DNA of 64,000 nt, taken from Synechococcus sp. Lineage in GTDB: Bacteria; Cyanobacteriota; Cyanobacteriia; Thermostichales; PCC-7336. The stretch lies in assembly GCA_051439605.1 (NCBI GenBank), contig JBFRWN010000075.1, forward strand, positions 1-64,000, given 5' to 3'. Position 1 is the first letter of the stretch; each line of letters starts with the position of its first letter. Positions 1 through 64,000 of the stretch are shown here, piece after piece. Under the pieces are notes generated by a model. The model was not told the origin of the DNA, did no database searches, and saw only the letters and a list, made by a program, of their open reading frames with translations. The translations under genes and the position numbers were made by a program.

Positions 1-510
1 ATCTGACTAGGCTTTCCCTTTTCAACAATCAAATCAGCGAGATTCCCGAGGCGCTCGCCCAGCTGTCCAATCTGACTAGGCTTGACCTTTCCAACAATCA
101 AATCAGCGAGATTCCCGAGGCGCTCGCCCAGCTGTCCAATCTGACAGAGCTTTACCTTTCCAACAATCAAATCAGCGAGATACCCGAGGCGCTCGCCCAG
201 CTGTCCAATCTGACAACGCTTGTCCTTTCCGACAATCAAATCAGCGAGATTCCCGAGGCGCTCGCCCAGCTGTCCAATCTGACAGAGCTTTCCCTTTTCA
301 ACAATCAAATCAGCGAGATTCCCGAGGCGCTCGCCCAGCTGTCCAATCTGACAACGCTTGACCTTTCCAACAATCAAATCAACGAGATTCCCGAGGCGCT
401 CGCCCAGCTGTCCAATCTGACAGAGCTTTACCTTTACAACAATCAAATCAGCGAGATTCCCGAGGCGCTCGCCCAGCTGTCCAATCTGACAACGCTTGAC
501 CTTTCCAGAA
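1..510 (+). repeat. Tandem 69-bp coding repeat (LRR units), 7 full copies plus 1 partial, probably continuing left of the window
   Basis: Units start at 1, 70, 139, 208, 277, 346, 415 and 484. The core aatcaaatcagcgagattcccgaggcgctcgcccagctgtccaatctgac is nearly invariant. Confidence 0.98.
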
Positions 511-2822
511 ATCCTCTCAACCCGATTGTGCAAAGTGCCTATTCAGGCGGCATTAAAGAGCTTTTTGCCTATCTGAAGAGTTTGCAAAACCCTCAGGAGG
601 TTGAAACCATCCACGAAGCCAAACTGGTCTTAATTGGCGAAGGGGATGTGGGAAAAACCACGTTACTCAAAGCTCTAACAGGTAACGATCCTCAAGCGGG
701 GGAACAAACCACCCACGGCATCAGTATCGACATTCAGGCGCTCCGGTTGCCCCATCCCGACCAACCCGACACCCAACTCAAGTTCAACGCCTGGGACTTT
801 GGCGGACAAGAGGTGTATCGGGTCACCCACCAATTTTTCTTTAGCAAGCGTTCGGTTTATCTGCTGCTGTGGGAACCGCGTCGAGGGGTGCAGCAGTGTC
901 AGGTGGAAGACTGGCTCAACATGCTGCGCCTGCGGGTGGGCACAGAAGCCCGCGTGATTATCGTCTCCACCCACTGCAAAACAGGAGAGCGCATCGCCCG
1001 CATCGATAAACCCGTCCTCAAGCGCGACTACAGCGACATGATTGTCGACTTCCTCGAAGTCGATAGCCTGGTCGATGACCCCGACACGGGCGAAAAAGTC
1101 GGCATCGCCACCCTTAAACGAATGATTGCTGCCACTGCCAAAACCTTTGACCAAATGGGAGCCAAGCTCAACCGGGCCTGGTGTGCATCGCGGGACGAAC
1201 TGTTGGCTGTGGGCGAACCGCGCATTGCTTACGATGACTTTGCCACCGTTTGCCAGCGTTACGGCCTCAGCCCCATTGCCACCCGCACCCTAGCCGACCT
1301 GATGCACGACCTGGGCTACATCGTGTACTACGGCGACGATGACTCGTTGAAAGATGACGTCGTTCTGCAACCGGAATGGCTCACCAAAGCGATCGGCTTC
1401 GTCCTAGAAGATCGCACCACCCAGGAAATGGACGGCATGTTGCCCGACAGTCGCCTCAAAGACGTCTGGCTCAACCATCCCTTCACTAACGAACCTCGCT
1501 ACAGCCCAGAACTCTATCCCTTCTTCCTCCGTCTGATGGAAAAATACGACGTCTCCTACCGTTTGGAGGACGGCACGGGTAGCCTGGTCTCGCAGCACGT
1601 GCCCCAGGTGCGCCCTCTCTTGCCCTGGCTGCCAGAAGAAGAGCCCGAACCGAACCGCCGTCGCATTGCCATGGTCTGCGTCATGGAAGAATCACCGCCG
1701 GGGTTAATTCCCTGGATGATTGTGCGCACCCACGAGTACATCTATCAACGCCCCGAAAACGACGGTAAAACCCACCGACTGCACTGGCAAAAAGGCATGT
1801 TTTTGCGCAATAAAGGCCATGGTGAAGCCATGCTGGAACTGCGCGATCGGGAACTTCACCTCTATACCGAAGCCGTTTGGCCCGAATATTTCACCACCAT
1901 TTTGCAGCAAACGCTGCACACCCTGATTACCGATACCTGGCCCGGACTCAAAGACCGCTATTACTTTGCCGTTCCCTGTCCTACCCAACGCAACAATAGA
2001 GCCTGCATGGGTCGGTTTGAAATTAGCGCCCTGCGACAGTTTCTGGAAGAAGGGGATACTCACTACCGCTGTCAGTTTTGCCGCACCCGTCACGAAATTG
2101 TGGACTTACTCTACGGATTTGAAGACGAAACTACCCGCGAACAGCTCAGCCGTATTGAAACCAAAGTCGATCGCGGTTTTGCCGAAATCCAAGACAACTT
2201 AACCGAGTGGGACAGCCGCATTGCCAACTACACCATGGGCATCATGCGGGCCATTGCCAACGAAGCCAAAGCAGGCCCTCGCCTATTTACGCTGGAACCT
2301 GTAGACGGCAACTGGCGACGGCTCTTTGACAAACGCTATCGCCTGCATCTGTGGTGCGAAGCCGAAAATTGCCAGCACCGCGTTCATCAGGCCAACTTAG
2401 GCGTCTACGAGTTCGATGCCCCCCGCGACTGGGTGACCCAAGTTGCGCCCTACGCCAATTTGGTCTCGCGGGTTCTGAAAACCGTGCTGCCCCTCGCTGT
2501 TCCCGCCGCTAACCTTTACTTCGGCGAAACCATCATGGACGACTGGGCCATACAGCAGTCCCTGGATGCCATGAAAGAAGCCACGAGCACCTTGCTCGAC
2601 GGAGAATTGGCTAGCGCTGAAGCCGGTCGCTTCAAAGATGGTCTACTCAGCGAAGCCGAGCGATCGGGCATCTTGGCTCTACATGCCTTCCTGCGCAAAG
2701 AAGATCCCCAGCATCAGCGGTTAGGACTGAAGCGCATGCCAACCTACACAGGCGACTACCTCTGGCTTTGCGAAACACACTATCAAGCCGCCCAACCGAT
2801 CATCCCCGATCGCATTGAATAG
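3..2822 (+). CDS. LRR-Roc-COR (Roco family GTPase), 5' end outside window
   Basis: The frame is open from base 3 through 23-aa LRRs (LTxLxLxxNQISEIPEALAQLSN). It continues into a Roc P-loop (GEGDVGKTT), WDFGGQEVY, a COR region and C-terminal Cys/His motifs (CQFC, LWCE, WLCETH). The ORF-track start at 528 is internal. Confidence 0.93.
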   Translation: MTRLSLFNNQISEIPEALAQLSNLTRLDLSNNQISEIPEALAQLSNLTELYLSNNQISEIPEALAQLSNLTTLVLSDNQISEIPEALAQLSNLTELSLFNNQISEIPEALAQLSNLTTLDLSNNQINEIPEALAQLSNLTELYLYNNQISEIPEALAQLSNLTTLDLSRNPLNPIVQSAYSGGIKELFAYLKSLQNPQEVETIHEAKLVLIGEGDVGKTTLLKALTGNDPQAGEQTTHGISIDIQALRLPHPDQPDTQLKFNAWDFGGQEVYRVTHQFFFSKRSVYLLLWEPRRGVQQCQVEDWLNMLRLRVGTEARVIIVSTHCKTGERIARIDKPVLKRDYSDMIVDFLEVDSLVDDPDTGEKVGIATLKRMIAATAKTFDQMGAKLNRAWCASRDELLAVGEPRIAYDDFATVCQRYGLSPIATRTLADLMHDLGYIVYYGDDDSLKDDVVLQPEWLTKAIGFVLEDRTTQEMDGMLPDSRLKDVWLNHPFTNEPRYSPELYPFFLRLMEKYDVSYRLEDGTGSLVSQHVPQVRPLLPWLPEEEPEPNRRRIAMVCVMEESPPGLIPWMIVRTHEYIYQRPENDGKTHRLHWQKGMFLRNKGHGEAMLELRDRELHLYTEAVWPEYFTTILQQTLHTLITDTWPGLKDRYYFAVPCPTQRNNRACMGRFEISALRQFLEEGDTHYRCQFCRTRHEIVDLLYGFEDETTREQLSRIETKVDRGFAEIQDNLTEWDSRIANYTMGIMRAIANEAKAGPRLFTLEPVDGNWRRLFDKRYRLHLWCEAENCQHRVHQANLGVYEFDAPRDWVTQVAPYANLVSRVLKTVLPLAVPAANLYFGETIMDDWAIQQSLDAMKEATSTLLDGELASAEAGRFKDGLLSEAERSGILALHAFLRKEDPQHQRLGLKRMPTYTGDYLWLCETHYQAAQPIIPDRIE

Positions 2823-2856
2823 CTTTTTGGCCAGCCCCCAAACCACCTGCATCTGT

Positions 2857-2884
2857 AAAAAAGGGAGCCCCGAAGAGGCTCCCT
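2857..2884 (-). terminator. Intrinsic terminator for pgk (lies between convergent genes)
   Basis: Stem agggagcc/ggctccct, with an A6 run on + that gives a U-tract on the minus strand. Confidence 0.75.
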
Positions 2885-2942
2885 AACTTCTAACCCCCCT
2901 CAAAGTCTTGAGGAAGGTTTCATCTGAAGCTAAATCCCAACA

Positions 2943-4160
2943 CTAGGCATCAGCTAGAGCGGCAATGCCGGGCAGGGTCTTACCTTCTAGGAGTTCGAGG
3001 CTAGCACCACCGCCGGTGGAAATGTGGCTCATTTGGTCTGCGACACCGACTTTTTCAACAGCTGCTACAGAGTCACCACCACCAATGATGGTGACGGTGC
3101 CACCAGCGGTTAAACCGGCCAACGTGGTGGCGATCGCTTCGGTGCCCTTGGCAAATTTATCGAATTCGAAAACCCCCATGGGGCCATTCCAGATCACAGA
3201 ACCGCAGTCTGCCAGTGCAGCTTGGAAAGTCTTGATGGAATCGGGACCGATATCCAGACCCATCCAACCATCAGGAATGGCATCCACACTCACGGTCTGA
3301 GCATTAGCATCGGGGGCAAAGTTATCAGCCACAACCACGTCGGTGGGTAACAGCAGCTCTACACCACGCTCTTTTGCCTTAGCTTCCAGAGCCCTAGCCA
3401 GCTCCAGTTTGTCCTCTTCCACCAAAGACTTGCCGACGCTGAGGCCGCGAGCCTTGTAGAAGGTAAAAATCATGCCACCACCAACAAACAGCTTGTCCAC
3501 TTTCTCTAGCAAAGTTTCGATGACGCCGATTTTGCTGGAGACTTTGGAACCGCCAACAATCGCCACCAGAGGACGTTTGGGCGCTTCGATAGCCCCTTGC
3601 AGGAACTGCAGCTCCTTCTCGATCAAGTAGCCCGCTACAGAAGGGGAGAGGTATTCCGTTACGCCAGCGGTGGAAGCGTGGGCGCGGTGGGCGGTTCCGA
3701 ATGCATCGTTGACATAGAAGTCTGCGACGGAAGCCAGGGATTTGGCAAACTCGGGATCGTTTTTTTCTTCACCAGCGTGGAACCGAACGTTTTCCAGCAA
3801 AACTACATCGCCGTTGCTCATGGCATCAACGGTTGCTTTGACTTCATCGCCGATGCAGTCGCTGGGCTTCTTGACCTCTTGGCCTAGAACTTCGGAAAGA
3901 CGGGCTGCAACAGGTGTCAGGCGCATGCTTTCGTTCACCTGACCCTTGGGACGGCCGAAGTGGCTGGCTAAAATCACCTTTGTGCCTGCGCCAGTCAGGG
4001 CATTGATGGTGGGCAGTGCAGCACGGATACGGGTATCGTCGGTAATGTTGCCCGCATCATCTAAGGGAACGTTAAAATCTGCACGAACTAATACTTTTTT
4101 ACCTGCCAGGGTGCTTGCATCGGGGCCGTCTAAAAGTTTGGCCAGAGAAAGCTTAGACAT
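2943..4160 (-). CDS. pgk: Phosphoglycerate kinase
   Basis: [29 protein letters not shown] and STGGGASLE motifs. Confidence 0.98.
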
Positions 4161-4358
4161 GTTTTAAATACCCCTACTGTTATGACTTTTAACATTCGAC
4201 AGTATTCTACCGGACCCTGCCTCCCGTTCTGATGTCTCCTACCGAACGAGGAGGAATTTCGTCGCTTCATATCGCGCTCAGCAGGTGGGAGGTATACCAT
4301 CGGATATCCTTCCAACCCACAAATGGGATTCGATAGGGCGTGATTGAGTAATGTCGCT

Positions 4359-5423
4359 ATGCCATCAAGTTTCAGCGGTCGCCGTTTTTTTCGCCGTCGC
4401 TTTTTGCAATGGGGGGCATTGGCCTCTGGAACAGTGATGGTTGGCGCTGTTATGCTTCCCAACGATCCAGCCACTGCTGTTACCGTGGATGGCAGTTGGC
4501 CCCTACTGGACCTATCGGATTTTTCGCAACCTCTCCCAGAGCATTGGGTAACCCCGATTGACGATTTTTACGTGCAGTCGGCCTTTGCTACCCCTGACGT
4601 CAATCTTGAGGAGTGGCGGCTGGCTATCTTCGGCTTAGTTACCGATCCCCTCACCCTCTCGCTGGCAGACATTCAGGCCGAGCCAGCCGAAGAGGTGTAT
4701 TGGACGCTGGAATGTATTGGCAATCAAGCGGGGGGAGAGCTAGTGGGGAATGCCCGCTGGCGGGGGATTCGTCTGTTGCCGTTGCTGGAACGGGTGGGCC
4801 TGTTGCCGCAGGCTACGGCGTTTGCCCTCAGGGGGGCCGATGGCTACGAGACAGGAGTACTGCGGGAGGAGTTATTGCATGCAGATGTGTTTTTGGTCTA
4901 CGGGATGAACGGGGAGCTGTTGCCCATCGACCATGGCTATCCCCTGCGCATTTTGATTCCTGGCAAGTACGGACAAAAACAGCCCAAGTGGATATCGGAG
5001 ATTGAGGCGATCGCCCAGCCGATTAAAGGGCACTGGGAACGGCAGGGGTGGTCCGACCGAGCGAATATCCTCACCCACGCACTATCGCGGCAAGTGCAAC
5101 AGGAGCGAGTGTCTATCCGTAACCGTAGGTTAAAGACTCCCCCAGGCCAGGTTGTAATAGCGGGTATGGCGCTAGCCAGTCAAACCGCCATCGATCGCGT
5201 AGAGGTCAGTCAGGATGGGGGCAAAACATGGGAAGTAGCTGAGCAAACTCGTCCTCCAACCCCCTACGAGTGGACGGTGTGGCGCCACCGTTGGGAGTTT
5301 ATGGCTGGACAGTACCGGTTAATGGCGCGGGCGATCGCCGGAGAAGATATCCAGCCCCTAAATGACGTGATTCCACTAGACGGGAATCAGGCAGTGTTAA
5401 CCCTCGATCTGACTGTCGGGTAG
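4359..5423 (+). CDS. Tat-exported sulfite-oxidase-family molybdopterin oxidoreductase
   Basis: Twin-arginine signal (FRRRFL), Moco-binding Cys in LECIGN, and HGYPLRILIPGKYGQKQPKW. ATG 4359 preferred over TTG 4344. Confidence 0.85.
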   Translation: MPSSFSGRRFFRRRFLQWGALASGTVMVGAVMLPNDPATAVTVDGSWPLLDLSDFSQPLPEHWVTPIDDFYVQSAFATPDVNLEEWRLAIFGLVTDPLTLSLADIQAEPAEEVYWTLECIGNQAGGELVGNARWRGIRLLPLLERVGLLPQATAFALRGADGYETGVLREELLHADVFLVYGMNGELLPIDHGYPLRILIPGKYGQKQPKWISEIEAIAQPIKGHWERQGWSDRANILTHALSRQVQQERVSIRNRRLKTPPGQVVIAGMALASQTAIDRVEVSQDGGKTWEVAEQTRPPTPYEWTVWRHRWEFMAGQYRLMARAIAGEDIQPLNDVIPLDGNQAVLTLDLTVG

Positions 5424-5453
5424 CGGCGATCCACCCTTTCTCTCCCCTGCTAA

Positions 5454-7400
5454 CTACCAATGGACTCGCAGTTGTTGAGACTCTAAAAAGTGCCGCACTT
5501 CAGCTAGCTGGTTGGGGGTCGCCAAGTTTGTCAGTGGTCTTGTGTTTAAGGGCTTTGGTTGAGCAATTTGGTAAGCGGCGATCGCACCGGCAGCCCCCCC
5601 GATACTCCATTCCCCATAGTGGGTACGAGTGGCAGCATTCACGATATGGGTGACAGCAATACTTTTGCCACCCATCAACAAGTTGTCCACTTGTTGGGGA
5701 ATCATGGCCTCCAACGGCACGTAAATTGGCTTGACGACATACTCGTTGACGGGGGCCGAGCCTGCTTCTCCAGACGGCTCCCAGTTGCGATAGCGGCAGC
5801 CGTGAATATCGATCGCGTAGTTGGTTACGGCCACAGCTTTTTGGGCAAAATCGCGCCCTCCTGACAGGTCGTAGCGAATATCCTGCTCCCGCAGCATGAA
5901 CGATGTATCGTCGTAGGCTGGGCGTCCTAAAATTCTGCGTCCTTCGCGAATGTAGGGATACATGCTCAACCCAGAGGCTGTTTGTAAGGGGCCGTTCCTA
6001 CCTTTGAGTAGTGTCAGTGGGCGATTGGGGCTGGAGTGGTGGGTCATGAGCCACTCGGCAAACAGCAAGGCGTGGTTTTCCCCCTGCCGCAGTGCATCGA
6101 TATTGAGTCCCCCTAGCCAGTTGCGATCTTGGCCAGATACTTTTAGTTGCTCTGAGCTTAGCAACAGGGGGGGATTCATCAAGTTCCAGTCATTGCCTCG
6201 ATTCCAGTTGATCGCGGTCATGTCCCCGAGTCCCGGTGTGCCGACTAGGGGATCGCTACCGCTGATGCTAACGATGCGTCGATAGTGAAACAGGCTGCGA
6301 CCCGAAAACAGGTTAAACCCACTCAAAGAAAAATCGCGGCGGTGTTCGGCTTTGCTGTATCCGGTCGGCAGCTGGGCCAGTTCGGCTAGCGATTGCTGGT
6401 TATCTGGCGCAATCGCCAACACGAAAGGAAACGTAAACGCCTGCGTGCAATCGGGGTTATCTGCTACCGCATGGGGCTCACCGGTAGTAGCCTGACTCTC
6501 GGCACCCAGACGGTGAGGAAGATTGGCCCATCCCACCAGCTCGCCGGTATCGGTGGCATCAATGATAATGAAGGGGCGATCGGCAGGGGGGCGCAATTCA
6601 ATGGCGGTTTTCTCGAATACGTCATCCGATTCCCAGCCATACCAACGATGCAACTCTCGCGAGAGACGACCCTCAGGTAGGTAGTTCTCTGCGATCGGGG
6701 TTCTGGCCACGGCGTAAATGGCGGTGATGCGATCGCCCTCGGCATTAAACTCCGCCCCCTTGAAAGCAGTGGATGTGCGCCACCGGCTGTCGGGGGCCTG
6801 TTGGCGGTTGGATTCCAACAGGTGTTGCGCAGCGAGATGACCTGCCTGGGGTGGAAAACACAATTCCCCCACCCAGCAGCTATTGATATCGGCAACTTCT
6901 GCAGATGGAACACCTGTCACCGCTTCCGGAAGATCGACAGTTTGGTTGTGCAGCAGTTGCTTGAACTGATTCCAACTAGCTGAGAAATTCTGCCGCTGGC
7001 GCATCACCAGCGACTCGTCAATTGCCGAGACCCCCTGGGAAGACATTTGCCCCCCCAGCCAAGGGGTGAGCTCGATGACACAAGTTTGGGCACCAGCCTG
7101 CATGGCATGGGCGGCAGCCGCCACCCCTCCTAGCGACCCACCAATGACGACAACCTCGCAGATCCATTGTTGGCGATCAGTGGGCAGTGGAGCCAGTCGG
7201 GATCCAGCTTGCTCTTGGGAGAGTGAATCGGCCTGTCGGTTCAGCTTTCTAGCTGTCAGCGGTGGGGAATCAGTGAGTTGAGTCAATGCGTCTTGTTGCG
7301 GAAATGGCTGTTCTGGCTCCCTCTGATGCCAGAGCGCCCATTGCGTTCCAGCGATCGCAGCGATCGCGCTGGCCATCAGCAGCCATTTGCCCTGTTGCAT
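5454..7400 (-). CDS. FAD-dependent oxidoreductase with N-terminal hydrophobic anchor
   Basis: VVIGGSLGGVAAA Rossmann motif, IDATDTGE, PYIREGRR and VNAATR. Confidence 0.85.
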   Translation of the reverse strand: MQQGKWLLMASAIAAIAGTQWALWHQREPEQPFPQQDALTQLTDSPPLTARKLNRQADSLSQEQAGSRLAPLPTDRQQWICEVVVIGGSLGGVAAAAHAMQAGAQTCVIELTPWLGGQMSSQGVSAIDESLVMRQRQNFSASWNQFKQLLHNQTVDLPEAVTGVPSAEVADINSCWVGELCFPPQAGHLAAQHLLESNRQQAPDSRWRTSTAFKGAEFNAEGDRITAIYAVARTPIAENYLPEGRLSRELHRWYGWESDDVFEKTAIELRPPADRPFIIIDATDTGELVGWANLPHRLGAESQATTGEPHAVADNPDCTQAFTFPFVLAIAPDNQQSLAELAQLPTGYSKAEHRRDFSLSGFNLFSGRSLFHYRRIVSISGSDPLVGTPGLGDMTAINWNRGNDWNLMNPPLLLSSEQLKVSGQDRNWLGGLNIDALRQGENHALLFAEWLMTHHSSPNRPLTLLKGRNGPLQTASGLSMYPYIREGRRILGRPAYDDTSFMLREQDIRYDLSGGRDFAQKAVAVTNYAIDIHGCRYRNWEPSGEAGSAPVNEYVVKPIYVPLEAMIPQQVDNLLMGGKSIAVTHIVNAATRTHYGEWSIGGAAGAIAAYQIAQPKPLNTRPLTNLATPNQLAEVRHFLESQQLRVHW

Positions 7401-7523
7401 ATCTACAGCACCCGATTCAATCCTCAGCCACCGCAGACAATTTTGCCTCTTGATTGCTGCCGTGACCCAAAGTCCATTGCAGCCAACATAATCGACATTA
7501 ATCCAGAGGAAAGGAACAAGCGG

Positions 7524-9335
7524 GTGAAACAGGGAATCAAGCTTTGGGGCCGATTACTGGTGGTGATGTTGTGCTTTGCATTGGCTGCACTCCCCCACAA
7601 GCTTGCCGCACAGCAGACGGGTAACCCCATCACCGATAGCCTCAGCGAGATCGCTGGCCCCCTTCTGGACACCTTTAGTGCCCGTATCGAGACCCAATGG
7701 GTCATGCTGGATGGCCGTCGAGTGGTGTTGGTGGCTGCTCCAGCTATTTCCCAGGCCACTTTGGAGGATAGTTCGCCAGTGGCAGAACGGGCTGATGAAA
7801 TTCAACGGCAACTGCGGAATATCGCCAGGGATGTGGTGGAGGGAAGCTTACCTGCTCAGGTTAACGCCACCCCCTATTCGGACGAGTCAACCCTCTACGT
7901 GATCGATGTGGCCGATCGCTATTTAATGAGCGTTACCCCTTGGGATGCCCAGGCATCCGGAATCCAAAGCATCGAGGCCGCAGCGGCGATCGCTGCCAGG
8001 GATATTCAACAGGCATTAGACCGGGCGGTGGAGGAGCGCAAGCCCACTTACCTCAGGAAAGCCAGCATTTATTCGGTCAGCATCGCTATCGCTGTCACGA
8101 TCCTAACCTGGCTGTTGTCCCGCTTGCGAGGGGTCTTGCGGCAAGCCTTTTCGGCTCGGTTGCAGGGGTTCGCAGAAGCGGTACCGCTACCCACTGCCAC
8201 CAAAACTCTAGAGGAAGCATGGCCGGAAGAGATTGACGAACAACAGGAAGCCGAGCAAGCAGCCGCCCAGCAGCGGTGGAAAGTCCAGAAGAACCGCCTG
8301 CGGCTGCTCCAAGACCTACTCGGCGTTGTGCTGCAGGTGGTGCAGTGGGGAGCCATTATCTGTGGCAGCTTGATCGTCCTGAATTTCTTCCCGCAAACCC
8401 GTTACATCAAAACCTCCATTAGCGACTGGCTGACAGAATCTGCCCTAAAAGTGCTGCTATTGGCAATCGGTACTTATGTTTTGTTCCGACTCAGCTTGGT
8501 GGTGATTGACAGCCTATTTAGCAGCTACAGCCAAAGAATTCATGGGGGAACGTCCACCCGTCTAGGACGTCGTCTAAAGACATTTTCAGGCATCTTGAAA
8601 AGCGTAGCGGGGACGATCGTTCTATCCGCTGGTATCTTGCTATTTCTCCCCACTATCAATGTTGATGTGGGGCCAATCTTGGCTGGAGCTGGCCTGATTG
8701 GTTTGGCAGTGTCGTTCGCCTCTCAAAGCCTTGTGAAAGATGTCATCAACGGCTTCTTTATTTTGCTAGAGGACCAATTCAGTGAAGGGGATGTGATTGC
8801 CACCGGGGATTACGCTGGAGTCGTGGAGGACCTCAGCCTACGGGTTACTCGGTTGCGCAGCGCCGATGGCAATCTAATTGTGGTGCCAAACAGCTCAATT
8901 TCAGTCGTGGAAAATCTTACGAATGGCTTTTCTCGGGCCAATTTAGGCATCGACATTGCCTACGACACCGACCTTGATTTTGCAATCGCCACCATCGATC
9001 GCGTTGCTCAGGACATGGCGCAGGATGCTGATTGGCAAAAGGCGATCGTCCAGCCTCCCCAAGTATTGGGGGTGGACAACTTTGGGGACAACAGTATCAC
9101 TATCCGGCTGTGGATCGACACGCAACCCCTAAAGCAATGGTCGGTGGGGCGGGAGTATCGTCGCCGCCTGAAATACGCCTTCGATCGCTGCGGCATTTCA
9201 ATTCCGTTTCCTCAGCGTTCGATCTGGTTTGAAACCCCGCTGAATACCCAGAATCGGCAATTAAGCGAATCGGAACTCCAGCAGCTGATCGAACAGCGCC
9301 AGCGATCGCTGGACTCCCGCACTAATCCCTCATGA
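7524..9335 (+). CDS. Small-conductance mechanosensitive channel (MscS family) with large N-terminal domain
   Basis: GAGLIGLAVSFASQSLVKDVING, EDQFSEGD and IPFPQR. The start is estimated at GTG 7524 because the longer ORF overlaps the opposite gene. Confidence 0.88.
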   Translation: MKQGIKLWGRLLVVMLCFALAALPHKLAAQQTGNPITDSLSEIAGPLLDTFSARIETQWVMLDGRRVVLVAAPAISQATLEDSSPVAERADEIQRQLRNIARDVVEGSLPAQVNATPYSDESTLYVIDVADRYLMSVTPWDAQASGIQSIEAAAAIAARDIQQALDRAVEERKPTYLRKASIYSVSIAIAVTILTWLLSRLRGVLRQAFSARLQGFAEAVPLPTATKTLEEAWPEEIDEQQEAEQAAAQQRWKVQKNRLRLLQDLLGVVLQVVQWGAIICGSLIVLNFFPQTRYIKTSISDWLTESALKVLLLAIGTYVLFRLSLVVIDSLFSSYSQRIHGGTSTRLGRRLKTFSGILKSVAGTIVLSAGILLFLPTINVDVGPILAGAGLIGLAVSFASQSLVKDVINGFFILLEDQFSEGDVIATGDYAGVVEDLSLRVTRLRSADGNLIVVPNSSISVVENLTNGFSRANLGIDIAYDTDLDFAIATIDRVAQDMAQDADWQKAIVQPPQVLGVDNFGDNSITIRLWIDTQPLKQWSVGREYRRRLKYAFDRCGISIPFPQRSIWFETPLNTQNRQLSESELQQLIEQRQRSLDSRTNPS

Positions 9336-9549
9336 GACGGAGTTCCCGTGCTAACCCCAGAGGCTTTTCTTGGCTAGGGTCCCCAGGGCAAAGGGGAATG
9401 GCTTGCTGTTGCACAATGCTCTGGCAGCACAACCGTCACAACACACCATCAGCATAGGAGCTCGGGCATCGCCAACCCTTTCCCCACCTTCAGATCGGTC
9501 ATAATAAAAGGACACAGAGACAACTCTCGCTAGCAACCCGTCTCCCTGA

Positions 9550-10878
9550 ATGATTATCAACCCCGAAACCTTTAAAGCCCGTCGCCAACGGCTCGCAGAA
9601 CAATTAGGCCAAGGAACCGCGATCGTCCGCAGCGGCTCCCTCGCCGTCATGAACAACGACGTCGAATATCCTTTCCGCCAAAACAGCGACTTTTACTACC
9701 TCACCGGCTTCAACGAACCCAATGCTGTTGCCGTGATCGCCCCCCACCATCCCGAGCATCAGTTCGTGCTGTTCGTCCGCCCCCGAGAGCGGGAAAAAGA
9801 AATTTGGACGGGATACCGGACCGGAGTCGAAAAAGCGAAAGAGCACTACGGCGCAGACGAAGCTTTTCCTATTCAAGAACTCGACGAAAAACTCCCCGAA
9901 TACCTGAAAGACGCCGATCGCATTTACTACCACCCCAGCCTAGACGAGAGCTTCAACCACAAAGTCTTTGGCTTCTGGCAGGCCCAACTGCGCCACTACC
10001 CCCGCAGAGGCCGCGCCCCCATTGCCCTCACCGACCTTTCTCACATCCTGCACACCCTGCGCAACATCAAAACTGACGAAGAACTGCAAATGATGCGCAA
10101 ATCCGCCAACATTGGCGCCGAAGCCCACAACCTTGCCCGAGCAGCCGTCCACCCCGGCAAATACGAATACGAGATCGAGGCGTTAATCGAAGGTTACTTC
10201 CGCCAGCAAGGGTGTATCGGTCCTGCCTACCCCTCTATCGTGGCCTCGGGAGCTAACGCCTGCATCCTCCACTACATCGAGAACACCCAGCAAATGCAGG
10301 ACAACGACCTGCTGCTGATTGACGCTGGCTGCTGCTACGGCTACTACAACAGCGACATCACCCGTACCTTCCCAATTAACGGCAAATTCAATTTCGCCCA
10401 GAAAACCATTTACGAGCTAGTTCTAGACGCTCAAGAAGCGGCGATCGCCCAAGTCAAACCCGGCAACACCTACAACCAACCCCACGACACCGCCGTCAGA
10501 ATCATTACTGAAGGTCTAGTTGAACTCGGCTTACTCGTTCCCGAAAACGGAGAAGACATCGACAAGTTGATCGAAGACGACAAATACAAAGCCTTTTACA
10601 TGCACCGCACCGGCCACTGGCTGGGCATCGACGTCCACGATGTCGGCCCCTACAAGGATGGGGACGATGAATGGCGAACGTTCCAACCCGGGATGGTGCT
10701 CACCGTCGAACCGGGTATCTACATTTCCCCCGATCGCGAGGTGGAAGAACTCTCCCACGTAGGTGACGAATGGCGCGGCATCGGCGTCCGCATCGAAGAC
10801 GACGTCCTAGTCACGGAAGACGGCTGCGAAGTCCTGACCGCAGGCACCCCCAAAGCCGTCGCAGATATAGAGACATAA
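9550..10878 (+). CDS. pepP: Xaa-Pro aminopeptidase
   Basis: FRQNSDFYYLTG, DAGC..SDITRT, HRTGHWLGIDVHD, TVEPGIY and GVRIEDD. Confidence 0.95.
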   Translation: MIINPETFKARRQRLAEQLGQGTAIVRSGSLAVMNNDVEYPFRQNSDFYYLTGFNEPNAVAVIAPHHPEHQFVLFVRPREREKEIWTGYRTGVEKAKEHYGADEAFPIQELDEKLPEYLKDADRIYYHPSLDESFNHKVFGFWQAQLRHYPRRGRAPIALTDLSHILHTLRNIKTDEELQMMRKSANIGAEAHNLARAAVHPGKYEYEIEALIEGYFRQQGCIGPAYPSIVASGANACILHYIENTQQMQDNDLLLIDAGCCYGYYNSDITRTFPINGKFNFAQKTIYELVLDAQEAAIAQVKPGNTYNQPHDTAVRIITEGLVELGLLVPENGEDIDKLIEDDKYKAFYMHRTGHWLGIDVHDVGPYKDGDDEWRTFQPGMVLTVEPGIYISPDREVEELSHVGDEWRGIGVRIEDDVLVTEDGCEVLTAGTPKAVADIET

Positions 10879-10914
10879 CGCCGCCAGCAATTCCGCACCC
10901 CTCGAATTGTGAAG

Positions 10915-10965
10915 AACCGCCCCAAAACGGCATAGACTGGAATGCCAATGGTTTTTGGGGCGGTT
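10915..10965. repeat. 13-bp perfect inverted repeat with inner ggcat/atgcc stem (hairpin or possible terminator)
   Basis: aaccgccccaaaa (10915-10927) pairs with ttttggggcggtt (10953-10965). Confidence 0.7.
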
Positions 10966-11024
10966 TTGTTCGCGAGCCAAACCCCAATTCCATCTCCAGC
11001 CCCGTCCCTACCCCAGAGGTTTGA

Positions 11025-12281
11025 TTGACCGTTTCCACACCCACTATTCCCCTGCCTTTTTCCCTAGACCTATTGCCTAAACCCACCTATCTAGTCGGCG
11101 GAGCAGTGCGGGATTGGCTCATGAACCGTACGGACGGGAAACTCCTCGACATTGACTTGGTGCTGGAGCACGATGCCACTCAACAGGCCGCACGATTGGC
11201 GAAACAGCTGCACGGGGGGTTTGTGGTTCTGGACGAAGACCGCAATATTTCCCGCGTGGTGCTGGACAATGCCACCATCGACATTGCCTGTCAAGCCGGG
11301 CCGACGGTGGAAGCGGATCTCTCGTTGCGAGACTTCACCTGTAACGCGATCGCCCTCGAACTGCACAGCAACCGCTGGATCGACCCCCTCAACGGCCGCC
11401 AAGACGTGCGAGATCGCCGCTTGCGCATGGTGCACCCCGACAACCTAACCGCCGATCCCCTCCGCCTGCTGCGAGGCTATCGCCAAGCCGCCCAGCTGGG
11501 TTTTACCCTCACCGAAGACACCCGCATCGCCACCGCCCAAAGGCATCACCTGCTTAAAGAGGTCGCAGCCGAACGGGTCCGCACCGAGCTGTACTACATG
11601 TTAGAGCTGGGGGACATCGGCCTCACCTGGCTGAAAGCCGCCTGGGAAGACCACCAACTGCAAGACTGGCTGCCAGAACTCGAAGCCAGTTCTTTTACAG
11701 CCGCCGCCCGCATGACTGCCGCCCTCTCCCAGCTGCGCGATCTCCACCCCATTTCTTACGAGACGTTGCAGCAACCCCTCTGCGATCGCCGCAGCGGCAC
11801 CGCCACCGTCCTCTTCGCTGTCCTATTTCTGCATCTCTCCAGCGAACAGCTAGAAGCCATCATGCAGCGGCTCAAGTACAGCCGCGCCGAACAGCAATGG
11901 GGCAATCGCATCGCCACCCTAGTGCCCACCCTGGCCCAATTTGCAGCAACCCCCCCAGCCCGCAGCCAGCTCTACGAGCTGTTTGAATTGGCAGGAAATG
12001 CACTCCCCGCCGTAGCCCTAGCCGCCCTAGCCGCTGGCATCCCCTACCCAGTCGTCGCCCCCCTAATTACCCGCTACGAAGATCCCGCCGATCCCTTAGC
12101 CCACCAAGTCCCCGTCATCAACGGACGTCAATTAATTGAAGCACTGCGTCTTAAATCTAGCCCCCTAATCGGCAAATTACTCAAAACCCTAAAACGAGCT
12201 CAAGCCGACTGCCGAATTGCCACAAGTGAAGACGCGATCGCCTACGCACAACAGTGGCTAGACACCCACGCAAATAGCTAA
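11025..12281 (+). CDS. tRNA nucleotidyltransferase (class II CCA/CC-adding family)
   Basis: LVGGAVRD, DIDL, RDFTCNAIA, DPLRLLR and AERVRTEL. Confidence 0.9.
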   Translation: MTVSTPTIPLPFSLDLLPKPTYLVGGAVRDWLMNRTDGKLLDIDLVLEHDATQQAARLAKQLHGGFVVLDEDRNISRVVLDNATIDIACQAGPTVEADLSLRDFTCNAIALELHSNRWIDPLNGRQDVRDRRLRMVHPDNLTADPLRLLRGYRQAAQLGFTLTEDTRIATAQRHHLLKEVAAERVRTELYYMLELGDIGLTWLKAAWEDHQLQDWLPELEASSFTAAARMTAALSQLRDLHPISYETLQQPLCDRRSGTATVLFAVLFLHLSSEQLEAIMQRLKYSRAEQQWGNRIATLVPTLAQFAATPPARSQLYELFELAGNALPAVALAALAAGIPYPVVAPLITRYEDPADPLAHQVPVINGRQLIEALRLKSSPLIGKLLKTLKRAQADCRIATSEDAIAYAQQWLDTHANS

Positions 12282-12324
12282 CCCCTCAATCCCAACAGAA
12301 GGGAAGCAATCGTCCCTGGGTCGC

Positions 12325-12364
12325 GGGAGCGTGAGGGGACGCGACCGCCCCCTCGCGACCTCCC
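12325..12364. terminator. GC-rich hairpin between convergent genes
   Basis: gggag-cgtgagggg pairs with cccctcgcg-ac-ctccc. There is no clear U-tract. Confidence 0.45.
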
Positions 12365-12401
12365 AACGCTAGTCATAAACCCCTAAAACCGGATCGCGAC
12401 C

Positions 12402-13340
12402 TCAATCCATCACCATCCAATCCCGCAACAACTGCTGCCGCCGAGGATGCCGCAACTTCCGCATCGCTTTCGCCTGAATCTGCCGCACCCGCTCCCGCGA
12501 CAAACTGTATAAGTCACCAATCTCCGCCAACGTATGACTGCGTCCATTCTGCAGCCCAAACCGCAACCGGATAATATCCCGCTCCCGCGAAGTCAGATGA
12601 TGTAAAACCTCATCTACCTGCTCTGACAACAAATTGAGATCGATGCGCTCGTCTGGCACCATCTCGTCCGTATCCTCAATCAACTGCAGCAGCTCGGTAT
12701 CTTCCTCTTTCCCTACCTTGGTGTGCAGTGACAGCGTTCGCCGCCCGGCATCCATCACCTCATCCAACTTCTCCGGGCTCAAATCAAGCGCCTTGGCAAT
12801 CTCTTCTTTCGTCGGGCGGCGACCCAATTCCTGAGCCAACTCACGACGGACCTTTTTCACCTGGTTTAGCTTTTCCACCATGTGTACTGGCAGGCGCACC
12901 GTTCGCGATTGGCTGGCGATCGCGCGGGTAATCCCCTGACGAATCCACCAATAGGCGTAGGTGGAAAACTTGTAGCCCCGCTCGTAGTCAAACTTCTCAG
13001 CCGCCCGCATTAGGCCAATCGAGCCTTCTTGAATAAGATCGAGAAACGGTACGCCACGGTTTAAATATTTTTTGGCAATCGATACCACAAGACGTAAATT
13101 CGCCCGGACCAACTTGCGCTTTGCCTGTTCCCCCTCTGCGCCACCCGCCACAATAATTCGGGCCAGTTCCACCTCTTGACTGGCGGTCAGCAACGGATAG
13201 CGGGCCATTTCCCGCAAAAACAACCCAATCGAGTCCTGTTGCGAACGCGTTTGTTTTTTCCTTGATTTTGGACCTGAGAAGTTGACATGAACTCGATCGA
13301 CAGGAACATGAGATACGGTGCCGCTAGCGGAAACAGTCAT
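12402..13340 (-). CDS. Group 2 (RpoD-like) RNA polymerase sigma factor
   Basis: [31 protein letters not shown] and SRERVRQI. It is short and lacks region 1.1. Confidence 0.93.
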
Positions 13341-13469
13341 GAAAAAACCCAAACGTTCAACAGTTGGAGATCGAAAAAACAGTCAACCCCCAACAATAAA
13401 AGAAACTCAATTAACAACTTAATTGCCTATCCAGCAATAGATCGGCAATAGCATCTTTACTGAGACTTA

Positions 13470-13512
13470 ATGCTAAACGTAAGGTTTATGAATTGTTGTA
13501 AGAAGAATTACA
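13470..13512 (-). promoter_or_regulatory. NtcA-activated (class II-type) promoter upstream of the sigma factor gene
   Basis: The minus strand reads GTA-ATTCTTCT-TAC (13511-13498, with T/A flanks), then exactly 22 nt, then TAGCAT (13475-13470). This matches GTA-N8-TAC-N22-TAN3T. Confidence 0.75.
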
Positions 13513-13708
13513 CACACTGACCAAAAGGAGCAGAAAAGCGATATCTTTATAATCTCTTAAGGTTTTAGCTGTATTGTTTGAAACATTTTATGGCATGTCT
13601 AACTGAAGTTTTTGGATTCCATTTGCCTCGCTTATTTGGGAATCGTCAAGTCGCTTAGGCTTTCTCGGCTATCCAGAATTCTGACTGGGAACAGACTTTA
13701 TTTTTAAC

Positions 13709-14752
13709 TTACCGATTGGGATCCTGCTGTCCTCCGTCAACGCTAGTGTCGCGTGGCTCCTCATCAATCACCAGTTCTGGAACTGTGGGACTGGTTTGCG
13801 GAACATCAATAATGGGTGGTGGTTCAACTTCAGGTTGCTCATTGTCGGAGTGGGTTGGAACAAAAATATCAATCTCGGGACGATCGACAATTTCGAGGGA
13901 ATCTGTGCAAGCCACCTGATTGTGCAAAATCTCGCGCTCCATGTGGATGGTTTGGGCGGCTCTGGAGGATTCCCCTGAGAGATCGTGATTCTTAGCTAAT
14001 CCCTGTAATATCGGACTACCAGAGACAGTGGCACAGGCGTTGAAATTAGCGATCGCCACCACCTCGCCATCCACCACCAATGCCATCTGGCGGGGATTTA
14101 ACTGGCCGATGACTTGGCGATCGCGATTGAATAGCTCAGCAGGACTGGTAAAGGACGAAATCAGTGCCGTTTGCTTGCCGTCCTCTCGCAGACGAGCGGT
14201 CACCGTGAGCAGGCTGCCCTGGACTCCAGCAATAGCAGTGGGGGTAATGACCTCGGCACCTCCCGCACCGGGTGGAGTTATCATCATCATCACCCCTGCA
14301 TCCAATTGAAATTGACGGGTTTCAGGGGCAAACGTAAACGTCGAATTTTGACCCACCCGCACCAGCGAGTCGTCATTGAACAGCATCTGGGCCAGAGAGG
14401 TTTGTCCGGTATGCAAAAGGTCTTCAGGTACCAACACATCGTGGATGGCCGCTGGTTGAGGGGGTTGCTGCAGTAGCTCCACTGTCACGAGATTCACCAC
14501 CCGGTCGACCGTCGCAGAACTGAGGGGGCTCGCCAAAGCAGGTTCGGCCGCCAACTGTTCGGGAATAAATACACCCACGATTGCAGCTACTAGACCGATG
14601 GACGATGCAGCCAATGCACGCCATCGAACAAATGCGTGTGGGCGGGGGGATAACACCGCTCGAACCTCTGCTGGATGGGTCAATGTGTATGTCCACTCTA
14701 TCCAGATGGTTTGCGCAAGCAGTGACGGCGATCGCACATCTCCACCAGCCAC
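13709..14752 (-). CDS. FecR-domain exported protein (true start probably downstream of 14752)
   Basis: Hydrophobic segment, then DLLHTGQTSLAQMLFNDDSLVRVGQNS and TPTAIAGVQGS, then an acidic Pro-rich tail. Confidence 0.75.
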   Translation of the reverse strand: MAGGDVRSPSLLAQTIWIEWTYTLTHPAEVRAVLSPRPHAFVRWRALAASSIGLVAAIVGVFIPEQLAAEPALASPLSSATVDRVVNLVTVELLQQPPQPAAIHDVLVPEDLLHTGQTSLAQMLFNDDSLVRVGQNSTFTFAPETRQFQLDAGVMMMITPPGAGGAEVITPTAIAGVQGSLLTVTARLREDGKQTALISSFTSPAELFNRDRQVIGQLNPRQMALVVDGEVVAIANFNACATVSGSPILQGLAKNHDLSGESSRAAQTIHMEREILHNQVACTDSLEIVDRPEIDIFVPTHSDNEQPEVEPPPIIDVPQTSPTVPELVIDEEPRDTSVDGGQQDPNR

Positions 14753-14836
14753 CGAGTCGGACTATTGTTGTCCACTAAAAGCATGCTGTACACATTCTCA
14801 CTGGATCTGGAATTCGCAGAAGAATTAACGTTTTTT

Positions 14837-15562
14837 TTACCCTGACAGACTCGCAAGCTGTTGAACGGGAGTTCTCGATTCTCTGTCTGAGGAGGATTGT
14901 ATGAAGGGAGGGGTACTAAATTGATGAACCAAAGTGATTTCCACTCTTTCTTTGCCTTTGCCGATGTTTTTGCGCTTCAGCTTGATGTCTCCCACTTCAC
15001 CGGTGCGCTTGAGGTGGGTCCCTCCACAGGGCACCTTAGCGAATCCTTCAACTTCCCAATAACGTTGTTCCGTTTGGCGATCGCTAAACTCGCTGATAAT
15101 TGGCAAATCTGCCTCAATAATGGACCGAGCAACGTCCTTAATATGCGGCAAGCAAGGGGAAATGGTGCGGGGCCATTCGAAGTCGATGCGGGCCTTATCG
15201 GCAGAAATGTGAGCACCAATTTTGCCCGAGCCCGCTAACTCTTTAGACATTGCCTCCAGAACCACTTCTGCGGCAAAGTGCAGGCGCATCAATTGATAGC
15301 GACGGGACCAATCAATCTCGACGGTCACAACATCCCCCACCGCAAGTTGATGGTGATGGGGCAACGTATAGAAAATCTCCTGGCCGCTCTTACGAGCCGA
15401 TAGGACTGGGTAACCCCCGATTGAACCGGTATCGCTTTCCTGACCGCTAGACAGGGCGTAAAAGATCGTTTCCCTTAGCGTGATGGTGTCCCCCTCAACA
15501 GAAGAAACTTTAGTTTCTAATTGCGTTTGATAGGGATTTTTCCAAAATACTTTGTCTGTCAC
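14837..15562 (-). CDS. AlaX-type alanyl-tRNA editing protein
   Basis: MRLHFAAE, GAHI..DKARIDF and VPCGGTH zinc-editing motifs. Confidence 0.88.
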   Translation of the reverse strand: MTDKVFWKNPYQTQLETKVSSVEGDTITLRETIFYALSSGQESDTGSIGGYPVLSARKSGQEIFYTLPHHHQLAVGDVVTVEIDWSRRYQLMRLHFAAEVVLEAMSKELAGSGKIGAHISADKARIDFEWPRTISPCLPHIKDVARSIIEADLPIISEFSDRQTEQRYWEVEGFAKVPCGGTHLKRTGEVGDIKLKRKNIGKGKERVEITLVHQFSTPPFIQSSSDRESRTPVQQLASLSG

Positions 15563-15660
15563 GCCCTTACCCCCAAAACATGAGCCATCAGTGCTATGGC
15601 TCGGTTCCTATTCCGTCACAGCTCTATCTTAAAACTGCTGTCTTGGGTACAGGCTATGAC

Positions 15661-16332
15661 TTAATTTCCGCTCTTTCGTCGCCTGATATCGATTCCAATA
15701 CTATCTACACCTGAAAGGTGATACTTTATACTTCGCCGCCACAGGGAACCCGAACGCTGATATTCCAGCTCTGTTTCCACCGCTTGAGCAATAGAACGGC
15801 CAAAGAATCGTTCGACTAGCCACAGGGCCAGATCGATTCCGGAGGTCACTCCACCCGAAGAGACGATGTCCCCGTCATCCACCACCCGAGCCTGAGTCAC
15901 GATTGCACCAGCAGCCTGCAAATCTGCGATCGCCACTTGATGAGCGATCGCGGGACGCCCCTTTAACAAACCGGAGGCCGCCACCAACATTCCCCCAGTA
16001 CAAACGGAAGCAAGGGTGGTACCGGATTGGTGCAGGCGGGCAAGGGCTGCAGGAATGTCCCCCCGCTGGACTTCTGCCCAAGCCCCCCGTTCAGCCCGAT
16101 CGCCCCATCCCCCACCGGGGACGATTAATAGGTCTAGACCGCTATCAGTTGCCAGTGTGCCCTGCGGACGAATCTGCAGACCGTGGGAAGCCGTCACCTC
16201 GGTGGCTCCATCAAGTGTAACCAGTTGCGTTTCCAAATCGGCCCCCGAGTCTCTGGCGTTTTGAAAGACTTCGTAGGGGCCGATGGCATCCAGTTCGTCA
16301 AACCCATCGAAGATCAAAATTTGTGCTTTCAT
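15661..16332 (-). CDS. DJ-1/PfpI family protein
   Basis: FDGFDELD, IVPGG, SVCTG nucleophile Cys and SGGVTSGID. Confidence 0.9.
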   Translation of the reverse strand: MKAQILIFDGFDELDAIGPYEVFQNARDSGADLETQLVTLDGATEVTASHGLQIRPQGTLATDSGLDLLIVPGGGWGDRAERGAWAEVQRGDIPAALARLHQSGTTLASVCTGGMLVAASGLLKGRPAIAHQVAIADLQAAGAIVTQARVVDDGDIVSSGGVTSGIDLALWLVERFFGRSIAQAVETELEYQRSGSLWRRSIKYHLSGVDSIGIDIRRRKSGN

Positions 16333-16377
16333 CGTTACTGATTCGATCGAGGATAAGTCGGTTCTTCAATTGGACCA

Positions 16378-17130
16378 TCAATCGTCAACATTAATAGCCC
16401 CCACAACCTGCTGGGCACAAGTGAATACACCACTGTCGTGGTAGTAGAGCGTGATGGGTAACAAGGTCTGGTTCAAGCGCATCAGCTCCGCTTGGGCGAT
16501 CGCGATAGCGGTCAAGCTGTAGCTGGGATGCAGGTGGTTGAGGGCGGGGTCTTTAAACTGGCCAGCAAAGATTCTGCCGGAGATGGGGATCAGATTAACC
16601 GGCGAAATACCCGGTAGATGTCCTTGGGGGGAGGCGGCACAAATGCAAGCTGCGAGGGCATTGGCGTAGGCGTTTGCTAATTGCTCTACTGCGGTTTGGC
16701 AATCTTCAACGGTGCTAGGAGAACCGCCAAACGTAGGGGAATAGGTGTGCAGCACCCGCTTTCCAGGCCCTGTGGAGGTATTAAAGACAGAGGCCCCCTG
16801 CGGGATTGCGGGGATGGGTTGTAAGTCGAGAAACTTGCTGTAAATGGCTGCGCTGGCTCCACCCGCACCGGATTGAGACGGCTTTACCCTTGCACCGATG
16901 GCACTGCCTGCGGGGTCTTGAATCACCCCCGATGCCGAGCTTTGAATATTGCCTTGAATGATTGCAGGCAGAAGCGCCACTAGCTTCGGCAGCAATGCGC
17001 CGAAGCCCAATTCTCGCAGGGCTTCTGCAACTGCGGAAATCTGCAATCCAGAAGCGCTGACGCTATTGCTGGTTAAGCCTTTGAGCTGTATCTTGCTCTG
17101 GTTAAAGACCGCTCTAGAGTCTATAGTCAT
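16378..17130 (-). CDS. Hypothetical protein, probable divergent macrodomain (ADP-ribose-binding fold)
   Basis: The ordered motifs IIQGNI, GAGGASAAI, RVLHTYSP, LANAYANAL and LIPISGRIFAG parallel macrodomain GDI, GGGVAGAI, VIHAVGP, LxxAYxxxL and FPxISTGIFG. There is an ATGA overlap with the upstream gene. Confidence 0.6.
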   Translation of the reverse strand: MTIDSRAVFNQSKIQLKGLTSNSVSASGLQISAVAEALRELGFGALLPKLVALLPAIIQGNIQSSASGVIQDPAGSAIGARVKPSQSGAGGASAAIYSKFLDLQPIPAIPQGASVFNTSTGPGKRVLHTYSPTFGGSPSTVEDCQTAVEQLANAYANALAACICAASPQGHLPGISPVNLIPISGRIFAGQFKDPALNHLHPSYSLTAIAIAQAELMRLNQTLLPITLYYHDSGVFTCAQQVVGAINVDD

Positions 17131-17990
17131 CGTTCAAACCCCTCTAAGGCACCGATCAGATCTTGATGGATCTGCTCGGTCGCAGCGATCGCGATTCCGG
17201 GAGTGCAGTAGTTATCGCAGCGATCGAGAGTTGGCAGCGGTTGTCCGCGATGATCGCTGACGATACAGCCCGCCTCTCTGGCCAAAAACGCTAGCGCAGC
17301 CCCATCGATGAACTGCCCCTTCGATAACACCACCCCGCCAAGCTGATTTTTTAAGATTCCGTTGGTATTGGGAATGACGCGATCGCGGGAGTAGTCTTCT
17401 GAAGAACAAACGACCTCGTAGCGATCGATTAGCTTGGGTCGTAATGGAGTCATCAAGCTGGCCAAGAACACCGTATTCGTTGAGACAATCTTCAGCGGTC
17501 GAGCGAGGTCTAACCCCTTTTCTAGATGACCGACAAACGTCCCTTGACCCCGCAGGGCGTAGTAATAGCAGTCTTCCGCTGGGCTAATGGCCAATACCGC
17601 TTCAAAGTCATCGGCATTCAACACTGTCAAAATAATCAGATAGTTGGGAAAACCATCCATGTAGAACAGAGTGCCGTCAATGGGGTCGAGGGTGACCAGA
17701 TAGTCCCCCTCCTCTCCCAGGTCAATCGCCCGAAAATATTTCGTGTTGTAGGACTGCTGGTGTTCCTCACCGTAGAAACGAATGTGGGGAAAGCTACCCA
17801 GCAAGGCTACTTCCACAAAGGTTTGTACGGATAAATCTGCATCGGTGAGGGCCGAGGCAAACGGATTGTCTCCATCTTTCGATGGCTGCGCAACGATTCG
17901 AGATTGAATGTGGCGGGCATAGCCTGCTGCCATTCGCAGCGGCGGCAACATGGTTTCTAAAATTTGCAGAGGGGTGGGGCTAGCAGTCAT
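17127..17990 (-). CDS. Inositol monophosphatase/FIG superfamily phosphatase
   Basis: TDADLSVQ, GEE, LDPIDGT and REAGCIVSD. Confidence 0.88.
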   Translation of the reverse strand: MTASPTPLQILETMLPPLRMAAGYARHIQSRIVAQPSKDGDNPFASALTDADLSVQTFVEVALLGSFPHIRFYGEEHQQSYNTKYFRAIDLGEEGDYLVTLDPIDGTLFYMDGFPNYLIILTVLNADDFEAVLAISPAEDCYYYALRGQGTFVGHLEKGLDLARPLKIVSTNTVFLASLMTPLRPKLIDRYEVVCSSEDYSRDRVIPNTNGILKNQLGGVVLSKGQFIDGAALAFLAREAGCIVSDHRGQPLPTLDRCDNYCTPGIAIAATEQIHQDLIGALEGFER

Positions 17991-18040
17991 CGTGATGGTT
18001 TAGCGAATCAGTTGAGTATGGAACATGTATTTTGTGCGCT

Positions 18041-18532
18041 TCAGCCCAGCCGCTTCACGTACACCCGATCGCACCGCTGAGCATCCGGTCCCACATTACC
18101 TGCCGGAGGTGCAAATCCGTTTTGTTCGTAAAGCTGGCAGGCTTCCTTCAGTACCGTTGCCGTTTCAATCCAAATTTCGGTAAACCCCCGTGTAGCGATC
18201 GCCGCTTCCGCTACCTCCAGCAAATATCGTCCTAACCCCTGCCCCCTAGCCTCCGGCAGCAGGTACATCTTGCGCAACTCCACAGCATTTTCGCCATGCT
18301 CCACCGGATAGTAGCCCGCCGTGCCCACCACCCGATCGCCGGTTTCTATCACCCAAAACTCGCCGCCAGTGGCGTGATAGCAAGTTTCTACGTCGACAAC
18401 GTCGCGATCGGTGTCCTCCGGTTCCCAACCCAAGCCGTATTCCGCCAACACCGACCCAATTAGGTCAGCAGCCACCTGGCGATCTCGGGGTTTCCAATCG
18501 CGTATCAGAAAGTGACGGAACTGGTTCTGCAC
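18041..18532 (-). CDS. GNAT family N-acetyltransferase
   Basis: ELRKMYLLPEARGQGLG and A..LYEQNGF. Confidence 0.9.
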   Translation of the reverse strand: MQNQFRHFLIRDWKPRDRQVAADLIGSVLAEYGLGWEPEDTDRDVVDVETCYHATGGEFWVIETGDRVVGTAGYYPVEHGENAVELRKMYLLPEARGQGLGRYLLEVAEAAIATRGFTEIWIETATVLKEACQLYEQNGFAPPAGNVGPDAQRCDRVYVKRLG

Positions 18533-18547
18533 GATCGATGCACTCTG

Positions 18548-19177
18548 TTAGCTGTGAATTCGCGGTTCGGGATGAAGCGTGGACAGAATTTCGCTTTCTG
18601 CCGCCGCTAGTTCCTCTAGCCGCCGAGTCATTTGCTCGCGCTCGAAATAGGCATCTGCCAGCAGCCAGTAGGCTCCGTAGTGACGGGCTTCAGAGGCCAT
18701 CAGCCCGCGATAAAAGGCCGCCAGTTCTGGTTCGGGGCAATGCTCTGCCAACAGCCCTAGGCGCTCGTGGCTGCGGGCTTCAATTAAGCCGCTCACGAGT
18801 AAGAGATCCAACATGCGATCGGGTTCGTTGCGACGCACTAGGGCTTTGAGTTTGCCGCCGTAGGGGGGAGCATTGAGGGGAGCTAAGGGGACGCCGCGTT
18901 GTTCCAGCCAGCCGTTTACCTGCTCGAAGTGTTCCAGTTCCTCTTTGGCGAGCGCCGTCAGGATCTTGACCAGCTGTTGAGAAGAAGGATAGCGAAACAT
19001 CAGGTTGAGGGCGGCGCTGGCGGCTTTGCGCTCGCAGTGGGAATGGTCTAGCAAAATCTCATCCATGTTGGAGAGGGCTAGATCGATCCAGGCGGTGGAG
19101 GTGGGCTGCACCAGAAATTTAATGCGAGCAGTGGCTTGAGTAGGGATTTCAATTTGAATTGAAGGTTGGGCGAGCAA
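18548..19177 (-). CDS. miaE: tRNA-(ms2io6A) hydroxylase MiaE (ferritin-like)
   Basis: DHSHCERKA, EELEHF, IEARSHER and SEARH diiron motifs. The start codon is uncertain. Confidence 0.9.
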   Translation of the reverse strand: MLAQPSIQIEIPTQATARIKFLVQPTSTAWIDLALSNMDEILLDHSHCERKAASAALNLMFRYPSSQQLVKILTALAKEELEHFEQVNGWLEQRGVPLAPLNAPPYGGKLKALVRRNEPDRMLDLLLVSGLIEARSHERLGLLAEHCPEPELAAFYRGLMASEARHYGAYWLLADAYFEREQMTRRLEELAAAESEILSTLHPEPRIHS

Positions 19178-19233
19178 AGGGGAGATGCCTCTAAAAAACT
19201 CGGCTGGTGTACCTACTCATCATATGGATTTAA

Positions 19234-19443
19234 GGGAATGTTGAGCTTCTTTCCCAAAGGATAGTGTGGGTCGGAACCGGCCCTAATGGAGCAACTACGT
19301 GTAGTCATTACAGCTGGCTTAACGGTAGAACTGCGGGGTTTCGTCCCAATCGCAGTTTCCTCATCTGAGATGAAGGATTCCATGGCTGAACTGTTTGGAG
19401 CAACTCCAGGCAGTTGCTATACCGAAGCCAATAGTACCGTTGA
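19234..19443 (+). ncRNA. Candidate structured RNA (unknown family)
   Basis: At least six nested or adjacent stems, with G-U wobbles that work only on the + strand (see findings). Confidence 0.35.
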
Positions 19444-19445
19444 CG

Positions 19446-19664
19446 TTAATCTAGTTCCAAATTCTTGAGTCTATTAGGCGAGTAACGGCTGTCTTGCGGA
19501 AACGAATCGATTGTCTTTCCCGTCACCTTCTGAATGGTGTTGCTAATGGACTCTCGAGACTCAGAGCTGATGTTTTTGAGAGGATAGGGCAATACGCGAT
19601 CGCCGACAGAGACAAAGAGAATGGCGAGCAGGCTGATAAGACCAGCAAGATTAGATGTGTTCAC
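19446..19664 (-). CDS. Small single-TM hypothetical protein (72 aa)
   Basis: Hydrophobic N-terminus followed by GDRVLPYPL, which resembles a small cyanobacterial protein family (recalled, not searched). Confidence 0.6.
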   Translation of the reverse strand: MNTSNLAGLISLLAILFVSVGDRVLPYPLKNISSESRESISNTIQKVTGKTIDSFPQDSRYSPNRLKNLELD

Positions 19665-19736
19665 GAGCGTTTACCGAATTGGCTAGATCGATTGCAGTTG
19701 CTGCTTCAAGGAGCATGACGTAGGAGCATTTCCACA

Positions 19737-19988
19737 ACCTCCCACAAGTGCTGGGAGCCCAGCTTTCGTTTATCTACGACCAGGATTCCCATTGAGAAAT
19801 TAATAATTTAAGCAAAGCATGAGGAAAATGTGAAGTCTAGGGGGGAATTCACCTAATTCAAGCACCTCCCACAAGTGTTGGGAGCCCAGCTTTCGTTTAT
19901 CTACAACCGAAATGCCCCAAGATCGTTCATTGTTTAAGCAAAGCATGATGAAAATGTGAAATCTAAGGGGGAATTCACCTCGTTCAAG
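19737..19988. repeat. Tandem direct repeat, 2 copies, 127-bp period, non-coding
   Basis: Copies begin at 19737 and 19864 (acctcccacaagtgYtgggagcccagctttcgtttatctac ... tttaagcaaagcatgaKgaaaatgtgaaRtctaRgggggaattcacct..ttcaag). Confidence 0.95.
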
Positions 19989-20443
19989 TGTTTTGCTTTC
20001 GGTAGATATCTGGAGGGTCGATCGAACACTCCAACTATCAACCGTGAAATTCTGAAAGGTTCACCTACCGGAGTGCTGCTACAGTTTCCGACTATGCTGG
20101 ATAGCGACATTTCGACTGCAGTGAAATACTCCGGCTTTTACTCGTAAGCGAGAAATACTATGCCAGGAAAGCTTAACGCTCTCAGAGTGGGAGAAGTTAA
20201 CCCTCGAGCAGCAAGTAGAGCAGACGCAGATCGTTAATATCCAGGTTCCCGAGTCCTTTCGTGGAACTATACGCACTCAACAGGGCGATACTCCACAGGG
20301 AAAGGGTCTTCGGAATCGCTGTTCTCGGGGACGTGGACAGCATCGAGGACACTGTAGCGAATAAGGTCTGGATTCGAATTGTGCCGCCTATGGGTGCAGC
20401 ATCCCTCAGGCATCTCTAGAGTGGTGAAGTCAGGCGATCTCCA

Positions 20444-21397
20444 CTAGGCATCCCAGATGTTCGCGACTGTGTACGGCCCACCCTCAACCACCCAGAATTC
20501 ACCGCTAAGATAGCGACGATCCAGGTCGAGGGCTGCGATTGCCCCCATATCCTCTTGAGTCAGTTCTAGCTCTGCTGCCGCGAAATTCTGCTGGATGCGT
20601 CCGGCATTGACTGACTTGGGAATGACGGCCGTTCCACGGTGAATGGCCCAGCTAATGAGAACTTGAGCGGGGGTAGCCCCTCGACGCTCGGCAATGGAGG
20701 CGATCGCCGAGTCTTCCAATAAAACAGGCTCGTTGTCTGACTTGAGACTGGCTGGACGATCCATTGAACCGAGGGGGGAATAGGCGGTGAGAAGAATGGC
20801 GTTCTGGCGGCAAAAATCGAGCATTGGGGACTGCTGTAGGTATGGATGCAGTTCAATTTGGTTCATTTCTGGCTGTAGCCGCGCAGTCTCTAGCAACGAG
20901 TTGAGTTTAGCGATGCTGAAATTTGAAACACCGATATGGCGACATAATCCTCTGTCCACCAAAGATTCCATTGCCTGCCACGTTTCTGAAATCGGTGAGT
21001 CGTCAAGCGCAACGAGCTTATCCGAGGTGAGGGGAAATCCAGCTCCCTTTTTCATCGCAACGGGCCAGTGAATCAGGTACAGGTCGAGATAGTCCAGTTG
21101 CAGGTTGGCGAGGGTGGTTTCTAAGGCAGGCTGAACGTGTTCGGGGGCGTGGGAATCATTCCATAACTTTGACGTAATCCACATCCGATCGCGGGTAACC
21201 ACCCCCTCGCCAAATGCTTCCGATAAGGCTTGGCCCACTTCAGCTTCGTTGCCGTAGATATGTGCGCAATCGATATGGCGATAGCCCTGGCCAATCGCCT
21301 CCTTAACAGCGTTGTACACATCTCCAGGATCGGATTTCCACGTGCCCAATCCCAAAATGGGCATGCGATCGCCATTCCTGAATTGAAGTGTCTTCAT
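20444..21397 (-). CDS. Aldo/keto reductase
   Basis: GLGTW, HIDCAHIYGNE, LDLYLIHWP, IGVSNF and VIPKS. ATG 21397 chosen. Confidence 0.93.
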   Translation of the reverse strand: MKTLQFRNGDRMPILGLGTWKSDPGDVYNAVKEAIGQGYRHIDCAHIYGNEAEVGQALSEAFGEGVVTRDRMWITSKLWNDSHAPEHVQPALETTLANLQLDYLDLYLIHWPVAMKKGAGFPLTSDKLVALDDSPISETWQAMESLVDRGLCRHIGVSNFSIAKLNSLLETARLQPEMNQIELHPYLQQSPMLDFCRQNAILLTAYSPLGSMDRPASLKSDNEPVLLEDSAIASIAERRGATPAQVLISWAIHRGTAVIPKSVNAGRIQQNFAAAELELTQEDMGAIAALDLDRRYLSGEFWVVEGGPYTVANIWDA

Positions 21398-21528
21398 CTC
21401 GTTTCTCTCCCTATGGCCTACCCTCCAATCAAGGTAGCCTGCCAAAAGGTGTTGCACATCAAAAACTGGTTGAACGCTCTACAACTTTTTCCGCCGAACG
21501 GACGCGATCGAAAGATGCAACGTTGGCT

Positions 21529-22518
21529 TTACGTGAGGTCTGCGGCATAGGCAAACAGGGCTGGGGTGCCCCCCGTATGCCAAAACAGCACCCCATCTTC
21601 CTTTCTAAACTCCCCAGTGCGAATCATGTGAATCAGAGCCCCCATAGCTCGTCCGGTATAGACCGGGTCCAGCAAAATGCCTTCAGTTTGGGCCAGCAAG
21701 GCGATCGCTTCCTGCTCCAGTTTTCCAACCCTGCCATAACCCGCTCCGACATACTCCGATCGCAACGTCAGGTCTGGCGTGAAGTCTTGGGCAGGAAGCT
21801 CTAAGAATGCGGCAGTTTCATTGGCCAAATTGAGGATGGCTTCAGCAAAAGACTCTTCCTCGGCCCTGTCTTTATCGATGTTGATGCCCATCAGGTGCCA
21901 ATCAGCTCTACAAACTCGCTGGCCTACCATCAGCCCTGCTTGGGTTCCTCCAGAGCTGGAAGCGATGACCACATGCGTAATGGATGCAGACATTTCCGCG
22001 AGCTGCTCTTGCAGTTCGCAGGCGGCATTGACAAACGCGGCTGCCCCAATCGCGTTTGAGCCCCCGTAAGGAATGACGTAAGGATGCTTGCCCTCAGCAG
22101 CAAGTTGCTCGCAAATGTGGGGAATGGTCTCTCCCTTGCGTTGTTCCCCCGACCAATGAATGCGAGCGCCCAACAGGCGATCGAGCAGGAGATTGCCGGT
22201 GGCGATGTCGGGGGCGGTGCCGCCGAGGGCAAGGTGGCACTCCAGGTTGTAAAGTGCGGCGGCAGCGGCGGTTTGGCGACAGTGGTTGGATTGAGCTGCC
22301 CCTCCGGTGACAATGGCATCTGCCCCTGCAGACAGCGCATCCCCCAACAACCATTCCAACTTCCGGGTTTTATTCCCCCCCATTGCCAAACCCGTTTGGT
22401 CATCCCGCTTCATCCAGATTTGGGGGCCAGCCAATATCTTCGACAACCGCTTCAATTCCACAAGGGGGGTGGGGAAAAATCCCAGCGGATATCTGGGGCA
22501 GTCTTCTAGGTTGGGCAT
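21529..22518 (-). CDS. D-cysteine desulfhydrase / ACC deaminase family PLP enzyme
   Basis: KRDD..GGNKTRKL, QSNH, SSGGTQAG, LDPVYTG and HTGG. Confidence 0.92.
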   Translation of the reverse strand: MPNLEDCPRYPLGFFPTPLVELKRLSKILAGPQIWMKRDDQTGLAMGGNKTRKLEWLLGDALSAGADAIVTGGAAQSNHCRQTAAAAALYNLECHLALGGTAPDIATGNLLLDRLLGARIHWSGEQRKGETIPHICEQLAAEGKHPYVIPYGGSNAIGAAAFVNAACELQEQLAEMSASITHVVIASSSGGTQAGLMVGQRVCRADWHLMGINIDKDRAEEESFAEAILNLANETAAFLELPAQDFTPDLTLRSEYVGAGYGRVGKLEQEAIALLAQTEGILLDPVYTGRAMGALIHMIRTGEFRKEDGVLFWHTGGTPALFAYAADLT

Positions 22519-22572
22519 ATTGCGAGCTACCTGTTGGATAGAACGGGCAAAGTGCTGTAACCCCCAACTGAA

Positions 22573-24057
22573 TTAGTAACTCTGCCACACGCGATCGAGG
22601 ACATCGCTAATAAAGGCATCTGCCTCTGCAATGCTGCCATCGAAATGATTAATCAAGATACTAAAGGCCAGTTGGCGATCGCTCTGGCAGCGAATCACCC
22701 CCGAGAGGGTGCGAATCCCCTTGATAAATCCATCTTTTCCCCGTACGGCTCCCACCGGACGAATGCCCCCGTTCTTGACGTTGAGTCCCTCCTTAAACTG
22801 TTGCCACCAGGCCTGCTGACTGTCACTGCGCAGCAGGGCGGTCATAGCATTGGCCGTAACTAAGTTGCGCCGAGAGAGGCCGCTACCATCCTCAATCCGC
22901 AACCCCTGCAGGGGAACTCCCAACCCTTTGAGCCAATCCAGCTCGATATCAGTGGCCTGCTGCCAGGTGGTGACGGGGGTCTGTCCGGCATTCTGCTGGA
23001 CTGCCAGCGCGAAGAGACCATCGGCATAGAGGTTAAAGCTGGTTTGGTTGGTGAAGTTGACCATTTGGGTCAGGGGGGGTGACTGATACTGCCAGATGAC
23101 CGAACCCTCATCGCCCGAACCAGAGGGTTGTCCGGATAGTTCTAGGCGATCGACCGAGATGCCTTGCGATCGCAGTTGGATTTGCAGGAGCCGTAGAAAG
23201 GTATCGGCCGGATCGGGGAGGGCTCCGTAAATGAAAAAGGAATTTCCGGCAGGGACCGTTCCCCTCAGCCAGCGTTCGTTACTGCCTGGGACGCCAAAGA
23301 CGTAACCGTTATCACCGGAGCCCGCTACTCCAGTTTTCATCTCGTTGTGGAACGTTACCCAGTCAAGATTGGGGTCGGTGGAGGTCAACTGTGCCAGGGA
23401 ACCCACTTGGCCGGGGCGAAAGTTGAGTTTGTAGAGATTGTCGTGAATGCTGAGGGCGCTGACGGGGGCTCCGTAGTAGTTGCCGAAGTCATCGTAGGTC
23501 CAAGACCAGGGGATCGGTTCGAGGGGGAGTGCCTTCGTATTCCCCACTAAGGTGCCTACGGAGGTAATGCCAGCTCCTTTGACCGCAGCAGCAATGGAAT
23601 CGAGGACCTGCTCTGTTGTCGAATTTCCCGGGATTTGGGGACTGCCCAAGCTCGGGTCACCGCCACCCACCAAGACTAAGCGATTGGCCTTGCCTGCGGT
23701 AGGGGGTTCCGGCAATAGTAATTGCGTGGTGAAGCGGCGATCGCTGGGGAAATGACTCATCGCCATACTGGTGCCCAGCAGCTTGAGGGTACTGGCGGGC
23801 ACCATACTGCGGTCTCCCCCCGATTCTGCGAGCACCTCCCCCGTACTGAGATCTCGGAGCGAGAAGGTATAGGTGGCAGGGGCGAGGGGGGATCGCTGGG
23901 CCAGTTGGGCCACTTTTGAGACGATCGCCGACTGAGCGGCATGTCCTGGCTGAGATACCAACGCTGGCCGAACAAAAGCCAGACCGATGGCAATCGCCAA
24001 CAGCGTGACCGTAGAGGAGATCGCGCGTGCAACCGTTCTTCTTGGGATAGTCACCAT
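22573..24057 (-). CDS. dacB: D-Ala-D-Ala carboxypeptidase/endopeptidase (PBP4, peptidase S13)
   Basis: PASTLK (SxxK), GGGDP, SFN (SxN), DGSGLSR and KDG in place of KTG. Confidence 0.88.
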   Translation of the reverse strand: MVTIPRRTVARAISSTVTLLAIAIGLAFVRPALVSQPGHAAQSAIVSKVAQLAQRSPLAPATYTFSLRDLSTGEVLAESGGDRSMVPASTLKLLGTSMAMSHFPSDRRFTTQLLLPEPPTAGKANRLVLVGGGDPSLGSPQIPGNSTTEQVLDSIAAAVKGAGITSVGTLVGNTKALPLEPIPWSWTYDDFGNYYGAPVSALSIHDNLYKLNFRPGQVGSLAQLTSTDPNLDWVTFHNEMKTGVAGSGDNGYVFGVPGSNERWLRGTVPAGNSFFIYGALPDPADTFLRLLQIQLRSQGISVDRLELSGQPSGSGDEGSVIWQYQSPPLTQMVNFTNQTSFNLYADGLFALAVQQNAGQTPVTTWQQATDIELDWLKGLGVPLQGLRIEDGSGLSRRNLVTANAMTALLRSDSQQAWWQQFKEGLNVKNGGIRPVGAVRGKDGFIKGIRTLSGVIRCQSDRQLAFSILINHFDGSIAEADAFISDVLDRVWQSY

Positions 24058-24223
24058 TTCACCCCAAACCCTGTTGTTGTCTTGGCAAATCTATTGAGGA
24101 GATGCCCTTATATATAGCTGCTGTTAGCTCAGTTAGGGCAGCATACGCTATGCCTGGTCAGGATTCTGAATGGCTGATACGTCTTAATTGACTAAACGGT
24201 TGCAATGTTAGCTTTGTCAGCCG

Positions 24224-24925
24224 CTATGCTCTATATCGATTCAACAGGTGCTTGAATCGGATCGAAATATCTGTCCCAAATCGACGGAGGGACTGCCAGA
24301 AAAAACCGCGATCGGATGGGGTCTTCTGGTTTAGTGGAGAGGCTGCGGTTTTGAGGACAGCCTCTTGTTTCGATGAACTCTGCTTAGAGGTCGAAGGCGC
24401 TGGCTTTTGGCGAGTCGCTTGTTTTGATGGACTCTGCCTCAAGGTGGAGGGGATTGGTGAAAACTGGGTGGTCGTTTTCGCGGGAGTAGCCCTTGCAGGA
24501 ATGTTCCCCAGTAAAACCTGCATGTGCCTGTCGAGTTCTTCAAATACTGGCTGGACCTGCGCTATTTCAGCTTCGCCTGCTTCGGCAGAAAGTCCTTCAG
24601 GGCTTTGCAGCTTGTTAACGAGTACAGCTAGGGATTCATGGCAGCGTAATAAGAGCGATATCAACTCGCTGTCGATCGCGACTTTACGTTTGCGAAAAGT
24701 ATCGAGGGCTCTTTCCATGTGATGGGCAGTCTTTTCAATGCTGCCGATACCCAGCATGGCTGCGCCTCCTTTAATGGAGTGAGCTGCACGAACTAATTCA
24801 TCGAGTGCTAGTTTGTCAGACGCAAGTTCTTGCAACCTAGGTAGCCCCTGTTCCAGAGTTACCGTGAGTTCGCGAGCCTCTTCAATGTAGAAGCCCATGA
24901 TTCTTTCTTGCACTGCGCGATCCAT
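24224..24925 (-). CDS. Stand-alone Hpt-domain protein (CheA P1-like) with low-complexity tail
   Basis: FYIEEARE and RAAHSIKGGAAMLG (phospho-His). No kinase domain follows. Confidence 0.82.
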   Translation of the reverse strand: MDRAVQERIMGFYIEEARELTVTLEQGLPRLQELASDKLALDELVRAAHSIKGGAAMLGIGSIEKTAHHMERALDTFRKRKVAIDSELISLLLRCHESLAVLVNKLQSPEGLSAEAGEAEIAQVQPVFEELDRHMQVLLGNIPARATPAKTTTQFSPIPSTLRQSPSKQATRQKPAPSTSKQSSSKQEAVLKTAASPLNQKTPSDRGFFWQSLRRFGTDISIRFKHLLNRYRA

Positions 24926-25225
24926 TGACTCTTTCCTTATATCAGTTCCCTTGTGGTGTGAGCTGCTTTCATGTTGCAAATTTTATAGATACCTAGCTAA
25001 ATATACTTATTGACTTGTCAAGATGCTTCTTTGTTCCCCTTCCTAGAGTTATTCACTCACGCGGCGACGCCAATTGACTCGCCTAACAGCGCGAGGGTGG
25101 GGTTCTAAGAAAGGAGACCTGACAAATCACACCCTTTAAACACCCAAATCACTTGTCACCAAACCCCAACAAAAAACCTGTACTACAGTGGAAAGCAAGG
25201 AAACTTAATGTTTGGTGAATGTCCG

Positions 25226-26959
25226 ATGGTCGCCACCGCTCCCGAAATCAAACGCCTGACCGTTCAAACCGAAGCCATTGCCGCCGACACAATCGCTATG
25301 CGCAGCCTCGACTGGGATCGCGATCGGTTTGATATCGAATTCGGTCTGCAAAACGGCACCACTTACAATTCCTTCCTAATTCGGGGCGAAAAAATTGCCC
25401 TCGTCGATACCTCCCATGCCAAATTCCGACAGCTCTACCTCGACCTCCTCAAAGGTCAAGTAGACCCCTTGAATATCGATTACCTGATCGTCAGCCACAC
25501 CGAACCCGATCACAGCGGCCTGGTGGGGGACATCCTCGAACTCAACCCCAACATCACCGTCGTTGCCTCCAAAGTGGCAATAACGTTCCTCACCAACCAA
25601 GTCCACCGTTCCTTCGAGTTCATCACCGTCAAAAGCGGCGACACCCTCGATCTGGGCAACGGCCACGAAATCCAATTCCTGCTAGCCCCTAACCTGCACT
25701 GGCCCGACACCATCTTCAGCTTCGATAAAGCCACCGGCATTCTCTACACCTGCGATGCCTTTGGCATGCACTACTGCAGCGACCTGCTCTACGACGAAGA
25801 CCTCAGCGTCGTTGAAAAGGACTATCACTTTTACTACGAATGCCTGATGGCCCCCAACGCGCGATCGGTAGTCAAAGCCCTTAAAGGCATGGATAAGTTA
25901 GAGGAAGAGCACGAAGTTCAGCTGATCGCCAACGGTCACGGTCCCCTACTGAAGCACAATCTGCAAGAGCTAGTGGGTCGCTACCGCAAGTGGAGCACCA
26001 ACCAGAGTCAGGCCAGCACCTCGGTCGCGGTATTCTATATCTCCGATTACGGCTACAGCGATCGCCTCACTCAAGCGATCGCCCGAGGCATCATCAAAAC
26101 TGGCGTCAATGTCGAAATGTTGGACCTCAAGGGAGCCGATCCCCAAGAAGCCTACGAACTGGTCGGAGAAGTGTCCGGTCTCGTAATTTCCATGCCCCCC
26201 GCCAGCGGTGTAGAGAGCGAGCAAATTCAAGCGGCCCTCAGCACCGTGGTAGCCGCTGCCAACAACAAGCAATCTCTTGGTTTGGTGGAATCCTACGGTG
26301 GCGACGACGAACCTATCGACACCATCCTGACCCAGTTCCGCGAAGCCGGTCTTGACCAGGGGTTTGCCCCCATTCGAGTCAAGGACACCCCCACCGAGGC
26401 AATTTACCAGCTTTGCGAAGAGTCCGGCACCGACATGGGCCAAAAGCTGAGTCAGCTGAAGAAAACTAAGAAGAAGAAGTCCGTCGATAACACCCTGATT
26501 CAGGCCCTGGGTCGCATCAGCAGCGGACTGTATATCATCACCGCCCAGAAAGGGGACGTGCGCAGCGCGATGCTAGCCTCTTGGATTGCTCAAGCCAGCT
26601 TCGAGCCTTTGGGCTTCACCGTGGCCGTAGCGAAAGACCGCGCCATCGAGTCCCTGATGCAGGTGGGGGATACCTTTGTGCTCAACGTGCTGGAGGAGGG
26701 CAACCATCTCAAGCTGATGAAGCATTTCCTCAAGCGGTTCGCCCCCGGTGCCGATCGCTTTGCCGATGTGAATATCCAAACGGCCAACAACGGATCCCCC
26801 ATCCTTACCGATGCCCTAGCCTATATGGAATGTACCGTCAGCACCCGCATGGACACCAGCGACCACTGGATTGTCTACTGCACGGTGGATAACGGTCGCG
26901 TCTCGAAGCAAGACGCTCGTACTGCATCCCACCGCCGCAAAGTGGGTAACTACTATTAA
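25226..26959 (+). CDS. flv3: Flavodiiron protein Flv3
   Basis: RSLDWDRDRFDIEFGLQNGTTYNS, canonical HTEPDH iron ligands, and flavodoxin and flavin-reductase domains. Confidence 0.88.
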   Translation: MVATAPEIKRLTVQTEAIAADTIAMRSLDWDRDRFDIEFGLQNGTTYNSFLIRGEKIALVDTSHAKFRQLYLDLLKGQVDPLNIDYLIVSHTEPDHSGLVGDILELNPNITVVASKVAITFLTNQVHRSFEFITVKSGDTLDLGNGHEIQFLLAPNLHWPDTIFSFDKATGILYTCDAFGMHYCSDLLYDEDLSVVEKDYHFYYECLMAPNARSVVKALKGMDKLEEEHEVQLIANGHGPLLKHNLQELVGRYRKWSTNQSQASTSVAVFYISDYGYSDRLTQAIARGIIKTGVNVEMLDLKGADPQEAYELVGEVSGLVISMPPASGVESEQIQAALSTVVAAANNKQSLGLVESYGGDDEPIDTILTQFREAGLDQGFAPIRVKDTPTEAIYQLCEESGTDMGQKLSQLKKTKKKKSVDNTLIQALGRISSGLYIITAQKGDVRSAMLASWIAQASFEPLGFTVAVAKDRAIESLMQVGDTFVLNVLEEGNHLKLMKHFLKRFAPGADRFADVNIQTANNGSPILTDALAYMECTVSTRMDTSDHWIVYCTVDNGRVSKQDARTASHRRKVGNYY

Positions 26960-27034
26960 TCGTTCTCCGTAGACGAACTCGATATTCAATCTCTTCGCAC
27001 GCCTCCCTTCTGTTTCGCTCCTTAGGAGTTAGCC

Positions 27035-28774
27035 GTGACCCTTTCTGTGCCTAAAAAGCAACGGGACGTTCAGACCCTAGCGCTGCGTGGCGATACCTTC
27101 GTACTGCGATCGCGCACTTGGGATCGACTCAAATTCGAGATCGAATATGCCCTGCAAAAAGGCACTACCGCGAACTCTTTCCTGATTCAGGGCGATCGCA
27201 CCGTCCTGATCGACCCCCCCGGAGAATCCTTCACAGAGATTTTCCTCCAAGCCCTCGGCAATCTGGTGAACTTTGGGGCGATCGACCATATTGTCCTAGG
27301 GCACATCAACCCCAACCGGGTGAAGACTCTCGTACAGATTTTGCAGCGATCGCCCAAGATTCAGGTGGTCTGCTCGACTGCCGCCGCCAAGCTGCTACCC
27401 CAACTATTCGCCAAGGAGGAGTTTGAGGCTCAGGTCAATGTCAAACCCGTTAAGCGGGGGGACCGCCTCGATTTAGGGCAAGGGCGCGTGCTGGAGTTTT
27501 GCCCCATCCCCACCCCAAAATGGCCGGGGGGAATGGCCACCTACGATCCCGAAAGCCGTTGGCTGTTCACCGATAAGTTCTTTGGGGCGCACGTCTGCAG
27601 CGACCAAGTGTGGGATCAAGAGTGGAAAGCTTACGAAAGCGATCGCCGCTATTACTACGACAGCTTGATGGCCACCCAATCCCGTCAAGTGGATGCCAAT
27701 ATGGATCGCTTGGCTGAATTCGATGCCAAGGTTTACGCCCCCAACCACGGGCCGCTAGTACGCTACGGTATCACCCCCCTAACCCAAATCTATCGGGAGC
27801 TGAACCAGAAGCAGTCTACGCAAATGCTGTCGGCAGCGGTCATCTACGCCTCCGCGTACGGCAATACCGCGACGATGGCTCAGGCGATCGCAAGAGGAAT
27901 TTCTAAGGTGGGCGTCACGGTCGAGCAAATCAACTGCGAGTTTGCCACGACTGAAGAGCTGAAAGCGGTGCTGGAAAAAACCTCCGGCTTTATCTTTGGA
28001 TCCCCCACTCTAGGCGGTCATACCCCCACCCCCGTCCAGACTGCACTGGGTACAGCCCTGTCCACCGCCAGCAAAGAGCAGCTGGTGGGGGTGTTCGGCT
28101 CCTACGGATGGAGTGGGGAGGCGGTGGATATCATCGCCAATAAATTACGGGACTCCGGCTATCCGTTTGGCTTCGAGCCACTCGCGGTGAAGTTCACCCC
28201 CGATGCCGCTACGCTGCAACAGTGCGAGGAACTGGGCACGGACTTTGCCCAAGCCCTGAAGAAGGGACTGAAGAAAAAGACGAAAGTCGCAGGTAAGCCT
28301 GCCTCCAACGTCGAGCAGGCGGTGGGCCGCATTATTGGTAGCCTCTGCATTGTGACGGCCAAGCGGGGGGATGTCTCCAGCGCCATGCTGGCCTCTTGGG
28401 TCTCCCAAGCCACCTTTAGTCCCCCCGGTATTACGGTGGCGGTGGCAAAGGATCGGGCGATCGAATCTCTCCTCTACCCCGGCGACAGGTTTGTGCTCAA
28501 TATTCTGGCGGAAGGTCACTATATCCCCCTGATGAAGCATTTCCTCAAGCCTTTTGGGCCGGGGGAGAACCGGTTCGAAGGGGTTGACTATTCAGAGACG
28601 GAGGATGGCACACCGATCCTCTCAGAGAGTCTCGCCTATCTAGAATGCCGCGTAGACCAGAGGATGGAATGCGGCGATCACTGGGTGGTGTACAGCACTG
28701 TAGAGGGGGGAGATTTGCAGGATTCCGATGGATTGGCTGCTTTGCACTATCGTCAATCGGGTACCCACTACTAA
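27035..28774 (+). CDS. flv1: Flavodiiron protein Flv1
   Basis: RSRTWDRLKFEIEY and the non-canonical HINPNR motif, with the same three-domain layout. Confidence 0.88.
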   Translation: MTLSVPKKQRDVQTLALRGDTFVLRSRTWDRLKFEIEYALQKGTTANSFLIQGDRTVLIDPPGESFTEIFLQALGNLVNFGAIDHIVLGHINPNRVKTLVQILQRSPKIQVVCSTAAAKLLPQLFAKEEFEAQVNVKPVKRGDRLDLGQGRVLEFCPIPTPKWPGGMATYDPESRWLFTDKFFGAHVCSDQVWDQEWKAYESDRRYYYDSLMATQSRQVDANMDRLAEFDAKVYAPNHGPLVRYGITPLTQIYRELNQKQSTQMLSAAVIYASAYGNTATMAQAIARGISKVGVTVEQINCEFATTEELKAVLEKTSGFIFGSPTLGGHTPTPVQTALGTALSTASKEQLVGVFGSYGWSGEAVDIIANKLRDSGYPFGFEPLAVKFTPDAATLQQCEELGTDFAQALKKGLKKKTKVAGKPASNVEQAVGRIIGSLCIVTAKRGDVSSAMLASWVSQATFSPPGITVAVAKDRAIESLLYPGDRFVLNILAEGHYIPLMKHFLKPFGPGENRFEGVDYSETEDGTPILSESLAYLECRVDQRMECGDHWVVYSTVEGGDLQDSDGLAALHYRQSGTHY

Positions 28775-28896
28775 TACTGGTGAGATCGCCCTTCCATCCA
28801 TTCGAATCGGGACAATCCACAGCAGCTGAGCTAACTTTACCGATAATGCTCGAACTTCTCGAAGTGAAGTTGTCTCAGTTGCACCATAGGTTCGGT

Positions 28897-29436
28897 ATGG
28901 CAAAAAAATATTCAGAACTCACCCCTGCTCTGCAAACGTTCATTGCCCAACAGCAGATGTTCTTCACCGCTTCAGCCCCCCTCAGCGAAGATGGACGCGT
29001 GAATGTTTCCCCTAAAGGCATCGACACCTTCCGCTACTTGAGCCCGACTCAGGTGGCTTACCTCGACCTCACCGGCAGCGGCAACGAAACAGCGGCCCAC
29101 GTCAAAGAAAATGGGCGTTTGACCATTATGATGTGTAGCTTTGCTGGAAAGCCCACGATTCTGAGGATGTATGGCAAAGGGCGCATCGTGCGATCGCCCG
29201 ATCCGGACTGGGACAGGCTCTATTCCCACTTTGACAGCGTGCCTGGCGAACGGCAGATCGTCCTGCTGGATATCGAACTGGTGCAAACCTCATGCGGGTT
29301 TGGGGTGCCGTTATTCGAGTTCAAACGGCATCGGGATGAATTAGTGAAATGGGCGGAGCGTAAAGGAGAAGAAGGGTTGCAGAGCTATCGCCGCAACAAT
29401 AATTCCAAAAGCTTGGACGGACTACCGGCCTATTAA
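28897..29436 (+). CDS. Pyridoxamine 5'-phosphate oxidase-like FMN-binding protein
   Basis: VNVSPKG, LDLTGSGNETAAH and QTSCGFGVP. ATG 28897 chosen. Confidence 0.85.
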   Translation: MAKKYSELTPALQTFIAQQQMFFTASAPLSEDGRVNVSPKGIDTFRYLSPTQVAYLDLTGSGNETAAHVKENGRLTIMMCSFAGKPTILRMYGKGRIVRSPDPDWDRLYSHFDSVPGERQIVLLDIELVQTSCGFGVPLFEFKRHRDELVKWAERKGEEGLQSYRRNNNSKSLDGLPAY

Positions 29437-29502
29437 GCGAGTGGACGATCGAAGGATGAAATGAAAAGACCGGCCAGGCTAGAAACGCGATAGGGATAAC
29501 CC

Positions 29503-29922
29503 TCAATAGCGATCGCCATTTGTTCTACTGTCATCGACTCTCCTCCGTTGCGATTCCTCTGCCTCTGTGAATGCTTGCCAACCGGCTTTCAAACCTGCGG
29601 CCACGCTGCGGGTGGTGGTGGAAACATTTTGCACCTGCTTGCGGGTGACCTCTATCCCCCCATCCACTCGCTTGACGATTTGACCCGCACTTCTCACACC
29701 ATCGTCTAAGCTATCGGCAATCTCGCTCACTTCGAGGCCTGTCAGCCGCAGTGCCTCAAGGGTGGGGGGTAAATCCCGCTGCAGAGTATCGAAAAACTTT
29801 TTGACGCTGCGGGCGGCCTCTCCCAGTTCCCTGGCCGCTGGAATTAAGGCAACAAAGATTCCCAGTAGCCCCGCCGCCACTAGCCCGACAGATAGCCCCA
29901 ACCAAAATACCGGATCGCTCAT
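29503..29922 (-). CDS. DUF948-like membrane protein
   Basis: N-terminal TM and DLPPTLEALRLTGLE. It lies directly downstream of the YtxH-like gene. Confidence 0.75.
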   Translation of the reverse strand: MSDPVFWLGLSVGLVAAGLLGIFVALIPAARELGEAARSVKKFFDTLQRDLPPTLEALRLTGLEVSEIADSLDDGVRSAGQIVKRVDGGIEVTRKQVQNVSTTTRSVAAGLKAGWQAFTEAEESQRRRVDDSRTNGDRY

Positions 29923-29957
29923 GCTCAACTTCCGCTCGAAGGACGATAAGACATACC

Positions 29958-30344
29958 TTAAGAGGCCACAGTAGACCGAGAAGTCTCATCTAAATCTGAA
30001 CCCACTAATTCGGGTTGGAACCCTTCACTGGGGCGGGGAAGGTTTTGTTTGGACAGTTCTTTATGGGTTTTGCTCATGGTTTCTTTACCCACTTCGATTG
30101 CCTCCTGCAGACGATCGAAGGTTTCATCCAGGCTTGCCATGGCTGAATCCAGCAGCTTTTCCGACTGGTACTGAGCACTGGTTTTCAGATCTTCGGCCAC
30201 ATCCGGCAATGCCTCTGCTGACTTGCGTAAAAACCTGCGGGTTTCGCGACCGCTGCGGGGAGCAATCAATAACCCGATCGCCGTACCGACGGCGCTTCCC
30301 ACAATTAATCCGCCTAAAAATGCCCCAGCTCGGTTACGTCCCAT
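29958..30344 (-). CDS. YtxH-domain protein
   Basis: FLGGLIVGSAVGTAIGLLIAPRSGRETR. Confidence 0.85.
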   Translation of the reverse strand: MGRNRAGAFLGGLIVGSAVGTAIGLLIAPRSGRETRRFLRKSAEALPDVAEDLKTSAQYQSEKLLDSAMASLDETFDRLQEAIEVGKETMSKTHKELSKQNLPRPSEGFQPELVGSDLDETSRSTVAS

Positions 30345-30452
30345 TGCAATTTGCTCCTACCGTTGCCCCAGCCCTTCCACCGAGTCTATCGTATGTCGAT
30401 AACTGTGCCGATCTAACCAATTTGCCCCAATAAACTGCCTCCTGTCTAACAT

Positions 30453-30911
30453 CTAGCAGTTGGCTTTCTGGATGGATGTCTGCCGAATAGCTTCAAACAG
30501 CCCGATCGCCACGCTACTGCCTAAATTGAGGCTGCGGACGGGTCCGGTTAGGGGAATGCGGACGGTGGGATGTTTGGCCAAAATTTCGGGGGGCAAGCCG
30601 CGGCTTTCGCAGCCAAACACTAGCCAGTCTTGGGGTTGAAACTCAACGTCCGTATAGGATTGCTCGCCACGTACCGTGAAACACCAGAACCGGCCATTGG
30701 GGTCTTGACGTTCTAGATCGTCCCAATTGGCGTGGCGGTGCAGATCTACGGCAGGCCAGTAATCGAGTCCCGCCCGCTTGAGATAGCGATCGGTGAGCTG
30801 AAACCCCAAGGGGTCAACTAAATGCAACGGGGTACCGGTGGCTGCACAACTGCGGGCTACGTTTCCCGTGTTGGGGGGGATTTCTGGTGCCACCAAGACG
30901 ATTTGAACCAT
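30453..30911 (-). CDS. trmL: tRNA (cytidine/uridine-34-2'-O)-methyltransferase
   Basis: PEIPPNTGN, RAGLDYW, FGCESRGLP and RSLNL. Confidence 0.93.
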   Translation of the reverse strand: MVQIVLVAPEIPPNTGNVARSCAATGTPLHLVDPLGFQLTDRYLKRAGLDYWPAVDLHRHANWDDLERQDPNGRFWCFTVRGEQSYTDVEFQPQDWLVFGCESRGLPPEILAKHPTVRIPLTGPVRSLNLGSSVAIGLFEAIRQTSIQKANC

Positions 30912-31049
30912 GCGTGCGTGAGAATCTGGCGATCGAATGATTGATTAATGGACATGTGGATGGTTATTGGAACCATTACAAGAGACTAATTCCCCCTCTC
31001 TTTGGGTCCAGACTCTGCCTGTTAGGGAGAGGAATAGAGGCGATACCGT

Positions 31050-31232
31050 TTATTGACTGGCAGAGTGCTGGCTGCGCAGACGGTCTAAGCGAGCTTGTGC
31101 GATCTCTAGCATCTTGTCCAGAGACGTCTCATGGATGAATTCAGAGGCTTTCTGACGCTCCTCTAGATGGGGGCATTCTTCTCCCAAAACACAGCCGTTG
31201 ATACAGGCTTCGGCGCAATTAATCTCGGTCAC
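31050..31232 (-). CDS. Small Cys-rich hypothetical protein (60 aa)
   Basis: NCAEACINGCVLGEECP (C-x3-C-x3-C-x6-C), co-oriented with trmL. Confidence 0.7.
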   Translation of the reverse strand: MTEINCAEACINGCVLGEECPHLEERQKASEFIHETSLDKMLEIAQARLDRLRSQHSASQ

Positions 31233-31908
31233 AGCTACTTATTGGTGTGGGTCACTCTCTAGTCCCACTCTAAACGATCGCACCTGCTCCCCATCAAAAT
31301 CATCAGCCGGTCTTTTGGCCATCCAGGTTACACCATGGGGTTTGTTGTTGGGTGGAGAGGACTCCTCGAATGATTGGGTCTGCCTTGCGTTTTCTGATTT
31401 TGGGTTGGATCAACAAACTGGACGAGGTTTCTGTGGAGTAGCTTTACATTTCGAGGCGGAGCCCCCTAAATTCACCATTCTGTGAGACTTTTGATACATC
31501 TCCTCAAAGCGCTCCAAGATTCGATAAAAGATCGAGAATTGCTTCCCTTCCAGTCCTCTAAGTTCCAAAACTGATACCAAAGATCTTACCCATATCCCTA
31601 AATCAATCTCGTACTCGTATAAGTCCCCCACTAGTATGAAATCTAGGGAGCTCTCTTCCCATACAATGCCCTCGCTTCAATGGGTTTAACCTGACTGCAA
31701 CCTGTACCACTAATAAATTCTCAGGCTTTGTCATATAGAAAGTCTTTTCACAATATATTTGGCATTGAAAATTAAATTATCTGATAGAAATTCGCATCAG
31801 AGATAAGGCAAACGATCTGCAATTTGAGCTCAATTGTCGCCCAATAATTAGCCCCAATCGCCATATGGGTACTAAGCTAGGAGCCAAAAGACGCCCCTTA
31901 AGAACATA

Positions 31909-33213
31909 ATGTTGACCTTGTCATTACTCAAAAAACCTACATTTCTAGCAATACTACCAGTCCTGTTATTCCTCGCCGCCTGTGGTGGAGAAGGCGAGCA
32001 AAGCACATCTTCCAATCCCAGCCCCGAGCAACGCACCGTGACAGTTCTGGGGGTGGTGATCGGAGAGCAACAAGAAAAGCTAGAGGCAGCCCTAGCGCCG
32101 TTCGAGACAGAAACCGGGATTGATGTCATTTACGAAGGGACAGACGCCTTCGCCACCCTGCTGCCAGTCAGAGTAGCTGCCAATAATGCCCCTGACATCG
32201 CTATGTTTCCGCAACCCGGCTTGTTGGCAGACTTTGCCCGCTCCGGAGACTTGCTCCCCCTCGATCGCTTTGTCGATCGCGATACCCTCACCGCGGCCTA
32301 TCCCCAAGACTGGATCGACCTCGGAACCGTTGACGACCAAAGCTACGGCATTTGGTACCGAGCCTCCGTCAAAAGCCTGGTGTGGTACAGCCCCGCAGCC
32401 TTTGAGGCCGCAGACTACGAGATTCCCAACAGTTGGGATGAATTAATTGCCCTCTCGGATCGCATCGTTGCGGATGGAGGAGTGCCTTGGTGTTTGGGGA
32501 TGGAAAGTGGCAGTTCCACTGGCTGGGTGGGTACTGACTGGATTGAAGACATCATGCTGCGCACGGCAGGGGCAGACACCTACGATCGGTGGCTGACCAA
32601 CGACCTATCTTTCGAATCACCAGAGGTCAAAACTGCGTTCGAACAATTTGGCGAGATTGCACTCAACCCCAATTACGTTGTGGGGGGGACTGTGGGAGCG
32701 ATCTCTACTCCCTTTGGAGATTCCCCCAATGGCTTGTTCGCCGATCCGCCCCAGTGCTATCTGCATCGACAGGCCAATTTCATTGCCTCCTTTTTCCCAG
32801 AAGAGGTGACACTCGGCGAAGACATCGCTATTTTCCCACTGCCCCCCATTGATGACACCTACGGCTTGCCCGTCTTGGTGGCCGGAGACGCATTTGCCGC
32901 CTTTAACGATACCCCCGAGGTGGCAGCCCTGATGGTCTATTTGTCTACTTCCCAGCCCCACGAAATTTGGGCGGGATTGGGGGGCTTTATCTCCCCCCAC
33001 AATCAGGTCAGCTTGGACGCTTACCCCAATGCAATTACTCGTCAGCAGGCAGAAATCTTGGCAAATGCGGAAACGGTTCGCTTCGATGGCTCGGATATGA
33101 TGCCCGGGGCGGTGGGAACCGGTTCTTTCTGGTCGGGAGTCACCAATTACGTTGGCGGTACCTCCCTGGATGTCGTTCTTTCAGACATTCAAACTAGTTG
33201 GCCCAGTGAATAG
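31909..33213 (+). CDS. Alpha-glucoside/glucosylglycerol ABC transporter substrate-binding lipoprotein (GgtB/AglE-like)
   Basis: LAAC lipobox, PDIAMFPQPG, KSLVWY, TGWVGTDWIEDIMLR and RFDGSDMMPG. Confidence 0.9.
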   Translation: MLTLSLLKKPTFLAILPVLLFLAACGGEGEQSTSSNPSPEQRTVTVLGVVIGEQQEKLEAALAPFETETGIDVIYEGTDAFATLLPVRVAANNAPDIAMFPQPGLLADFARSGDLLPLDRFVDRDTLTAAYPQDWIDLGTVDDQSYGIWYRASVKSLVWYSPAAFEAADYEIPNSWDELIALSDRIVADGGVPWCLGMESGSSTGWVGTDWIEDIMLRTAGADTYDRWLTNDLSFESPEVKTAFEQFGEIALNPNYVVGGTVGAISTPFGDSPNGLFADPPQCYLHRQANFIASFFPEEVTLGEDIAIFPLPPIDDTYGLPVLVAGDAFAAFNDTPEVAALMVYLSTSQPHEIWAGLGGFISPHNQVSLDAYPNAITRQQAEILANAETVRFDGSDMMPGAVGTGSFWSGVTNYVGGTSLDVVLSDIQTSWPSE

Positions 33214-33260
33214 CAGCTCTCAAGATCGTCTATTCGAATAACAATTGCTCCATTGCCCCT

Positions 33261-34343
33261 ATGACCCCATCAAGTCTCTCTCGATCGCCTTTAGCCAAAA
33301 CCACCATCCTTGTCACAACTCTGTTCTTAGCCTGTAGTCTTGCGTTGACATTTGCCTTTGGAAGTAGCCCCCTTGTGATGCGTCTTTGGGGGGTCGTTGC
33401 GGCTATTGCCGCTGGGTCTATCGGAGTTATCGCACTCTATTTCGGGTTAAATGCGATCGTGCAGCAGTTACCTCGCCGCTGGCGACCTCGGGTGTTGCCC
33501 TGGGTGTTTATCGGTCCAGCTGCTGCGCTATTGAGTGCCTACTTGGTGCTGCCCACGCTGAACACTATTTACCTCAGCTTTCTCGATCGCCAATCAGAAG
33601 GCTTTGTTGGTTTGAGCAACTATGCCTTTGCCTTCACCGAACGGGTGATGTTAATCGCCTTTCGCAATAACTTTTTGTGGTTGGTGCTTGTGACGGGGGT
33701 GAGTGTTGCCTTTGGTCTGCTGATTGCCGTTCTGGTCGATCGGGTCAAATACGAGCCCCTAGCAAAATCCCTGATCTTTTTGCCCATGGCGATTTCGTTC
33801 GTAGGGGCCAGCGTCATCTGGCGGTTTGTCTACGCCTTTCGCCCAGCAAATTTCGAACAAATTGGCCTGCTCAACGCAATTGTCACCAGCCTGGGCTTTG
33901 AACCCGTAGGGTGGCTGGTTGAGCGATCGATCAATAATTTTGCTCTGATTGCCATCATGATTTGGCTGTACACCGGCTTTTGCATGGTGCTGCTTTCTTC
34001 CGCAATCAAGGGCATTCCCTCTGAACTCCTTGAGGCCGCCCGCATCGATGGGGCCAACGAGTTCCAGATTTTCTGGCGGATTATCGTTCCCCATGTTCGC
34101 TCCACCATCGCGGTGGTGGCCACCACCGTCATCATTCTGGTGTTGAAGGTATTCGACATTGTGTGGGTGATGACCGGCGGTAATCAAGGAACGGAGGTAT
34201 TGGCCAGCCGCATGATCAAAGAAATGTTCACCTTCCGAGACTTTGGCCGAGGCAGCGCAATCGCCGTTGTGCTTTTCATCCTGGTGATTCCCGTCATCGC
34301 CGCCAACATTCGTCGCTTCCAACAGCAGGAGGCGACTCGGTGA
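33261..34343 (+). CDS. Sugar ABC transporter permease (GgtC/AglF-like)
   Basis: Multiple TMs, EAARIDGA loop and KSLIFLPMAISFVGA. Confidence 0.92.
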   Translation: MTPSSLSRSPLAKTTILVTTLFLACSLALTFAFGSSPLVMRLWGVVAAIAAGSIGVIALYFGLNAIVQQLPRRWRPRVLPWVFIGPAAALLSAYLVLPTLNTIYLSFLDRQSEGFVGLSNYAFAFTERVMLIAFRNNFLWLVLVTGVSVAFGLLIAVLVDRVKYEPLAKSLIFLPMAISFVGASVIWRFVYAFRPANFEQIGLLNAIVTSLGFEPVGWLVERSINNFALIAIMIWLYTGFCMVLLSSAIKGIPSELLEAARIDGANEFQIFWRIIVPHVRSTIAVVATTVIILVLKVFDIVWVMTGGNQGTEVLASRMIKEMFTFRDFGRGSAIAVVLFILVIPVIAANIRRFQQQEATR

Positions 34344-35233
34344 TGACGTCCTCCGTACCCGCATCCTCTAAATGGCTCCCGAGAGCCCGCAAAGTTATTT
34401 CCCGCCTCCCTCTCCATGCTGCAATTGTCATCATTTGCGTGTTGTGGAGCTTGCCCACAACCGGCTTGCTCATCAGCTCGTTACGCCAGCGGGATGCCTT
34501 GCTCGAATCCGGCTGGTGGACGGTCCTGCAACCCCCTTTGAATTTCGCTCAATTCACCTGGGAGAACTACATTCAGGTGGCGACAGCTGAAGGTATGGGG
34601 CAAGCGTTTCTGAACAGCTTGACCATCACCATCCCCGCCACGGTCATCCCGATCGCGATCGCCACCTTTGCCGCCTACGCCCTCGCTTGGATGAAATTTC
34701 CGGGGCGGCAGCTATTGTTTGCCATCACCATTGCATTGCTGGTGGTGCCGCTACAAATGACCTTAATTCCAGTGTTGCGGGCCTACAGCTCGTTAGGTCT
34801 ATCTGGGACGTTCTTAGGTATCTGGCTGGCCCACACTGGCTACGGTCTACCTCTGGGCATTTACCTGATGCGCAATTATATCGGGTCGTTACCCAGCGAG
34901 TTGATCGAGGCAGCCTCGGTGGATGGAGCCTCCCACTGGCAGATTTTCACTCGCTTAATTGTACCGCTGTCCGTCCCGGCGATCGCCTCGTTCGCAGTCT
35001 TCCAATTTTTGTGGGTCTGGAACGATTTGCTGGTGGCCTTAGTCTATCTAGGCGGCACCCCAGACGTCGCACCAGTCACCCTTCAGCTAAGCAAGATTGT
35101 CGGCTCGCGCGGTCAAGATTGGCACCTGCTCACAGCCGGTGCATTCGTGAGTATGACAATCCCGCTCCTGGTGTTTTTCACCCTGCAGCGGTTCTTCGTG
35201 CGAGGAATTCTAGCAGGATCGGTGAAGGGCTAA
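34340..35233 (+). CDS. Sugar ABC transporter permease (GgtD/AglG-like)
   Basis: EAASVDGA, FQFLWVWNDLL and RGILAGSVKG. It overlaps the previous stop. Confidence 0.92.
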   Translation: MMTSSVPASSKWLPRARKVISRLPLHAAIVIICVLWSLPTTGLLISSLRQRDALLESGWWTVLQPPLNFAQFTWENYIQVATAEGMGQAFLNSLTITIPATVIPIAIATFAAYALAWMKFPGRQLLFAITIALLVVPLQMTLIPVLRAYSSLGLSGTFLGIWLAHTGYGLPLGIYLMRNYIGSLPSELIEAASVDGASHWQIFTRLIVPLSVPAIASFAVFQFLWVWNDLLVALVYLGGTPDVAPVTLQLSKIVGSRGQDWHLLTAGAFVSMTIPLLVFFTLQRFFVRGILAGSVKG

Positions 35234-35263
35234 GCGGATTTCAGCAACAGTAATGAGGTTGAT

Positions 35264-36367
35264 ATGGCAGGAGTAGTGTTCGATCGCGTCACCAAACGCT
35301 ACGGCGATTTCACCGCTGTCAGCGAACTCAGCCTAGACATTCAAGATCGAGAATTCCTCGTATTAGTGGGACCGTCGGGCTGCGGCAAAACCACATCCCT
35401 GCGCATGCTAGCGGGGTTAGAAGACCTCAGTTCGGGCCAGATTTTCATCGGCGATCGCCAAGTAAACGACGTGCCCTCTAAGGACCGAGATATTGCCATG
35501 GTCTTCCAGTCCTACGCCCTCTACCCCCACATGACGGTGTACGAAAACATGGCCTTTAGCCTGTCACTGCGGGGGATGCAGAAGGCCGAGATCGACCGCA
35601 GGGTAGACGATGCCGCTCAGCAGATGGGGATCGAATCGCTATTGCATCGCAAGCCCAAGCAGTTGTCGGGGGGGCAGCGACAGCGGGTGGCTGTCTGTCG
35701 AGCCATGGTCAGAGATCCGGCCGTATTTTTGATGGACGAGCCGCTATCAAACTTGGATGCCAAGCTGCGAGTGCAAGCCAGGGCAGAAATTAGCAAACTG
35801 CATCAGAAATTGGGGGCAACGTTTATTTACGTCACTCACGATCAGGTGGAAGCGATGACGATGGGCACCCGCATCGCAGTCCTCAATAACGGGGTGTTAC
35901 AGCAGGTGGATACCCCCGCGAATTTGTACAATCATCCCAAAAACACCTTCGTAGCTGAATTCATCGGCAGCCCCTCCATGAACCTATTTGATGCCCAGTT
36001 GCTCGAACGCGAAGGTGACATGTACCTGAAGGCGCCAGCCTTCGAACTGAAATTACCCGATCGCATAGCAGAGCGATTTCGCCGCTATCGAGATCTCCTT
36101 GTCATCTTCGGCCTCCGCCCCGAAAATATCCACGACCCCCACTATGCAGCCCCTAACATTTCCCCCGCATCTGTCACAGCCCAAGTGTCTGTTATGGAAA
36201 TGATGGGCAACGAGGTGATTGTCTATTTAGAGGGACCCAATGGCAGCGAGTACGTTGCGCGCTTGGATCCGCGCACTGAAATCAAAGTGGGACAGTCCGT
36301 CACCCTGTGGTTCGACATGGAGAGCTTACATTTGTTCGATCGCGATCTCAAAACAGCGATCGCCTAG
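35264..36367 (+). CDS. Sugar ABC transporter ATP-binding protein (MalK/GgtA-like)
   Basis: GPSGCGKT, LSGGQRQR, DEPLSNLD and VTHDQ. Confidence 0.95.
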   Translation: MAGVVFDRVTKRYGDFTAVSELSLDIQDREFLVLVGPSGCGKTTSLRMLAGLEDLSSGQIFIGDRQVNDVPSKDRDIAMVFQSYALYPHMTVYENMAFSLSLRGMQKAEIDRRVDDAAQQMGIESLLHRKPKQLSGGQRQRVAVCRAMVRDPAVFLMDEPLSNLDAKLRVQARAEISKLHQKLGATFIYVTHDQVEAMTMGTRIAVLNNGVLQQVDTPANLYNHPKNTFVAEFIGSPSMNLFDAQLLEREGDMYLKAPAFELKLPDRIAERFRRYRDLLVIFGLRPENIHDPHYAAPNISPASVTAQVSVMEMMGNEVIVYLEGPNGSEYVARLDPRTEIKVGQSVTLWFDMESLHLFDRDLKTAIA

Positions 36368-36447
36368 CGTATAAGGGAAGGGTCGCCTGCAGCTGCACAC
36401 TCGCTCAATCTCCAAAACATCCGGCCGAGCTCTCCCAACTTTTATAC

Positions 36448-38415
36448 ATGTCGCTATCCACCTACATTGACGCCGGGCCGCTCAAGCTTCCTTTGCAGGG
36501 GGCGATTCCCCTCGATTCATCTCCCCCTTGCTGTCGAGACTGGACTTTCCAACTCTGGGCTCCTGAGGCTCATCGGGTCGAACTGGAACTGTGGCCAAGA
36601 CAGGTTAGTCACGAGCAGACCGATTCCCCAAGAGCTACCCCCCAGATAATTCCCCTGCAAAAACTTGTTGGATTGCGTTCGCCCGCGAACGACTACTTCG
36701 TGGCCCAGGTGCCACAATTACCGACTGGGACCGAATACCGCTACATCATCGACGACCAACCCCGCCCCGACCCAGCCTCCCGCTGGCAGCCCCGCGGCGT
36801 CCACGGGCCCTCTGCCCTGTTCGACCCCGCCGCCTATGACTGGGAAGATGCTGACTGGAGAGGGATCCCGCTGCGGGACTACATCATCTACGAGCTACAC
36901 GTTGGCACCCTGACAAACGCAGGAACGTTTGCAAGTGCCGTGGCCATCCTGCCCTACTTGGTTGAATTGGGCATTACGGCGGTCGAGATTATGCCAGTGG
37001 CGCAGTTCCCCGGCGAGCGCAACTGGGGCTACGACGGTACGTTTCCTTATGCAGCGCAGAGTAGTTACGGCGGACCGCAGGGACTGCAAACCTTTGTGGA
37101 TGCCTGCCACCAACAGGGACTAGCTGTCATCTTGGATGTGGTCTACAACCATCTGGGCCACGAAGGCAATTACCTCTGGGGGCTAGCCCCGTATTTTAGC
37201 GATATTCACAACACCCCGTGGGGGGCCGCCCTTAATTGGGATGCTCGCGACTGCGATCCTGTCCGAGAGTTTTTCATCGAAAATGCCCTCTATTGGTTGA
37301 CCCACTTTCACATCGATGGACTGCGACTGGATGCCGTGGACTTCATTATTGACACCAGTCCCCTTCCCTTAATGCAGGAAATGCAAGCGCGAATCGAAGC
37401 TCGGGCTCGGGAATTAGGCAAACCGCTTTACTTGTTCGCGGAATCCTGTCGCAATGATGCCCGTTACGTCCTGCCAAGGGGGCAAGGGGGCTACGGTCTG
37501 GCGGCCCAATGGACAGACGATCTGCACAATTCCCTGTACGCACTGCTGACAAACGATCGCCAGGAATATTACACAGATTTTGGCTCGGCCACCCAGCTCG
37601 TGCAAAGTTATCGCCATCCTTTCGTTTTTGCCGGAGACTATTCCCACTACTACCGCCGTCGGCGCGGCACCCCCAATCCTCCATCATTGCCCCCAGAGCG
37701 ATCGGTCGTGTACGCCCAAAACCACGACCGCGTGGGCAATCGCCGTAACGGTCTGCGCCTCAACAATCGCCTGGATTTTGCCAGTCAGAAGCTAGCTGCC
37801 GGGTTAATGCTGTTCTCCCCCTACACGCCCTTGCTTTTTATGGGGGAAGAGTACGGCGAATCCGGACCCTTCGAGTTCTTCACGGACTACAGCGATCCAA
37901 TCGTTATCGAGGGCATGCTGGCAGGCAGACAACAGGAATATGCCGAGTTTTTAGCCTCTGGAGAAGATCTGCCAGACCCCCAATCGAAAGAGGGCTTCGA
38001 GCGATCGCGCTTAAATTGGGATCTGAAATATGCAGATCGTCACCGTCAGTTATTGGCGTTTTATAGAGCTGCCATCCAAACACGGAAGCAGATTCTCCAC
38101 ACAGGCATGGATTACTCAGTCATCTCATTCCCCCCGCAGGATGCTGTCGAACCGACCCTGTTTGGCCTCAGATACACATCACAAGGTGTTGAGTTCTTGG
38201 TGGCGTTTTGTTTACCTGGGGGTGAAACCCAGCCACTACAACTCCCTTCTCCGGGATCGGGCAATCGCCAGTGGATTTGCCAGCTTGATTCGAATTCTGA
38301 AGAGTTTGGGGGTGTCGAGTGCCAAGACAGCCGGATTGAAGGCGATCGCAGGTCTCCATTTCCACAACCTGGAGTACGTCTATACTGCGCCCAAGCCCAC
38401 CTCAACCCCAACTGA
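36448..38415 (+). CDS. treZ: Malto-oligosyltrehalose trehalohydrolase (GH13)
   Basis: PDPASRWQPRGVHGPS, RNWGYDG, DVVYNH, GLRLDAV, QNHDRVGNR and LFMGEE. ATG 36448 chosen. Confidence 0.88.
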   Translation: MSLSTYIDAGPLKLPLQGAIPLDSSPPCCRDWTFQLWAPEAHRVELELWPRQVSHEQTDSPRATPQIIPLQKLVGLRSPANDYFVAQVPQLPTGTEYRYIIDDQPRPDPASRWQPRGVHGPSALFDPAAYDWEDADWRGIPLRDYIIYELHVGTLTNAGTFASAVAILPYLVELGITAVEIMPVAQFPGERNWGYDGTFPYAAQSSYGGPQGLQTFVDACHQQGLAVILDVVYNHLGHEGNYLWGLAPYFSDIHNTPWGAALNWDARDCDPVREFFIENALYWLTHFHIDGLRLDAVDFIIDTSPLPLMQEMQARIEARARELGKPLYLFAESCRNDARYVLPRGQGGYGLAAQWTDDLHNSLYALLTNDRQEYYTDFGSATQLVQSYRHPFVFAGDYSHYYRRRRGTPNPPSLPPERSVVYAQNHDRVGNRRNGLRLNNRLDFASQKLAAGLMLFSPYTPLLFMGEEYGESGPFEFFTDYSDPIVIEGMLAGRQQEYAEFLASGEDLPDPQSKEGFERSRLNWDLKYADRHRQLLAFYRAAIQTRKQILHTGMDYSVISFPPQDAVEPTLFGLRYTSQGVEFLVAFCLPGGETQPLQLPSPGSGNRQWICQLDSNSEEFGGVECQDSRIEGDRRSPFPQPGVRLYCAQAHLNPN

Positions 38416-38777
38416 GGTCAATGTGCTACCCCTTCCCATCTGAGATTTTAGGACTTTAGAACTATGCAAATATACCGCCTAAATCTTGGTGCAATCTATC
38501 GAAACAGAATGGCGATGGGACATCTGCGCCTTGAAGTGATGTAAAAAAACACTTCAAAATGACAGATTGTCATAGTTTTATAGTAAGTATTAAATGTGCT
38601 CTCAATTCCTCTGGAAAGACAGGCAAAAAAAACGGATAGAGATTCTTGTTTTTTTTACGGACATCCTGAGGATTTATCCGCTTCTTTAACTTTCTCGGAA
38701 CATATAGTTTTTGGCTATATTTGTTTGATATAGTCACATGTTTGCGTTGACAAACGGTTGAATGAGGCAATGCGATC

Positions 38778-40583
38778 GTGAGGATCAATAGACGTGCAGC
38801 AATTAAGTTAGGCTTGCTCAGCGGAACAGTATGGTTGAGCCGAGCCAATTCAGCAACTGCGTTCGAACAATGCCCGAATACTGATGGATCTTGTACAGAA
38901 TGCCTACCCAGAGAATTACCTGACAGCGAGAGCCCCCAGACGAACCCCTATAGCCCCCAGATCGACCGTTTCGTCAAACCTCTCCGCCTGTTTGAAACCC
39001 TCCAACCCCAATCGAGTTTGCCGGGGATCCCGAGTGAGGATACTCCACCAACTGATATTTTTCATATTGAAATGCACGAGCTAGAAGTGCAGATCTTAGA
39101 CAATGGCCCCGCCACTAAACAATGGGTTTACGTAGGGTTCCAGCCAGATGGGACGCCGTTGCCTTGGCCGGTGATTCGACAAAGGGGAGGAATGGAGGAG
39201 ATTGATGGGCAGAGACAATCCGTCGTTCGTTTCGAGAACTGTTTAGGTAAAGATCGAGAAGGCCATGACATTTGTACTTCGGTTCACCTGCACGGCATGG
39301 CCTCCTTACCTGAATACGATGGCTACGCGGAAGACTTAATGAGGCCGGGTTATTTCAAAAACTACATCTACCCCAACGATCGCGCCGCTACGATTTGGTA
39401 TCACGATCATGCCATTGAAAAAACCTCCCGCAACGTTGCGATGGGATTAGCAGGCTTTTATTTGATTGAAGACGAAGTTGAGCGCCAGTCTGGCCTGCCG
39501 ATGGGAGAGTACGACATTCCCCTTCTATTGCAGGAAGTCACCCTCGGCCCAGAAAAAACGCCCGACGGGAGGGATAACCCCGACTACGGTCAGATTATCT
39601 TTAACAATCGCAACAACCGCAGTCACTACGGCGATATTCAACTAGTCAATGGAGTCCCTTGGCCGCGCTTTACGGTCGAGCGACGCAAATATCGCTTCCG
39701 CATCCTGAACGCCACAGCCTCCAGACTGTATCAGCTGTTTCTCAGCCAATCCCTCGAGCGGTGGACGGGAGACGTCATGCATGTAGTGGCTAGTGATTGT
39801 GGTTTGCTCAGCCAGGCTGTTCCCATCCCCAGCGGACGGTTCCCCAGTGGTCCCAAAAATGTCTTACGGATGGGCAATGCCGAGCGATACGAGATCGTCA
39901 TTGATTTTTCCAACTACGAAGATGGAGATACAGTCTATCTGCGTAACGATCCCGCTCCGCTATCGCGCGATCCCAGTAACCGCAGCGAAGCCCTGATTCG
40001 GTTTGACGTCGCAGGTCCTGTGGTTGACGATGGACTCCCTTGGCCACCCAGGCTACCTTATATCCCTCCGATTCAAACCGAGGTGGACGATATCTCGCAG
40101 GTCACCACCCGAAACTGGCGATTTGGCCTAACCGGATCGAAGTGGACGATCAATGGAAAATTGTGGGATAAAGATCGCATCGATGCTGAAATTCCTGCAG
40201 GAGATTTTGAAATTTGGGAATTGCAAAATGCCGGTGGTGGTTGGATCCACCCCGTCCACATTCACCTCGCTGATTTCCAAATCCTCGATCGCAACGGGCT
40301 ACCACCTCTTCCCTATGAAACGGGATGGAAAGATGTATTTCTTGTGGGGGAATTTGAAACCGTTCGAGTCATGGCACGCTTGGGTGTCCCGAGAGGGAAA
40401 CTCTCTGAGGAGGATCCGGGGGACGAAATTCAAGGAATATATATGATGCACTGCCATAATCTCGTGCATGAAGACCACGATATGATGACTCAATTCAAAG
40501 TAGTGGGTGAAGGAGAAGAACCGTCTCCACCCTGTAGCTGCCCGGCGCAACAAGGAGGTGGATGCAGACTGTCTCAGGCATAG
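38778..40583 (+). CDS. Tat-exported three-domain multicopper oxidase (bilirubin oxidase/CotA-like)
   Basis: INRRAAIK signal; HLHG, WYHDH, HPVHIH and HCHNLVHEDHDMM copper sites. Confidence 0.92.
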   Translation: MRINRRAAIKLGLLSGTVWLSRANSATAFEQCPNTDGSCTECLPRELPDSESPQTNPYSPQIDRFVKPLRLFETLQPQSSLPGIPSEDTPPTDIFHIEMHELEVQILDNGPATKQWVYVGFQPDGTPLPWPVIRQRGGMEEIDGQRQSVVRFENCLGKDREGHDICTSVHLHGMASLPEYDGYAEDLMRPGYFKNYIYPNDRAATIWYHDHAIEKTSRNVAMGLAGFYLIEDEVERQSGLPMGEYDIPLLLQEVTLGPEKTPDGRDNPDYGQIIFNNRNNRSHYGDIQLVNGVPWPRFTVERRKYRFRILNATASRLYQLFLSQSLERWTGDVMHVVASDCGLLSQAVPIPSGRFPSGPKNVLRMGNAERYEIVIDFSNYEDGDTVYLRNDPAPLSRDPSNRSEALIRFDVAGPVVDDGLPWPPRLPYIPPIQTEVDDISQVTTRNWRFGLTGSKWTINGKLWDKDRIDAEIPAGDFEIWELQNAGGGWIHPVHIHLADFQILDRNGLPPLPYETGWKDVFLVGEFETVRVMARLGVPRGKLSEEDPGDEIQGIYMMHCHNLVHEDHDMMTQFKVVGEGEEPSPPCSCPAQQGGGCRLSQA

Positions 40584-40648
40584 ATAAACTCGACACCATT
40601 AAGCAGCAGTCGATGCGATCTTTCTACTTCCCATAGACTGAATAATGC

Positions 40649-40966
40649 TTACGAGCGATCGCTGGGGGCCGGAGGACGGGCCTCAGTACCTTGATAAAGT
40701 TGCCGGTCGAACTCCCTTATCGACTGCATGTCGTAAACATGTGGAGAGGTTTTGAATTCTGCTTCATTTTTTGAAGGTCTTGACTGTTCGATTGTCTTGA
40801 CATTGGTACCTGCAGAGGCATCAATCGATGCTGGTTTGGGTGGAGATTTAGCATCTGTATTACCGGCTTGGGCAATTGCAGGAGCAATTGATACTGATGT
40901 AAACACAATCAATACAGTAATTAGTAAACAGATCGAGCTCAGCATTTTTTTGAGTAAATGACGCAT
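40649..40966 (-). CDS. Small secreted hypothetical protein
   Basis: Sec-like signal ending PAIA, followed by a polar low-complexity body. Confidence 0.6.
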   Translation of the reverse strand: MRHLLKKMLSSICLLITVLIVFTSVSIAPAIAQAGNTDAKSPPKPASIDASAGTNVKTIEQSRPSKNEAEFKTSPHVYDMQSIREFDRQLYQGTEARPPAPSDRS

Positions 40967-41273
40967 AATTCACTCTCGAAAGACGTAGAATATCTCTATT
41001 TGTAAGATAGCCTTTGTTTTTTGAAAGATGCAAATATGTCATCTTTTTTTATTTTAGAAGCCCTAATTGTAAATCTTTATGCTGACAGAATGATATGCAG
41101 GCATATTAGGGGCATAACAATATGCAAATACTATTCATGTATAGAAGAAAACTATCATTTCTGTATGGCTTTTCTGTAAATCATATGTTTTATTGGTTGA
41201 CTGTCAATCCAGATATGCTTTGGACAGGGAAAACGCATACTCAATTCGAAAGCAATGCGTAAAAGATGATTGC

Positions 41274-41474
41274 TATAGCAGTTTTCAGGCTGCTGTAGAA
41301 CAGTCGCAGTGGTGGGCAAACCAGTTACGTATGTCAGTGAAAGTCACCAGATTTAAGACTTCAGAGATGGCTTCATCTAAGCGCTCTCAAGTACGTGCTT
41401 CCGTTTGACGCAGTTCGGCTTTCAGTTTCGACCAGTAGTTTTCAATCGGATTAAAGTCCAGTGAGTAGTGAGTA
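41274..41474 (-). mobile_element. IS630-family remnant (transposase C-terminus plus right end)
   Basis: Minus 41467-41285 translates YSLDFNPIENYWSKLKAELRQTEART*ERLDEAISEVLNLVTFTDIRNWFAHHCDCSTAA*. This carries the IS630 YSPDFNPIE motif and an internal stop. The element end reads ...GAAAACTGCTA-TA. Confidence 0.85.
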
Positions 41475-41613
41475 AAAGCAGCTATGCTCTAGGTTTTATT
41501 GCAACAAGCCCGTCTTTGCATATGTCAAAGGAAATAAACATCTTGGAGCTGTACAAGAGAGAGGACACAGCCAGATAGTAGGATGCAGATCCGTTTACAG
41601 CAACCAGAATCGC

Positions 41614-42450
41614 ATGATGGCCAGCTACCAGCAATTCAGCAGTCCTCGCATCAACCTGTCCTATCTAGAATGGGGCAACCAAGGAGAAGCCGTACTGTTA
41701 TTGCACGGTTTAGCAGATACAGCCTTGGTGTGGTCCAGCTTGGGGGAAGCCCTATCTGTGCAGTTTCACGCGATCGCCCCCGACATGCGCGGGCACGGCA
41801 ACAGCGATAAACCCGAGGATGGCTACGACTTTCTCTCCCTGATCCAAGATTTAGAAGCCTTGATGGATTCACTGGGCTGGGAGAACGCCCATATTGTGGG
41901 CCACTCTTGGACGGGGAAATTGATTCCCGTTTGGATGAAACACAGCCCCTCCCGATTTCGCAGTGCAGTCCTAGTAGACCCCTTTTATATCGGACAAATT
42001 CCCAGCTGCTTTAAGTTCACCTTCCCATTGCTGTACAAGGTGCTGCCGTTTCTCAAAATGATGGGGCCATTTGACACCTTGGCAGAGGCGGAGGCTACGG
42101 CCAAAGAATTGAAGCAATATCGCGGCTGGAGCGAGCTACAACAACTAGCCTGTAAAGGCAGCCTAGAACAAAAGGAAGACGGACGCTGGGGCAGCAAGTT
42201 TGCCAGCGTAGCACGCGATCTCATTTTTGATGAGGTGCTCTCCGTGGCTGGGTTGACAGAGACGATCGGAATACCCACCTTGTTTGTGCAGCCGCAGGCC
42301 GGTCTCAATCGCACAGAGCTGCAGCTCAAGCCCTATCGCAAATATCTAAAGCAGCTAACAGTTCAACCGGTACCTGGAAACCATTGGGCATTTTTGGTAG
42401 AGCCCGATCGCTTTAACGAGCTGGTGATTCAGCATTTGAGCGATCGGTGA
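41614..42450 (+). CDS. Alpha/beta fold hydrolase
   Basis: LLHGLAD, DMRGHGNS, GHSWTG nucleophile elbow and GNHW. Confidence 0.9.
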   Translation: MMASYQQFSSPRINLSYLEWGNQGEAVLLLHGLADTALVWSSLGEALSVQFHAIAPDMRGHGNSDKPEDGYDFLSLIQDLEALMDSLGWENAHIVGHSWTGKLIPVWMKHSPSRFRSAVLVDPFYIGQIPSCFKFTFPLLYKVLPFLKMMGPFDTLAEAEATAKELKQYRGWSELQQLACKGSLEQKEDGRWGSKFASVARDLIFDEVLSVAGLTETIGIPTLFVQPQAGLNRTELQLKPYRKYLKQLTVQPVPGNHWAFLVEPDRFNELVIQHLSDR

Positions 42451-42565
42451 TGCCATATCTGGCTGACTTGTTAGTCAATCGTCTGAAATCCATCCAGACT
42501 GGCACAGGCAGTTAAACACCCCGCAAACCAGTCCTGCGGCAAGCACTAGATTATCAACAGCACCA

Positions 42566-43300
42566 TCATCGAGAGCCTGAGGATTGCTTTGAGAGTGTCG
42601 ACTCTGGCTTGCCCAGTCCAACCTGCATAATCAAACCATCCCAAAGGTCTTCGAGATAAACCATCAATCCATGCGCAAAGACGACGAGACCGATCATCTC
42701 CAGTGATTCTTCAAAGACAGTAATAAATTCATCATAAAATCCCTGCCCATCTCCCAGTATCTTTCCGACGGCATCCAAGAAAAATGCACCAAAGACGAAC
42801 AGAGCAGCAGAGATCGAAAATAGCCGTCTCGATCGTTTCGGCGCGCGGAAGACGAAACGGCTGAAGTTAACGGTAAAAATAACCAGAAAGACTCCAAAGA
42901 GCACCATCAATCCGGCAGTGAAGAGGTCAGAATTTCTGATCGACAGCCTGATTTGGGGACTGATCCATCGGTAAAGTCGACAAAATTCATTGATCGTAAA
43001 GAACGAGAACATCAGCGCTAGCACCGATATCTCGGCCCCCTGCTGTTTGCGACCCCGAACAATCGAAATGACCGATAAAAGCAAGGAACAAATCAGCAGT
43101 AAGAGCGTAGAGAATAGTGTTGGTATATTCGGAGCGCTTACAGCAAGGCTAAATAACGGGATCAAACCAAAGAGATCGCTGTGGCCAAAGATATACTTTG
43201 AAACAAAACTGACCAATTGCACTAGAATCAGAAAGGATGAAATCCCTAACAACAACGAAAGAACTTTCTTAGAGTCTAGATTGATAATTTCAGTGTGCAT
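42566..43300 (-). CDS. Multi-pass membrane protein, unknown function
   Basis: About 6 hydrophobic segments, NIPTLFS and EESLEMIG. Confidence 0.75.
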   Translation of the reverse strand: MHTEIINLDSKKVLSLLLGISSFLILVQLVSFVSKYIFGHSDLFGLIPLFSLAVSAPNIPTLFSTLLLLICSLLLSVISIVRGRKQQGAEISVLALMFSFFTINEFCRLYRWISPQIRLSIRNSDLFTAGLMVLFGVFLVIFTVNFSRFVFRAPKRSRRLFSISAALFVFGAFFLDAVGKILGDGQGFYDEFITVFEESLEMIGLVVFAHGLMVYLEDLWDGLIMQVGLGKPESTLSKQSSGSR

Positions 43301-43585
43301 GCTTGGGACGCGCTTTCAACGATGTTGTTGGCAATGGAGCTGTTGACAGTAGAGTGAACCTGAAAGTATTAATTAAGTCCTACATCCTTTCAGTGCGACA
43401 AGATTCAGGAATGCGCACCCTGTCAACTACCCCTTAGGTATATTGCCCAGTGCGACCAAGACTAAATAATACTTCACTCCTGCCCTCTACGTATACTTTT
43501 TTCTAGACAGCCGATCTGAGATGCGATGGCTCAACTCTTGTTGACGGAGCGATCGCTAGCCAATTCCCGGGCCGCTTCGAACGTT

Positions 43586-43768
43586 GAATCGCATTTCCCA
43601 CCTGACCTGCAAGTAGAGGCAGGGCTAAATCCCAGCAGAACTGCAATTGAAGATCTATCGACAGTCTTTACAGCCACACCCTGTTAAGTCAGCACCCTGA
43701 AACTATTCAGAATTTTGGGTTGACAACGAACGCTTTAACGAGATGCTTATTGAGCATTTGAAAGATAG
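43586..43768 (+). pseudogene. Degenerate duplicate of the 3' end of the alpha/beta hydrolase gene
   Basis: Colinear similarity to 42264-42448, e.g. cgctttaacgagatgcttattgagcatttgaaagat versus cgctttaacgagctggtgattcagcatttgagcgat. It has indels and stops. Confidence 0.75.
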
Positions 43769-43956
43769 ACGACTCCTTTTTAGGGTTGCGTATTCATCGA
43801 TCGCAAAGGAACCATCCACAGCCCGCTCCAACCGAGGCTAGTGTTTAAACGGAAAGTTGATTAGAAACGAAAAGAACTACTACACTTTGTCGCATTGATG
43901 ACCCACTTTTGATGTTTTTTTCTATGCTCGGGCAGATGTTGCATTCTGTTCTATAA

Positions 43957-45750
43957 ATGCCATTTCTGAACCAACTTAAACTTCTCAGGCGATTGTTTCT
44001 ATTGCTTGCATTTGTTGTGGCGATCGCTATCGTTATCTTTATTATCTTTCCTGATATTGTTGCGAGCAACAGCATCCAAAAAAATCCTTGTGAAGACTTC
44101 TCCGCCAAAAACTCCCCATGTTCCTGTACCCATCTGGTGGATGTTGACAAGTTTGGATACGCCGATTTACACGAGCCAGAGACTCGGATGTCATCAAACG
44201 GCAATCTCGCCCTCGATTTGAACGTTACTTACACCAATCCTGAACGGAATAAAATTGCTGGCTGCCCCGTCAAGCTGCGTTCCTATAATGGAGAACTGGT
44301 GGGACCCACTCTACGCCTCAAACCGGGCGACACCCTCAACGTCAATCTGAATAACCAACTGCCCCAAAATCAAGGCAACCCTTCGGGAAACCTCAACGTT
44401 CCCCATCACCCCAATACCACGAACTTCCACACCCACGGCTTGCATGTTTCTCCACTAGGTAACAGCGACAACGTACTCATTAAGATCGAACCCAAGAGTA
44501 CTTTGCCGGTCGAAATCTCCATCCCCGAAGATCATCCCCCCGGCACTTTCTGGTACCATCCCCACTCCCACGGTGCGACCACAGTGCAGGTCGGTAGCGC
44601 AATGGAAGGAGTCTTGATTGTCGAGGGTGGCTTAGATGAAGTCCCAGAAATTGCTGCGGCCAAAGAGCACATTCTCGTGTTTCAACAGGTGCCCTACGAC
44701 GAACAAGGCATGATTGAACCGAACGAAACCACCTACTGGACTTTCGACAGCTATTTTGGTGCCAAAGCTTGGCCCAACCTCAAACGGCACACGACCGTTA
44801 ACGGCCAACTGGCTCCAGTAATTCACATGCGCCCCAACGAAGTGCAGCGCTGGCGCATGCTACATGCGGGGGTACACGAAAGCCTCAAGCTCATTTTGGC
44901 GAAGCAACCCCTCCCCAGCGGTTACAGCCAAGAATTGCCCCTCTATGAAATCGCAACTGACGGTTTGGCTACCGGCAAGCTGGATGCCTGGACGAGCCGC
45001 AGCTGGCCGTTCGAAGACAGCACCCCCCAAGAACGCGAAAACTTAGGAGGGCTTCGGCTTGAACCCGGATATCGCAGCGATGTTTTGGTTCAAGCTAGTG
45101 CCGAACCCGGCGAATATTTCCTCTACGACCTAGATCAGCCAGCTGAGGCCAGTCTACAGGCGGTGCCTGAAGATTTAGAAATTGTGGCCAAGGTGATAGT
45201 GGAAGGTCCAGAGGATTGCACGGAGTATGCCTGTGCGTTACCTAGCGCTCGCCAGTTGGCTGACTACGTTCCTTTCGAGCCCATTACCGACGACGAAATC
45301 AGCAATTGGGACAATCCCCAGAAAATGGTATTCAAGCTGCAGCTCGACCCCATCAAGGCTTTTACCGTCAACGATCGCCCCTTCAGCTATGACGATAACA
45401 ACATCCGCAAGTTGCCCTTGGGCAAAGCAGAAGTGTGGCATTTGAGTACGGATAAAAACTCAATCGCCCCTAACCACCCGTTTCATATCCACGTCAATCC
45501 TTTTCAATACGATCGCCGCGGTCCCGATGGCTCGCTAGAAACCATCTGGCGAGATACCGTCCTGGTGTCCAACACGGATCACCCCCCCGACAATCCGTTA
45601 GAAATTCGCACCCGATACGTGCGATATCTCGGCGAGTTCGTCTTCCACTGTCACATCCTCGACCACGAAGACCAGGGCATGATGCAACTGGTGCAGGTAG
45701 TTTTGCCAAGCGAGCTAGAACAGGTCCCTGCTGAAACAACAGTTCATTGA
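43957..45750 (+). CDS. Multicopper oxidase with N-terminal TM/Sec anchor
   Basis: HTHGLH, WYHPH, HPFHIH and HCHILDHEDQGMM. Confidence 0.92.
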   Translation: MPFLNQLKLLRRLFLLLAFVVAIAIVIFIIFPDIVASNSIQKNPCEDFSAKNSPCSCTHLVDVDKFGYADLHEPETRMSSNGNLALDLNVTYTNPERNKIAGCPVKLRSYNGELVGPTLRLKPGDTLNVNLNNQLPQNQGNPSGNLNVPHHPNTTNFHTHGLHVSPLGNSDNVLIKIEPKSTLPVEISIPEDHPPGTFWYHPHSHGATTVQVGSAMEGVLIVEGGLDEVPEIAAAKEHILVFQQVPYDEQGMIEPNETTYWTFDSYFGAKAWPNLKRHTTVNGQLAPVIHMRPNEVQRWRMLHAGVHESLKLILAKQPLPSGYSQELPLYEIATDGLATGKLDAWTSRSWPFEDSTPQERENLGGLRLEPGYRSDVLVQASAEPGEYFLYDLDQPAEASLQAVPEDLEIVAKVIVEGPEDCTEYACALPSARQLADYVPFEPITDDEISNWDNPQKMVFKLQLDPIKAFTVNDRPFSYDDNNIRKLPLGKAEVWHLSTDKNSIAPNHPFHIHVNPFQYDRRGPDGSLETIWRDTVLVSNTDHPPDNPLEIRTRYVRYLGEFVFHCHILDHEDQGMMQLVQVVLPSELEQVPAETTVH

Positions 45751-45803
45751 GACCCGTTCGAGCATATTGCTGAAATGTTCGCAGCAATTCCACGACCGCA
45801 CTA

Positions 45804-46475
45804 TCAGTAGTCGTAGGCTTCGATGGCAGTGGCCAGCAGGAAATATCCCACATCCACACTGGCCGAACCATCGATAAATGTCAGATCCTGCTCGGATTGC
45901 TTCACAGCTAACTGGCCTGACACTAAGAGAGGTTCAAATAAGCTGTTCATCTCAATGCCGCGTTCCGATCGCACGTGGACGATTTGGTTGGGGGGTGGGG
46001 GAGGGGTGTGAATGCAGGCCCCAACGTAGGGCACCAGCAAAAACTCCGTCACGAGATTGTTGTCCCCATATTCGAGTGGCAGCGCGTAGCCTGGAATTTT
46101 GACAGACGCGGCGTTGAGTTCCTCCACCATCATGTTGTCGGCAATCAGCTGTTTAGCTTCGATCTCCTCTTGTTGAGCCACAAGGCGATCGATATCGACT
46201 CCGGCTGCAGTTAGCGTTGTAACGGACTCGTTAAATTGCTCCGCTAGAACAGTCAGCTCCTGCAGGTCAAGGGGTGGGTCTTGTTTTTGTCGCTGAATCA
46301 TCCAATATACAAATCCAAACTCCGAGGCTTGCTCCGGAGCTAATGCTTCAAACGGGTCTTCGAACTCGATCTGCGGCGCTAAATCTTCCCACGAAAGCTG
46401 AAGAGTATTTTCCCCTTGAGCAGGAAGGGCGACTAGCGAAGCCAAAATGGCAAGAGCAATTGAAGTACGCTTCAT
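45804..46475 (-). CDS. DUF3299 family exported protein (PA4066-like)
   Basis: LSWEDL, IPGYALPLE and FLLVPYVGACIHTPPPPPNQIV. Confidence 0.85.
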   Translation of the reverse strand: MKRTSIALAILASLVALPAQGENTLQLSWEDLAPQIEFEDPFEALAPEQASEFGFVYWMIQRQKQDPPLDLQELTVLAEQFNESVTTLTAAGVDIDRLVAQQEEIEAKQLIADNMMVEELNAASVKIPGYALPLEYGDNNLVTEFLLVPYVGACIHTPPPPPNQIVHVRSERGIEMNSLFEPLLVSGQLAVKQSEQDLTFIDGSASVDVGYFLLATAIEAYDY

Positions 46476-46554
46476 CGAACCTCACAATAGAAACTAAAAC
46501 AGCAGAACAGGAAATACCTTAAAAAAGGTCGGTCATCGCTTCGCGAATTGCTAC

Positions 46555-47036
46555 TTACTGTTTGACGAACATTCCATCGGCAATCAATTGACGGTAACTG
46601 AGATATCCGGGAGTCATCTCGATCGCAGTACCAGCTCCGCAAACGGTCGCTATCAAAACTAGCTCGTATTCCAGAAAAACCTCCAATCGCGATCGCCAAT
46701 CCCATCTTTGCCAACAGGATTGGACGGGCAATCCATAATCCGGCGTACAACAAGGTTATTCCAGTCAAAATCCCCACTACGGTCAGGACACAAGCTTCCC
46801 CCACAATCAGCCCAAATATATGAACCGGTCGAGCTCCCACCGATCGCAAAATGGCCATTTCCCGACGGCGTTCGTTGAAGCCGGTCAGCAATGCCACGAG
46901 CATTCCAGACAGACCCACCAGCACCACAAACCCAGACACAACCATTTAATACCCGTTCCGCTACACCAACCACCTCCCACAACGATTGCAGCGTCACCCC
47001 CGGCAAAATAGCCAAGAGGGGTTCGGCCCGATAGTT
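46555..47036 (-). pseudogene. C-terminal fragment of an FtsX-type ABC permease (PA4065-like), two frameshifts
   Basis: Three successive frames give NYRAEPLLAILPGVTLQSLW, NERRREMAILRSVGARP and PGYLSYRQLIADGMFVKQ*. Confidence 0.85.
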
Positions 47037-47554
47037 AAGGCTTGCACTTCAATTTCCTCAACACCAAGAAATGCAGCGAATAGCATGACCTCAATTTGAT
47101 TCAGTTGCTCGGGATTCGAACAGCTAATCTCGTAGTTGGGAACAAATTCGCTGTGAACTTCTCTCGCCTGCGAGGCACGCTCTTCTTCAGAGTGTTCTGA
47201 ATCAATATCCGATTCCACGGTTATATCGGCAAAACTGCATTCTGCACTGTCAAGTAACCCAAAGATCTCTTCCCCCGACTCAAGAATTTTTAATGCATCT
47301 GCGATCGCAGCTTCTTGCTCGATGGAGTTGGGACTGCGTTCAAACCCCACAATATTTGCCGCTGGGCTCAACAGTTCGAGGTAGAGGCGGTCACCTTCAA
47401 TTGCAATATTCATCTCAACAACACCGTGGACATGGGTATCTTGTTGTCGAGCATCATGCGAGGATTCAGCCTCCTGCGTATTCATAGACTGTATACCCGT
47501 GCAGAAAATGGCTGCCGTTGAGGCGATCGCTAGCAGCACACCCTCAAACTTCAT
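46994..47554 (-). CDS. DUF2796 / ZrgA-like zinc-binding periplasmic protein, C-terminally truncated and fused to out-of-frame permease sequence
   Basis: HVHGVVEMNIAIEG, SPAANIVGFE and HSEF..YEISC. Homology ends near EEIEVQAL at about 47040. Confidence 0.8.
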   Translation of the reverse strand: MKFEGVLLAIASTAAIFCTGIQSMNTQEAESSHDARQQDTHVHGVVEMNIAIEGDRLYLELLSPAANIVGFERSPNSIEQEAAIADALKILESGEEIFGLLDSAECSFADITVESDIDSEHSEEERASQAREVHSEFVPNYEISCSNPEQLNQIEVMLFAAFLGVEEIEVQALTIGPNPSWLFCRG

Positions 47555-47795
47555 AACTCCGCTTCCAACGCAAAGATAGCGACGCTTGGTAGTTGTATTC
47601 GCCTGCTTGCGGCTAAGAATACAAGAATGGTTATAATTCCCATTATTTTTGACGGCAAAGTTCATAATGGGTATGACTGAAGTTCGAGCCAAGCCTTTTC
47701 CAGTAACTGCTTTACCAGGCGGATAACCGGCTGGGGCTGTCAGAGACTAACGACAACACGTACACTGAAAAGAAATCCGCATCGAAACAACCTCC

Positions 47796-48395
<600 letters not shown>

Positions 48396-48446
48396 ACGAA
48401 TGACCGCTAGGTAAACCCAAGCCCTAAACGATCGACAGCCTATTTG

Positions 48447-48479
48447 AAAAGCACCCAGAATACTGCTTGGGTGCTTTTT
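48447..48479. terminator. Bidirectional intrinsic terminator
   Basis: aaaa-gcaccca ... tgggtgc-ttttt between convergent genes. Confidence 0.85.
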
Positions 48480-48517
48480 ACTCGGAGCTTTTGCTCTTGG
48501 AAACGAGAGTGAGGGAC

Positions 48518-48796
48518 CTACTTCTCTTCCTCCGGGCAATCCTCAGACACCATAATGCAGTCTTCCGTTTTGGGAACCGAAGCAATTTGTTGCGAGATCG
48601 AGCCGATGCTGTCCAGCCGCACAGACTCCTCTAGCGCAAAAATCTCTTCTTCGTCTTCTACCTCGTAGCGCACCGTGACGATATCCCCTTCAATCGTCAA
48701 AATCTTGGCGCGATCGATCCAGCGCATTTGATCCCTGAGAAAGATGCTAACGGTACGATTTTCGCGGCAGAGTTGGTAGATCTTGCGATCTAACAT
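48518..48796 (-). CDS. Conserved cyanobacterial hypothetical protein (DUF6679-like)
   Basis: MLDRKIYQLC..IFLRDQ.RWI and EESVRLDSIG. A GGAG site precedes ATG 48796. Confidence 0.75.
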   Translation of the reverse strand: MLDRKIYQLCRENRTVSIFLRDQMRWIDRAKILTIEGDIVTVRYEVEDEEEIFALEESVRLDSIGSISQQIASVPKTEDCIMVSEDCPEEEK

Positions 48797-49119
48797 ATGC
48801 GCGTTCTCCAAATAAGGGACAAAAAGCCTGAACCCATCAGGTCGCAAAACAACGAGCGCCGTCCCCCTCATTCATGGTTGTCAGCCAGATTGAAGGAAAA
48901 AGGGTCGCATGTAATCCTGGCGACGCGCATGCGTACAGACATAATAAAGACGTGTTGCTCGTTGTTCGAATACTGTAGCAGCTTGTTCAGATTTCATATT
49001 CGCTGCTGAACCCTTCAACGGCGATCGCCAGTTCGATCCGATCCCGGTTGATGTAACACACATAAGACCCTTTGGGATCGTATCTCTCTCCTCCTACCCT
49101 AACAGCCCTCATCAAGACC

Positions 49120-51024
49120 ATGCTTGCCGACTCAGTCACATTTCTAGATTCCTATGACGTCATTGTGGTGGGGGCAGGCCATGCAGGATGCGAGGCAGCA
49201 CTGGCCTCCGCCCGTCTTGGGGCACGGACGTTGATGCTCACCCTTAATCTCGACAAAATAGCCTGGCAACCCTGCAATCCCGCTGTAGGGGGGCCTGCCA
49301 AATCCCAACTCGTGCACGAAATCGATGCGCTGGGGGGAGAAATGGCTAAAGTGACAGACCGCACCTACCTGCAGCGCCGCGTCCTCAATCGTTCGCGGGG
49401 GCCAGCGGTGTGGGCGCTACGGGCGCAAACCGACAAACGGGAATATGCGTCAGAAATGCGTCAAGTAGTGGAAAACCAGGAGAATCTCACCCTGAGGGAA
49501 GGGATGGTCACCGACATTATCCTGGGTGGCAATGACAATATTGTCGGCGTGCAAACCTATTTCGGTACCGCCTACGGCTGCAATGCCGTCATCCTCACCA
49601 CCGGTACTTTTCTGGGGGGACGCATTTGGGTGGGGCCAAAATCTATGGCTGCCGGACGTGCGGGGGAATTTGCCGTAGAGGGGCTCACAGAAACCCTCAA
49701 TCAACTGGGATTCGAAACCGATCGCCTTAAAACCGGCACCCCTGCCCGTGTCGATCGCCGCACAGTGGATTTCAGAAAAATGGAGCCCCAGCCTGGGGAC
49801 AGCGAGCAGCGCTGGTTCAGCTTCGACCCCGCCGCCTGGATAGAACGGGAGCAACTGTGCTGTCACCTCACCCGCACCACCCAAGTTACCCACCAGCTGA
49901 TTCGCGAGAACCTCCATCTCACCCCTATTTATGGTGGCTTCGTTGACGCCAAAGGGCCGCGTTACTGCCCCAGCATCGAAGACAAAATCGTCCGGTTTGC
50001 CGACAAAACTAGCCACCAGATCTTTATCGAACCCGAGGGGCGAAACATTCCCGAACTCTATATCCAAGGATTCTCCACCGGCCTGCCAGAAAACCTACAG
50101 CTGCAACTACTGCGCACGCTACCTGGGCTGGAACAATGCGACATGCTGCGACCCGCCTACGCGGTCGAATACGACTATATTCCCGCCACCCAATGCTTCC
50201 CCACGATGATGACTAAGTCTGTCGAGGGGCTGTTTTGCGCGGGACAAATCAACGGCACCACTGGGTATGAGGAAGCTGGTGCCCAAGGTCTGGTGGCCGG
50301 CATTAACGCTGCCATGCTGGCAGCGGGCAAGCCCATGCATGTCTTGCCCCGCGAGGGCAGCTACATCGGCACACTGCTGGATGACCTCTGTACCAAAGAA
50401 TTGCGAGAACCCTACCGCATGCTCACCAGCCGGTCGGAATATCGCCTCATTCTCAGGTCCGATAATGCCGATCGCCGGCTCACCCCTCTAGGACGCGAAA
50501 TCGGTCTCGTTGACGACCGTCGGTGGGAATTGTATTCCAGGAAGCAGGCGGCTATCTCTGGAGAGATCGAGCGGCTAGAAAAGCAGCGGGTCAAAGGGCA
50601 CGATCCGAAAGGCATTGCCTTAAGCGAGATTACTGGACAGGGCATCAAAGGGTCCGCCACCTTGGCAGAGTTGCTGCGACGTTCCGGCTTGCACTACCGC
50701 CATCTGGACGAACAGAACTTGGGGGATACCTCCCTGAGCGATATCGAAAAAGAATCCGCCGAAATTGCCGTCAAATACCGGGGATATATCGCACGGCAGA
50801 AAACCCAAATTGAACGGATGGCCAAACAGTACAACCGATCGCTTCCGGCAAACATTGACTACAGTGCAATCGAAACGCTGTCGAAAGAAGCCCGAGAGAA
50901 GCTGGGCTCGGTGCGCCCAATGACCTTGGGGCAAGCTGCCCGCATTGGGGGAGTTAATCCCGCCGACATTAATGCTTTGTTGGTTTACCTAGAGATCGAG
51001 CAGCGCAAAGTGGCCATCCCCTAA
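49120..51024 (+). CDS. mnmG: tRNA uridine-5-carboxymethylaminomethyl(34) synthesis enzyme
   Basis: [36 protein letters not shown] and [13 protein letters not shown]. Confidence 0.97.
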
Positions 51025-51289
51025 CTGCCTTCTTCTCACTAGTCAATCGACGGCAATCGACACTAAGTCACTCCATCTCGGCGAGACAGAGCATTATGGA
51101 AAAATAGATGCCGAGGAACAAAAACCTAACAGCAATAGCTCGCTCCTGTACCGAATACTGCGCTAGACTTGCGATCGCTCATATTAGGAAAGGGGGAACC
51201 CTCCCCTTAATGCGACTCATTGCGTAGGCTAGACTGAGTGCCAACTCGCATAGCCTAAGTCCAAACTCGAATCCCATCCACACAACCCG

Positions 51290-52018
51290 ATGACTCAAGA
51301 AGAGAAAAAGCCAGTTCCACCCAACGCTGCATATCCCGAACTTGAGGACGATGACGAACTCAACGAGGCCGAGCTGGAAGAACTCATTCAAGCTGTATCC
51401 GAACCAGAGGCCAACGGTGCAGTGGCTCAAACGTCTGAGGACCCCAAGGTCGCCGAAGTTGCCAGCCTCAAGGGAGAGGTAGAAGCCCTCAAACATCAAC
51501 TGAGCGAAAAAGACGAAAACTATAAGCGCATGTACGCTGACTTCGATAACTTCCGCAAGCGCACGGCGCGGGAGAAAGTGGAGCTGGGCGAGCGGCAAAA
51601 GCAAAAATCTATCTTGGAAATTCTCCCAATTGTAGATAACTTCGAACGGGCTCAGCAGGCAATCAAAGTAGAAACCGACAAGGAAAACGCTATCCACGAG
51701 AGCTACCAGAGTGTCTATCGCTTGCTGGTGGAATCTCTCAAAAAAATGGGGGTCTCCCGTATGAAAACAGTTGGGGAAAGCTTTAATCCCAACCTGCACG
51801 AAGCCATGCTGCAGCAACCCTCCTCCGACCACTCTGAGGGCATCATACTGAACGAATTTCAGCCTGGTTACCTCCTAGGAGAAACAGTATTGCGTCACGC
51901 CATGGTGATTGTAGCCAGCGCTCCGGAAGGGGTAGAGCACCAACCCGCAACGGCTGATACAGAACCAGAAGCTGTTGGAGAAAGTGAAGATGTCAACTCT
52001 ACTCATGAACAGGGGTAA
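51290..52018 (+). CDS. grpE: Nucleotide exchange factor GrpE
   Basis: ADFDNFRKR, LPIVDNFERA, FNPNLHEA and GY..LRHAMV. Confidence 0.95.
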   Translation: MTQEEKKPVPPNAAYPELEDDDELNEAELEELIQAVSEPEANGAVAQTSEDPKVAEVASLKGEVEALKHQLSEKDENYKRMYADFDNFRKRTAREKVELGERQKQKSILEILPIVDNFERAQQAIKVETDKENAIHESYQSVYRLLVESLKKMGVSRMKTVGESFNPNLHEAMLQQPSSDHSEGIILNEFQPGYLLGETVLRHAMVIVASAPEGVEHQPATADTEPEAVGESEDVNSTHEQG

Positions 52019-52229
52019 GCTTGGCTTGGTCTGAGTAGGATAGCGGGTGCAGTCCCTTTACCCTTCGCAGAATTTCAACTGACCTACTCGATACCTTTTC
52101 GATGAGGTTATGACGGCGAAAGCCTGAATCGAACTCTGTGAGTCGCTGGTTCTACCACAGTTATTAGCGGCTTTCACCAATATTTAACCTTTACACTACC
52201 TTGCTACCCAGCATCTGCTTGAGTGAACT

Positions 52230-54044
52230 ATGGGCAAAGTCATTGGTATCGATCTTGGCACCACCAACAGCTGTGTAGCTGTTCTAGAAGGCGGTCAACC
52301 TGTCGTGATTGCCAGTTCAGAAGGTGGTCGCACGGTACCCAGCATTGTTGGGTTTACCAAAAATGGCGAACGCCTAGTCGGTCAACTGGCCAAGCGCCAA
52401 GCAGTGACCAATGCAGAGAATACCGTTTTCAGTATCAAGCGATTCATCGGTCGCCGTTGGGAAGAAACCGCACCAGAGCGAAGTCGCGTCCCTTACAACA
52501 CCATCCGTGGTCGAGATGATACTGTCGAAGTCGCTATTCAAAATCGCTCTTTCACCGCACAAGAACTCTCCGCCATGATCCTGCAAAAGCTCAAGCAGGA
52601 TGCAGAAAACTATTTGGGTGAAGAGGTCACTCAAGCAGTGATTACAGTACCGGCTTACTTTAGCGACGCTCAGCGACAGGCCACTAAAGATGCAGGGACA
52701 ATCGCGGGCCTCGAGGTGTTACGGATCATTAACGAACCCACCGCTGCCTCTTTGGCCTATGGCTTAGATAAGCAAGATACCGAGCAATTTATCTTGGTGT
52801 TTGACCTCGGCGGAGGCACCTTCGATGTGTCTGTGCTTCAGCTTGGGGATTCTGTTTTCGAGGTGAAAGCAACCTCTGGAAATAACCACCTGGGGGGGGA
52901 TAATTTTGACGAGCGCTTGGTGGAATATCTGATCGAACGGTTCAAAGAGGAAGAGTCCATCGACTTGAGCAAAGACCGCATGGCCTTACAGAGGCTGCGA
53001 GAGGCAGCAGAGAAAGCCAAGGTAGAGCTCTCTACAGCCACCACAACGTTGATTAACCTTCCCTTCATCACTGCAGATGACAATGGTCCCAAACATCTAG
53101 AAATGGAGCTCCTACGTTCCCAATTTGAAGAACTTGTCAAAGATTTAGTCCAGGGCACGATGGAGCCCACCCAACAAGCTTTGGAAGATGCAGGCATCAC
53201 TGTCGATCGCATCGATCGCGTCATTCTGGTTGGAGGATCCACTCGCATTCCCGCCGTACAACAGGCGATTCAAAATTTTTGTGCAGGACAATCCCCGGAT
53301 CGCTCCGTCAACCCTGATGAAGCGGTGGCTTTGGGGGCAGCCATCCAAGCAGGTGTCATGGGGGGGGAAGTCAAAGATCTGCTCCTGTTGGACGTTACTC
53401 CTTTATCGATGGGGATTGAAACTTTAGGTGGCGTGTTTACTCGCATTATCGAACGAAATACCACCTTGCCCACCAGCAAAACCCAGGTTTTTTCCACCGC
53501 TGCCGATAACCAGACTGTAGTAGAAATTCACGCCCTTCAAGGGGAGCGGTCGATGTCGAAAGACAATAAGACCCTTGGGAAGTTTCAGCTGACCGGTATT
53601 CCTCCAGCCCCCCGCGGAGTCCCTCAGATTGAAGTGGCCTTCAATATCGATGCCAACGGCATTTTAGATATCTCCGCCCGCGACAAAGGCACTAATATGG
53701 AGCAAAGCATCACCATCAGCAATACCGGTGGTCTCAGCTCGATGGAAGTTGAGCGCATGCGTCAGGAGGCACTAGCCTATGCCGAAGAAGACCGCGGTCG
53801 TCAACGATTAGCCGATGCCCGCAACCAAGCAGATGGTCTCCTCTACAACTACGATGCCACCATTGCCAATAACGGTAGCCTGCTGGAGCCAGCCCTCAAA
53901 TCCCGTTTGGAATCCGCCGCGATTAAGCTCAAAGAGATGATTAGCGGAGATGGTGTTCAAATGGCCGAGCTTGAACAGTCAATGGATCGATTGCGCTCAT
54001 TGCTATCAGATGCAGGGGCCGTAATTTTTAGCCCCGATCGCTAA
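52230..54044 (+). CDS. dnaK: Hsp70 chaperone DnaK (short C-terminus)
   Basis: [30 protein letters not shown] and [11 protein letters not shown]. Confidence 0.97.
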
Positions 54045-54232
54045 TGCTAGAACGCTTATTATTGTTTGACCCCTATTCTTTGACGGATTAAGGTGGCCGG
54101 GGGTTTGACGAGGGGAGATACAATTATTAACAGAATGACGGGTTAGCCCTACGCTAGCGCCGATTTACGAGCGCGATTACCCTTCGCCCATTCATTTTCA
54201 ACTGTCCACTTTGTCTGGTTTAGAGACTGTCT

Positions 54233-55360
54233 ATGGCCCGCGACTATTACGAACTCCTGGGAGTATCCCGCAATAGTTCTAAAGAAGACATCAAGCGTGG
54301 TTTTCGACGGCTAGCCCGCAAGTATCACCCGGATGTCAATAAAGAACCGGATGCGGAAGACAAATTTAAAGAAATTAATCGCGCTTACGAAGTGCTGTCA
54401 GATCCGCAGCTCAAGGCTAGATACGACCAGTTTGGTGAAGCGGGGGTCAGTGCCGGAGCCGCAGGTGGACCTGGTGGCTTCCAGGATATGGGAGATATGG
54501 GCGGATTTGCCGATATCTTCGAAAGCTTTTTCACCAATTTTGGTGGGGCCACCACCTCTGGACGGCGACGCTCGGGACCCGTTCGCGGAGACGATCTGCG
54601 CTTTGACCTCAAGCTCGATTTTCTCGAAGCAGTCTTTGGGGGGGAAAAGCAAATTCGCATCAGTCATCTAGAGGTTTGCGAGGTCTGCAATGGTAGCGGA
54701 GCCCAAGAAGGAACGGGCCCTACCACTTGTCCCACTTGCGGTGGAGCAGGTCAAGTGCGTCGGGCCACCCGCACCCCCTTTGGCAGCTTTACCCAACTGA
54801 CCGTTTGCCCCACTTGCAGCGGTTCTGGAGAGGTAATCGAAGACTTCTGCGACAACTGTGGCGGTCAGGGCTTGGTGCAGTCCAACAAGAAGCTCAGAAT
54901 TACCATCCCCCCCGGTGTAGACAGTGGCACTCGCTTGCGGGTGTCTGGGGAAGGGGATGCAGGCCGTCGAAAGGGACCAACGGGCGATTTGTACGTCTAC
55001 CTGTTTATCGAGCCAGATGAGACCTTCCAGCGGGATGGCATTAATATCCTCTCCGAGGTACACGTCAGCTACCTACAGGCCATTTTGGGGGCAACCCTAG
55101 CAATTCCCACGGTCGATGGAGATGAAGAATTGACTATCCCTGCTGGGGCGCAGCCGGGGGATGTGTTGCGCCTAGAGGATAAGGGAGTACCTAAACTCGG
55201 CAACTCTGTTGCCCGAGGGGATCATCTCATTACCCTCGTGGTGGAAATCCCCAAAAAGGTGGATGCCGAAGAACGGGAGATACTCGAACAGTTGGCAGAG
55301 TTGCGTGGAGAAGAAACCAATAAGGGGGGCGGTCGCTTTTTAGGAGGGCTGTTCCGATAA
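54233..55360 (+). CDS. dnaJ: Chaperone DnaJ
   Basis: HPD J-domain, G/F region and four CxxCxGxG repeats. Confidence 0.97.
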
Positions 55361-55415
55361 GCATCATGCAGATGGAAACCATCCAACCCATTAAACTGGG
55401 GGGAGTTAGACACTA

Positions 55416-55667
55416 ATGACCCCCATGGATTTACGGGGCGTTCCTTGCCCGCTAAATTTTGTGCGCACGAAGCTGCAGTTAGAAAAACTGGCGGTGGGCG
55501 ATCGCCTGGAAGTCTGGTTAGATGCCGGAGAACCGATCCAGCAGGTGCCCACCAGCCTAGAGGTGGCAGGCCATCAAGTTGTATCCCTTGTACAGCAGCC
55601 AGAGGGCTATTTCCAACTCATTGCCAAACGGGGGGGCGAGCGACCGACCGAGGCAGGCTGCTCGTGA
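55416..55667 (+). CDS. TusA/SirA-like sulfurtransferase family protein
   Basis: DLRGVPCPLNFV. Confidence 0.88.
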   Translation: MTPMDLRGVPCPLNFVRTKLQLEKLAVGDRLEVWLDAGEPIQQVPTSLEVAGHQVVSLVQQPEGYFQLIAKRGGERPTEAGCS

Positions 55668-56764
55668 CTGTGTCTATCCCCGCAGCTGTGGATATCCCTG
55701 AAGATGCAATTGTGGGCACCGTCTTAGCAGTGCAAGCCAATTTTTATCGGGTCAGCCTGAATCAATCGCAGGACTATCCCTCTCCAGAGCTGCTCTGCAC
55801 CCGGAGGGCGCGACTTAAGAAAATGGGCCAAAAGGTGGCTGTGGGAGATCGCGTCTGCGTGGAGCATCCCCAGTGGAACAGCCAGCGGGGGGCGATCGCC
55901 TCCGTGATGCCCCGAGAAACCTTTTTATCGAGACCACCGGTGGCCAACGTCCAGCAAGCCATCATTGTTTGTGCTCTCAAAGAACCCGAGCCAGAGCCCA
56001 TACAGTTAAGCCGCTTTTTGGTGCAGGCATCCGCCAGCGGTCTAGAAATTCAGGTGTGTTTGAACAAATGCGACTTGCTGTCTCCAAAAGAACAGGAAAG
56101 CTGGCGATCGCGGCTGGTGGATTGGGGGTATGACCCACTGTTACTCAGCACCGTTGATGGCACCGGACTTGAAGAGTTGCGCCAACGCTGTGCTGGCAAA
56201 ATCTCTGTGCTGGCAGGGGGATCTGGCGCTGGAAAATCCAGCTTATTAAATGCTCTCATTCCAGGGTTAAAACTGCGCACGCAGCCTGTATCGGGTCGTC
56301 TTCAACACGGTCGGCACACTACCCGACACGTGGAGCTATTTGACCTATCCAGCGGCGGTTGGATTGCCGATTCTCCTGGGTTTAACACCCTAGAACTGGA
56401 CGCCTGCGATTCGAAGACCTTAATTCAGCATTTCCCCGAAATCAGTCATGCGGGGGAATGCCAGTTTGCGAACTGTAGCCATACCTCAGAACCAGGATGT
56501 GCCATTAAGGCCTTGGACTGGGAGCGGTACGAGCATTACCGGCAATTTTTAGAGGAAGTCTTGGAACGGGAGGCAAAAGAGCGGGATATGACTACTGTCG
56601 ACCCTTCCGTAAAGATAAAAAGTCGCCGGGGAGCTAAAGTCGCAGAACCGCGCTTGGCCAGCAAATACCGTCAGGAGTCGCGCCGCTCTCGAAGGCAGCA
56701 AATGCAATTCATGAGGGGTGACATCGACACCCTCATGCAGTCGGAAGAGTTTGATGATAATTAG
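55664..56764 (+). CDS. rsgA: Small ribosomal subunit biogenesis GTPase
   Basis: NKCD, GGSGAGKSS, GRHTTR, DSPG and CQFANCSH..EPGC. The GTG start overlaps the upstream TGA. Confidence 0.93.
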   Translation: MTVSIPAAVDIPEDAIVGTVLAVQANFYRVSLNQSQDYPSPELLCTRRARLKKMGQKVAVGDRVCVEHPQWNSQRGAIASVMPRETFLSRPPVANVQQAIIVCALKEPEPEPIQLSRFLVQASASGLEIQVCLNKCDLLSPKEQESWRSRLVDWGYDPLLLSTVDGTGLEELRQRCAGKISVLAGGSGAGKSSLLNALIPGLKLRTQPVSGRLQHGRHTTRHVELFDLSSGGWIADSPGFNTLELDACDSKTLIQHFPEISHAGECQFANCSHTSEPGCAIKALDWERYEHYRQFLEEVLEREAKERDMTTVDPSVKIKSRRGAKVAEPRLASKYRQESRRSRRQQMQFMRGDIDTLMQSEEFDDN

Positions 56765-56843
56765 CAGCCAAACATAGTACGCTTTGGTGCTGGTCGAGAA
56801 CGGTACCTACGTAGAAAACACTGTTTCAAAGAACAGCCAATTC

Positions 56844-57692
56844 CTAAAGTTGGCGAATCCCCGCAGCCAACCCGCGACACACTCCCGCCAAGAAATCTAG
56901 ATCGATGGTTTCTATTCTGTCGCTGGCCCGATGATAGTGAGGATTTCGCATATTGGCTGTATCGGTCACCATCACTGCACGATATCCCTCATCCCAAAAT
57001 GAAGCGTGGTCGCTTCGGCGTGTATCGGGAATCAATCGCCCCCTTTGGCCGGCAGGTAGCCACTCGCAGGGCACCCCTTGCTGGCGCATCGCGCGGCTAA
57101 GAGTAATCAAATCCAGTAGAGTTGCCCAGTTGCCGATCAGAGCGATAAAGTCCCCTTGCGATGGATAAAAATATTTGAGGCCATCAGGATACTGTTGCGA
57201 CCTAGGTGTCGCATCGCGGTATCCCAGCATTTCTAAAGAGAACATCAGACGCAGAGGTTGCTGCTGCTGTTTTAACTCAGCAGCATAGTGACGGCTACCC
57301 AGCAAGCCGAATTCCTCCATGTCGAACGCAATCAGCCGCACGGGTGACCTAGCGGGTTCGGTCGTCAAAAGTCGCGCTAGCTCCAGCAACACCGCAACTC
57401 CCGTGGCATTATCATCTGCTCCAGGCGAACCTGGAACGGCATCGTAGTGAGCGCCAATCAAGATTGGTGGCAGTTGGCGATTGCCCTCTCCCGGTTCAGA
57501 AGGAAGATTGAGAATGAGATTTTGATAGGTTTCCTCCTCACCCCCAAAGCGATCGATTGCAACAGATCCCCATTGTCCGAAATGTTTCCTGATATAGTGA
57601 CGCACGTAAAAGTGTCCCCACGAAGCAAAGTAGGGATCGCGCTCGCGCGCTACTTCAGCTAAATGTCCTCTCAAGCGCTCTTTTAAGTCCAA
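56844..57692 (-). CDS. M28 family metallopeptidase
   Basis: IGAHYD, PGADDNATG, EE, LEMLG, RSDH and HYH. Confidence 0.9.
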   Translation of the reverse strand: MDLKERLRGHLAEVARERDPYFASWGHFYVRHYIRKHFGQWGSVAIDRFGGEEETYQNLILNLPSEPGEGNRQLPPILIGAHYDAVPGSPGADDNATGVAVLLELARLLTTEPARSPVRLIAFDMEEFGLLGSRHYAAELKQQQQPLRLMFSLEMLGYRDATPRSQQYPDGLKYFYPSQGDFIALIGNWATLLDLITLSRAMRQQGVPCEWLPAGQRGRLIPDTRRSDHASFWDEGYRAVMVTDTANMRNPHYHRASDRIETIDLDFLAGVCRGLAAGIRQL

Positions 57693-57860
57693 TGTTCGTG
57701 GCCTAGATCGAACTTGCTAATGGTAGGCTAACAGTCTCATCAGGAGTCAGGTCTCGACAAAGATGATTTGGTCAAGGATTGAGGCTTTGAGAATAAACAG
57801 AAAGTGTTGTCTAAGTTTAACCAGGAATTGAAACGCCTATTATTGAGGGAGTTTGCAGAA

Positions 57861-58442
57861 ATGCAAAAAATCTTTCCAGCAATTGCGATCGCAAGTTTAA
57901 CAATAGTGGGATGCACGATAGCGGATCGGCCAAGCACCGAAATCCCGTCTATGACGCAGGAATATAAAGAAGCCGACAATCAAACTGTTAAGTTTTCGGA
58001 CGGTTCCCTCGAGCTAGAGTTTCCGACTGGATGGTATGAAAACGAGAGCAAACATCCCTACGATCTCCAGTATTTCTCAGGCAATCAACGCATGAATACC
58101 GGCGTATTTTTGTACAAGTCAGAAGATTTAGCCGAAGTTTCAACCCCTGAGAATGTTTTTGAATGGCAAATTGATGATTTGAGATCGAATCGGAAGAATT
58201 TTACGATTGTAGAACCTATAGAAACAGAAGCTCTTCCGGACAAAAACATTACCACCGCAGTCTATGCCGGAGAAAAGGATATTTCGAGATTTCACTATAA
58301 GTTATCCTTGGTTGAATTCGCGGAAAGTTCCGAGCAATTCCTAGTGACAATTCAAGTCGCAATTCCTAGCGAATGGGATACAAGCAAACCAATTCTTGAA
58401 GGCATTATTCGTTCCGCCAAACTTAGCTCGGCAAGAATGTAA
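57861..58442 (+). CDS. Hypothetical lipoprotein (possible PsbP/DcrB-like fold)
   Basis: IVGC lipobox and LEFPTGW. The gene is more AT-rich than its neighbours. Confidence 0.65.
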   Translation: MQKIFPAIAIASLTIVGCTIADRPSTEIPSMTQEYKEADNQTVKFSDGSLELEFPTGWYENESKHPYDLQYFSGNQRMNTGVFLYKSEDLAEVSTPENVFEWQIDDLRSNRKNFTIVEPIETEALPDKNITTAVYAGEKDISRFHYKLSLVEFAESSEQFLVTIQVAIPSEWDTSKPILEGIIRSAKLSSARM

Positions 58443-58521
58443 ATTGTTTTCCCGTCTGCTTAGATATTTAGGAAATTCCACCGGGGCGTCCCTGGCCAGG
58501 AAACGACGATCGCCATTGGCC

Positions 58522-60054
58522 CTACAACCTTCGCCACCGACGTCCATCCTTATTCAATAACTCTTCTGCAGCAGCCGGTCCCCAGGTACCTGCCTCGTAC
58601 TGACTCACCTTGTGCACCACTTCCGGATTTTCCCAATCCGTCAACACCGGCGTCACCACCCGCCAAGCCGCCTCCACCTCGTCAGAGCGCATAAACAAGG
58701 TCTGATCTGCCAACATGCTGTCCAGTAACAGGCGATCGTAAGCATCGGCCGTCTTGGTCCCAAAAGACGACCCGTAGCGGAAATCCATATCCACCGATCG
58801 CGTCAAAATATCCGGCCCAGGCATCTTGGCCTCGAAACGCAGCGAAATCCCCTCGTTGGGCTGAATGCGCATGACCAGCACGTTGGGGCTTAGCTGCTGG
58901 GCTGCTGACTCGAATAGCAAGAGGGGAACCTCTCGGAAAAAGATAGCAATTTCAGAGACTTTTTTGGGCAATCGCTTGCCAGTTCTGAGATAAAACGGCA
59001 CCCCCTGCCAGCGCCAATTGTCACACAGCATTTTCACCGCCACAAAAGTGGGTGTGCCGGATTCGGGATGGACGTCTGGTTCAGTCAGATAGCCTGGCAC
59101 CTGTTTGCCTGACATCCAACCGCTTGAGTATTGCCCTCTGACCGCGCATTCGGCAATATTGCGCGGACTGGCAACTCGGGTGGCTTGCACCACTTTCACC
59201 TTTTCGTTTCTCACCCCATCGCTAGCCAGCGAAATCGGGGGCTCCATGGCCGCTAGGGCATACAACTGCATGAGGTGGTTTTGCAACATATCTCGCAGCG
59301 CCCCAGAGCTGTCGTAGTAGCCCGCCCGCTCCTCAACACCCACCGTTTCTGCCACCGAAATTTGCACGTGATCGATGTAGTTGCGGTTCCACAACGGCTC
59401 GAAGATAGCGTTGGCAAACCGGAATACCAACATGTTTTGGACGGTTTCTTTACCCAAGTAATGGTCGATGCGGTACACCTGCTTTTCGTCACAAACCGCA
59501 TTCACCGTCTTATTCAGCTCTTGGGCAGAGGGCAGATCGCGGCCAAACGGTTTTTCCAGCACGATGCGGGTTTTCTCTCTATCCGCAATCATGCCGGTAG
59601 AGGCCAGATTCTCTAGAGCTTGGGAAAACAGACTGGGGGATACGGACAAATAAAAGACGCGATTACCGCGAGTACCCCGTTCGCGATCGAGCTGGCTGAG
59701 TCGGTCGTTCAGCTCGAGGTAGCTATCCCGAGATTTGATATTGAGGGGGAAGTAATGCAAGCGACTGGCAAAATCTGCCCAGACCTGGTCGGGGCCAATG
59801 TCATTGGGGGCAAATTCCTCCACTGCAGCTCGCATTTTTTCCCGATAGACTTCATCCGTCCATTCCCGGCGAGCTAATCCCACAATGGAAAATTCAGGGG
59901 GAAGACGACGAGACTGGAACTGGCGGTAGATGGCGGGGATGAGTTTGCGGGCGGCCAGATCGCCAGAGGCACCAAAAAGGACAAAGATCAGGGGTTGAGG
60001 AACGCGTTCTTGAGTAAGACCAACGCGCAGGGGATTGGGGGCCAGAGCAACCAT
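58522..60054 (-). CDS. zwf: Glucose-6-phosphate dehydrogenase
   Basis: [21 protein letters not shown] and [16 protein letters not shown] 60054 chosen. Confidence 0.97.
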
Positions 60055-60142
60055 GTTCGAATCTCGCAGTAGGCTGGGGTTTGCAAAAAATGGGATGTTC
60101 AACAGTGAACAGATTAGGAGGTGAAAGAGGCAGCCAGAGTAG

Positions 60143-61201
60143 CTAGCAAGAGGGGCCGGTAGCAGCATGTTTGGCCATGATGTCAGCCACTTCGCTGACG
60201 TTGTCGGCACTGCCAATCACCAGGGGCACCCGTTGGTGCAAGTCAGCGGGGTGAATATCCAGAATGCGCTCGCCCTCTGTCGTAATCGCCCGTCCACCCG
60301 CCTGTTCCAACAAATAGGCCAATGGGGAAGCCTCATACAGCAGGCGCAGTTTCCCTTGGGGTTGGGCAAGCGTACCGGGATAGAGATACACGCCGCCGTA
60401 CATCAAGATGCGATGCACGTCAGCTACCAGCGCACCACTATAGCGGGCGGTGTAACCATCAGTGCGGTGCACGTAGCGGATAAATTCCTGCATTGCCCCC
60501 GCCCACTGGCAGAAGTAGCCTTCGTTAACGCTATAGGTACTACCCCGTTGCGGAGTTCGGATATTCTCTTTCCAAAGGACGAATTCCCCCAAGCTGGGGT
60601 CGAGAATAAACGCGTGCACCCCTTTACCCATCGAGTACACAAACTGAGTGCTAGGTCCGTAGAGGATATATCCCGCCGCCAGTTGCTTGTAACCCGGCTG
60701 AAGCAGGTCTTCGTTGTTATCGACTTCGGTACCTTCTGCCCGAATAATCGAGAAGATTGAGCCGATAGACAGATCGGCATCGATATTAGAGGAGCCGTCG
60801 ATGGGGTCGAACAGAACTGCATAGCGACCTAGAGAACAATTTTCCGGTAGATGGTAGGACTCTTCCATTTCTTCGGACACTAACCGACACACCAGCCCGC
60901 TTTGTTCGATCGCCCGAATAAACGCGCTATTGGCGTATTCGTCCATTTTTTTAACTTCCTCCCCCTGGACGTTGAGGGTACCGGTAACTCCGAGGGTGTT
61001 TTCCACGAGACCGGCTTTGCTGAGATTGCGACCAATCATCTTGCCCGCCAGGCTGATGCGCCGCAAGAGGGTGCTGAAGTCTTGAGCTTCGGGACTGTAG
61101 GTCCCAAAGGATTGAAGGACGTGCCTCGACAGGGTCATAAACCCCTGGTTGAGTTCGCGTTCTGATGAGCTGTCGAGGGCTGTCGGCGCTGAGGCAACCA
61201 T
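60143..61201 (-). CDS. fbp: Class 1 fructose-1,6-bisphosphatase
   Basis: [27 protein letters not shown] and GKLRLLYE. Confidence 0.96.
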
Positions 61202-61390
61202 AAGTCCAAACTCTGCGTGAGGATAAAGAAGCGATCGCTAGGTCTAATGGACATTTCCAGCCTAGCAACTCCTAATATTCATGGTATTCAGGGGGGCTGA
61301 AGGGCTGCTTAAAACCAAGAGAGTTTAAAGGTTTAATTTGGCTTTTTTTCAGCTTTAGCTTTTGCGGGCGCCCCCCCTTCATGCAGTCGC

Positions 61391-62506
61391 CTAAAACGTC
61401 GTTCGTAATGTTTGGACAGTTCCAGTTTGTGCCGAACGATAAGCGGACTCAATAATGTCGATCGCATGGCGGGCATGTTCGGCGGTGACAATGGTTGGGC
61501 GATCGTCCAGAATCCAATCCACCAATTGCATGATGTCTTCAAACACGTGACATTCTTCCATCTCACGATGGACTCCGACAACATGCGGGAGGATGGTGTA
61601 ATCAGACTCCGGACGATGGGGCTGCCTGCCCGGAAACTCAATCGGCTCGCCATTGAATGTAGTTCCCACAATTGCCCCCTTTGTCCCAAAAATTCGGGGT
61701 TGGCCCACATGCTGCTTGGCAAATTCACCGGCGGCGACCCCGTAGACCAATGCGAAGAGCGAATCGCCAAAATCCAACAGCATGAGAGTGTTATCGTCCA
61801 TGTCACAGGGGAAGAGCTTGCCCTGAAACTCTCGTTCGGGAATACGGACCCCTGAGAATGCCGTCACTCGCTTGACCGCTCCCAATATCCCCGTCAAGAC
61901 GTGCAAGCCATAGACTGCCATGTCGTATAGAGGCCCCCCCCCCGGAGAGCGAAAGTACCATTCTGGATTGACGTTCGAAAGGATGTCATCTCCCCCCCTG
62001 ACCGATTCCTCTTCGTGATATCGCCCAAAGGCAGCCCCTGCCATCGCCCAAGTGGGCGTCCCCAGCGCCCCTTCCAACACAAGACGGCGAATCTGTTGAT
62101 AGACCGGGCGTAACATTTCACCGGGGGAGGCCACTAATTTCACCCCTCGCTGCTTCGCTAGATCGATCAACTCGTCGGCCTCCGCGACGGATGTTGTCAT
62201 GGTTTTATTGAAGTGAACGTGAATTCCTCGTTCGATCGCCTGCTTGCCCTGTTGATAATGCAGTCCGATGGGGGAGGCGATCGTGACAGCTTCCACCCCT
62301 CCAGCCGCTAACAAATCCTCGTAGCGTTCGTAGGCAGCTGGCACGCCAAACTTATCGGCAGCCGCATGTGCACGCCCTGGAAATGGATCGCAAATGGCTG
62401 TGACCTGCAGCCGCTCTTGGACGTCTGCCTGCATCAGATGAGGCAGTATTCCCCGCAGCGAGATGCTCCCCGCACCCACAATTCCCAAGCGCAGTTTATC
62501 TTTCAT
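61391..62506 (-). CDS. Gfo/Idh/MocA family oxidoreductase
   Basis: GIVGAGSI, NK in place of EKP, and GGGPLYDMAVY. ATG 62506 overlaps the upstream stop. Confidence 0.88.
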   Translation of the reverse strand: MKDKLRLGIVGAGSISLRGILPHLMQADVQERLQVTAICDPFPGRAHAAADKFGVPAAYERYEDLLAAGGVEAVTIASPIGLHYQQGKQAIERGIHVHFNKTMTTSVAEADELIDLAKQRGVKLVASPGEMLRPVYQQIRRLVLEGALGTPTWAMAGAAFGRYHEEESVRGGDDILSNVNPEWYFRSPGGGPLYDMAVYGLHVLTGILGAVKRVTAFSGVRIPEREFQGKLFPCDMDDNTLMLLDFGDSLFALVYGVAAGEFAKQHVGQPRIFGTKGAIVGTTFNGEPIEFPGRQPHRPESDYTILPHVVGVHREMEECHVFEDIMQLVDWILDDRPTIVTAEHARHAIDIIESAYRSAQTGTVQTLRTTF

Positions 62507-63411
62507 AAGTACTGCCTCCAGGAGGTTTGGGGCTGCCAACCTACAGCCGTTCCAATCTTGTCGCAACTCAGAAAAGATTGATAGCCAGTCAGCTTTTCTA
62601 CTACAGGGAGCAGTTGCGGTCTGAAGCGTTCCACAAGTTCCAGAGAAGGTTCCAAGGCCGTTGTATCCTGCCCATTGACGAAATACACGTCATGAAGCGG
62701 AAGCTCTGGGGCAGCATCCAGGAGCAGACGGTGAGCCCTCGCGAGATCCTCACTCCCCACCCAGCCCCACAGCCAAGGATCCCAATATTGTGCCGAAGTA
62801 GCCTCTACCGCCATTTGCCGTCGCTGTGCTTCGGTTCGAATACCGGCAGGGCGGGTGACGTAGGTCCGCATGCCGTAAGCACGACTGTAGGAGGCCAATA
62901 AATCTTCTCCTGCACGTTTGGAAAAACTATAGGTGTCTTCCGGATAGCACGGGTGAGTTTCGTCGATTGGCAAAGTCTGAATGGGAAATGGAGTCTTGCT
63001 GATGCGGTATCCATGCCCCAAGGCACAGTTACTCCCTGCCATCACAACAATCTTTACTTGCGCTTCAACGGCGGCTTGTAACAGGTAATAGGTGCCCAGC
63101 AGATTTGACTTGAACGTCGCATCAAAGGAAACGCCTCGCTTTTTGTACAAGCTCCGCAGATCGGGATGATCTGTCGGTTCTGGCTGAGCTCCCAGATGCT
63201 GGATGGCATTTACCCCCGCCACCATCCGTTGGCAATCCGCAAAACAGGTCAGCTCAGCCTGAATCCAAGCAAAACCAGACAATTCTTCTGGTGGTTTGCG
63301 ACGGGAGGTGAGAATCAGTTCGTATTTATCTGCCAACTCGTGGATTACGTACCTTGCTAGCCTACCGCTAGCTCCTGTAATCAATACTTTCACAAGTTCT
63401 GGCCCTAACAA
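62503..63411 (-). CDS. NAD-dependent epimerase/dehydratase (extended SDR)
   Basis: VLITGASGRLA and YSFSK (YxxxK). The start may be GTG 63393. Confidence 0.88.
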   Translation of the reverse strand: MLGPELVKVLITGASGRLARYVIHELADKYELILTSRRKPPEELSGFAWIQAELTCFADCQRMVAGVNAIQHLGAQPEPTDHPDLRSLYKKRGVSFDATFKSNLLGTYYLLQAAVEAQVKIVVMAGSNCALGHGYRISKTPFPIQTLPIDETHPCYPEDTYSFSKRAGEDLLASYSRAYGMRTYVTRPAGIRTEAQRRQMAVEATSAQYWDPWLWGWVGSEDLARAHRLLLDAAPELPLHDVYFVNGQDTTALEPSLELVERFRPQLLPVVEKLTGYQSFLSCDKIGTAVGWQPQTSWRQYL

Positions 63412-63748
63412 GCGAAGAATGGCTCATGCAAATTGGAGCAACCCTCTCTAATAGAATAAATGCGAGGCAAATGCTGTCATGAAATACTCATAAATTTTCA
63501 GATTACGGGTTATTTCACATCCGCCTGGTTCTAGAGAGGAGCGATATCGTGAAAGCCTACGTTGCTTTTTCCGTTCATCCCCTCAAAGCTCTAATATTTT
63601 TTAGGCTGACGAGTCTAATGCGGATTTATACTCGTCAAGGCGGTAGTGGCTCCTCCTCCTTGGTTCTTAGACGCTTTCTGTCTAAGACGCAGGAAAGAAA
63701 GGGTTCGTAACCGCAGAACAGTGAAGGAATTGTATTCGAGCGATCGCC

Positions 63749-64000
63749 ATGACGACTGCGACCACCCGTCCAAGCCGGACACACTATTGTGGAGACCTGC
63801 GGGGTGAACACACAGAACAGCAAGTGACTCTGTACGGCTGGATTGACCGTCGTCGAGACCACGGTGGTGTCATCTTTTTGGATTTGCGCGATCGCTCCGG
63901 GATCGTCCAGCTAGTCAGCGACCCCGAAAAGACTCCTGCCACCTGTGAACTGGCGGGGGACATGCGTAGCGAATATGTCGTGCGGGTTACCGGTACCGTC
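63749..64000 (+). CDS. aspS: Aspartate--tRNA ligase, 5' part (runs off window)
   Basis: [47 protein letters not shown]. It is absent from the ORF track because it has no stop in the window. Confidence 0.93.

What the first reader, a model, noticed from the sequence alone, without database searches (positions are those of the whole stretch)
1..510. Hypervariable, DNA-homogenised LRR array on a Roco GTPase: candidate diversifying receptor
Seen: eight 69-bp units are nearly identical even at synonymous sites, yet differ at the x positions of LxxLxLxxN. The variants are TRLSLFN, TRLDLSN, TELYLSN, TTLVLSD, TELSLFN, TTLDLSN, TELYLYN and TTLDLSR. Short alleles are reassorted between units; for example tcc-ctt-ttc follows both act-agg and aca-gag. 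Known: these positions form the concave ligand-binding beta-sheet of LRRs. High internal repeat identity with variable surface residues is the pattern of fungal NLR WD40/TPR arrays that diversify by repeat shuffling. Inference: this is a bacterial sensor (LRR input, Roc-COR switch, Cys/His-rich C-terminal output) whose specificity is re-programmed by recombination or gene conversion, possibly in defence or non-self recognition.
Basis: partly seen in the sequence, partly recalled or inferred. Interest (0 to 1): 0.8.

Follow-up and report, generated by a model that had tools for sequence, protein, structure and literature searches.

The report
Reshuffling LRR sensor on bacterial Roco
A cyanobacterial LRRK2-like GTPase carries a row of near-identical repeats that differ almost only at the residues on its presumed binding face and that are gained, lost and swapped between strains, a bacterial example of a receptor-diversifying pattern known from fungi and brown algae, attached to an output domain nobody has named.

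Summary
In detail: seven full 69-bp LRR units plus a capping unit head an LRR-Roc-COR gene. The array broke the assembly; the gene's start, with two more units, is on contig C87 (synteny in a congener agrees). Over nine units, 8 of 11 variable sites fall in x codons; pN there is 0.39 against pS 0.065 for the whole unit, and no tree fits without 4 extra steps, so alleles have been recombined. The pattern is family-wide: pN(x) exceeds pS in 29 of 31 relatives with conserved backbones. Coleofasciculus orthologues at one locus carry 2 to 14 units; two alleles 99.2% identical from Roc onward have 11 and 9 mostly different units, and one allele shares unit blocks with two others. No donor copy and no retroelement link was found, so diversification is intragenic. 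The class (AP-GTPase/COR counter-invader proteins with fast-evolving LRRs) was predicted by Kaur et al. 2021; this regime is known from fungal NLRs and brown-algal ROCOs; this scan noted it before on two other bacterial genomes and one eukaryote. New: DNA-level and strain-level evidence, and an unnamed C-terminal domain with no fold match. Ligand and defence role remain unshown.

The parts
3..485 (+). Seven complete 23-residue LRR units, DNA-homogenised, variable at residues 3, 5, 7, 8; the array continues upstream on contig C87 (L001:5691-5971: start codon, N-cap, two full units) with further units unassembled
   Evidence: synteny; depth
486..620 (+). Capping LRR unit and LRR-Roc linker
   Evidence: boundary from Pfam Roc start
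621..977 (+). Roc GTPase domain; P-loop at 636-662, further G motifs at 708-719, 792-809, 966-980
   Evidence: Pfam PF08477 E 5e-23; motif positions; G-motif labels recalled
1176..1592 (+). COR-A domain
   Evidence: Pfam PF16095 E 4.5e-27
1665..2114 (+). COR-B domain; its tail carries four cysteines (1977-2006, 2070-2081), invariant in 60 of 60 aligned relatives, a probable zinc site
   Evidence: Pfam PF25497 E 6.8e-18; model residues 2-57 align to the COR end of C. tepidum Roco 3dpt, Z 5.9, rmsd 1.9, 51 residues
2127..2822 (+). Unnamed C-terminal domain (aa 709-939): long coiled-coil-like helix, small sheet, long amphipathic helix, terminal hairpin; conserved C785, H792, C/H923, H926 (second probable zinc site); presumed output
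   Evidence: model pLDDT 88.3, pTM 0.80; conservation; no Pfam, PADLOC, PDB-sequence or fold match
2862..2884 (-). Terminator-like hairpin after the convergent pgk gene
   Evidence: 1 found, shuffles mean 0.4; weak
2943..4160 (-). Phosphoglycerate kinase, the downstream neighbour; marks the site that is empty in congener G003

Best explanation
A single-gene intracellular sensor of the LRR-Roc(AP-GTPase)-COR class whose LRR arm evolves by concerted evolution. Unequal exchange and conversion between its own units (and between alleles of different strains) keep the scaffold identical, change the number of units and make chimeric units; selection keeps amino-acid changes at the four residues of each unit that line the concave face. 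No special enzyme or donor cassette is needed. Shown: homogenisation, face-restricted excess of replacement changes, recombination, allele-to-allele change in number and order. Inferred from the solved C. tepidum Roco: a protein ligand in the concave face is incompatible with the closed state, so binding swings the LRR off COR-B, favours the GTP-bound open monomer and repositions the C-terminal domain. Inferred from the evolutionary signature and from the class: the ligand is a fast-changing foreign protein (phage or other invader) and the zinc-clamped C-terminal domain is the output, most likely acting by oligomerising or binding a partner, with growth arrest or death as the result.
For: Window: pN 0.39 at codons 3,5,7,8 with pS 0 there, pS 0.065 over the whole unit; 11 incompatible site pairs; best of all trees needs 15 steps against a minimum of 11; two synonymous sites are among the homoplastic ones (chance about 0.045 in a crude simulation). 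Backbone third positions 97% alike within the gene, 45-77% against units of the four closest orthologues, whose Roc-COR third positions are 56-65% alike. Family: with pairs chosen on backbone amino-acid identity, pN(x) 0.44 against pS 0.21, higher in 29 of 31 genes (of 96 examined); pN(x) above pN at exposed convex residues in 20 of 22 genes even when pairs are chosen against the hypothesis, 74 of 80 unselected. Six Coleofasciculus orthologues with shared flanks and 92-95% Roc-to-end nucleotide identity have 2 to 14 units. P0163 and P0167: 99.2% identical from Roc on, 11 and 9 units, sharing only the last three face motifs; P0177 shares five consecutive motifs with P0165 and three with P0169. 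Logan contigs show a unit with E3/Y5/F7 absent from the assembly. Kaur 2021 section 15 predicts the class as counter-invader; a Roc-COR-CHAT protease is the partner of the Runella gasdermin (passages); concave-face nanobody clashes with the closed state (PMC11052575 passages).
Against: No ligand, phenotype or expression data. 98 of 147 neighbouring ORFs scanned show no conserved partner and no defence island; here the gene lies between an iron-permease-like gene and pgk. Only 16 of 68 relatives with four or more units have mean unit identity of 75% or more, so homogenisation is episodic. Without pair selection pN(x) equals pS (0.56, 0.57; near saturation; 32 of 80 higher). Synonymous change within x codons is also raised (0.36), so part of the signal is old allele blocks retained rather than new selected mutations. 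Five pairs with 100% identical Roc-COR have the same arrays, though these arrays are not homogenised and may be one sample filed twice. Units two and four apart are most alike, so plain duplication of a two-unit block explains part of the pattern. Relatives are not independent, so the p-values overstate.
Confidence: 0.62

Rival explanations
1. Neutral amplification: a recent expansion of one or two units, with changes tolerated only at exposed strand positions. The array is a structural arm of a signalling GTPase and its variation has no function.
For: Recently amplified repeat arrays are common in LRR, TPR and propeller folds (PMC5074805 passage); new repeats evolve under relaxed selection (PMC5120217 passages); period-2 structure; unselected family pN(x) equals pS.
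Against: Relaxed selection cannot give pN six times pS or twice pS in 29 of 31 genes; equally exposed convex residues stay near fixed (pN 0.01 here); orthologues 99% alike elsewhere have different faces.
Confidence: 0.13
2. A diversifying receptor, but for kin or self versus non-self recognition between filaments, or for a partner or predator, rather than for phage.
For: Same evolutionary regime as fungal allorecognition NLRs (PMC4986451 passages); 77 distinct face motifs among 99 units in 12 close alleles; many carriers are filamentous Cyanobacteria and Chloroflexota by their record titles; no defence-island context.
Against: No linked polymorphic partner gene; the protein has no evident signal peptide or membrane anchor (N-terminus; highest 19-residue hydropathy of the C-terminal domain 1.3); also present in Methylomonas and Gallionella.
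Confidence: 0.18
3. A directed diversification system: a retroelement or silent cassettes rewrite the face codons, as in DGR targets or lamprey VLRs.
For: 9 of 11 variable sites include an A allele and none is C/T only; the genome has two complete-looking DGRs.
Against: Both templates match lectin-type (FGE-like) genes with A-specific mismatches and none matches the LRR unit; no further copy of the unit in the genome at E up to 1 except two short chance hits; no unexplained loose end at the array in run X1; family spectrum at x sites is purine-rich, not A-specific (A in 59, G in 57 of 82 biallelic sites).
Confidence: 0.04
4. Assembly artefact: collapsed or chimeric repeats from a mixed population create apparent reassortment.
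For: The array ends both contigs; depth suggests about 1.4 times more units than assembled; run X1 shows T where the assembly has A at 436.
Against: Allele combinations lie within 21 bases and are matched exactly by independent contigs; the same pattern is in isolate genomes such as PCC 7420.
Confidence: 0.03

Closest known systems
Prokaryotic AP-GTPase (Roc)-COR counter-invader proteins, Kaur, Iyer, Burroughs, Aravind 2021 (PMC8195603; section 15 read whole, supplement rows seen)
   Same: [quoted passage not shown]
   Different: They list that protein as LRR+AP-GTPase+COR with no effector named; the section gives no DNA-level homogenisation, dN/dS or allele comparison; paralogue expansion is typical there, here one copy per genome.
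Brown-algal LRR-ROCO candidate immune receptors, Zambounis 2012 (PMC3341825) and Teng 2024 (PMC11378527); passages seen
   Same: LRR-Roc-COR, repeat shuffling, positive selection on the concave face.
   Different: One exon per 24-residue repeat, shuffled through introns across a large gene family; here an intron-less 23-residue array in one bacterial gene.
Fungal NLRs with high internal conservation (het-d/e, nwd; PMC4986451 passages) and bacterial NLRs with conserved WD/TPR repeats (10.1101/2020.01.06.895854 passage)
   Same: Over 85% internal identity, repeat-number polymorphism, about four selected positions per unit on the binding face.
   Different: STAND ATPase switch and WD/ANK/TPR repeats at the C-terminus; exchange also between paralogues; here GTPase switch, N-terminal LRR, no paralogue donor.
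Chlorobium tepidum Roco (PDB 3dpt/3dpu; PMC11052575 passages) and the Runella Roc-COR-CHAT protease of a gasdermin system (10.1101/2021.06.07.447441 passages)
   Same: LRR-Roc-COR core; COR tail aligns structurally.
   Different: Different C-terminal domain; no gasdermin or other partner gene here.

Membership tests
Roco proteins | Roc domain followed by COR-A and COR-B | tested here: met
   Pfam PF08477, PF16095, PF25497 all above cut-off
Roco proteins | GTP binding, hydrolysis and nucleotide-dependent dimer-monomer cycle | not testable with these tools
   P-loop and G motifs present in sequence; activity not measured
AP-GTPase-COR counter-invader proteins (Kaur 2021) | N-terminal rapidly evolving LRRs | tested here: met
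AP-GTPase-COR counter-invader proteins (Kaur 2021) | Recognised effector or adaptor domain at the C-terminus (TIR, caspase, trypsin, GT4, FGS, EAD etc.) | tested here: inconclusive
   A conserved 230-residue domain fills the slot but matches no Pfam, PADLOC, PDB sequence or fold; the orthologue has no effector label in their table (supplementary file 13 not searched)
AP-GTPase-COR counter-invader proteins (Kaur 2021) | Activity against an invader | not testable with these tools
   Predicted, not shown, in the section read
High-internal-conservation (HiC) repeat receptors | Over 85% internal identity over at least 100 residues | tested here: met
   86% over 138 residues at shift 23, 89% over 115 at shift 46; criterion
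High-internal-conservation (HiC) repeat receptors | Diversifying selection at a few binding-face positions | tested here: met
   Counting method only; that residues 3, 5, 7, 8 face the concave side is established LRR geometry, recalled, not modelled here
High-internal-conservation (HiC) repeat receptors | Repeat-number polymorphism and shuffling among strains | tested here: met
   Met in Coleofasciculus orthologues; for this organism only one extra unit type in reads
NLR (STAND) receptors | NACHT or NB-ARC ATPase domain | tested here: not met
   No such Pfam hit among 18 families; the switch is Roc-COR
Diversity-generating retroelement target | Template repeat homologous to the variable region, mismatches at template adenines | tested here: not met
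   Both DGR templates in the genome match FGE-like genes only; no copy of the LRR unit elsewhere; draft genome, so absence is not absolute

The most novel reading that the evidence does not exclude
Bacteria with this subfamily run an anticipatory, VLR-like receptor repertoire from a single gene: units recombine fast enough that cells of one population or mat carry different binding faces, blocks of units move between strains, and recognition is wired through a LRRK2-type GTPase switch to a zinc-clamped death or arrest domain of undescribed fold. Hints: a unit type in reads that the assembly lacks, at 1.5 times single-copy depth; eight versions 92-94% alike in Roc-COR with different arrays in one metagenome; a mosaic allele.
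Probability: 0.2. Interest if true: 0.8.

Novelty: new variant of a known kind. Interest (0 to 1): 0.5.

Why it matters
The natural input and function of bacterial Roco proteins, the standard structural models for LRRK2, were not found stated in the passages read. A signature of diversifying selection on the concave LRR face, the same face where an activating nanobody binds C. tepidum Roco, points to a foreign protein as the trigger and makes that testable with allele swaps. The Coleofasciculus allele series is a ready natural experiment. The C-terminal domain (1565 clusters at 50% identity) is a candidate new effector. The homogenised scaffold is also a natural binder library.

Tried and rejected
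Donor copies: none; the 69-bp unit matches only C75 and the end of C87. DGR mechanism: rejected. C-terminal domain identity: Pfam 0 families for the window protein and only weak COR-B and zf-DNL hits in relatives; PADLOC none; PDB sequences nothing below E 0.038; ESM Atlas one hit at 0.78, itself a COR cluster, and none with COR clusters left out; Foldseek on PDB and viral models no match at E 0.001; the wide structural search returned only matches to the first helix, Z up to 5.9, so the globular part was barely tested and a new fold is not shown. A resemblance of the C-terminal end to plant TORNADO1 and algal ROCOs is recalled only; none of the 120 listed hits carried such a name, and it was not tested. 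Transmembrane helix: not supported (10 of 60 relatives above hydropathy 1.6). Same-species alleles: the metagenome scan gave none (best 88%) and the protein's cluster has one member. No RNA holder listed. Runs are contigs only, so read-level heterogeneity could not be measured. The first family test chose pairs on backbone third positions, which lowers pS; it was replaced, where five duplicate loci were dropped before counting. Neighbour scan had no control set and covered 98 of 147 ORFs. Literature searches listed no paper on DNA-level shuffling of bacterial Roco LRRs and none testing an LRR-Roc-COR protein against phage; the library lacks most subscription papers. No complex prediction was run.

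Full report
Observation. The window is the start of contig C75 of a 4.9 Mb, 143-contig genome. An open frame 3-2822 (939 aa, open at the 5' end) begins with seven complete 69-bp units and a capping unit. Pfam gives LRRs, Roc (aa 207-325), COR-A (392-530) and COR-B (555-704), and nothing after residue 704.

The rest of the gene. The unit matches only one other place, the end of contig C87, which holds a start codon, an N-cap, two full units and the start of a third. In congener G003 the gene upstream on C87 lies directly beside pgk, the gene downstream in the window. This supports joining C87 to C75 and shows the site empty in a relative. Run X1 matches 462-2700 exactly at depth 26.3; a backbone contig has depth 188.6, 7.2 times that, where the assembled units predict 5.2, so roughly 12 units is a rough estimate. 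X1 and X2 also hold a unit with E3, Y5, F7 that the assembly lacks; it may lie in the gap or be an allele, which contigs cannot tell.

Selection and recombination in this array. Nine full units are 92.7% alike; 8 of 11 variable sites lie in x codons (p 9e-5). At codons 3, 5, 7, 8 pN is 0.39 and pS 0; outside the x codons pN is 0.006 and pS 0.046; pS over the whole unit is 0.065. The leucine codons between the variable ones are almost fixed, which fits changes arising after homogenisation. Eleven site pairs are incompatible and the best of all trees needs 15 steps against 11; two synonymous sites are homoplastic (about 0.045 by a crude simulation). Backbone third positions are 97% alike within the gene but 45-77% alike to units of the four nearest orthologues: concerted evolution. 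Units two and four apart are the most alike, so duplication of a two-unit block contributed.

The family. 14 of 61 related genomes have a Roc-COR match; hits in the own genus are only 30-34% identical and the complete congener G002 has none with this query, while 77 loci in GTDB genomes of Cyanobacteria, Chloroflexota, Acidobacteriota and others reach 49-88% and 43 more come from metagenomes. Of 96 arrays examined (five duplicates dropped), 31 have at least three unit pairs with conserved backbones; in 29 of these pN at the face exceeds pS (means 0.44 and 0.21). Face pN exceeds pN at exposed convex residues in 74 of 80 genes unselected and 20 of 22 when pairs are chosen against the hypothesis. 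Against: only 16 of 68 arrays of four or more units are homogenised to 75%; unselected pN(x) equals pS near saturation; pS inside x codons is raised (0.36); kin are not independent.

Alleles. Six Coleofasciculus orthologues share flanks and 92-95% nucleotide identity from Roc to the end, yet carry 2 to 14 units (two of them lack the normal N-cap in frame). P0163 and P0167 are 99.2% identical from Roc on and have 11 and 9 units; only the last three face motifs are shared. P0177 (PCC 7420, 14 units) shares five consecutive motifs with P0165 and three with P0169. 77 of 99 face motifs in 12 alleles are distinct. Eight versions in one metagenome are 92-94% alike in Roc-COR with different arrays; whether they are paralogues or strains is unknown. 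Five pairs with identical Roc-COR have the same arrays, but these are not homogenised and may be duplicate filings. No second allele of the window's own species was found.

Mechanism of diversification. No donor copy exists in the draft. Nine of 11 variable sites include A, so a DGR was tested: the genome has two, each with an accessory-type ORF, a reverse transcriptase and a template showing A-specific mismatches to FGE-like genes, none matching the LRR; the family spectrum is not A-specific. Ordinary unequal exchange and conversion within the gene and between alleles, filtered by selection, is the simplest account (inference).

The C-terminus. Four invariant cysteines belong to the COR-B tail, which aligns with the COR end of C. 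tepidum Roco (Z 5.9, rmsd 1.9, 51 residues). The remaining 230 residues fold confidently (pLDDT 88) and keep C785 (61 of 61), H792 (52), C or H at 923 (61) and H926 (52), a probable zinc clamp (inference). The profile finds 1565 clusters; of 69 top hits over 800 residues, 68 have a P-loop and 61 LRR motifs, so the domain travels with LRR-Roc-COR. No library names it. Neighbours vary and show no partner or defence island (98 of 147 ORFs scanned, no control).

How it most likely works. In C. tepidum Roco the GTP state is an open monomer with the LRR swung away, and a nanobody in the concave face clashes with COR-B of the closed state (PMC11052575, passages). By analogy a foreign protein caught by the variable face opens the protein and frees the C-terminal domain. 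Ligand, GTPase cycle and output are inferred; a phage or invader ligand is my best reading (0.62), kin recognition (0.18) and neutral amplification (0.13) the main rivals.

Comparison with what is known. Kaur et al. 2021 (section 15 read; supplement rows, file 13 not searched) describe prokaryotic AP-GTPase-COR proteins with rapidly evolving LRRs and at least 24 effector types as predicted counter-invader systems and list the PCC 7420 orthologue without an effector. Shuffling with concave-face selection is described for brown-algal ROCOs (passages) and fungal NLRs (passages); high internal conservation was noted for bacterial NLR WD/TPR repeats (passage). A Roc-COR-CHAT protease accompanies the Runella gasdermin (passages). 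The DGR antigen-sensor paper does not mention LRR or GTPase in its main text. Eight searches listed no DNA-level study of bacterial Roco LRR arrays. Earlier notes of this scan report the same pattern on two other bacterial genomes and one eukaryote; I did not check their DNA.

Verdict. Real, well supported as a diversifying array, and a new variant of a known kind: known class, known evolutionary regime, with new strain-level evidence and an unnamed output domain. Interest 0.5.

Noticed in passing
L105 (G000:C88:31330-34971) and L106 (G000:C56:41212-44850): Two diversity-generating retroelements: FGE-like target gene, accessory-type ORF, reverse transcriptase, template with A-specific mismatches; the C56 template matches three nearby targets and the C88 template also matches a target on C70.
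   Followed up: partly
L114-L116, L118-L122 (metagenome Ga0247727) and L092: Eight Roco versions 92-94% alike in Roc-COR with different LRR arrays in one metagenome; paralogue family or strain alleles unresolved.
   Followed up: no
L003, L011, L012, L025, L026 and many loci: Roco genes often lie at contig ends, so homogenised arrays are probably under-counted in draft genomes.
   Followed up: no
L006, L009, L010, L017-L019, L022, L025: More distant cyanobacterial Roco genes (27-33% identity) show the same gene-specific homogenised scaffold with variable face residues; these were not in the counts.
   Followed up: partly
L072:2847-3128, L069, L031, L035: Some orthologues have the LRR arm or the gene split by a stop or frameshift, as expected of a fast-turnover gene or of assembly error.
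   Followed up: no
L039, L041, L053, L093; L029, L041, L042; L045, L079, L082: Ser/Thr kinase genes (4), Uma2 nucleases (3) and small GIY-YIG genes (3) recur next to the Roco gene among 98 neighbours scanned; no control.
   Followed up: no
window 19737-19988: A two-copy 126-bp tandem repeat, 83% matches.
   Followed up: no
window 2127-2819: The last hairpin motif of the C-terminal domain reminded me of plant TORNADO1 and algal ROCO C-termini; recalled only, untested.
   Followed up: no
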